The position numbers were made by a program, and so were the translations under genes. A stretch of DNA of 64,000 nucleotides from Syncephalis fuscata S228 (lineage: Eukaryota > Fungi > Zoopagomycota). The stretch lies in NCBI GenBank assembly GCA_025786725.1, contig JAHLTZ010000016.1, positions 248,001 through 312,000 of the forward strand. The letters are read 5' to 3'. Shown here piece after piece: positions 1 to 64,000 of this stretch (positions are counted from its first letter, which is position 1; every line of letters begins with the position of its first letter). The notes under the pieces were generated by a model. The model ran no database searches and was not told where the DNA came from. It worked only from the letters and a program-made list of their open reading frames with translations.

Positions 1-11540: not shown

Positions 11541-13475
11541 ATGAAAACGACTGGCATGAACATGTTACTGCTGACTGTTGTCGGCAGTCTTGTTACCTTC
11601 GTACGACCAACTGTTGCATCCATCACGTTTTCTCACAATAGCGCAAAACACAATTACTCCACATACGATCCGTTGATGGTTCAGGTCCCTTACTATAGAT
11701 TTTCAGGTCCCATTCACCAGCCTCAGTTTATTGATGACCAAGATTGCAAATTTTCACAAGTAGATGCAGCACACAAGACTTTCTCCAACACATCCAGCAC
11801 AATTGCGGTCATTACAGAATTATCCGCTATAAACCATGGCTGTAAAACAATAGCACAGGTAAGTGTTGCAAGTATGGTTTATTGATATCGTGCATTAACC
11901 ATTTCCGCTTTAGATAAGTGCTGCTGTTGCTGACCATAGTCAAGCAACTGAATCATTAGGACTTACCCCTTTGAGCGCTCTTTTGATACTACTACAAGAA
12001 AATGATTCTGATGTTTCAGGTGGTCCATCGAATCTGCTTTCAATTTCACACAAGCCATCAATTCCCGATGGAAAAATATCAATACCAACCGCTCTTTTAC
12101 CAGCCAAGAACCTTAACTCGTTTATGGTAGCAATGGAAGAAAGCGCTGGATCGCTTTCTATTACTTTGGAACAAGGTAGAGTGTTATGGCGTAGCATATC
12201 AGTTGTCATTAACTTTAGACATTGGTGATTATGCTAGAATCTGGCCCTTGGAATAGCATCTTCTTTTCTGCAAACTATTCTGCTGCACGCTGGTTTCTTG
12301 TAGCAATTTGTGGATATTTCATGGCGTATAGCTTGGTTAAGGTGGCTCTGCTACTTCGCTCTAGAACTATTCGCTTTGAAAAATCCACTATTGTTCTAGC
12401 ATTGGCTATGGTAGCTTCTTCGCGTAAGTAAAATACGTGACACAGTCTTTTGTATTAATACGTTGCCATCTAGTCATCATCGCTGTTATTTCAATGAACC
12501 AATACACTCTAGCATCCACCGTAATGCGTTGTATAGGCAACATCGTTATTTGGTTTGCCTTCTATTTTACAATTTACACATGGTAAGTTGCCATATTTAT
12601 TTGGATTCAAATTAGTTTAACAGTAACGACTAGGAGTTCAATCTTGAATGAAATCCGCCAGGGTACTAGCTTGCCGCTTCAGATTTCTGTCTCCATCTGT
12701 GCAGGCATCACATTCGTGATCTATCTGGTTCGTTTGGTTTTTGCATTTACACCGCAAAATACCGCAGAGCAAACAACCATTTATGCTTTTGCCTATCTGC
12801 AGACAGCAATATACCTTACCCTTATCTTTATTATTGTTCATCATGGTAGGTAAATTAGCTGCTTATTTCAAATAAATATTAACAAATTACATTTAGATAA
12901 TGCTTTTCGGGCAGAAAACTACAAAGAATCGCATCGACCATCAAAGCAACGTATTTTCAAAACAGTAAGTACAAATTGTTACCAATAGTTCGTATGTTTT
13001 GCTTACTTTAAATCATTAGTTGCGCATCTCGATTGCAATCTGCATACTTACTTTGATTTTTGAGTCAATTACCAATGCTGCCACTGCTCACAGCCTGTTC
13101 CATGGCCAGACAACGGCCACTGTGGCCAACTGGATTATCAACGATTTTTGTTATGTTTTCCGCTGTGTCGGTCTGTTTTTGATGTACAGTATCAGAAAAA
13201 TGAAAACAGTAGGCCTGGGAGCTGATGATTACTATTCAATTTTCAGCCGTGAATGGACGCAGACTACATCTGCCCAGCCAAGTCCAAAGGTATTCAAGCC
13301 GGAGTTGCGCTATCTTGACACCTCAGCTCTTACTTCATCCACTTTGCCACGGGAACACTTGACGGTTCAAATACCTCCACATACAATGCATCTTAAACTC
13401 GACCGAATATTATCACCAATTCTATATGACAACCCGCTGTTTACCCAAAACATAACACCCACGGCGGTATTCTAG
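11541..13475 (+). CDS. Multi-pass (~7TM) membrane protein with signal peptide and ~200-aa extracellular (PA-like) domain, multi-exon
   Basis: Signal peptide MKTTGMNMLLLTVVGSLVTFVRPTVAS; Cys pair (DCKF...HGCKTIAQ); IPTALLP and E-x-GPWN just before the first TM; hydrophobic exons 12240-13190; Ser/Thr/Pro-rich tail. Confidence 0.7.
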
Positions 13476-13763
13476 TAAATAGGTTTATTTAGGAGTAATG
13501 TAGTTGTACGAAAAACGAATATTAAAATAAAAGTTATTAAACAAATTTCTACCATTAATACCAAAAGCAATTTATTATGTTAATATAAACAATAAAGCAC
13601 TTTAAATCTTATTCAGTTTATTCAGAAGCAAGCTCAATATTTTTATACTACCAACTATGCAATGCAGTTCAATAATTATAATGGGCTATTTTCAGATTAT
13701 AAAAATGCATAATTACTATTAGTAAATTTGTTTCTACAATATAATATGCTATTAGTATATTTA

Positions 13764-14230
13764 TTATTTCTAGTAAAGAACGATAGCTTTTTTCTATAAC
13801 GACTATAGTTAGTAATTAATATAGTTATAATGTCGATACTTACGGCTGTTTATCCACTGTTTCTACAATAGAATTCACTTCTATCTCATCTTCATTTGAA
13901 TCATTAACAGCAACACTATATACACTAGTTATTGACAGTTTCTCAATACTCTCAGTAACTTACATCCATCGTTGCTGCGCTTTATCCACCTTTTCAATAC
14001 AACGTTGCATTATTGTTCTGCCAGCTTGGGGTGAAGGCAGATTAATTGAATCCAGCATTTCGTCTAGATTGTCATCAAACTCCATACTAATCGCGCTCAT
14101 AACCTGAGGCGATATAACAAGTGTTTTGGTGTCCTGTGCCTTTTATCGTTGGTTAGTTTAGTGTCAATGCTTATTTATAAACACTTACTACATCCAACAA
14201 ATACTGTAGAGAAAGTGCTACAGTTGCAAA
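13764..14230 (-). repeat. 467-bp inverted, near-identical copy of an internal, intron-containing part (3220-3686) of the telobox gene
   Basis: Base-by-base reverse-complement match (coordinate sum 17450), about two mismatches seen, introns retained. Confidence 0.93.
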
Positions 14231-14377
14231 ACATAATAGTTATATTGCAAAATATTAAATATACTATCATATCTACATAGCGCTATTTATAACATGACTT
14301 TATTAATGTAAAGCGGCTACAAACTATACTGATGCTTTCTTACAAACATAATGTAGTTTATTGCCAAATCAACACTT

Positions 14378-15705
14378 TTATTCATTGCTCTCCTGAATAT
14401 CATTTCCATTGTTTATAAACTCGCGCAAGATGGCATTGAATCGCTTGTGACTACTTTCCACGCCAAAGTGAGTTGCACCATCTATAATGCAGATCTGTAG
14501 ATCCTCAACGAAATCTTCCATGCCCGACAAGGAAACATTTTCCATTAGTGCGATATCATTGTTGCCCCATATGACGACTGTTGGTACACGAATCATCGTG
14601 TCAACACCAATATTCGAGCCAAAGATTGACTTATAGTAGGCATGTGCACATGCTACAACACCCGGCAAAGTAAATGCTGATGTGTAGATATCGATATCGG
14701 CTTGTGAGGCCATATTAAGATCAGAATTACAATAGCGAATAAACTCGTAGTCACGCCATGTGAGGTAGATAGAGTAGAAGGGCCAGGGCATCTGAATCAC
14801 GGCTATATACTGGAAGGTAAAAAGCTGTTTAATCGCTTCCCATCGAGACACTTCTTTGTTGCCTCCGGTCAAGTTACGACCTAATACACCAATATGCGGG
14901 GCGTTACTGATTGCCAGTTTTTCGATGAAATTTGGACGCAATGCTCCACAGTACCTGTAGGCATTGTAGTTATCAAAGTGCAAGGATGAAGTGACAGTAG
15001 TCGTTATATTAATATTTACATATAAATAAATAAAATTGCTTTACACTTACCAAGCTATGATACCGCCCCAGTCATGTCCTACAAGAATGCATGTGCTATG
15101 GCCCAGGGCATGGACAACTTTTTCAATATCCTCGGCCAATTGATGGGGCGTATACTCGCTGGCGGCGGTCGGCTTGAATGAACCGCCATAACCTTTTAAA
15201 TCCAAGGCTACCACGTGATAGTCATCAGTGCCACCAAACTCAGTCAATTGATGACGCCATGTATACCAGCACTAAGATGGCATGAAATGTTAGTTGGTTA
15301 ATCTTCTGCTTTCCCAATAACAGCCAACAAGCTTACTTGTGGAAAACCATGCAGTAAAAGAATCAATTTTCCACTTGGATTGCCCGACTCGACACAATGA
15401 TACGTATTGCCTTCCACGTCAAAGAAGCGATGTTTTCCGTAGGATGAATCTTTTTTCAATAAAAGATCTAATGCTGTAACATAGACAATAATAAGTAACC
15501 ATTACATAATATATGAATATAAGCTTATGGTACCTCCTGGGGTTGGTGCGGCGCGCTTCCAAGGTAGTCTCAGCTGTAGAATTGATCTTAGCCAGATACG
15601 CGTCAAATAATCGTAGGTAAAGAAAGCCAAACCAAAGCTGAGTCTCAGTAGGCTTGCGACCGTTCGACGCAAAATACCAGGTTGTTTTATTACTTGCTCA
15701 CTCAT
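14378..15705 (-). CDS. Alpha/beta-fold epoxide hydrolase (EPHX3/4-like), 4 exons
   Basis: Motifs LLLHGFPQ/CWYTWRHQL, ALDLKGYGGS, nucleophile GHDWGG, WGNND and catalytic His in GATHF. Confidence 0.9.
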
Positions 15706-16382
15706 TCCAACAGTTGACAAATAGTTCAATAAAGTAAAAGTGGGAAAAGATAATGGTCTGGACCGAGCGCAATCGACAGTTTGAACGTATTAAATATCAC
15801 ATGCTGTCGTCATATCATCAGTATCAATCATGTGGTAACACCAAAAGCAACATTCGATGACGAAAGTAAAGACAATTGACAGTTAGAACAAACGTGTATC
15901 ATTTGCATCAAAAAGCGTTTTTAGTTTTTGAATTCAATAGCCTTCGTTAATACGTTATGATTTAAATGCAATGACAACACCTATGTTTTCTGTAGCAACT
16001 ATAATGTTGTCCAGTATTTAGCTCATACTTAATGCAAATTTGAATTTTTAAAAAATAAACTTTCTTTTTGCAAATATTAGCACACCTTTACAGTCGTATA
16101 ATTATTTACACTAATTAACAATTGCATGCAGTTTTATTGCAACTTATATTTGTCAAAAAGTCTTTTTTATAAAGCCATTACTAAGGATTTACTAATTATA
16201 TTGTAACAGCTTTAGAAGTGAGAAATAACGGCTTATATGATATTTTTATCTGCTACAATATAATTTAGCATGGTGTACTGCTAAGGCTAGTTAACACAGG
16301 TAAATGATGGCTTATACAAATTCTGTCTAATTGTAGTTTAATATATGGTGCTAATCAAAAACAATAAAAATGGCTTCATGAA

Positions 16383-17366
16383 TTAATTCATAGATTTTGC
16401 AGTGGTGATCTGAGATAAATTAAGTATATGATTAGTTTTTGGACGATGAGAATAATTAGTATTTTTGCCAAAGCTTTGACAATGGTTGACTAATATTGTT
16501 GTAACGACCACACTAATCATGTATAAGTTAAATCTAAGTAGCTAATTGTTACTACTTACTGATCTACAACAAAAAACATGTCAGCGTTGATTTTGCTAGT
16601 ATGCAAAATAATGAAAATAGAACAAATGATGTTGCATGACGTGGCCAAAAGCATTACTTGTATTCCATGCGTGCCAGTTCTTCCATGCCTCCGATCCAAA
16701 TAGACGATATTGCTTTAGGGCAACGTGACAAAAGATGACTGAAAATAATACGTTGATCGGCACATTGACTGCGAACCAGTACCACAGAAAAAGCTGAGGA
16801 TAGTACATTGTGCAGCCAACTATTTCTTCTAAACTAAAATAGCTAAGATAAATAACCGCAAAAGGATATGCTAGTTGTGCCACTATAGCAGGAGTACCAA
16901 TGTAAAGTATCCATTTTTGTCGACAAAGCGCTAAGTAAACTTTTTGAAGAAGTATTAAACTATTGCAAATCATTACAAATCCCATATTAAATCCAAGAAG
17001 CCATATCATGAGTCGGCAATTGACAAACGAATCTATATATGTAGACATAATTATCGGAAGAATTATAATGCTTAAAATGGAGGGGATCAAGCAACACCAC
17101 GACACTATGCTGCGAGGTCGTGATATGGTCATTCTACCAGAAATAACAAGGTTGCGTGCAAATATAAGAAACATCATAACATGTCCTACAAGAAAAACTT
17201 GTATACCAAAAAGCCGAAGACGTTGTCTAGCAATGTCACCAGTAGCTTCCATAAAAAAGTCAAATATGTTCATTTCACCCAGCGGATGAAGACGAGCACC
17301 CAAGTGCTTTATGTCACTGTTTATCCACATCTCATAATCTGGGCTAGTATAATTGATAAATGGCAT
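16383..17366 (-). pseudogene. Orphan 7TM GPCR-like paralogue 2, frameshifted before TM6
   Basis: Homologous to 6109-7094 and 20702-21687 with the same intron. Two 1-bp deletions at ~16668-16680 (tggaagaactggcacgcatgg versus tggaagaagctggcacgcgatgg). Confidence 0.75.
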
Positions 17367-18155
17367 TATGTGTATCAATAATAAAATGTATAATAAAAAA
17401 TATTAATGTAGAATAAAAAGAGGACCGAGAAATTAAAAAATGGATGCAACTTAAAAGTGCGCCTTATATCTATCAAGTTCTAAGCATAATCTCAACGAGC
17501 AGATTATTACAATAAACCTGTTATGCATATCAGAAGCTACCTCATAGGACATGCTGATGCTAAACTTGATGGCTGCATGTATAAAACATTGTTCAAGATC
17601 ATGTGGCATTAAGACTGCCAACTATGCATCAGTAGAAGCATAGGGCTTGTTGATTGAATATTTCTAGTATGCACTACGGCAATGCTATGGAGTAACTAAA
17701 GTGATATAGTAACGTAAAGCTATTTGTATTATTTAGATAAAAGGCACAGTTACACATTTGGCTGATCATTATGTGTGTATGATCGTCGATTGTTACATAA
17801 CTATATGAATAGTATATCAATTTTAGCCTGTGTTGTATGGGGAAACTGGTTATATAATTTATTGCATCTGGTTTTCCAAGGCGAAAAGATATCGTGTAAC
17901 ATGGAATTTTAGACTAATCCTGCCAATATAAATAAACAATTATACATATAACGCATTCTTTTATTAAATTCAATAGTGGATGCGCAATATTAAAATGTGC
18001 ATTTACGTAATGCGAGTTTGATTAATAACTGAAATATGTTTTTTTATTAAAAAGAATGACACAACAATGAACCAAGAAGATATTTAGTATGGTATAATAT
18101 TTGTGCTAGTCATGGGTTTCAAGTGTAAGTATTCCAACAATAAAAAGCGTATTTG

Positions 18156-18461
18156 AATGTAATAGACTTGTAAAAACTTGTGCTGTAATTTAACACAGCA
18201 CAGTTTGTTTCAGCTCTATAGGACAAGTATCAAATCTAATATGTCATCCATAGGAATGCATAATGAGCAATCAGTGCTGTTGGGAATAGCGAAAACACAT
18301 TATAGAATGAAAATTCATGCAAACTGTCCCATTTACTAATTTAAAATGACTAAACTGGAATGATGCATAAAACGACCTGGACTACATGAACTGGTTAAAC
18401 ATATCGCGCTGTGTTGTAAATACAGGATTTTGCAAATATTATTGTTATATATATAACTTTT
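18156..18461 (-). repeat. Near-identical inverted copy of 5020-5325; distal end of the older 5.0-7.1 kb / 16.4-18.5 kb inverted duplication
   Basis: Direct reverse-complement comparison. Confidence 0.9.
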
Positions 18462-19247
18462 GTTGACATTCATATTGCAATGTTACTGTAGTATAATATT
18501 ATATTCAGTCTTAATAGTCTATTGATTAGTGTTTTATTTAACTTTTGGGTTTTCAGGTTTGGATAAATGTGGTGTCTTGGCTGGCATTGGGTGTATTATT
18601 TGATCACGTTATATACACACACAGTAGTTATTGTGTATAAATAAAAACAGGTAATGGTTTTTGCTGTCGTCTTAAATATTATTCAGATTGTATTCTTATG
18701 CTTTTACTGCCAAACATTATCTATAATGCCAATTTATATTTGGCTAATCTAATTGACATGTAATAAGACTGTATTTTCATTGAAATAAAACGAAAGAGTA
18801 AGGCGTTTTATGCATAGCTAAGCATTTATTTATAGTTTATTTATATTATGTCACCATGTACCGTACTCTCTAAAATGGTGTATTATGTCAAGTAAAGGGC
18901 AATTGTAATATGAATGCTAAGCAGTGATGTAGTGTATATGAGCGCAAAGATTTTATATATTATTTGTTGTAAAAAATCACAAAGCAATTTACGGCTACTG
19001 GAACATATGGAATAAATATAGACATACGAGCATTAAAATCATTGGTAGCTGTAATGTGGCATTTCAGCACAGCTTATAATATTACATTAGTGCTATTATT
19101 ATTGCCATTATTGTTAACGGCGTTATAACAATGTAAAGTTAATCACAACAATCATATTCAATATTGATAATGCAATGGTTAGTAATAAATAGTTTTTATA
19201 TAATAGTATAATATAGTGTTGAGATTTTAAATGTAACAAAAACGTAA

Positions 19248-20131
19248 TTATGCTTGCATGATACGCTTTCGCGCTTGACAGAAAGCGTTTATACGTCTGG
19301 ACCGTTGCGGCCCTGCGCCTCGTCCATACGCCGTACCCAACTAGAAACGGTGTAAGTAGACTGTATTTTAAATTGTGCTTATTGCCTACTGATAGATGTT
19401 CTACTTGATGAATTACAAAACTAGCACCGTCATGCTCAGCCCAATCACGACTGCGTATATGGTGCCGTACAGTACCAGTATAACGCTGCAGGCGCGGAAC
19501 AACACGTAATGTAACCTTTAAATCATACCTAGGAGAGCGATCTTGGACGCCACGTCGATTTCCCCGCGCTTCTTCCTGTAATAGCGGATGTAAAGAGGGC
19601 GGTGTATACTTGCCTGCGTGAATCAGAGCTATGGTCAAATGTATTAGTGATTCATTAATAAACTGATGCTGCTTTTACGGTATTACCTGCAACGACATCC
19701 GAGTCATCCGTATATATGTCAGTGCCCCATATACGCCTTTGTTTGACCGCCGGATTGGTAAAAGTGAGCCAAGCGCTTGGAATCCGAACCACTAGAATAG
19801 CTTGTTCATATCCAATCAGTGGTGGAAGTAGTTTATTGGGTTCATATTGATGGAAACCTAGCACGCAATTAAGATTAGTGCTCGCACCAACACTATAAAC
19901 ACGCGCAAAGCACTTACCAAGATGAATATTTGTATTAGGCGGTGTTTCCAAGCCTAGATTTGTAGCATTACGCACAACGATAAATGTATTGCTGACGCTC
20001 GATTCTTCAGGGAGTGATGAGATGTTTTTTTCTTTTGTTGTCAAAGAATCATTTACTAACTCATTGACTTCGACTGAATCACCAGTAGGAAGGGTGTTTG
20101 CCGGTTCTACCGATTCTTTGGCTGTGTCCAT
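19248..20131 (-). CDS. RXT3: Rxt3-domain protein (Rpd3L histone deacetylase complex subunit), 3 exons
   Basis: VRIPSAWL, RRIWGTDIYTDDSDVVA/ALIHAG, DLKVTLRVVPRLQRYTG...IRSRDWAEHDGASF. Confidence 0.85.
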
Positions 20132-20701
20132 ACCAGGCACAATAATAATAAACAAAAAATAGCGAGAAAAAGAAAAGATGAATGTAATGCAGTTCAGCCG
20201 GCAATACGTCATACAATCACTTGATTATGTTACCATATTAGTATATCGTTTTTTACTAATTAACTAAAACTATAAGCTTTAGATTCACAAATATTAGCAT
20301 TTTACAAAATAGAATTAAAAACCACTAGTAGTGATATTGTGTATACGTTTTACGAATAAATATGCTACTCATAGATGTAAACACCACTACAGTAATAGCA
20401 ACAGTGCTTAATAATCTAAACATACTGTATTTGGCAAATCGAGTAATCAACAGTTGTGGCTGTATTATTCTAGTGCTTACAGAACGTGAAATTAACAGTA
20501 GTTAACATTGGCATTTAAGATATCAATGCCACAAAAATAACACATTGAAAAATATTTGTTTTAGTATGATGTTTTAATATGACTCATTATAGTGGGCTAT
20601 TAAAACTATTCACGATAAACAAACGGTATTTTATACGATTGCTATCTAACTTTAATGTGCAATACGTAGTCTAATTAAAGTAATAATAAAAACTTAATGC
20701 A

Positions 20702-21687
20702 TTAATTCATAGACTTCATGGTGGCAATCTGAGATAAATTAAGTATATGATCAGTTTTTGGGCGATAAGTAAGCTTAGTGCTTTTGCCAAAGCTTTGACA
20801 ATGGTTGATTAATATTGTTATAACGACCACACTAATTATATATAAGCTACATTTCAATAATTGCCTAATACTACTTACCAATCTATAATAAAAAACACAT
20901 CAGCATTGACTTGGTTTTTAAACAAAACAATAGAGATAGAACAAACGATGTTGCATGACGTGGCCAAAAGCATTACTTGTATTCCATCGCGTGCCAGCTT
21001 CTTCCATGCCTCCGATCCAAATAGACGATATTGCTTTAGGGCAACGTGACAAAAGATGAATGAAAATAATACGTTGATCGGCACATTGACTGCGAACCAG
21101 TACCACAAAAGAGACTGAGGGTAATAAAACGTACAGCCGACTCTCTCTTCTATACTAGTAAAACTAAGGTAAATAACAACGAAAGGATGTGCGAGCTGTG
21201 CCATTATTGCAGATGTACCGATATACAGTATCCATTTTTGTCGACAAAGCACTAAATAAACTTTTTGAAGAAGTATCAAGCTACTGCCAGCCATTATGAA
21301 CCCCAGGTTAAATCCAAGAAGCCATATTATAATTCGGCAATTGAGAGGTGAGTCTATATACATAGACATAATTGCCAGAAGAATTATGATGCTTAAAATG
21401 GAGGGGATCAAGCAACACCACGACACTATGCTGCGAGGTCGTGATATAACCATTCTACCAGAAATAACAAGATTGCGTGCAAATATAAGAATCATCATAA
21501 CATCTATTAGAAGTAGAGCTTGTATACCAAAAAGCTGAAGACGTTGTCTAGCAATGTCACCAGTAGCTTCCATAAAAAAGTCAAATATGTTCATTTCACC
21601 CAGCGGATGAAGACGAGCACCCAAGTGCTTTATGTCACTGTTTATCCACATCTCATAATCTGGGCTAGTATAATTGATAAATGGCAT
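20702..21687 (-). CDS. Orphan 7TM GPCR-like protein, paralogue 3 (intact, mosaic)
   Basis: Same architecture and intron position as paralogue 1; open through WKKLARDGIQ and the last exon ...IATMKSMN*. Confidence 0.82.
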
Positions 21688-22256
21688 TATGTGTATCAAT
21701 AATAAAATGTATAATAAAAAATATTAATGTAGAATAAAAAGAGGACCGAGAAATTAAAAAATGGATGCAACTTAAAAGTGCGCCTTATATCTATCAAGTT
21801 CTAAGCATAATCTTAACGAGCAGATTATACAATAAACCTGTTATGCATATCGAGAACTATCACATGGTTATATTGATGCCAAATTGGGTAACAGTATGTA
21901 TAGTACATTATTCAGGATTATATAGCATTAGCATTACCAGCTGTGCATTAGTAAAAGCGTAGACCTTGTCGAAAATACACAACAATGATATTGCAAAAAT
22001 AATTGGAATAATTTAGTATTATAGAGCTATTAAAATTAGTTAAGCCAAAAGTAAATGTATTGACTAATCTTGCATACTATATGAATATATATTTCTTTTT
22101 TAGATATCATAGTAGTTGCATTATATAATAATTTATAGTAAAAAAGATTACAATACGCCGATACAAATAAACAAATTGTTAATTATTCATTTTGGTCAAT
22201 TTCGTAAAAAAGCTGTTTACTGTACTGTCCGCTTTTGAAAAATATAAATAATTTTT

Positions 22257-22646
22257 TTGCCGCCCAAATATCTTGCCATATCTTACAAGAAAACAATCAT
22301 TGCCTTTGATGATGGTAACTTTGGCGCGTCTATGAAAGAAAAGCTATCTGTTCCTACACGAAAAATCACCAAAGTTATCAAGCAAATAACCAATAAGCCT
22401 AATGGTTCTATTGAATTTATTTACGTTGATGGGTATAGTGCAAGTCAGGTTTGTAACAAGTGTAGAGCTGGAAAAGATGGCGACTATTGAATCAAAGCAT
22501 AAAAAAATGTTGTACTCAAGTGCCAATCTTTTCATATAATATGGAAGCGTAATGTAATGGCAGCTAAGAACATACGCAATATTTTTACATACAAAGCAAG
22601 AAATAACGATGAAGGCCTGACTGAATTCAGACATGAAGACAGCTAA
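22257..22646 (+). mobile_element. Decayed Fanzor/TnpB-like RNA-guided nuclease, C-terminal fragment
   Basis: One frame with two internal stops: KKTIIAFDDGNFGASMKEKLSVPTRKI...FIYVDGYSASQVCNKC...VLKCQSFHIIWKRNVMAAKNIRNIF...NNDEGLTEF. This matches the Fanzor order IAFGD / DE-x-x-TS-x-x-CxxC / CxxC / WNRD-x-x-AA-x-N. Confidence 0.8.
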
Positions 22647-22873
22647 TCATCAAGCTCTTAATTATGCAACTAATATGACTCTTTTGCACTCCTCTGATTA
22701 ACTCCAGTAAGTATAATCGAATTGTTTGTTTCATTTAATTTACAAATACTGGATGGTCAATATAAAATGGCACAACAGAAGCCATATTGTATAAATAATC
22801 CTTGATGGGATAAAACTTGGTTTAATTATAACTTTTATTAGTAAATAAAACAATGAGGTTATTTTTATTAATA

Positions 22874-22879
22874 ACGCGT
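22874..22879. promoter_or_regulatory. MCB-like element (ACGCGT) ~45 bp upstream of the ROD/KNTC1 ATG
   Basis: Exact ACGCGT in a very AT-rich promoter of a mitotic gene; function is inferred. Confidence 0.35.
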
Positions 22880-22923
22880 CTTTTTCACTCTCGCCTTTCG
22901 TCTATATTCGCCCTTTATATATC

Positions 22924-25900
22924 ATGAAGCGTAAGCGTAGCATTAACAATAGTGCAAACCCATTTTTTTCTGCTTCCGGCACCAACGATGACGAGGATAG
23001 CACTACTACTATGACGGAAGCATGGCAGGTTAACTTATTGGATGAGGACGCAACACAGCGTATTGACATGCGACAGGTTAATGCTGCATCAGCTGCTGTT
23101 CGTCAACAACAGTCGACAACAACAACTAGCTCAACGACATTTGCGTCTGTAAATCAAGATTCACAATCTACTCGTTTATTAAAAGTAGAAACTTTAGCGA
23201 ATCTCAAAGCTGAATCTATAGTAAGTTATTGGCTATTCGTTCATTTTGTTTACAAAAACACCACCAACCATTTAAATAATATATGATTTTAAAACTAATA
23301 TATTGTATATCCGCACATTTAAACTACAGAATACAGCTGAGAATGAACCTCAGTGCCGTATAATTGCTTCCAATGAAGCTATTGGTTGTATTGTTGGTAC
23401 ACAAGTACATCTATTCAATGCCGATTGTACAGTTCATGAGGCGGCAATTACATTAGGTTGGTTAGATTTTATTGATTCATTTGTATAATATTTAACTAAT
23501 GTTTATATCTAATTATTTGCATGTTGTTTTTTCTAGATTGTCGACCAGAATTAGCCGCGTTTAGTAACGATGCGCGATTTTTGGTAGTAGCGGATCAATT
23601 AGGATCAATTCATTTCATTCATAGATTGTCGCGTTCTGTTGTTTATTCTCAAGCTGTAGAGGATGTGACGGTACATAAATGTGATTCTACATTTTCTGCT
23701 CTAGTTTTTGGCTGTTCTAAAGGGTAAATAGGGTGTATTAGCCATAATCTATGTATTAAACAATAGAATGTTATATATAGCTACTATGACGACGAAAACA
23801 ATACAAATAATGATACTCTAGAGTCGCTGTTTATTGTATATAACAAGACACATATGCTATGTTTAGAAAACGTGGATTTTAAACAATTAGACGTTGCAAT
23901 TCAAGCACAGAATAGTCCAGATATACAAAAGGTAAACAATAGCATTGCCACATGATATATAATTATAAACAGATGTATTAGATTAAAGGGAATATAACAA
24001 CGATTAGCATTGATTTATCTACACAACACAACAATGTTTATGACGTAATACAATATAAATCCAATTTTATTGTTACAGGCAATGGTATTAGTAATTAGAT
24101 TGATGTTAATCGCTCATTAATCAATTAATATAATAGGCCAATCAGTAGTATCTGTATGGGATTGTTTATCAAATACATCAACCACACCAAATATACCTGT
24201 TCTACGTAATGCTATTGGAACTGAAAAGTATTTAACGGGAGCTCAACGAGTATTAATGAGTCCATCCGGTCATCATCTTATATTACTTGACAATAAGGGC
24301 CGGCTCTCTGTATTTCACTTTCCTACGTATGTTAATGAGTACTGGGATACACAATAGTAGAGTTAACACTTATATATAGCTTAATCCAATTGGGATCATT
24401 TGAAGATTACGTATTTGATAACATTTCATTTACTGGTCTTTATCCACAAGATCACTATCCATTTACGATACTGGCCATTACTAAACAGGATACACAACGA
24501 TATATATGTATCGTTGATGTACCAGGATTCACTATTAAGCAGCAGCTGACTGTAGCACACCATTGCTGGTTAGCTGAACAAGCATTTTCACGAAGGGTAA
24601 GTAATAGCAATATAAATATAATATATAGCCATTTAAGTTATCAATGACTATTATTGTGGTCTTTAGAATGATATCATGTTTATAGAATTGGATCAGTCAC
24701 AATCTATAAAGTAAGTTTTATTACTATTATGTATTATACAAGTTACTATAGCATTGTAGATCGTTAGTACCATCATTACATATTCGAAGTCTATCAGAAA
24801 CAGTACCCATATCTCGTTTCCAACAATTACTACGAAAACGGAAATACGACGATGCAAAACAGTGGGCCCAATTACACCAATTAGATGTCAATGTAAGGTT
24901 AACACTAACGTTATTAATAATTAACTAACTGGTGTTTTAATTAGATGATAGTGCAGTATCGATTGGAACATTATGTGTCGAATGATAACAACAACTCATC
25001 TAATTCTATCCATACATCGATAGTTATTAAAGCAAATGAAGCACAACTAATACTTTCAGACTTGAACTCTCTTCAAGTAAGTTATTATTATACCTGATAT
25101 TAATGATAGTGTAAAGGCGTAGTTTTATTAATATATATGATATATACATATAGGATATATCCTACGGTATCACATTCTGTATTCATGCCCATACAGAAAC
25201 CGTGGAAATGACACAACAATTACTTGAATGGGCACAGTCCAAATGTTCAATACTTATAGAAACAAATAAGCATCGACTATCTAAGGATATAAACATATTA
25301 ATTGAACAACTACATAATACATTGAATCGATGGGGTACTTGGCAGTATATTAGACCATTTACATCAAATAGCAATCAAGTAGAAGGCGAAAAAGAAACGT
25401 TTTCCTCTACTCAATGGCATCAATTTCGATCTAGTAATTTAGCAAAACAATTAGGCCATTGTTTTAAACAAGATCAAATAGAAATGGCATCCATCATATG
25501 GCGTCGACATCATCAAGGTAATACTACTACAACTTTATTAAAAATATAGCTATTATAAGCGGTTTAATTGTTTTATTGTTTAGAATTTCACTCAATAGCT
25601 GATAAAGTAGTCGATTGCTTAAACGAAATGTCAGACAACACACTGTTATCTGGGCGATTATGGCTACAAGATCAAGTATTACCATGGTTAATACAAAATA
25701 CCAATAATATGTATGTAACATATAGATATGGATATATAAATGTAGATAAGCAACTTATTAATATAAACTATTTTAGTTTATCTTTATATCAATGGCTGGA
25801 GAAACGAGCTCGTCGTATCGAATTGTATGATGGACGACCACATCGAGCATTGGACGTAATGAGACTAACTGCAACTACACGATTCGATGAGAATCACAGT

Positions 25901-28900
25901 TGTCAGGGTCAATTATTGAATCTAACACCGCATCATTATGTACAACAAGTAACTCATACATCATTTCCATTAATATTGGATGTACATACAGAAAACAAGG
26001 ATAAACTAAAGGGGATCAATCGATCTGATAAATCTATTTCGTTATTTTATCATCAATTACTAGATCGATACTATTTATGGGTAAATATTGTTTGATATTA
26101 TCAATGTTATTATATTACTAAGTATTGGCATTATTTTAGACAGAGTTAAATATTCAATTGACTCCCAATGATTATAATCAAAAAACGCCATTAGAAATTG
26201 GTACGTTTTATATTTGAACCACACAATTGATTAAAACAACATATATATAAATAATAGGATTATTACTATTAACTAGAGTTCAATGGGCGGATTCACTTAT
26301 TGAAGCGATTGAGCAGCAACTAATTCCATATGCTAAAAAGCATCAATTATGTGCATCTACAATTCTATGCGATTATATGATGAATTAATGACTAATCAGC
26401 TGATGGTAAGAACGAAGAATAGTATAATATTGTCAATACTTATAATCATTATTTATAGACTGGTCTACATTTGTATTAATCGTTATGCAATGGATGCCAA
26501 TACCAGATCTACGAGAAGATGTTATTCTTGAATGGATGCGTCATTTATCTATACCGTGGTCTAAGACTGCAGATCAATTATTGACAAGAATACTCGCTCC
26601 ACTGTCTTGTGAGCCTGATATGGGATCTAGTGTACGGGAACAGTATCGCCTGTTATTACTTCGCCGTCGTCTATTGTCCTACGGTCTATGTGAAGTCAAT
26701 TTGGCTGATTTATCCTTTATACGACGCAAGTAATAAGCAATATAATATATATGTATATATTAACTATCCTATAGGCATTGTATTTTATATTGCACGACAA
26801 GTTAATAGAAAAGATGCATTAGATGATGCATTAGAGGTAATATATTATACAATTACTGTAATAATGACTAAATATACTAATTGTTTAGATGACTCATATC
26901 TATCATCATTTACGTCGACATCATGTGTATATTGAATCTATGCAAGCTTATTGTGAAGCCGATATGCCAGATGAAGCAATATCTGTATATCAACGTATAT
27001 TACAAGAATATAATATACAAGAGAATAAAGAGTCAAGGTAATACTTATATAGCATTTAATACTACTACTACTACTACTACTAATAATAATAATAATAATA
27101 GTGATGTTGATCCATGGACGATTGGTGAAGAAATGGTCTACTGGTTAATGGATCAAATAGAAGGTAATATCAATTGAATACAAATAACTAACTAATTAAT
27201 ACTTAATAATTAATAATTAGATAAAAATGTGCATCAAATGAATTTAACCCATCAACACACATTGTTATTAATAACCAGTCAAATTATTGATCATGCCTTA
27301 AATACACTTAATCCATTTAATACTATGGATACTACACGGCCTATGTCACTTAAAAGTATTATACAGATGGAAACACTTATTGATGTGCAACGATCATTGA
27401 CATTAATGAAAGCGTTTAATATCTGCATATCACCTCGAACATTAACAACTTTGGAGGCACGAACTAAATTATTACACGAATCAATTGACAAGGTAATATC
27501 TTTTAAATACAATAACCATCAATAATTAATATATTGATATTAATATAGATGTCATTAGTAGAAATTGAAAGGTATAACAATTAATATACATACTACAATA
27601 GCTTATTCTATAATTAGATTAGGAGATATCCTGAAAATAGATCGATGGGAAGTAAGAATAGTATGGATGATCAATCAAGTACAGACGGATGTGAAGAAAA
27701 GCAATACAATGGCCACTATACTATGGATGATAAAGGATCTGTTAATGGAAACGACAGTATCAGCTAATGTATGGCATTATTCAAGTCAATTAATCAAGTA
27801 TATTATAATCGTATTAAATAAGACACAAGATACAACAGATGGACAATTATTTAATATGGGACAGGTTAGAAAGGATAAATATATTAATAATAGTTACATC
27901 TAACTATATTTATTAGATTATGGATCAACTCTTCCTACTATGTCAAAGACAAATTATTCATTGTTCTCCTATGGATATTCAAGATATCTTGGATCAATTC
28001 TCTCGGTATGAGTTACTTTACAATGTATTTATTCAAACAGATCAGGGAGAATATGCCAGTGCTGTACAAAAGACCCCCAGTTCTTCTACTACAAAAGGTA
28101 TATTAACAACAAGTAATATAAATGTTATTGATAATAGTGAAACCATTAGAATCTATCGAAACAGTGGCCGTAACACGATCTTTAAATACAAGAATGAAAC
28201 AATCTCCATTATTATCATCAAAACAGCAAATGTCTTCACTTATGATACTATTATTTGAAAGTTATTTTATTGATAATCATCTTGTTATGGAAGTATCAAC
28301 GACGTTGAACAAAGCAGTTAAAGTATTAGAAGGAACAACAACAGCAAAAAGTTCTACTTCCATGCATCTAGTAAGTATTTATCTTATTATTTAACCTATC
28401 ATAACACTATGTATATAGGGAGTAGTCAATAAGGGTAAATCATTGGCTATAGATAATACTATTGTAAAATACTGTTCGAATAAGAATATTGAAGCTATAC
28501 ACGATTTATTACAGTATCTACAAGAACATCGATCATTACAACAAGCTATACGATTATTAGTATGGTCATTGATTAAACATCATCGATTGACAAAGTATGA
28601 AGGTGAACAAGATAAAAATGCTGAATCATGTAAATTATGGGAGAAAACATTAAATGTACAACTATTTCAATCATTAGTGAAATTAACTGCACAAAAGGTA
28701 ACTAGATTAGATATAAACAATTAATGTTGATACTGTTATTAATTGTTATTAGATACTAAATGCTAAAATGGCCCATGCTTCATTGGCTATGGCCTATTTA
28801 ACAACACTGCCTCAAGAAATAGCCTTTGATGTATTTAGAGTAAGTTGATTCATTATATATAGACTGTTGTTACTGAAAATACTACAAATTAGACAAGTTT

Positions 28901-31900
28901 AGCCAGTGTTGGTACACAATATGACCGATTAGCAAGACTGTCTACTCTTGGTGTCTTGTGTGCATTACAGTGGAAACAACGTACATTTATGGTTGACTGT
29001 CGACAACTGTCTATGAATGCTTATTGGTGGCGGCAATTCCAATTACTAGGTATTGAATTCAGTGATAGCGCTTTTAGAGCAAGTCATACTACAGGTGATT
29101 ATCAACAAACATTATTGCCTCAATTGTTTGAGAAGACAGGAGATATTTCAACTATATTAGAATATGCTGCTGCTTATCGTATTAATGGTAAGATAGATGA
29201 TTAAATAGTATGAGCAATAGTAATTGTACTAACACTATTTATCATTAGAGGATGAAGCATGTCTTCTATGTATTCAAACGTTATTACTAGACGATAAAAT
29301 GACGATTGATGCAAATCGATTAAGCATAATAATAGCTCAAATTGAAAATAAGTCAAAGTTGATTGATTGGTTAGAAACTCGGTGTATTCCATCTATTTCA
29401 GCATTTGATTATCCTCGTGAGTGCTAATTGTAACAAATTAGATAACTATTAATACAGTAATATAATGATAACAATAGGACTACAATTAATCTATAACCAA
29501 ATTATTCAACTGGATTCTAGTCATGAAAGGGCTAAAAAAGCAAATATGATACTTCCCTGCTTATCTGACTATGAACGACGTTGGTATTCCACCAATACTA
29601 ATACTAAACTATCAATGAGAGTAAAAGGTATAATAACCGCTATTTTGTACGATTTATTAATAAATGTAATAGATAACGAACAACAATTATCTTTAAGACA
29701 ATTAACAACAACAACAACAACAACTGCAATACGTATCTCATTTCATGATTTAATGCAAGATGCTTGGTCTACACTTTTACCTATTATTAATGAACGTAAT
29801 ATACATTCATTATTGCCATTATACTTGCCACTTCAACTATCATCGGATCAATTTTATGTTGTAGCCATAGTAAGTATTTATTAGTTTAATAGAATGTTAT
29901 TACTAATTTATTTATAGCAATCAATTATATCGACTACTACAGATCACCAGTCAGATAAAAGAGTAGCAGACTTGTATTCATCAATTTCGTTATTTGATCG
30001 AATTAGTAATCTTTTAATGAAAATTCAGGATCAAGCACTAACAATTGATTTAATAAAACAAGTCATCAACAGTAATATTTATACTAAACAAAATGACGAC
30101 GATAAAATCCAGATACTTACTTTGGCTTGTTCTTTAGCCGAACAATTAGTGGTAAGTAATCTTTTATATATATATTATATTATATTATATTAACTAATTC
30201 TATATAGCAAAATATACCAACAACATCAACTACATCCATTGAAAAGGCCAAGAATGAACTATTAGCATTACAAGATCAATTGAGTCAATGTAGAATTAAA
30301 GCAATTATCAATACGATTGGATGGTCCAAGATAACTACACTCGATATTCATTTATCAAATCCTCAACAATTAATTAAGGAAATCTATAGTTTGAACAAAG
30401 AATTGGCTATAATATTATCTGATAAACAGTGGAGTGAAGATATATCATCTACTAAGGAAGCCATTGATACATTGGTTAATGGTATTTGTAAGGAGTATCA
30501 ATTAATCGTGATAAATTATTACAGCAATTAATGATGGTATGTATTATAATAATTATAGTTTTTGTATTTAATATTTAATAATAATATTATTATTAATATT
30601 AATAGGATTGGTTAAAAGAGCCATTAACCCAATCTAATACGCTTGTTTCATCTCAATTACTATCGGCATGGATGCAGGCAAATTATACATTGTTATTATT
30701 ATTATTATTATTATTACGTATACTGTCAATTTACTAAATAACCGAATTAGATGGCCAGTCATACAGCAACATCAGAGCAAACATTGCAGGAAAGATTAAC
30801 ACTATTAATGCGTACAAGTATGTACGATAAACGTGTAAATTATTTATTGAAATTTGCCTATCAAGTAAGTGTAGACGGATTATGTATTATGAATCCACGT
30901 TTATAATAGCATTATTATAATAGCCTTCACATAAAATATCTACGGTTGCTCGTATACGTGCATTATCCATTCTAATGAATGTTGCTCATCCTCAAGCTAT
31001 TAGTAAAGTTCATCGATACGATGATGTTCGGTAAGATGAATGATTAACAGAACAAATAAGCCAATACTAATAACATTAATAATAATAGAGAATATCTACA
31101 CTTGTTGCTATACATGTTAGATTTTGAAGATTTACGTATTTCACAATCATTAAAAGAATTTCACGCTTGTGATAAATTGTCACTTGCTCGATCTCTATGG
31201 GTTACCCATCAACATGATTTAAAGGCCGTACAATTGATTTGTAATCTATGTTTGGATTTCAAATTAAAGGATATTTCATTATGGGAACAGCTATTAACTA
31301 GATTATTACAATCACGTGAAGTAAGTAATAATACAGTAATAAATTATCTAATACTAATACTATAAAGATTGATTATTTAATTCGAGTATTTGAAGATATT
31401 GAGGCTGTATCTTTATTAGCACCACTTCCAATAATGGCAACCATTCGAGATGGACTTTTACATGCTTTAATTGACGTATTAGCCAGCTCAGATCAAGGTA
31501 AATAATGATTGATATATTGTTATTAGTTGTAATCTATACAATAATTAATATTTGCTTATATTCATAGACAATACACGTATTACTAATGAAATACGTCTTA
31601 TGGCCTTAATACATCGACTACCAGGATTAATAGACGAGACAAGTGTTATACGTATTCTTAATCATGCACAAGAAACATTATCAGCATAGTCTTTCTACGA
31701 CTTGTTGCGTGTTTTCCTAACATATCAGTAATAGCCCAAAGACGCAAGGTAATGACACATGTAAATAATATATATATATACACACTATATTAATCACTTA
31801 TTAGACAACTGTACTTGACTTGTTACCTAATGATATAATTACACTATTACAATCACTTGAGGAAACAAATCATAATGACAATTTACCATTGAAAGCATCT

Positions 31901-32376
31901 AACTATAGTTATATGGTATCAATTAAGGTATGAATTATAAATTAGATGTATTTTATTTATTTATCCTATTATTCTATTATTTATTAGTCATTACAAGAAG
32001 ATATATTTGACCGTATTGATAATGAGGCTCTTTATGGCCAATTAACTCGTATACCTAATTTTGCTACTATTTGGCTGCGTCCATTGGTCGATTTTCTCGT
32101 TCGTCATGATCGTTTAGATCGGGCCTTAACGACTGCCATTAATATGGGCATGACGGGTGTGGCAAGAGCCGCAGTCAATATGTATTATGCCCAATACAAT
32201 ATTGAAGAAGATCGACGTATTTATTTATCAGCCCATACAATAGACGGCACATCATCATCAGACTCATTAGATCCATTGGAGGTAAGTCTATTTATATATA
32301 TTTTTATATATAATCTAATGTATCACTTGTTTAGATCTACATGTATATTCATAAATTGGATGAAACTATTTGTTAA
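22924..32376 (+). CDS. KNTC1: Kinetochore RZZ subunit ROD/KNTC1, very intron-rich
   Basis: N-terminal beta-propeller-like exons. LHIRSLSETVPISRFQQLLRKRKYDDAKQWAQLHQLD resembles the ROD propeller/solenoid junction. YMLDFEDLRISQSLKEFHACDKLSLARSLWVTHQHDLKAVQLICNLCLDFKLKDISLWEQLL resembles the Rod C-terminal domain. Confidence 0.8.
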
Positions 32377-32451
32377 TTAAATTTGATTGATTTAAATTAA
32401 AATAATGTATCGTTTATAGATTCATTGTGTTTGCGTACAAAGAATTAGAGA

Positions 32452-33251
32452 TTAACCGCGTCTGCGCACATAGAATTCATGGGCCAGTTGATGGATTTGT
32501 GGTGGATACGGCGAAGGAACCTCTGTACGTCCAGGTCGCACGACTGGTTCACGTAGAAAGATGGCCGAACAGGTGGCATAATCTACTTCAAGATAGTCAG
32601 GCAGAAAGTGGAATGGCTGGCTATAAGGTTGTGGCGTATAAGTATGTGGTTCTTTGGGTGATTCACCGGCTTTTAGCATTGGAATAGCATTTGGATCAAC
32701 TGTAATCATATCGCCATCTTTTAACTTGTATGATGGATAAATCATCTAATATAAATACATTTAATTAGAAATACTTATTAGTAATAGTAGTAATTTACCT
32801 TTTTCTCATTAACTTGCACTGAACCATGTCGGATCATTTGACGTGCACTCATAACACTGGGTGCAAATAGACAGCGGAATATGGCCACTTCCAGTCGACG
32901 TTCTAGCTCGGCAAAGGTTAGGGAAGCTGCCATAGTTGATACACTAGGTAGTGGTGGGGCATTAGGAGCACGGTTTACTGGATTCTCAAGTGCTGGTGCT
33001 TGTACGTCGCCGGCATAGCCAGTAGGTAACCAGCGACCACCTTGATTAAATAATCGCTGCCAACGACGTTCCGTTATATGATCACCATGATAGCCGCGTG
33101 TTAATCGCTTTGCCTCCCAGCGCTGTTGGTAAAGCGTCTTTCGTCCTGTTTGAGGTGGCAATTCTCGACTAGCCAAATTGTATAGATTATATTTATTCCA
33201 TGACATGCGGATCAGCCCGCGAGCTACACTAAATGGAGCGCGATGTCGCAT
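32452..33251 (-). CDS. NAM9: Mitochondrial small-subunit ribosomal protein uS4m (Nam9-like), 2 exons
   Basis: RMSWNKYNLYNL, YQQRWEAKRLTRGYHGDHITE, S4 motif ELERRLEVAIFRCLFAPSVMSARQMIRHGSVQVN, EVPSPYP. Confidence 0.92.
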
Positions 33252-33633
33252 TCTTATCACGTAGCAATAGGCAAAAGAAGCAACAACAGCAACTACTACT
33301 ACCACTACTACAGTGCCAGGTAAAAAGATCTAACGACAATAGTAACTCACGCCTATATAAATATAAATATAAATATAGTTATATAAATATAGTTATATAG
33401 GTGTATGAAAAGTAGTGACGAAAGAATAAGAAAAAACGATTTGTACACAAATTTGATAACTACGCGTCTATAGTGGACATTAGTAGTTAATAATAGTTAT
33501 AATTACACTTCTCATCGGTAATTCAAATGTGTAATGAATTTAAATTAAAAAAATAAAAAGTTTGCTTCTTTTTTTGTTGTTACCATTTGCCCATCGTTTA
33601 TAGGACTTTTTTCGTTAGTATATCCAAGTTACT

Positions 33634-35512
33634 ATGTCGGCAACTACTGCCCATGCACCCATTGCGGTGAAGCCTATCACCGATGAAGCTGTTGTAGAAG
33701 GATTTGAACGTCTAGATAATAACACTGCCGTCATCACAGGTAGATAAAACTTAACATTTATTAAATCAAGTAATATTAACACTATTATACCATGGCAATT
33801 AAATAGCACCATGTGTTCATGATATTGAACCAGTGGGTACAACCTTTTTGCAAATGTTGCAACGCCGCACATTTGGTGTAGCACTTGAAGAAGCTCTACT
33901 GCAGGTGGCTGACCAAGAGGCCCTTGATGACGATGCCGACGATGACGCTAATGATGCAGATGCTGTGGCATCAGATGAAGACGAGGTGACACCGGAACTG
34001 ATGCATTTGGATCTAAGTGAATGGAAGAAGCATGACCATTATGCCATCATTGGATTGCGTAAATTGCGTTCCCATGCCACAGAGACACAACTACGTAATG
34101 CTTACCGCCGTCGAGTACTTAAATACCATCCGGATAAAAAGGCACAAAGTGGTGACCAAAAGAAAAGTAAAATTTCTAAAGAAGATGACCATTTCTTCAA
34201 ATGTGTACAGAAATCCTATGAATTGCTATCCGATCCAGTACGCCGCCGTCAATACGATTCGGTTGATGCTGCCTATTCTGATGAAATACCCGAAAAAAGC
34301 GATAAGACAAACTTTTACGAACTATACGGACCGGTATTTGAGCGTGAATCACGCTTTTCCAAAGTACATGCAGTGCCTAAACTTGGCAATGCCGACACTG
34401 CACAAGAGGAAATCGACCGATTCTATTCATTCTGGTACAGCTTTGATTCATGGCGTTCCTTTGAATTTATGGACAAAGAAGACGTTGAATCGGCCGAAAA
34501 CCGTGACGAAAAGCGCTGGCTTGAACGCCAGAATCGTGAAGAGCGTACAAAGTTGAAGCGTGAAGATACCGCACGTGTACGCCGCCTTGTCGACCAAGCA
34601 TTTAAAAAGGATCCACGTATCAAGAAGTTCAAAGAAGCGAAGAAGCAGGAACAGGAAGCGAAAAAGAACGCAAGGGAAACGGCCGCTCGTGAGGCAAAGG
34701 AAGCAGAGGAACGGGCCCGTGAAGAAGAACGACTAGCTAAAGAGCGTGCCGAAGCCGACGAGAAGGAGCGATCTGTGCAGCAAAAGAAACAACGTGAAGC
34801 TTTAAAGAATAAGCTACGTAAAGGCCGTAAAGCAGTTCGTACACTACTTAAGGTAAGTTAGAATAGTATAAATATTAAATGCTATTTTATCCGTTTATTA
34901 ATGTTTATCAATAATTTATTTTGTCCTCTTGGCATATATAATAGGAACGACCATTCGGCGTTGGTATGCTTAATGGCGAAACTGCATCCGAAACAAGCAT
35001 TGCTTTGCGTGATGTCCAACTCGATACACTTGTTGACAAGTTGGATGTCGATGCACTAATGGCATTAAAGGAAAGATTAGAAACAGAGACCAATGCGGCG
35101 CTATCACAGCAAGTAATTGAAGAATTGGTAAGTAATCGATTTATTTAAATGTGTTTAATACGAATTAATTACTAATGTGTAATTAGGCCTGCCGTTTTGT
35201 CTCTAACAATGAATTGACTGCCGAATCTTTGGACCGTCTTGTATCACGTAAGTTTTAAAGTCATTTATCATATCAATTATATAAATTAAATGCTTACATT
35301 GCTACATTAATTGATAGCTGAAATTCTTAGTGGACAGCAGCCAAAGACATCTGTTGTAAAAGAATTGCCTAAGAAAGAGCCAGTTGCAACAAAGAAGACA
35401 GCTGAATGGTCTACTGAAGAAATTGCTATTCTTATTAAAGCAGTTACTAAATTCCCTGGTGGAGCACGTCAGCGGTAAGTGGATTAAATAAATAATACGT
35501 ATATTGTATAGC

Positions 35513-35550
<38 letters not shown>

Positions 35551-36088
35551 TAGATGGGAAACCATTAGTGACTACGTAGCTGTACATAGTGGTCAAGCTG
35601 CTCGTACTAACGAAGAACTCATTGCCAAATCTAAAGAATTACAACGTGGTAAGTATAATAGCTTGTAAGTCATTATATTTTTTATTAATTATTCATCATT
35701 TATATATAGGTGCCACTGCTTTAAAGGGTGATACTATTCAAAATTTGCAATATTCAAAGAAGCACTCCGATACTCGTATTAACGATGAACCATCGCAACG
35801 CTTTGAAGGTGAAGGTCCATCTGTTAAACCGGTGACAGAGGCAGCAGATGCTACTGCTACTACTACTACTACTGCACCACAGCAGCAGAGCAAGCTGCTG
35901 CTACTTGGTCGCCTGAAGAGCAACAAAAACTTGAAGCTGCACTTAAACAATATCCAGCCAGTTGGAGCGGTGAAGGTGATCGTTGGGATATGATTACCGC
36001 TCAAGTTGCTGGACGTACCAAGCGTGAAGTAAAACTCCGAGTCAAGTTTTTAATGGAACAAATCAAGGCTAAAAAGGCTACTCAATAA
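33634..36088 (+). CDS. ZUO1: Zuotin/DNAJC2 ribosome-associated J-protein with two C-terminal SANT domains
   Basis: IEPVG N-motif, J domain with HPD, FYSFWYSFDSWRSF zuotin domain, charged middle region, SANT1 EWSTEEIAILIKAVTKFPGG and SANT2 TWSPEEQQKLEAALKQYP...DRWD. Confidence 0.93.
35514..35550 (+). repeat. (AAT)n microsatellite in a zuotin intron
   Basis: Seen directly. Confidence 0.85.
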
Positions 36089-36289
36089 AGTTAAATCTTT
36101 TTTACTTGATATTATTAAATGTGTATAGTCAAATAGTTACATGACGAAATGTTACTTTGGCTCCCACATTTTGAGTTTTTAAAATAAAATCCGTTCCATC
36201 AGAGCCGTATCGTTGTTATATGCAACGTAGCTATATTATTTCCTATCAAATACTGTCAATAAATTGTTTTAAATAAACAATGTAACATA

Positions 36290-36530
36290 CTATTTGATTT
36301 CATTGAAACATTGAGGTTAATCATTGTTGTTGTTGGCCATGCATAAAAAGATTGATCGAACATTAATAGAAGCCATACGATTGCAATTCCATGTCATTCC
36401 ACATTTGTTGTTATTGCATCTATGTACAGCATGAATTATTGCATCTAAATGGTCTGTTCTATTTTCTAATATTCTACTATTGCATTTTGGGCATATTTGT
36501 GATGTAAGATCAATATTAATATAATTAGTA
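36290..36530 (-). mobile_element. Second decayed Fanzor/TnpB-like C-terminal fragment
   Basis: LTSQICPKC...IIHAVHRCNNNKCGMTWNCNRMASINVRSIF...NNND*PQCF: zinc ribbon plus RuvC-III with the catalytic Asp lost. Confidence 0.8.
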
Positions 36531-36829
36531 TAAATATTGTTTATTAAACAGCCACCTTCCATATAGTCAATCTGACTAAATAAATGGCATTTGAACAATT
36601 AATATCATAATGACAATGTATATATATTAACGCAATAATAAAGATAACTAATTAATTACATTATTGTATTGCTAATTAAACATGAATTAATTAATATTAA
36701 ATATACCATCATACATGTTATAGTAATGAATGAATACTTAATTATATCTAAAGTGTTAAGAAAAAGAAGTGAGATGGATGAATAAAAATGTAACAGTCAA
36801 AGTACAATGGCACCAGTTACATAAATATT

Positions 36830-37511
36830 TTACGATTTATTTCCTTTTGTTTGTTTCTTTCGCTTCTTATTGCCAAGATAAAAGCTTAACACATCATTAC
36901 TTCCATTAACAATAGCACGTTTGCTGTTGTTAGTATTTTTTAAATTAGATGACTTGAATTTACTTTCATCATCATCATCATCATCATCATCGTCATTGTT
37001 GTTGTTGTTGTTACTTTTAGTAGTAGTCTTTGATGATTTATTAGCAGTTAATGTTGATGATTTGGACAAATGGCCTCCTGTTAATTTACGTCGTAGTTTA
37101 TCTTCGGTTAGTATTCCTTTTGCATTTGAATGACCATTTGATTGCATTGCTTGTTTATGTGATAAATACTTGGCGCCTAATCCCAACCTATTAATAGCCC
37201 ATTTAATTAAATAAATTAGTATTTATTAATGTTATTATTAAAATCAATTTATACCGTGGTGGTCTTGCTGTCATGCCGCCAATTACTGTTTGCTCATTCT
37301 CTTTACGATTGGCAGTCTTATTGGTGAATTGCTGCTGTGTAGAAGTAGTCAAACTGCCGGCATCCTTATCGTTATCGTCGGGTGGTAGCCACGAAGACAC
37401 AAGCGTACGTGTCATGCCTACAGATACTTCTAGACGAGTACGCAGCATGTCCAAATCAACGGGCGCCTCCGAGGATGAGTCATCCTTAAGTGTAGTTCGT
37501 GTGGTAGTCAT
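36830..37511 (-). CDS. Small basic/acidic protein of DUF3245-like type, 2 exons
   Basis: TRTLVSSWLPP and RPPR/LGLGAKY motifs, poly-N/D tract, C-terminal KKRKK. Confidence 0.6.
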
Positions 37512-37758
37512 TCGGTGAAACAAAAGTTGAAAAAAGAAAAATATTACGAAAACGAATGGTGTGTCTATTAACCAATGGATACTATTTGACTGAGGTGCAT
37601 CGTCATCATCGCACTACGAGTATATTTATAGCCTCGTTCTGTCTTACTTGCTCCTCATTTACTCTTTATTCTATCTTCGTTGCTATTATTTGGCATAAAG
37701 ACATTGATATTGTGTTTCTTTCCTTTCTATTAGCTATTTGGATCAGCTTTTTAGTACA

Positions 37759-38810
37759 ATGACACTCTACTATACTATCATATTCGGTCTACTAGTGGCC
37801 GAGGTAAGTTAGTCAGCAAATAAATACTGGTAATATTCTAACGTAGTTGTGTTTAGATGGCCACTCTTTTGCTGTATGTAGTAAGTGGACTCTGGTATTT
37901 GCTTATATATAGCGATCTTAAACGATAGTTTGTTTGGTAGGCACCATTGCCACTAGGTTTCCGTAAAAAGCTATTTACACTTCTCTCTCGTTCTGACGTG
38001 GTAAGTAAAGCGTTAAAGTATAAAAGCAATGCTATGGCGTTATATATAGGCAAGTATTAACATTAATGGTTAGGTTGCCCGGCTCGAGTATTCGCTCAAG
38101 ATGTATTCATGTAATTAATGTAGTAAATTAAATATAATAACGTATTTATCGGCTATATAATAGCTTTGTATTTGTTTTATTTTTGGATTCATTAAATCGT
38201 ATGTGGCGAACTCAATCAGATCTTGAACGACGTGATACAATGCCGGATTCCCGTACCGACACCAATCTGCATTTGAAAATGTTCTACAATCAACGTAACA
38301 TGTATGTTTTGATCAAAACAACTATACTGGTAGATACTCATGCCATTTATGTCACTTAGGTACTTGACCGGCTTTACACTATTTCTCTCTCTAATTGTGG
38401 CTCGGGTCCACACTATTATGGTAAAGATGGTCGAACGTGAAGAAGAATTTGACCGTGTTAAGAGAAGTGTAAGTTTATATACTGTGTAGTAGTATTTATT
38501 GTGTATTAATGTAATGATTAGACGGCAGTCCAATCTACTGATCAGCTTAAATTGCAGGAAGTAAACGAACACCAAGCACGTGAAATTGCCGAGCTACAAA
38601 ATAAGCTGAAAGAAGCAGAATGTCGAGTCTTGGATGCTGATACGCTAAAGCGACAAGCAGATCAGCAACACAAGGAGTATATGAGATTGACTGATCAGTA
38701 TAATGAATTGGAGGTAAGTGATGGATAGGTTTAGATGGATATTCGATATATAACTGTTATGTTAGAAACGCTTGGAAGGACGTGAAAATGAAGTGCGCAA
38801 GGACGCTTAA
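37759..38810 (+). CDS. BAP31/Yet-family ER membrane protein, multi-exon
   Basis: MTLYYTIIFGLLVAE start, FYNQRNMYLTGFTLFLSL, coiled coil with LKRQADQQHKEYMRLTD, C-terminal RKDA. Confidence 0.9.
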
Positions 38811-40189
38811 TGGTCGATTATGACTAATTGACAAAATGTGCATGGTAGACGTATGCTATCAATATGAATATTTTGAAAGCTTAACGTTTAAATAAATATG
38901 GATTAGTGTCATATAAATAAACGTATGTTTTATTGATATAATGAATGGTGTTGGACGACAAATAGTTACTGCACTGATGAACTTAAACGAATATAACACA
39001 TGCAATTGCTTTAATTGATAATTGAAGTGTAAAAATTTGGATTTGCTTGCTCATTGGTATTATTTTGTCTTTGACAGTTTTTGTTAATTAATTAATTGAT
39101 TGAATAATTGATTGGTTATGTAATTGAATGGCTATATTTTTATATTTGTATACTATACTTAATTCGTTAACTATAATGTAATAATAAAGAGCCTTACAAT
39201 ATTGATGAAATTTACGGTGCTAGCAACTCATCTTTGGCGATTGAGTGCTAGTTTAAATCAAAACTATTATAGTAATTACTACTAATTTAAGAGTAAATAG
39301 TATTTCATATGCTAATTGTAATGTTTTTGTTAATATTTGTTGATGCTGTCGTAATTCTGACAGTTGTGGCAGTAAACCATACAATTGCAATTGAATAATA
39401 GTAATTAATGTATCTAGACAAGTGAGACTATGGATCGCTGCTTTTTAAACAAAACTCATAAAGTGAGAAAAGACCTCTATAATGAATGATCATATATCAA
39501 TTGCAAAAACAACACACTGGCTTATTGACAGATCTGTAACATTTTACGTTTGATGCATGTGGTGCACACGACTAGGTTGTCAAAAACAAGTATAATAGCT
39601 TCCATTCAAAATTGCCAGTATAACAAAGGCTAGGAGAAAGCACCTTCATCAAAACGTTTTTTACACATAAGCGCATAAGAGGAAATAAAAGGTTGAAAGG
39701 CTGTCAACGTAAGTATATATATATAAATATCGAATAATGCCGATGAATAATCGTAAGCCCTTTTTAGCCAATAACGACCATCTTTCGAAAGGAAACAACA
39801 ACCGGACCAAATCCTACCGCACAAGAATAACTTGCTTGCTTTCTAAACGTTAACTTTTGCTTTGCAACAAATGCAATGTAAAAAGTAGCAATGCACAAAG
39901 GGCATTGGCGCGCAACGCACACATTGCAAACACGTCACCACGTCGACAATGTTTGGAAAGTATGGTGAAGAATATGGCTGATAATCATTGATCGTTCTAC
40001 TTGCATAGCAAATAAAACCATCTTTGACCATTTTTGATTGTAGGGCGCCTTTTCTATTAATCCTAGGACAAAAGCTGGCGATTGGGCTTAATTTTAATAC
40101 AATTGATGATTGAAATAATATCTGTAATGATCGTTGTCGTAAGCAATGGCTGATAGCCATAAGTACCGAAGTCGGTGTATTCCCTATAC

Positions 40190-40290
40190 AGAAGCTGATG
40201 CTAATGCCGATATTGATGCTCATGCTTATGCTAATGCTCACGCTAATATCAATGCTGATGATAATGGTGACGATGGTCATTGTGACATTA
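40190..40290 (+). repeat. Degenerate GCTRAT hexamer repeat (plus a (GT)n tract at ~40390-40408) downstream of PacC paralogue A
   Basis: gctgatgctaatgccgatattgatgctcatgcttatgctaatgctcacgctaat... Confidence 0.7.
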
Positions 40291-40620
40291 CCGTTTGTGC
40301 GAGTAATGCCAAAAAACAATTATCGTTTAGTACAACATACGCATGGCAATCTAGACTATTTGGGAAAGAAAATAATGCGGCAATAATACGTGTGTGTGTG
40401 TGTGTGTGCTACAACGGCAAACATGCTGCACATACACACGATGCTAAATGGTATTCACGCCAGAAATGCTGAGAAACAACAACCACATGTGAAATGTAAT
40501 GTAAATGACGATATGCTGTGGATAGATGAAAGAAACCAAGAATGAGACAGAAAATAAAACGACTAAACAGTTAAAAAACGATGTAAAAGATAGAGGAAAT
40601 GTAAATTACTAGCATACGTG

Positions 40621-42339
40621 CTAGAATAGTGGCATCGAGTCAAAGTCAGTAAGCGAAAAGTCTTTGCCATTGACCGGCGCAAATGCTGATAGCTGTGCCA
40701 GTGTAACCGGCGTGCTAGTAGGCCATGCCATCCATGCTGTTTCTGAGGTATGGTTTTCAGATGGCATTGAAGTGACAAGTAGTTGCTGATTGTCGGTTTT
40801 GGCTACTACGGCCGCCGCAAGTGCCTGTAGTACATCGGGCTTAAAGCAGTTGTCGGTCGGCGTTAATGCTGGATAGCTGCTGGGTATTTCGCCATTTATA
40901 TTCATCGATACTGGCATAGTAAGCGGCGATGGCGATGAAGCCATAGACGAAGTAACAGCCGTTGCCGTTGGTGGCGGTGTCGGCGTTGGTGATAGCACAC
41001 CAGTGTGTCCGGCTATTGCAGGTGGCAGCGAAGCATCACGTGATGGCGCGGTACTTGCATAAGAATCGACGACTGATACAGCTGCAACAAACGCGGCCGC
41101 ATCTGTGTCGTTTTGCGATGTTAACGGCGCTGAGGGCACGCAAGATTGGCTGTTATTGAAAAGCATTGCGGCGGCGGCCGATGTGTTGGGTGCCATCGTG
41201 ACCGGCATTGTCGGCAATGTTCGTGGTGGAGTCAGGTGAAAAACCGATGAAATAGGCGATTGGCTACTGTGTGATGGTGCCATTGACATCGATGGTAAAG
41301 CAAAGTGAGCAGCCATCACAGCAGCAGCAGCCTCAGGACTCGAAAGCGAGTGATGTGGGAAGCTTGGTGATTGGATATGCGAGGCCATATTCATCGCGTT
41401 TTGCAGATGATAAGGATGTGCTGTCGCCTGTTCGCAAATTCGAGCTGCAAGCGTGTTGTCGGCTCCGTGTGGACTGACGCTTTCTGCAGGAGAGATCGCT
41501 AGACCGGACATCCTTCGTGGCGTATTGCCTCTATGCGGCTGACGACGCAACTCTACGCTTCCAGATAGTCGGAAGGAGCGTGCATGGCGTCGAATGTGCT
41601 TTTTAAGATCATGGGAGCGCTTAAATGTTCCGCCACAGAGCTAAATAAAATAAATAAATAGTTAGTTGTTGATTAATAATTGTAGATCGCCCATTATTAG
41701 TGATTAGTATTAAAAGATCATGTGAAATCAACATAATAGCACCGCCATTAAATAAAACCATTCTCACTCTGCCCCTTTGTGCACGCATCTGTGTTGTTGT
41801 GACGTAATTGATGTACACGCTTGTCCATAAAGGGTGCATCCATGTGCATCAAAATAAAGTACCCGAATAATCAAAATAGATACACACACACACGACACAC
41901 GAAACCAGGCACATGGAAAGCTTACCTCACACTCAAATGGCCTAAATGGTACGTGCACCTTAAGGTGCGATGTAATGTGATCGCGCTTCAGTGTTCTGAC
42001 GCCACATTGTGACCAACGACACTCTAAACAACGATTGCCTTGACGAAAACGACCAATGTGTTCATCGCAAAGATGACGATATAGCGATGTTGGATCTGGA
42101 TACACTTGCCGGCAATCATCCCACTGGCACTGTAGTCCATCTTCATGTTTGACACCACCACCAATGTCTGTGCCAATATCCGTATCGATAGGGACCATTG
42201 GTACTGACATGGATGGATAAGACTGTGATGGCACCATCGGTGGCTCCGACATCATACTATTGGACGTATCATTCTCGGCCGTATTGGTGGCTGGCAGGCT
42301 TGTTTGCCATGCAAAGAAATCTTGCAATTGCTGGTCCAT
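40621..42339 (-). CDS. PacC/Rim101-family C2H2 transcription factor, paralogue A (intron 41641-41925)
   Basis: CQWDDC...HLCDEHIGR...CRWSQC...[40 protein letters not shown]; Ala/Ser/Pro-rich tail containing YPAL. Confidence 0.88.
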
Positions 42340-44600
42340 TGCTTGTTGGTGCAAATTCTGCAGCCCAGATGAATTGAAAAAAGAAATCAAATTAATAAGA
42401 GAATCACTTATAGTCAAAATCTAATGTGCTTCGATAATGATAAACTATTTCTTTCAAAGGCACCAATAATCGTAATTTCCTATGGAATAAAAGGAAAAAA
42501 CAACGATCAAATCACTAGGGAGAGGGGCGGTAAGATGTTAACGCTACTAATGCCAGCGAGGAGAAGACGAGGGGAAAGGAGCACTAGAACTATGGTTTGG
42601 TTCACGCGGGGAGATGAATAAACGATAAATGAACAGTGTAAACTGAGGTTAAGCAATAAACTGCTTTGTATAAAATATACTTTGTAATAAAAGAATCACT
42701 TGTAAATAATTGCTTGTAAAAAGTTCAGCTGACCAACAAGGGGAGGCAAGTGAGCAGGGGTAACTAACTAATAAGGAGTTAGTAAACGTTGAGCAGTTGA
42801 TGAGGTTAAAAGTGGGAAAAAAGCTATGCTATTGTGTTATTGAACTGAATAACAAAAAAGGTAGTTTGCGCAACGCAGCACAAATGATCAATCGGCAGAA
42901 GAACAATGAAAAGTAGGAAGGTGCGATGTTTGTCAAAGGCCAGCAAATAAAGTTGAAGAACAGAAAGTATAAACAGGGTTCAGATCCAAATAAAAATCAG
43001 GAGACAGCAGGGTGCCTGTGTGTACGCGCGTTTGTGGAGTGCGTCCAAGCGATCTTGCTATGCTTTCCCCGTTAATTGCTCGTTTTGCTTGCAGAACGAA
43101 CCAAAAATTAGGGGATTGATGTAGCGATCACACAATAACAACAAAGCAGAAAACGATGAAGAATAAAAAGACGAAGACGATAAAATGGCGATGGCGACGA
43201 CGACGACAAAGAAGAGTCAAGGGGCGAACCAATCGGTAAAGACTAGAAAAAGGAGATGGAACAAGGCAAGATGAAAGCAAGTAGAAGAGCAAATAAAGAT
43301 TCAACGGTAGGAAAGGGGCCGATAGAGATACGACTACACTTCGTGTATAGATGTATATCTATGTTGATGAATATAGTGTGGAAAAGAGTGATATGTATGT
43401 TTACGTGCTTATACGCGCGCGCGTACACGTAAAGAATGGAGACGTTGATTGATTTAGGTAATTTCGAAAAACAAAGATGGTAAATAGAATGGAACGCGTA
43501 CTGGTCCGTAAAAAAAGTAAGCAAAGTGGTGTCTCACCGGAGCGTGGCACAAATAGCGGAGGTAAGAGTGATATTGATGCGATGGATGTGTTGCGGAGGA
43601 TTTTAAGAAGAATGGAGCAAAGGCCAATAAATGGGCAATGCCGATAGCAGCAGCGCAGAGAGAGAGAGGGAGTATGAGAGGGAGTGAGTAAGCAATAAGC
43701 AATAAGCTAGAGACGACGATGACAGCGATATGTACCGCGTGGAAACGATGCACCGCGTGTGCACGGAGAACTAGGGAGCGTGAGGGTCAGGCGGACAATG
43801 ATTGAAAATATAGATAGATAGTCAATGGTGAACACTGCACAGATGAACCGGTCAAGACACGCAGCTTGACGACACGCACAGAGCAGTGGGAGTATATACG
43901 TTGTAAATAGATAACGATATTATTAGCACACGCTCGTGTACATGTATGTGTGTTTGAATCTTTGACTGGTTGTGCTGTACAGTAGCAATGGCGATAGCAG
44001 TAAATGTGATAGCAGTAAATGTGCCGCTTTTTTGCAGCACTAATTAGATATTAATAGAGTGCATAAGCGCAATAATGCGACGATCAAACAGCTGGCAACA
44101 GATACGGACGATGGAGACAAGGGGGGTGAAAAAATAGTAGATGCTTTAGGATATTGTGTTGTGAAATGTAAATAAATTGGTAAACACACACACAACACAA
44201 ATGTATAAAATCCAATAATAGCAAGTTAGAAAATGGGTAAGTAAAAATTTAAAGTAAAAGTCAATGGTAAATAAAATCACCAATTGCTGATAAAAATAGA
44301 AAGATAATAATAAAAGTAAGCGATAAGTGATGGATTGTGGTCGGTGGCGAGCTGTACACTTGTATGTTTGACTTTCAAAGCAAAAGTTTCTTGCACAATA
44401 CACGTACCTTTTATTTCGAAATATGTTGTAACCAGTTCACTTGCTATAGCAGGTACGTAAATGTTCAAAGTGTCGGATCGGCAACTTTGATGGTCGAGCA
44501 AAGCAGTCACACTTAGCTAGACCAATATTGGTACTGTCCCTGCGTGGCCTATACAAACTCTTTCTGGTCAGGCAATTAGAAGTGTATAGACAACAACACT

Positions 44601-46448
44601 GCCAAGCGTTAACTCGATGCATTTGGTTGTCAGAATAGTTGCCTTGGCATAAAGTTGGGTGTGAGGGTGATCTCTTTGCCCATGCTCATGGTAAATAATC
44701 CGGCTTTTAATCATGACATCATTCCTATTTAATAGCAAAATTACTAAATCAGGTTTGAATGAAAATTATCCGCCTGATCGGCGTTATTAGTGTTAAATAG
44801 CGCCGATAGTATTTAGCGCTATAATATAAATACAAATTCTGTAGTAATTATATTACTGCTTTTTACAGCCAATAAATTATTCATACTTTAGATGTTAATC
44901 CACTCAACTTGACAAAGGCATACCGTTTGCGTATATTCACATACAGGGCCGCACGTGCCTGTAAAACGCTTTTTTACTATTAAAGAGACGTATGCTTCGA
45001 CTATCTATCACATATAGTAATTGATGGTTGTTTTGGGCACATGTGGAAATGCCATCTGCACGGCAAAGACCGAGCAATGGTCGTACCGGCCGAGTAAAGT
45101 GCGAAAACGCCATGTAGTTTCTGACCAGTTTATCAGTTAGGGCGCACGCACCTACGCCCACACATGATTGCGTATATTCTCCTATTAGCTTACGCGTACA
45201 CAAATGATTTACAAGCTTGTGCCGAGCACATTTTAAAATCAGCAAGAGGCCCAATAAGCGGGGATAAGCCTTACAACTTTGTACATGGCCTTGGGACAAT
45301 TGCCCAATCGATAGTGCAGCGAGTGGTCAGATGTTATTACTACAACAAGGCCGACTTATCATTTGACACTTGGTATGCATCCAGGCACATGTATAGGCAA
45401 TAGACAATGGCCAAAAGGCTTATTCACATGCGGGATGTGCACACCGTATACTGAATTGTGTCTTTTTAATTTGAACGCGTGTTCAGCTCATGTACTTTTT
45501 TTGTTAGCTTACTAATTTTATCATGCTTTTACAGCGTTATAAACATGCGTTCAAAAATAATATATTTGGCCGCTTGCTACTATTAAAATTTTGCTCATAT
45601 TGTACATCAATAAACACACTATAATAATCACTACACTGATAACACAGCCATTCTATACTATCCTATAATATCGCACACACACTAGCCGGTAAGGCCAAGC
45701 ATAGCAACTATAGCTTGCGCTAGCGCTTGGCTAGCGCTAATCAAACAGCTGCGGAGCATTACTGTTTTTAGTAAATACTCATTTAGCTAAAAAGATTATT
45801 GTAAAACTATCGATGCCAGTCTAAACAAGAATCCCTGCATTAGAATCTGCAATTGTATTGCAAAAGATATTTGGCGCTAATTGTTCACTTATCGCCAAGC
45901 GTATGAATAGACGCGTAGTTCATACTAAAACAAGCGTTTTCCCTAATTGATACCGTGGCCAAGCATATGGCTACCAACTGTAATTATGACGCAGACCAAA
46001 TCAACCACTAACTTGCATATTTATTGCCGTGCAGCGGCCACTCTCACTAATTGCGCAACTGCAACCAATATCGGTTCACTTGGCCCCTTCTGTCTTATTT
46101 TGCAAAGAACCCACCCAAACTTACGATAGTTCGTGCCACCATGCTATCACGTGTGTGTTTTAGTCGACTAAATCGGGTCAACATACATTAATACTATGCA
46201 CAGTAGATTGAACTTTACTAAAAATTAAGAGTGTAAAGAAGGAAAAGGTGCGTAGAAATATTTATGGCTCAGACTACAAGAGTGATAGCGGCAAAACTCA
46301 TCTTTCTCCGAGATACATACCTGTCAAAGGGCTCATGTCCGTTTTCCTTGTTGAAAGCGCTCATAAACGTCATTTTTCGAGCTGTGCCCAGCCAAACATG
46401 CATGTGTGTAACATTGCGGCCATTACAGTCCAATCATCTTCGCTTGGC
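44601..46448. promoter_or_regulatory. Cluster of 8 GCCAAG PacC consensus sites upstream of paralogue A
   Basis: GCCAAG or CTTGGC at 44601, 44643, 45694, 45726, 45894, 45958, 46079 and 46443. Confidence 0.7.
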
Positions 46449-46971
46449 CATACACCACGATAAATGTGCACCAATCGCCGATGCAATAGCAAGTATCACG
46501 GTTAACCAAAATAGCACGAGGTTTTTGTAATGGAGTATGGTCAGTAATGCAACCATCATATTTTATTAATAGTCTGCAGCAACAAAAACATAGCCAGTCT
46601 TTTTTTACTAATCATAAAGTAATATTTATTAAATAAAAATAACGCTAGTTGATATCAAATATATCCAAAGTATGAGATAATAATGGATAATTTAATGCCG
46701 TTTATTACTATGGCGTTCCCACAATAAATGAGGCATATCCATTTTCTACTGTCTAAACAACTGCGATACAGATAACAGGAAATTGAATATATAAAACTTT
46801 CAAATAGCTTCATTATTCAAGCTCAATAGTCACGGCAAAAAGAAACGCCAGTGAGTACAAACGATAACAATACTAAATGGGGTAGGAAAATGTCACTAGC
46901 AAAAGAAAGTAAAAAGCTGCTAAGCCTCAAATAGGATAAAACGAAGTATAATTGATTTAGACAGCGCTAAA

Positions 46972-49532
46972 TCAGTTCACTTCTTGAGTACTACCATACT
47001 CATTCGGCGAGTCTAGTAACTGCCAATGGGAGGCCGATGCGTTCTTCTTTGGTGTAGATGAACTTGCTTTGACCTCTTGCTTGTGGAATAAAAGACTGAC
47101 TTTTTCCAATAATGCTTCAACAAGTGCTTTATGCTGCTGCCTTGTTTTGTAGTCCACTGCTGTTTTCCAAGCGGGTGTTCGCGCTCCAGCAGATCCTGCT
47201 TCGGCAATACGATGAATATGCGGTTCAGGCATGCTGCTGGACTGATGTGTAACCGTTGGCTGCGACGGTAAGGCTGGGCGTGGTGCACTCGGACGTACAC
47301 CGCCTCCGGTAACAGAGAGCCCACCCATTTGCTCCGTAATGCTATCAACATTCACATTTATAAAGTCGCTATCATCGATGTATTGCATTTGGATGTTAAA
47401 CGGTTCCGCTTTAGGCTTGCCAGGCATGCTATTGGCAGTTGCCGACGATCTGTACACTGCACATTCAGGATATTTTTTTGGTTGCGGTGATGGCTGTCGA
47501 TTTATACTTGTACCCGCTACTCGTGCCGATTGTAGAGATGATTCTCTTGATGGTGCTGGCATGGCAGAAGTAGATCCATGCTGGTGCGGACTACGATGTC
47601 CAGAACCAGACGATGTATTATGATGATTATACATTACTTCGCGTTGTGGTAGCATGACATGCCGCTGTACTTCAATGGGTCTATAGCCCACAATAGCCGG
47701 TTGTGGATACAATGGCATACGGGTCATTCCAGGCATAGCTTGAGTCTTAAGTGCGTGGCCAGGCATAATAACCGGAACTGTTCGCGCACTAGGTTCTACA
47801 CGATGTTCACGCGAAAATGTAGCTACAGGCTTAATGTCAGGCTGGATGTCGGCGTTAAAGCTGGTGTGTGGAGGCGCACTGGGTGTAGGATAAGCATGCG
47901 CTGTGCCAACAGGCACATTGTACATTGTCGGGGTGATTTGTTGCGGTACTGTGACTGGCATACCATTGAAACTGGTTGCAAATGAATCCGACGGCGATCG
48001 TGACCGTGATTGAGTGGCACCCAAGTCTGGGAAGAGCGACTGTCCAGGCAGAGAGCCAGGTGTTGGCCAGTCTGGCACGCCGCTTTCAAGTACATATCCT
48101 GGCGAGACTGGATAGCCATTAATTGTTGGAACAGGCATGGGTGATTTACTTGGCGTACGATATGATCCTAGTGCTGGATCTTGCGACTGAGGAGTCATTA
48201 TAACGACAGGTGATGGATACAAGTCGTTATTTGCCGTTGCTGCCAATGACAATTGCTCCATAGTGGCCTGATCGACCTTGAATGCACTTTCAACATTTGC
48301 CATCGTTGCTGTTGGCTGTTGACGACTTGCCAATAGTTCATCTGAGCACATGTCCAAATTGACATATTGATTTACGTCTTGGCTCGGCTCTTGATCGATA
48401 TTATCGTTGAGTGAAAGACAAAATTGTTCAAGCAACATTTGATCCTGCTCCGTTTTAAGTGACACTGGCAACTCATTTAATTGAGGGATGATGGGTGCTA
48501 TTTCGTTTAACCATTTAATCATGCCTATACAACATATATATATTATTAGTAAATCTATAATAACCAAATATTGCCTTTCTTTTCCTTCTATTGCCTATTA
48601 CAAATCCACATTTATATTATATTTACCTAAATCGTAATTTGGTTCCATACGTTGCTTTTTTATACAATCTACAAAATCACCAATCAAATCAATGCCACGT
48701 TTAGAATTACCGGCATAAGACTCGGCTGGCCCTGTAGTGGATGCATTCAGTGGATTGGGCATAGCACTATATGCCTGATTAAGCATTGGATTCGATACAG
48801 GTGCCGTAGCCATATTTGAAGCAAGATAGCCAATAGGCATATCATCGTCATCTAGTTTAAGCGGTTGATATACTGGTTCTAAATTAATGGGTTTAATTAA
48901 TTAGAATACACTCAATAGCAAGCATTGGTTGTTAGCTTACCTGCCGGTGATGATATACGGTGCTGTTCATAATTAGAACCAGACGGTGACGCCACACCTA
49001 GTTGCGGAAACATAGCCTGCGAGTAGTCCAAAGGCGTGGTGTACGGCCCAGGTGATGGCGATAGTGTTGATGTGGCTGTTGATGGCGTCAACGATCCCAT
49101 AGACTCGGGAGAGGTAGGTAGTAGTAGCGAGTTGGGCGTATGCGGTGTTTGCATACCGTCAATATCGCCTTCTTGTTCCGCTTGGTGCACTTTGTCATGT
49201 TTTTTTAAATCCTGTGGACGTTTAAAAAACTTGTGACAACGCTAATAACGTGTTCGTTTATGGTTAATCAAAGGTGCACCATGTTACACAATACTTACCG
49301 GGCACTCATAAGGCGTAAAAGGAATATGTCGTCGAACATGAGATGTTATATGATCGCGCTTGCTAGTCTTGGTCGTGCAGTCGCCCCAGTGACAGTCGAG
49401 ACAAAGATTGTTCGTTGCTTTGCGTCCAATGTGATTCGTGCACACATGCGTGAACAACACCTCTGCATCTGGCGCACTATATAAACAATTACGCCATTGG
49501 CAGCTTAAAACGCGAATCATGTCCGAGTCCAT
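46972..49532 (-). CDS. pacC: Canonical-type PacC/Rim101 pH-response transcription factor, paralogue B, 4 exons
   Basis: N-terminal fingers CQWRNC...[19 protein letters not shown]...KRDHITSH...[18 protein letters not shown]; conserved [24 protein letters not shown] block; long C-terminus. Confidence 0.88.
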
Positions 49533-49894
49533 CGAAGAATAGTTTGCTAACTTGACCGTTAAACAGAAAAAACAACAGAACCAAGTAAGACAAAGTAAGT
49601 GCCGGCCTGTTTTGCCTAAACCAAAAAAGTGGTCCGAATGAATAGAAGATAACAGTAATAGGGGCTAGAAGCTGCCGTTACAAGTGCTGTTATTATCAAT
49701 AAATGGGCTGGAGTCGAAAATAACGGTACAAATGGTATATGTCTGTGTGTCTGCGTGCGTGTGTGTAGTTGAAAGGAAAGCGATAGTAATGAAAGTTGAT
49801 AAGTAGAGAAAAGGAGATAAAAAGCCAATGGAATAAATGGGAAACTAATCATCCGAGTCTGAATGTGAGAGTGTATTTGAATACTATTCTAAAA

Positions 49895-50488
49895 GCCAAG
49901 AAATGTTTTTTTGACTACTCTTGGCCAACTCCCATCGGCATCACGAGTAACAGAGTTCATCAGGTGAAATGGTAGAATGGTCAGCATCACCATCATCAAT
50001 ACCATTTACGACCTTGCTAAGGTAGACTTTAGTTCTTTGATACAAAGCGTGCCGTAATATTCATCAATAAAGACCGGTTGTGCTTATAATAAGCCATGCA
50101 ACATTTCAATGGTCTACCGGTTAAAATAAGAAAAGGGCCTGGCTTATCATATGTATAATAATAGCTCAAACAATAAATAAACCACTCATTCGCTATACTA
50201 TTAAGCATGTTTTACCGGTGTAAATGTATGTAGATAGCGTAGGTTGGATATGCATAGGCTACGTTGGCCATAGACAAGTTCTTTTTTTGGAAGGTGTCGT
50301 ATGTTTCCACGAATAGAATAGCCCGATAAAAACGATCAATCGACTTGATATAATTTCTTGGCAAAAAAGATTACTAGTCTTTAGTACGAAAATGGCTCCT
50401 CTGTTTACCTTAGCGAGTATCAAGGGTGTTTGCCATGTAAATATACGAGTCCCTTGTCAATTTGACATTGCTATTAATCTAAGCCAAG
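49895..50488. promoter_or_regulatory. Five GCCARG sites in the divergent pacC-B / PSD promoter
   Basis: Sites at 49895, 49920, 50138 (CCTGGC), 50357 and 50483. Confidence 0.65.
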
Positions 50489-50928
50489 TAATTGACGCTC
50501 TATACTTGCTTTTGCCCTTCGAATAAGCTTTATACCGACAGTCAGGTAACTAGCGCTGATCATTAGCTATTTAGTAGTTCTATTTAAATGCCAACTTTAT
50601 TTAATGCTTATCCAAAAGTGGTAAATCTTTATTCAATTAATAAAAAAGGCTGCGGATACATAGAGATAACGCGTGCACATACACAAACACTTAATACAAA
50701 CTATTGGATAAGTACTACTGGTTGCTAATGCATATTTAATGCAACAATCTATTTTTATCTATATATGGCACGTGGTGACACAAACCGCCTTGTTTAGTTG
50801 GTTCATGACTTGATATTGCTGCTGTTAGTCGATGTTATGGCTGTTGTTGACGTCGTCATCACTACTACTTTATAGCCAATACTTCTTTGCTGTTTTACTA
50901 TTTACTATTATTGGAGAAATACAAAGGT

Positions 50929-52862
50929 ATGAGTTCCTTTGCACCCAAGTTGAAACAGTTTACCAACAAGGTACTGAACAAGTCGGCCAAGTCCTCTAAA
51001 ACAGCTGAGACAAAGCAAAATGAGGTGCTAGTCGAGATTACTGAGTCTGTTGCTGTGGACACGGTTGCTGTTGAGGAAAATAATCCGGGCAGCGCTTTAG
51101 GTGAAAATTTCGCTGAGCCATTGGATCTAACTCAGTTTGAACTGGCTGGCGATGGTGTGAAGTTCGATGATGGTGGCGATTTGAAGGGAATAGATATTGA
51201 TTTTATCAATTCAATGTATGCTCAAGATAATGCACTTGGACTTGTTCAGGTAATAAAATACAAATGTTTAAAAGATAATTTATGATGTAGCAACTAACTG
51301 TACTGATGTTGATATCGATATAGAGTCTAATATTGCTGGCCAACAATAAGGATGAAGGTGGCATTGGTAATTAATGTTGCTGTTAACTCATCAGTGATAC
51401 TGAATGGCTAATTATAAATGATATATAGTTGAAAACGGTATATTATCACACGATGCTTTAGCACATAAAGCAAGCACTGAATCAGGCTTACTGTCCAGTC
51501 TTACTTTACAGCCATGGTATGAACGTATATTGGGATATTTACCTTTACCAATTAGCATTCGACGCAAGTTTGGCGTCTATGTTGTTGATCGTAAAGTAAT
51601 ATTATTTAATTTTTGTGATGTATATTTTGACGTTTTATTAAATTGCGTAGACAAACGAAAAACAATACGAGGCTATGCCTATGTATGTTCGTATTGGTAT
51701 AAATCTACTTTATGTTGGATACTGGAAAGAAAAATGTAAGCGGTTCTAATGAACGAATAAAAGTTGCTAATTCTATTGAATAGTAATTCAAACTGGCGTA
51801 TTAGATGCTATTTTACGGCATGAAACGCTTAAACAAGGTCGTTATTTTGACTCATCAGAATCTGTAAAACAGATACCATCATTTATTAAAACATACAATA
51901 TTCTATGGATGAAGTATTGACTCCTAGTATTTCGTCGTTTAATACGTTTAATGAGTTTTTCTATCGCAAGTTAAATTCTGATGCTCGGCCAATTGCTAGT
52001 CCTTTGGATGAGGTAATTAACAATTAAGGCATAAATTAAATATCACTGAGGTTTACATTACTATTACAGCGTGTTGTCATATCCGGATGTGATTCAAGAC
52101 TCATTGTTTTCCCCAAAATTGAAGAAGCAACAAAGTTTTGGTAAGTAATTTGATTACAATAAAAATCAGCGACTAATGATTGACAATAGGATTAAAGGAA
52201 AACATTTCAATTTGGCTAATTTAATACAAGATGATGAATTGGTATAGAAATGATATTATAAGTGCAATAGCTACTAATTTGTTTTAATTATATTTATTTG
52301 AATTATGTTAGGCTAAACGATTTGAAGGTGGATCGATAGCTATATTCCGATTAGCGCCGCAAGATTATCATCGTTTCCACGCACCCATTGCTGCCACTTG
52401 CACCAGCAGTCGAATTATTCCAGGCAAATATTATACAGGTAAAAAAAACAAGCCAATTTACATCAGTACGATAAGTAACGCGGTTGTATTATACTAAATT
52501 TAGTAAATCCACTGGCCATTAATTCCCAAATCGATGTTCTGACCGAAAATACCCGTACTGTACACACGTTCACTACAGTTACCGACGACAAGTACACAGC
52601 AAAGTTAGAATCGCCGTTTGATTTTGTTATTGTGCCAGTGGGCGCAATGATGGTCGGCAGTATCAAATTGACGGGCGCACAACCGGATGTGCATACTCGC
52701 AAGGGAGATGAATTGGGCTATTTTGCATTTGGTGGTAGCACTGTAGTGGCGGTATTCCCACCTCGCGCAAATATCCGCTTCGATGCAGATCTTTTAGACA
52801 ACGCGTCCAACGGGCTTGAAACTTTGGTTAAAATGGGAGAGCCAATTGCTATTATTGGATAA
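50929..52862 (+). CDS. Phosphatidylserine decarboxylase, PSD2-type (GGST), no evident C2 domains, multi-exon
   Basis: YEAMPMYVRIG, FNEFFYRKLNSDARPI, FRLAPQDYHRFH, VGAMMVGSI, KGDELGYFAFGGSTVV. Confidence 0.92.
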
Positions 52863-53795
52863 TAACCGGAAATTGATGACCTTTGTAGCCAAAATTGTTG
52901 ATCTGGATGACGATAGTTTAAAAGATATTATTGCAACTACATTTTATTATGCTAATATTGAGTTATGATTATACTATGCACTTATGCTAATAAAGGAAAT
53001 ATTACATAATAGTATAATTTACGTATGCTTTGATAATTTGATTTTTGTAATCTATTATGTATTGTAAGTGTAATCATGAATAAAATGCATTCTTTTGCTT
53101 GTTTTATACTTGCTCGCTAATGGCCGAGCAGTTGGTGTACAAATTTAAGCGGAGATGCTGGGAAGTTTGAAATGTCTATACAAAGTGTCGATGAGAAATG
53201 TTGATGAACTAATAAAATAGCTTAAAATAAGACCATGTGAACAAATGTAGCCAATATCTCATATTGATGCAGTAAGAATTTCATTACTACCAATTAAGCA
53301 TTCCAATAAATGAATGTTTGCATGGCCGCTATAAAGTAACGGCTTATGACAGCGGAACGAGAATAGCCCATCAAATGCTTTGACTACAAATTTAACAATG
53401 ATTTCTGTACATTCGATGCTATTACAGACGTTAGAAAACAACAACAGTAGCATGTAATTAGCCGCTGGATTAACAACGATACTACTCACAAATGGTAGAA
53501 AGCAGGCTATTGGGTGCAGAGTCAATTGAAAAATATTGTATAATAGAAATGAAAGTGACAAGCAAACAGTTGCTATTGGTGATAAGTTTTCTAAAACATA
53601 TAGAAATCATTTGTGATGTAAATTAAGCAAGATTGAAAGTAAAAAGAAACAGAAACGAGTACAATAGAACAAGCTATAAGCCTACATAAAGGAAGGTAAT
53701 GCTGTTCATAAGCATAAACTATAGTTGCGTAGAAGCTGCGTGCAAGATTGAAAAAAACAAATACGGCTGTAGTGTAATTGCAATGTAAAATACGC

Positions 53796-55512
53796 TTAGG
53801 GTGCGTAAGATTTTTCCATGTGACGGCGTAAATGACGTTTAAGAGCAGGATTACGCTTAAAATTGCGGCCGCATAACTAAGAAGAAAGGATGAGTGTTAG
53901 TATTAATAATCTATAAAAATGCTTAGTCAACGCTTACCTTACAGGTTAAAGGCCAATATGGCACGTGCAAACGGATGTGAGAAATAATGTGGTCCCGTTT
54001 GCGTGCAGATACACGACAGTCGCCCCATTCACAGTGCAGACTAAGGTGACCAAGTGCGCGACGACCGATATGTTCCTCGCTAACGTGGTGCATCAATAGA
54101 GCCGCTTTATCAAACTCCAATAGGCAGCCACGCCATTCACAACGATAGGCCAATGAAGCGGTATCGGCACTAGCGCATGAGGAAATTTCCGTATGCGACG
54201 GTATACCTTGTGGATGTCCATATTCATCCAAGGATAAAGGAAGTAATGCTATCGGTGATTCTGACTGATTAGAATAAGACATAAATCTTTCGGATTCCAA
54301 ATATCCATGTTGATAAGAATGAAAATGTGCTTCAGATGCAATAGTCGCATCACTGGTCACGTTTAGACTATTTTGAGCATTGCTGCTACTTGATGCTGTA
54401 TATAGCCAATTATTATGAGCGGCAACACCATTAAAATTATGAAATTGTGCCGTTGAATTAGGCAATGACTCTTGGCTATGGGCGTGACCCATATTAGTGG
54501 CGCAGTTTTGTGCCAAAGAGCCAGAGTTCAAGGAGGGCAATGATGCTATAAAGCCGAGTTTGTGCTGCTGCGGTCTCAGGGACAACTGATGGTGGACATA
54601 GTATGACGACTGAGGCTGCGATGATTGATACGAATAAACAGATGCCGATCGAGCTGATCCATTTACTACCGGGGCAAGATCAACTGGTGAAACATTGCTC
54701 ATAGTCAAGTTGAGATTGTTTTCGTGTCCTTGATTAATTCTTGCAGATAAATCCGAAACAGCCAAGCAGGGAGAAAACTCGAGTTGTGATGCAACCGGAA
54801 TAACGCTTTTTGCCGAGGCTGCAAAAGGTGTCGAAGCTTGCGACCAGCGCTGCTCGTTGGGAAGTGTCGTTGCTGTAATGTTTTGCGGCACAGCGGGCAT
54901 AAACGAAGCTGCCAGCGACGATACCTGGCTAGGTGGATAGACAGAATGAGAATAGTGTGGCGACGTATTTACGTAGGATGTAGGGAGAGTATGTTTTGCT
55001 GACATATTTAAGTCGTGCAGTATTATTTGCTGTGTGACAGGGGCATATGGTAGTGACGATGTAATCAGTGCTGCTTGGGTGACGGCTAGCTCCGCTAATG
55101 CACCTTCCATCTGAGATTTATTTTCGCGCTGCAAAGAATGTGCATCTGAATGGGGAGGAGAATAGGTAGATCTGGCGCTTTGCATAAGTTCTGGAACTGG
55201 TGATGCAGCAGATAGCGATGTTGGTAAATTCAAATATATAGGGACTACAGGTATATTATTTTCGGGCGACATCGTAGCTGCAGCAGATGGAAACATATTA
55301 TTTTCTGAAATAGAAACAGAAATATTATTTGTAATAACTGAACTTGTAGTCGATGCAGCAGCTCGGTTAATTGGTAGCGAGTTTGGATGGTATATTTCAG
55401 CCCGAACGGACCGAGCAGCAGAAGCAATCGGTGAGTAGGTGGAAAGTGCTACTTCTTTAGAGGATGGCACTGCAATAATAAACGGATTTTGAGAAACGAA
55501 CGCTTCAGTCAT
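53796..55512 (-). CDS. PacC/Rim101-family paralogue C with zinc fingers at the extreme C-terminus, 2 exons
   Basis: About 455 aa of low-complexity N-terminus, then CEWRGC...HVSEEHIGRR...CEWGDC...KRDHIISHIRLH...TCK/LCGRNFKRNPALKRHLRRHMEKSYAP*. Confidence 0.85.
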
Positions 55513-58500
55513 AACAAATTTTGTAGCGCTTTTAGTAACAAAGTGGCCAATACTTGAACTCTACAAAAATAGAGTGTCTAACGGATGCAAAGGTGGTAGT
55601 AAACAACCAAAGGACGTCAATAAACTTGAAAGAAGCAAGCTTTATACGGCGACAGACTATAATAACCCGTATGAAGAGCTTTTGTAGAAATAGCACCTGG
55701 AACGTTTAGAATAAAGGTAAAGGTAGGTAGATAGAGTGCGAATGGTCAATACTGCAAAATAACGAAGCTGTACTATAGTAGACAGACGAATACGAGGGAA
55801 AATATTACAGGTAGACGATTGAGACAAAGAGCAATAATAATGCTACTAATATTAAAATAAGCTATACTGTTGCTAGTAGAAACTTGCACGTAGCTCTACT
55901 GTCGAAATATAGGATATAATAGAAGGCAAAGTGGAGAGATAGGTGAGCGGTAATAGATGAAAGAAATGCAGGCGTAGAGTGACTAGATCGGATTCTTGAT
56001 CCAAAATAAGGAAATCAAAAGTGTAGATGTTCGTAAGTTCAATGAAAAACGACTCGAGTTGATCGGCAATTCTAAACTCAGCAAGTAACGCAAGACTAGT
56101 AGCTAGCGAAATAATGATTTGAAATATGACTTTAGCAAATGTTCAAGGGGCTTAAATGGACGCAAGGATTCACGAGCGGCTTGAGCGCAAGTTGAATTTG
56201 GCAATAATGTCCAAAAAACGACACTTATTGTAACACCAAAATGCGTGTTCAACTGGGAACTTGAATAACAACTGTGCTGTAGAAATAATTTTTTTTAGCC
56301 AAAGACAGCAAAGCAGTTATGGTGATAATGGTGATGGAGGTGATAGTGGTATTGATAGAAATGACGACGGCAATTGTAATGATAGCTATAGTAGTGATGG
56401 TAATAATAATGTTATTGTAATAGTAATAGTGAAAAGTGAAGCACGTGTGATTAATATTCACAAGTGTTTACTTTGCTAATAGTTCCGTTTTTATGTGTTT
56501 GTGCTAGGGACCACGACGACTATAGAAAACAATAGGTAAAGATGGCGAATCGGATACTATGTACCCAGAAAAGGCAGTGAAATCACGTTGATACAGCTGT
56601 AGAAATTGTAATGCGGAAAAGTCTACCGATACTATTGGAAACAAGCCGACGCCTTAACAACACCGCTACTGAGAATTAAGGACAAATAAACGGTGCGTGC
56701 TTTTGCCTAGCTAGCCGAGGGCGCTTAGCTTAAGTTTTATGCCTACACTTTACACTTTTGGTGATAAAGTGTCGTTGAATGACACCTAGCTACACTTGAG
56801 ATAGCAATGATAATGCCAAACACAAATTAAACACTGGCACAAGGACAGGGGCTAATCTGGTTAACTGAAGTTATACCCCGCAGCAATGTGGTGGAAGTAG
56901 AGCCGATGATACGGGGTTGCAGTGTAAGCAATACTGAACTTGGAATTCTAATTATACCATGCGGTGAGCAAGACTTGAGTTATGATTTAATGGTAATAAG
57001 GGCGGTGGCCGATAGCCCAGTAATGCAGAGTGTAAATAATGTTGGGTAAAAGACGCGCAGCGTTTAAACTAATACGACGCTTAGTAATTAAAGATCAGGG
57101 GCTAAGCAGTGATGGTGTAGTTGGTGCTTTTGTAGTTATTTGGCTAATTGAGCAAACAAGCGCCAAGCGATGCTGTATAAATCAAAAGGTACACGTTGGT
57201 GCGCACACCTTTATGGGTATGTGCACACAAACACATGTACAGCAGACTCGCGCCAAAGCAGGTACATATTGTGTACCAAGTAAATGGCGAATAATGGTCA
57301 GGAGAACAGAGACAGCATTCGCGTGACATTATCTACCGAGGGATATGTACAAGGAGAATAGATGTGCTCGATCTTCTTTTCTAATCAGACACTCGTAACC
57401 AGTATCGCTTTGTTTGATTCACTACATTTTAGTTGGTAGAGTGATCGGTACTAGCGTCTTTGTTACTGATACAAAGTGCCATAGATTTTCGGCAATTTGA
57501 CAATAAAAACGTGGCTTAAGCAATGATAATAAAAGTGACAATGTGCTACCTAAAAGGTTGTTTGTAACGTGCCTAAAACAATAAAGATATTTCGAGAAAA
57601 CATAACAAGGACAGTACTGCACTTTGGATTGTGAATTGCAATCGATAGAACAGCGAGGCAAATGCAACGATGATTGGCACTGTAGCATCGCATACGAAAG
57701 TACACAAGATACCGCGCTAATTTTCATGCGGAGCGCCATACATAACGGTACTCGAAAACATTAAAAAATAGAGAACTGCGGAATACCTTAACAGTTTTGT
57801 GAGATAAATAAATTTATTAATTATCACAGTTGTAAAAAGTACAACACGAGCTTTATTTTTGCACCTTCTTTACAAGTGCATTATTTCTTAAAAAGAACAA
57901 TCGCTCAGCTTGATTTTTATCATAAAAGCACATAATGGCCATCTGTGAGGTACTATGTCAACACTACTTATCTAGTCCTAGGAATATTTTTTTTGAAACT
58001 TTAATGGGACACCTATAAGTAAAGCAACAAAACAAGACAAAGATGGTACAAGGAAGTGTGTAGTATAATTTATTATTATGCCCTGTAATTACCGATAATG
58101 GTGTGATCATTTTTATCAAAAAAACCTGTAAAATATGCACCCGAACATTGTGAAAAATCAAAAAGCAAGGCGGCTGTGTTACTGCTATAGCCACGTTACA
58201 AGTGCCTTCCATTAAGATACCATGGCATTTGTATGCTCATTTGGCTGAGTGATATCTAGATTATATGGTTACACGGGTTTTCATAGTGATTTGAATATTG
58301 GTTCGCTTGGCCAATGGGCCATTTATGTTACTATTCTATGCGGACAATAATTAGACACCGGCCTAAAGCGGCTAATTGGCATATTTAAAAAGCTGGCATT
58401 AATCATTATTCCGTTGTCCGCCAATTGGTTTTTATAGCCTACGAATAAAAATGATAACTCATGTAAAATACAAATTAGTTGTTAATTAACCAATATTAGT

Positions 58501-59200
58501 AATGATCTATCATTTACAATACAAATGGTTTTGCCTAGGTTGTAGCACAAATATTGACAAAGTTGTACTGCAACGATATATTAAACAATGTAACAAGTCT
58601 CTATATGGTAATAGCAAGTTACCGAGTTCGATTGCAGTATAAACTGTTGCAATTGATAAACATACTGATTACTAATATTTCCATATATGGTATACACAGA
58701 TATTCTACTAATTGATTGCAGTTTCAATATCGCTACAAGTTAAAGGGGGAAGTAGTGCTTAGCAATGGCCTCGAAAGAAACGGTATCTATTTACGTTACT
58801 GATGTAACTTGTACTGCCAAGATATGTTAATAATAAATCGTTACAACAATAGACATATCATTATAATTCAACTACCATTTCAGTATGTACATTTGATACT
58901 AAATTGGTAGCCACCTTGATTCGGTGCAGTAATTATGAAACACCGTCGACAAAAGGCGCGCAAACAAATAGCGTCCGTTTTCTTCGTTTATTTTTCTCCT
59001 TCTCATTACTGCACTACATCTCATCATTACTTGAAGTAATACATTATCTTGGTAATTACAATAATAACAGTGTCAGAACATTGATTTGCTTGCACCATCA
59101 TCGTATCACCATCGGAGTAGCACATTTTTATTGAATTTGCCAACTAAAGCACCTTTACGCTCGTACGAATTTCTAATTTCTGAGAGTATTTCTTTCGACA

Positions 59201-59986
59201 ATGAAACATCCACAACAGTTGCTATTGATTGTCGCCCTGGCGGCCACGGTCACCCTTGTCGATGCCGACCCGCGCCCTGCTAGCGATATTCTCTCACTTG
59301 CCTTTTCTTTATCATCAAGCTGCCGTTCATATCTTATGTCCAAACTCAATGATAACCAATTAAGTCGCTGCCTACCCATCCAGTCATTAATGACCTTGGC
59401 GGGTTCCGAGTTGCCTGAACCAGAGGTATTTTCGAGTGCTGTCACTAGTATATGTCGTGTATCCCCATGCAGCGACAGTCTAGTGGGCAGTATTAGAAAA
59501 GACGTACGCTCCAACTGTGAAAGCGACATTAATGGTGGCTCAAATGCCGAAATGTTCCACTCGGCTCTATATGTACTCGATAATTACACACCTCTAAGAA
59601 ACGCCACATGCGTACAAGCGAAGGACGGCGAATTGTGCGCCATTGAATCTTACAAAAAGGTCTATCCGGCGGCAAAGGACACGCCATCTAATCAACTGCT
59701 CGAAAAGATTCCGCAAAGTGATATTTGCTCAGAATGCAATAAGGGCATTGCTACCGTATTACTACAGGCCGATCAGTCCAATCCAGGCAAGTTACTTAAC
59801 GAGACCACAGCCAAGAAAATCTCAAGTCGTGTGGCCGATACATGCGGAAAGGAGTATTTGAATGGCAACACCACTACAGCTTCGGGAGATAAGGCTCACG
59901 CGCCATCACCTGCTTCTAGCCTAGCCTACTCACATGCAATTGGCCTGCCATTACTCGCGCTGGTTGTACTCTCATCAATTTTTTAG
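59201..59986 (+). CDS. Secreted, Cys-rich, probably GPI-anchored surface protein, intronless
   Basis: Signal peptide, ten Cys, Ser/Ala-rich omega region and hydrophobic tail IGLPLLALVVLSSIF. Confidence 0.8.
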   Translation: MKHPQQLLLIVALAATVTLVDADPRPASDILSLAFSLSSSCRSYLMSKLNDNQLSRCLPIQSLMTLAGSELPEPEVFSSAVTSICRVSPCSDSLVGSIRKDVRSNCESDINGGSNAEMFHSALYVLDNYTPLRNATCVQAKDGELCAIESYKKVYPAAKDTPSNQLLEKIPQSDICSECNKGIATVLLQADQSNPGKLLNETTAKKISSRVADTCGKEYLNGNTTTASGDKAHAPSPASSLAYSHAIGLPLLALVVLSSIF

Positions 59987-61191
59987 CCAACGATGGCAAT
60001 AATAACATGGTTATTTCTATAAAGCTACATAAGACTAGCCATGTCATATATTAATGTTAAACATGCGTAATTTTAAAGACAAGGAATAATAATAGCAATA
60101 ATAATAATAATATGACTAGGACATGATATTTGGTGCCGACATCTATTTTTTAATATATTTATTATATACTGAATATATGTTCTATGATAATGAGTAGTTT
60201 TTGTGTCAAATGACTTTTATTCTCAATGCATTTATTCATTTACTATTAATCTGTTCTATGATGTACCAACATGTTGGGTAGATTGACTTTTATTATTTCA
60301 CACTCCATTTATTAATTAAACTCATTTGTTTATAAATATTGACTGACAGGCTCACATCTCACAATCTACGTCATCACATTTCCCTTTCTCTTTCTTTACA
60401 CTTGACAGCATATATCCATTGCATATACTTGTACACTCCATATATACCATCTAAATAGTGTCAGTAGTTGACTGACTACTAGTCAAGTACAAACACTATT
60501 TACATTACTCTCTTGCATTGCACTTTTGTAATCTGACCTTTTTTACAAATCACCTTCATCACTCCGATCATTGGTGTTGGCAGCTTCTTTGACACGATAA
60601 GCGCATTTCCGGTTTGTTTTTATGTCATGTATCATTGTATATTTATATTAAATAAAAGTATAAAATAATTTTGGTAGCATCTAGTCTCTACTGTCATTAT
60701 ATATGGTTGATATGCAAATACAGATTATCAGACAATAGTTATTGATAGCAAAACAATAAGCAAAAATTTAATCGAACCAATACGTTAGTATATCGTATAG
60801 TGTATTAATATTTAAATAATAAATGTATTAGAAACGGATACAAGTACAAACATAAAATATATTAAAAATAAGAAATATAATATTAATCTATCTAATAAGC
60901 CGGTAGATTATAGAACATATTAAAAGCCAAACAAAAACTGTATTAGCAAATAGTATTTTAAGTGAACTACTATAAAAGATTGTCACCGTCATATAATGTA
61001 ATAAATTAACATGTATTTTTACGCCATTAAACGTGTTAAATAGATAATAGGCAACATCAGCGTGTTTTGAAAGATAAAAAAGCGCTTAGATAACTAAAAG
61101 CGCAGCTTTAAACGGAAACGGTAAGGGCCGTTACTAAGGTTGTTCTTTTTCTTAGTGCGCTTTCGTTTTCTTACATATTATATATATAGCT

Positions 61192-63060
61192 ATGTCGGCA
61201 CTCATCAACGATACTGACCCTGCATTTTGGCACGACCCCGCGTTAGAAGGGCGTGGTAGGTTGTTTGACATGCGTTACATTCACTGCCACTGACCTGTCG
61301 ACAGATATTCGTCATCTAATGTTTGTTGTGCATGGCATGGGACGTCAACTAGAGGAACGCGGCAAATACCGCGACAATAGTAAGCTGTGTACCAGGCAGC
61401 ACTATGTTTGCTAACAAGTCTGCAGTCCGTGATATGCGCGCAACCTTGCGTGAAGTTTTAGATGATGAATTTCAACGCCCAAATGAAGCTGTTGCCGTTA
61501 TTCCGATAGGTAAGTGATAGCTCGAAAGACTAAACGGCTTTATGACTCACGGGCTGTATTACCCTTATTGCGATGACTAGAATGGCATTCTATATTGCAT
61601 GAAAAGGTTGATAGGTAACTTGAATGGATATCAATAGCTAAGGACCAATTACTAATAATTGCCGTGTATAGTCGAATGGCAAAAGTGCTACTTGACAAGT
61701 GTGCTGCCATGCGTGTTCTATGCAATGAATATCTCGCCGATGCTCTATATTATTTCACCGAAGAGCACGGTCAGATGATCATAGATGTTGTTGTTGACCA
61801 GTTGAATACTCGCTATGACGAGTTTATGACAAAGTACCCATCATTCACAGGCCAGACAGTCGTGGTAGGATTCAGTCTAGGTGGCGTGTGTTGCTTCGAT
61901 ATACTGGCCCGTCAATCAGGCGGTGTTGTAAATCGAAGCAAAACCGATTGCCGAACAGTTCAGCCACTAAAGTTCCAGCCATCGCGTTTCTTCACATTTG
62001 GATCGCCTATTGCCGCTGTTATGATAATGCGCGGATGGGAAATGCAAGATCTTCAACTACCCGCGTGGTGTCGTCATCAAAATATTACACATCCATGCGA
62101 TCCATTGGTAATTAGACTAAAATTGTGTATTAATTATAATGATAAATTTAATAACTATTTTATTGATAGGCTTATCGTGTTGAGCCATTGATTATGGAGA
62201 AATATGCAGATATTCCGCCTATACAAATAGATCACTTGCCTCCTCGTTCGCGTCGCCAGGCACTCTTTGACTGGATGTCACCAAGGGCGCCAACATCGTT
62301 TATACCTGGTGTTGGCTATGCTTATCGATTTTTCTCTGCCTTTGCCGGCTATATGTACGGCAGCTCGGACGCTGGATCGATAAAAAGCGACGGCGATGAG
62401 AATGAAGATAAGACAAGCGATGAAGCCGGTGCTAATGGTGAAGAACCGGTGCGCCATTATAGAAAACGTCGTCGAGTATCCGAAAGCAGCGAAGAACCAC
62501 TGTGGTCTGAAAATCAAGAATTGTTAAACGATACTGAGTCTGATACACAATCAAATTGTAACATTGTTGTATTAGTAAGCGATGATAGTGAAGAAGAAGA
62601 GGAGGAGGAGAAGAAGGAGGAGAAGGAAGAAGTCGATGGCAATGATGATGTTAAAGTAAACTCAATAGCTAAAAAACGACATAGATCGACTGCATCTATT
62701 GATATAGCTGTGGATAGTACAGCTGCATCAATTAAATCATCGAAAAATGCTAATATATCGGTGGAGATTATAGATACGGCCACGATTGCCTCGACAGAGC
62801 TTGTTGATCAAGATTATGTTCATATCGACATTGATACGGCTATTCGATATGCTACTGAAGATCCGAAGCCATTGGATCAACGTATTGATTTCATACTTTA
62901 TGAGCCGCGATTAAGAACGCTTAACGAATATGTTATTGGCATACGTGCTCATTTCAGCTATTGGCACAGCCGTGATCTAATGCGCCATCTTTTACGATGT
63001 TTAGGTGTACATCCTATCCCCAAGTCATCATCTACCACTTCTGACACTTCCGAAAGCTGA
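61192..63060 (+). CDS. DDHD-domain phospholipase A1, multi-exon
   Basis: HLMFVVHGMG, IPIEWHSILH, lipase motif GFSLG, FFTFGSP, NITHPCDPL/AYRVEPL, RIDF and AHFSYWHSRD. Confidence 0.9.
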
Positions 63061-63562
63061 TACATAAGTATTATAATTATTATTGCTTTAATTAATAGAA
63101 AGATATATATATAAATTTTGATAATAAATAAGTTTAATGCCAATACATTATTGTTATTATTAATAATAGCAATACTAGTATTGCTTTGATTCATAGTATA
63201 TACATATAGTAATAAATAATTCTAATAATTATTAATGCCAATATTTGTTAGATATTCTTTTCAAATAAATCTTATTACAAAAAATACCAGTGTATTTATA
63301 TTAACTGGTCAACAATAAACATTAGTAAATAATTAAACATTATACATAAATTTGTAGAAAAACACGATACACTAGTTTAGTTGTGAGTTTACAAATTGCA
63401 ATTATTAACTATATACATATAGTCAGAGAGGTAAGATGCTAGAACAATAATGCCAAAGATGCGAAATAAATAGTGCGCGTACATGCCGAGAAACGGAATA
63501 ATAACAAGCGACACGTTATGCCTCTGAATGGCCGTGACACGCGCGCTTATGACTGTCGTACA

Positions 63563-64000
63563 CTAGATATGTGCAGCGGTTAAAGACGCCACCTGCCATG
63601 TCGACGAGTCTAATGATTGATCCGTCATGCCAAAAAGAAGAGGAAGCTCTGGCTCAGTGTTATCGGCCATCGCCGCTCCAAGCATGGCTTTTGAATTTAA
63701 GACGTCATTAGGATCTTGCCAAAAATCATGCACATCACTAGGATTGAATGGATACTGGCCGGTATACTGCAATGGCGATTGTTGTTGTAGCTGTTGGTGT
63801 TGATAGTGATGATGATGCTGCTGTTGTTGTTGTTGCTGCTGGAACTGGTCCATGCTAATGCTAGTATTGATGCCCGACAAGAGCTCATGGGTAAGGAATG
63901 CATCGGCTGGCATACCGAGTAATAGATTGGCATCCAATGTGGCATACATGTCGGGGACAGAAGGGGGCGAGTTTAACAACAGCGTGCTATCATGAGCATT
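63563..64000 (-). CDS. 3' end of a gene encoding a polyQ/H low-complexity C-terminus (possibly a transcription factor); starts beyond the window
   Basis: GC-rich open frame running to the window edge with a Q/H tract; stop at 63563. Confidence 0.6.
   Translation of the reverse strand, partial: NAHDSTLLLNSPPSVPDMYATLDANLLLGMPADAFLTHELLSGINTSISMDQFQQQQQQQQHHHHYQHQQLQQQSPLQYTGQYPFNPSDVHDFWQDPNDVLNSKAMLGAAMADNTEPELPLLFGMTDQSLDSSTWQVASLTAAHI

Follow-up and report, generated by a model that had tools for sequence, protein, structure and literature searches.

Genes A, B and C of Syncephalis fuscata most probably belong (at a rough probability of 0.7, as judged from sequence comparison) to an old, nine-gene array derived from PacC/Rim101, in which B would be the PacC orthologue and A and C conserved, diverged paralogues. 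PacC/Rim101, the transcription factor of the response to alkaline pH, is among the best-studied fungal signalling end-points and is nearly always a single gene. Zoopagales live as obligate parasites on other fungi, their regulatory biology is almost uncharted, and full-text literature searches found no paper linking PacC/Rim101 with Syncephalis or Zoopagales.

Extent and age of the array

Nine PacC-like genes, all on the three-finger plan, extend over ~58 kb of the S. fuscata contig with unrelated genes interspersed. A, B and C form the left end of this array, within the 64,000-nucleotide stretch analyzed here (the window, positions 248001-312000 of the contig). All three lie on the minus strand, in keeping with the original prediction of a co-oriented triplet of neighboring three-finger PacC-type genes, and their helices and domain layouts are as described there. 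The triplet did not hold up as a unit, as the contig carries nine family members rather than three, nor did its recent local origin, as the array is older than the Syncephalis/Thamnocephalis split and has unrelated genes in between. Two further genes of the window were located:

50887..52862, plus strand: phosphatidylserine decarboxylase (PSD) gene between B and C; approximate start
63563..63979, minus strand: probable last exon of P4, the fourth family member (join predicted); its fingers lie just past the window end

The PSD gene, with eight introns that have RNA support, is unrelated to the PacC-like family; it is the divergent neighbor of B, and the two have a promoter region in common. 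Other Zoopagales also have genes of the A, B and C types, and each type is marked by a finger-3 helix of its own. Synteny comparison showed that Thamnocephalis keeps the order P4–DDHD–DUF7729–C–PSD–B and S. plumigaleata the order B–A–Bap31, and C–PSD–B is found on a metagenome contig as well as in Thamnocephalis. As dated by gene order, the A, B and C paralogues are old and predate the Syncephalis/Thamnocephalis divergence. A single ancestral pacC would have undergone serial duplication at the DNA level before that divergence to give the nine-gene array.

Finger domain and finger-3 intron

The three fingers encoded by each of A, B and C are of the C2H2 type; the first two contain CxWxxC, and the first also has H-x4-H. 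GCCARG is read in PacC by fingers 2 and 3, with finger 1 packed against finger 2 (PMC10301932; PMC12193740). The predicted near-invariance of finger 2 was borne out: its helix is KRDHITSH in A and B, the form present in 222 of the 230 family proteins retrieved (97%), and KRDHIISH in C, where only the non-contact position 5 is changed; the contact residues are identical in all three. The finger-3 helix is RSHDLKKH in A, RPQDLKKH in B and RNPALKRH in C. PacC/Rim101 varies hardly at all in its DNA-reading residues, and the B form is carried by 214 of the 230 proteins (93%).

In all three genes a phase-0 intron falls between the two middle residues of the finger-3 CxxC, and spliced transcript contigs revealed that B and C are expressed with this intron removed. 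The intron is common to the three genes as originally proposed. It is no mark of their duplication, because it is ancestral to PacC: Mucor lusitanicus and Mycena have it in their canonical PacC genes. It is absent from Coemansia PacC and from S. fuscata P8 and P9.

Gene B

B, with a predicted length of 779 amino acids, has its first Cys after only 10 residues, so that its fingers stand N-terminally as they do in Mucorales PacC:

49299..49532, minus strand: B exon 1; start codon, 10 residues, then fingers 1 and 2
49242..49298, minus strand: B finger-3 intron (57 nt); skipped by a transcript contig (49242-49298), with CT..AC ends on the plus strand
48941..49241, minus strand: B exon 2; rest of finger 3 (RPQDLKKH), exon start fixed by the RNA joint
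48627..48878, minus strand: B exon 3; PacC post-finger motif (24 protein letters, not shown)
46972..48524, minus strand: B exon 4; long C-terminal region, conserved motifs near its end, stop codon

The splice sites of exon 3 are predicted from GT..AG ends, reading frame and orthologue colinearity. Exon 3 matches the PacC of basidiomycetes and of Coemansia locally, and its motif and the C-terminal region match canonical PacCs. B is also colinear with the B-like protein of Thamnocephalis and with its S. plumigaleata counterpart, the latter at 50% identity over 573 amino acids. In the finger tree, which comprises 89 columns with several very long branches and fixes neither duplication order nor root, the B-type clade (support 97/96) is nested in the canonical PacC clade (94/87). 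In agreement with the earlier designation of B as canonical, its DNA-reading residues are those of PacC. Canonical placement, post-finger motif and long conserved C-terminal region together identify B, at the level of sequence, as the PacC orthologue. The finger region of S. fuscata B is nonetheless unusually diverged, with 57% identity to Thamnocephalis B versus 79% for C. P8, which lies outside the window, has the helix RRQDLKKH, keeps the PacC contact residues, has GCCAAG sites upstream and matches named PacC and RIM101 proteins at 60-66% identity in the finger region; as far as sequence goes, either B or P8 may fill the classical role of PacC.

PacC undergoes two-step C-terminal proteolysis that depends on the Pal/Rim pathway, and YPXL/I motifs flanking the signalling protease box bind PalA/Rim20. 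That C-terminal proteolysis activates PacC, a general premise of the original prediction, is documented for Ascomycota. Among the proteins checked, those of Dikarya have YPX[LI] with one exception, but only 3 of 16 from Mucorales and 0 of 4 from Coemansia do, and B lacks it in S. fuscata, S. plumigaleata and Thamnocephalis alike. Calpain-like and ALIX V-domain loci are present in the S. fuscata genome, while PalH (PF08733) was not found there by a search unvalidated for fungi; the Pal pathway may be incomplete in this species.

Gene C

C encodes 551 amino acids, identical to the NCBI model P0121, with its fingers at the extreme C-terminus:

53938..55512, minus strand: C exon 1; 457-residue low-complexity N-terminal region, fingers 1 and 2, first Cys of finger 3
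53877..53937, minus strand: C finger-3 intron (61 nt); skipped by a transcript contig
53796..53876, minus strand: C exon 2; rest of finger 3 (RNPALKRH), 7 more residues, stop

The first Cys follows 457 residues and the stop codon comes 7 residues past the last His of finger 3; Thamnocephalis P0123 and the loci L020 and L021 end in the same way. As C-type proteins have no C-terminal region in four taxa, they cannot be activated in the manner of PacC, by cutting off an inhibitory domain at the C-terminus, and C would in this respect escape proteolytic control, as first proposed. C would have shed the whole part that follows finger 3 and acquired its long N-terminal region, and most likely works as a DNA-binding factor independently of C-terminal processing.

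Gene A

The model of A predicts 477 amino acids, 70 of which precede the first Cys of finger 1; the search able to show an NCBI protein model of A returned none.

41926..42339, minus strand: A exon 1; 70 N-terminal residues, fingers 1 and 2, first Cys of finger 3
41641..41925, minus strand: A finger-3 intron (285 nt, GT..AG, phase 0; predicted); orthologues have a long intron in the same place
40621..41640, minus strand: A exon 2; rest of finger 3 (RSHDLKKH), 320-residue C-terminal region, stop codon

The orthologous introns measure 323 nt in locus L024 and 136 nt in locus L022. P0125 is an A orthologue with 65% identity and the same MDQQLQ start region, and exon 2 is colinear with S. plumigaleata from end to end (63% identity over 357 amino acids). 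The C-terminal region, unrelated to that of PacC orthologues, contains a YPAL motif, which reads YPEL in S. plumigaleata, and an acidic-hydrophobic end.

Finger-3 specificity and alternative origins

The finger-3 helices of A and C had been described as re-programmed. They do differ from that of B, and the differences are maintained rather than drifting, as orthologues in other Zoopagales keep them. From these helices A and C would be expected to have variant DNA specificities, each having kept the finger-1/finger-2 scaffold and the finger-2 contacts while fixing its own finger-3 change. The change in A is perhaps small. Either of its two substitutions is found on its own in single-copy proteins of the Rim101/PacC type, one as RSQDLKKH in a cluster that holds Malassezia furfur RIM101 and the other as RLHDLKKH in Tortispora, so that the re-programming of A may be slight; with only helix positions 1 and 2 altered, A most likely binds a GCCARG-like site. 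These same occurrences, together with the identical finger-2 contacts of the three proteins, favor a reading in which A and C contact the GCCARG core with finger 2 and with the conserved Arg at −1 of finger 3 and act as competitors or constitutive versions of B, differing in control rather than in site. A precedent exists in the truncated pacC_a/b/c of Fusarium oxysporum, whose DNA-binding residues are intact and for which such a role has been proposed (PMC6994591). C argues against it: three of its four canonical finger-3 contact positions are changed (position 2 Q to P, position 3 D to A and position 6 K to R), RNPALKRH was found only in Zoopagales among the 230 proteins, and its exact retention in four taxa suggests that selection has favored one specific, altered surface. 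We regard a shared site as unlikely; the preferred site of C most likely differs from GCCARG in its finger-3 half.

Far less probable is an origin of A and C in another C2H2 family (Zap1, GLI/ZIC or the multi-finger genes of this genome) with mere resemblance to PacC. Finger 1 of A, B and C receives the Pfam label Zap1_zf1 or Zap1_zf2, the nearest solved matches to fingers 1 and 2 by sequence are GLI, Zap1 and ZIC3 (PDB 2gli, 7t91, 2rpc and 1zw8), and the unconstrained tree leaves A and C out of the canonical clade. However, canonical PacCs bear the same Pfam label, and the GLI/ZIC and Zap1 structures, although built on the same Trp-containing tandem scaffold, are weakly similar (E 1e-4 to 1e-3) and differ in finger number and recognition helices; the PDB sequence search that returned them found no PacC structure. 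A single Zoopagales clade including B was not rejected by the AU test (p = 0.505). When 1.84 billion proteins were searched with A exon 1, two A-type clusters were followed only by PacC/Rim101-type proteins. The prevalent PacC finger-2 helix, the intron position common to Mucor and Mycena PacC and the conserved linkage of A and C to B point the same way, and sequence searches give PacC/Rim101 proteins as the nearest relatives, as expected of PacC-family paralogues. The phylogeny and synteny analysis called for originally yielded both a PacC-family relationship and synteny between genera. Decay of A and/or C into functionless duplicates is just as hard to credit. RNA support covers B and C, with A a predicted model, and the non-finger regions are low-complexity and fast-evolving. 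Against decay, the reading frames of A and C are intact, orthologues in three or four taxa keep the type-specific helix, exon 2 of A is conserved throughout between two Syncephalis species, and C is transcribed and correctly spliced, although lack of expression had been named as a possible objection. Finger dN against the orthologues compared is 0.07-0.17 for A and C versus 0.31-0.38 for B; with finger dS >1.5 or not computable (synonymous sites saturated), dN/dS is far below 1 for A and C. By these rates A and C are under purifying selection and conserved across Zoopagales as putative functional paralogues.

GCCARG sites and a possible regulatory network

The window contains 51 GCCARG sites, where 28.8 ± 6 would be expected, and these cluster upstream of B and in the B–A interval. 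These clusters and a conserved block are located as follows:

44601..46448, no strand: eight GCCAAG sites (1.1 expected) in the gene-free stretch from the B 3' end to the A start
49895..50488, no strand: five GCCARG sites (0.5 expected) in the shared B/PSD promoter region
43825..43877, minus strand: conserved non-coding block ~1.5 kb upstream of A

The non-coding block upstream of A that includes the GCCAAG pair at 44601/44643 is conserved in S. plumigaleata, where a GCCAAG pair is likewise present (L034:5627/5670). The block at 43825..43877 holds the inverted repeat GTCAAG-N8-CTTGAC (43851-43870) and had no Rfam match; it is nearly identical in S. plumigaleata, whereas A, compared with a relative of similar divergence, has saturated synonymous sites (dS of at least 1.6).

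A family member that binds GCCAAG may have A among its targets. The pH cascade of the original prediction could include such a step, given the GCCAAG pair upstream of A; site counts against expectation revealed no GCCARG enrichment upstream of C. More tentatively, and with the odds somewhat against it, the array might form a linked family of at least nine factors with differing DNA specificities, in which B (perhaps P8) reads GCCARG and feeds the promoters of members such as A, while the tail-less C and P6 bypass Pal-type gating, giving a small network that possibly senses the fungal host beyond ambient pH.

Comparison with known PacC systems

With PacC of Aspergillus nidulans and Rim101 of yeasts the array has in common the three-finger plan, CxWxxC, H-x4-H and the finger-2 helix KRDHITSH. 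B, most plausibly retained as the orthologue, further shares the canonical RPQDLKKH contacts, the post-finger motif, an extended C-terminal region and a promoter with GCCARG sites, and in lacking YPX[LI] it resembles most of the Mucorales and Coemansia PacCs checked. A and C depart from PacC/Rim101 in their finger-3 helices, C in being tail-less and A in its different C-terminal region; and one gene in most fungi compares with nine linked members in S. fuscata. Nine linked PacC derivatives, several with fixed new helices and two tail-less, amount to a natural experiment in the diversification of a master regulator, and the Zoopagales paralogues are ready-made variants for mapping PacC residues to the bases they read.

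Extra PacC copies are known elsewhere. Clinical Fusarium oxysporum carries truncated pacC_a/b/c on lineage-specific chromosomes with contact residues intact, and truncated PacC has been reported to act independently of pH (PMC6994591). Like C, these copies stand beside a full-length orthologue and have no C-terminal inhibitory region, and processing in response to pH should not be required for their function. They are, however, strain-specific, transposon-flanked and unchanged in their contacts, whereas the Zoopagales copies are old, syntenic between genera, interleaved with housekeeping genes and fixed for new recognition helices. C was accordingly rejected as a Fusarium-type truncated PacC: its C-terminus is missing, but its contacts are changed and its synteny is conserved. 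Among Mucorales, Benjaminiella, Sporodiniella and Zychaea have two PacC genes and Parasitella at least three, with the same finger-3 intron. All copies examined combine KRDHITSH with RPQDLKKH and fall inside the canonical clade and, unlike those of Zoopagales, exhibit neither helix diversification nor a tail-less form.

Three PacC-type genes and transcripts of B and C

The mycoparasite Syncephalis fuscata belongs to the order Zoopagales. Genes in the window were detected by ORF listing and frame translation, and exon joins were obtained from a scripted GT..AG intron search. Three co-oriented minus-strand genes, A, B and C, were found to have one common three-finger plan, with a phase 0 intron in finger 3 that splits the two middle residues of its CxxC. 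The finger-2 recognition helix reads KRDHITSH in A and B and KRDHIISH in C, and the finger-3 helix reads RSHDLKKH in A, RPQDLKKH in B and RNPALKRH in C. The stop codon of C lies 7 residues beyond the last His of finger 3. The orientation, helices and domain layouts described in the original prediction were therefore accurate.

PacC-type genes in the window (all minus strand)
A (predicted): exon 1, 41926-42339; finger-3 intron of 285 nt; exon 2, 40621-41640; 477 aa, 70 residues preceding the first Cys
B (predicted): exon 1, 49299-49532; finger-3 intron of 57 nt; further exons, 48941-49241, 48627-48878 and 46972-48524; 779 aa, 10 residues preceding the first Cys
C: exon 1, 53938-55512; finger-3 intron of 61 nt; exon 2, 53796-53876; 551 aa, 457 residues preceding the first Cys
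P4: probable last exon, 63563-63979; in-window part of a fourth member

The reading frame of C matches an NCBI protein model (P0121; hypothetical protein, Syncephalis fuscata, 551 aa). The only match in a protein search with exon 2 of A was a S. plumigaleata fragment; S. fuscata gave no model of the gene. Contigs from one public RNA run were aligned over 49150-55149; of their ten GT..AG joints, eight fall within the gene for phosphatidylserine decarboxylase (PSD) between B and C, which identifies the run as a transcriptome. The finger-3 intron of B (49242-49298) was skipped by one contig and that of C (53877-53937) by another, which is elsewhere unbroken from 52606 past 55149. Transcription and the predicted splicing are thereby shown for B and C, and the early stop of C is real; silence of A and C had been named as an outcome that would speak against the original prediction.

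The C-bearing contig extends ~1.2 kb beyond the C stop (52606-53876), as far as the 3′ terminus of PSD, which is convergent with C and whose last exon runs to 52862. Either the 3′ UTR of C is long, or the assembler fused overlapping transcripts of the two convergent genes. This contig has 10 mismatches to the genome (52673-55078), nine of them transitions. The mismatch at 54035 changes His493, in the first strand of finger 2, to Arg, the residue of all C orthologues. These mismatches suggest that the RNA and DNA samples differ in allele or strain.

An array of nine old paralogues

A six-frame genome search with exon 1 of B revealed further copies on the same contig (C68), giving nine genes of the same three-finger plan between 289 kb and 347 kb: A, B, C and P4 to P9. 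The proposed triplet is thus one part of this larger array. P6 (finger-3 helix HATGLNRH; C68:325200-325750, ~77200-77750 in window coordinates and outside the window) also stops 7 residues past finger 3, so that the tail-less layout is present twice in the array. On another contig, a different zinc-finger gene, in which a PacC-like pair (fingers 1 and 2) precedes TGEKP-linked fingers, is present as two nearly identical copies in opposite orientation 45 kb apart (C46:352995-353207, plus; 398720-398932, minus).

The finger-3 intron is found in seven of the nine array genes, the exceptions being P8 (RRQDLKKH) and P9 (HQSDLKRH). It had been put forward as a mark of local duplication. This argument fails, as PacC of Mucor lusitanicus and Mycena belliarum has an intron at the same position and the intron is consequently not evidence that A, B and C arose locally from one another; it is absent from Coemansia guatemalensis PacC. 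The intron is an ancestral trait of the family.

Other Zoopagales also contain each of the paralogue types listed below, with the finger-3 helix peculiar to that type.

Paralogue types and their occurrence
A, RSHDLKKH: S. fuscata and metagenome-derived contigs L022 and L024
B, RPQDLKKH: S. fuscata, Thamnocephalis sphaerospora and contig L020
C, RNPALKRH followed by seven residues and a stop: S. fuscata, Thamnocephalis (P0123), L020 and L021
P4, RRPDLTAH: S. fuscata and Thamnocephalis
P8, RRQDLKKH (RRQDLRKH in Piptocephalis): S. fuscata, Thamnocephalis and Piptocephalis tieghemiana

The S. plumigaleata A orthologue is colinear with A over exons 1 and 2. Comparison with other Zoopagales, as the original prediction had proposed, showed that gene order is kept in Thamnocephalis from P4 to B (P4, DDHD gene, DUF7729 gene, C, PSD, B) and in S. 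plumigaleata from B to Zuotin (B, A, Bap31, DUF3245, Zuotin). Saturation of synonymous sites extends even to the comparison with the nearest relative (dS >1.5 or not computable). In the fingers, dN values are 0.07-0.17 for A and C and 0.31-0.38 for B. Judged by these comparisons, the paralogues are evidently old and constrained.

B as the PacC orthologue and divergence of the finger-3 helix

Fingers 2 and 3 are complete in 230 of the family proteins retrieved; of these, 222 have KRDHITSH and 214 have RPQDLKKH. Both changes in the A helix are met elsewhere, Pro to Ser in a cluster including Malassezia furfur RIM101 and Gln to His in Tortispora caseinolytica, and A therefore departs only modestly from PacC. 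The C helix is altered at positions 1, 2, 3 and 6, and RNPALKRH is limited to Zoopagales among the 230 proteins.

Sequence searches were performed exon by exon, and for alignment each finger domain was assembled from the halves encoded by its two exons. In the resulting maximum-likelihood tree (58 finger domains, 89 columns), the B type (support 97/96) is nested within the PacC/Rim101 clade of Dikarya, Mucorales and Coemansia (94/87), while the other Zoopagales types, A and C included, fall outside it on long branches. An approximately unbiased (AU) test did not reject one clade of all 18 Zoopagales rows (p = 0.505), the constrained tree being 0.7 log-likelihood units better, so that a single Zoopagales radiation from one PacC also fits the data. 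Outside the fingers, features matching canonical PacC, namely the exon 3 post-finger motif and a C-terminal stretch, were found in B alone, and B is colinear over its whole length with B of Thamnocephalis and S. plumigaleata. P8 retains the PacC contact residues; its N- and C-terminal regions gave no match among 268 retrieved proteins in a local BLAST, its own orthologues included, and are uninformative. The orthology of B carries a caveat: finger-region identity between S. fuscata and Thamnocephalis is 57% for B (window 49299-49532 versus L018:15739-15948) compared to 79% for C, so the S. fuscata B finger region is itself fast-evolving and the retained orthologue is the faster-evolving copy in this species.

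A full-text literature search returned no paper linking PacC/Rim101 with Syncephalis or Zoopagales. Two precedents come closest. Clinical Fusarium oxysporum has truncated pacC copies that are recent, lie between transposons and keep their contact residues (PMC6994591); Mucorales have PacCs that are duplicated yet unchanged. In contrast, the Zoopagales family is old and syntenic, with diversified recognition helices. The original observation was confirmed, and its interpretation was borne out in part.

Regulatory tail and Pal/Rim components

PacC is an inactive precursor that is activated by C-terminal removal, and PalA binds YPXL/I motifs in the removed part (PMC10301932); truncated forms have been reported to be pH-independent (PMC6994591). 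In four taxa, C lacks a tail altogether; activation by C-terminal removal is therefore not applicable to it, in agreement with the proposal that C is outside PacC-style proteolytic control. Of the Dikarya proteins checked, all but one carry YPX[LI] motifs; the motifs are missing from B in Zoopagales, from each of the four Coemansia proteins and from 13 of the 16 proteins of Mucorales. The A tail contains a single YPAL, replaced by YPEL in S. plumigaleata, and its acidic-hydrophobic end is conserved. In a six-frame Pfam search, the S. fuscata genome contained two calpain loci and one strong and one weak ALIX V-domain locus; the sensor PalH (PF08733) gave no match, which was not counted as absence as the model lacked a positive control in fungi. 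The genome may lack the Pal/Rim sensor, or divergence may have put it beyond detection.

Upstream conserved blocks and GCCARG sites

The gene-free spacer upstream of A has colinear conserved blocks in common with S. plumigaleata. One block of ~53 nt (43825-43877, core 43851-43870), located ~1.5 kb upstream of A, has hardly changed between S. fuscata and S. plumigaleata, although comparison of A with a relative of similar divergence already shows saturation at synonymous sites. Within the block lies the palindrome GTCAAG-N8-CTTGAC; each of its half-sites differs from GCCAAG by one base. As a recurrent site the palindrome was rejected, with five places genome-wide versus two for a control pattern. 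Rfam gave no match in the gene-free A-B spacer, this block included.

The PacC consensus GCCARG occurs 51 times in the window versus 28.8 ± 6 in shuffled sequences.

GCCARG sites, found versus expected
Upstream of B: 5 versus 0.5
Gene-free 4.6-kb spacer upstream of A: 8 versus 1.1
Up to 2 kb upstream of C: 1 versus 0.9
Upstream of P8: 7 versus 1.2

An inverted GCCAAG pair at 44601 and 44643 (44601-44648), ~42 nt apart, lies in a non-coding conserved block 2.3 kb upstream of A and has a S. plumigaleata counterpart (L034:5627 and 5670; L034:5627-5675). GCCARG enrichment in the S. plumigaleata B-A spacer is weak (5 versus 3.0 expected). Of the proposed regulatory cascade, the clustered sites and the conserved pair lend modest support to input on A, where a candidate GCCAAG-binding family member may act; the site counts give no such support for C. 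In Thamnocephalis, the 3.2 kb directly downstream of B contains 15 GCCARG sites versus 4.8 expected, and 12 of these sites, 11 of them GCCAAG, fall in the 1.5 kb right after B (L018:18587-20116), mirroring the S. fuscata cluster downstream of B.
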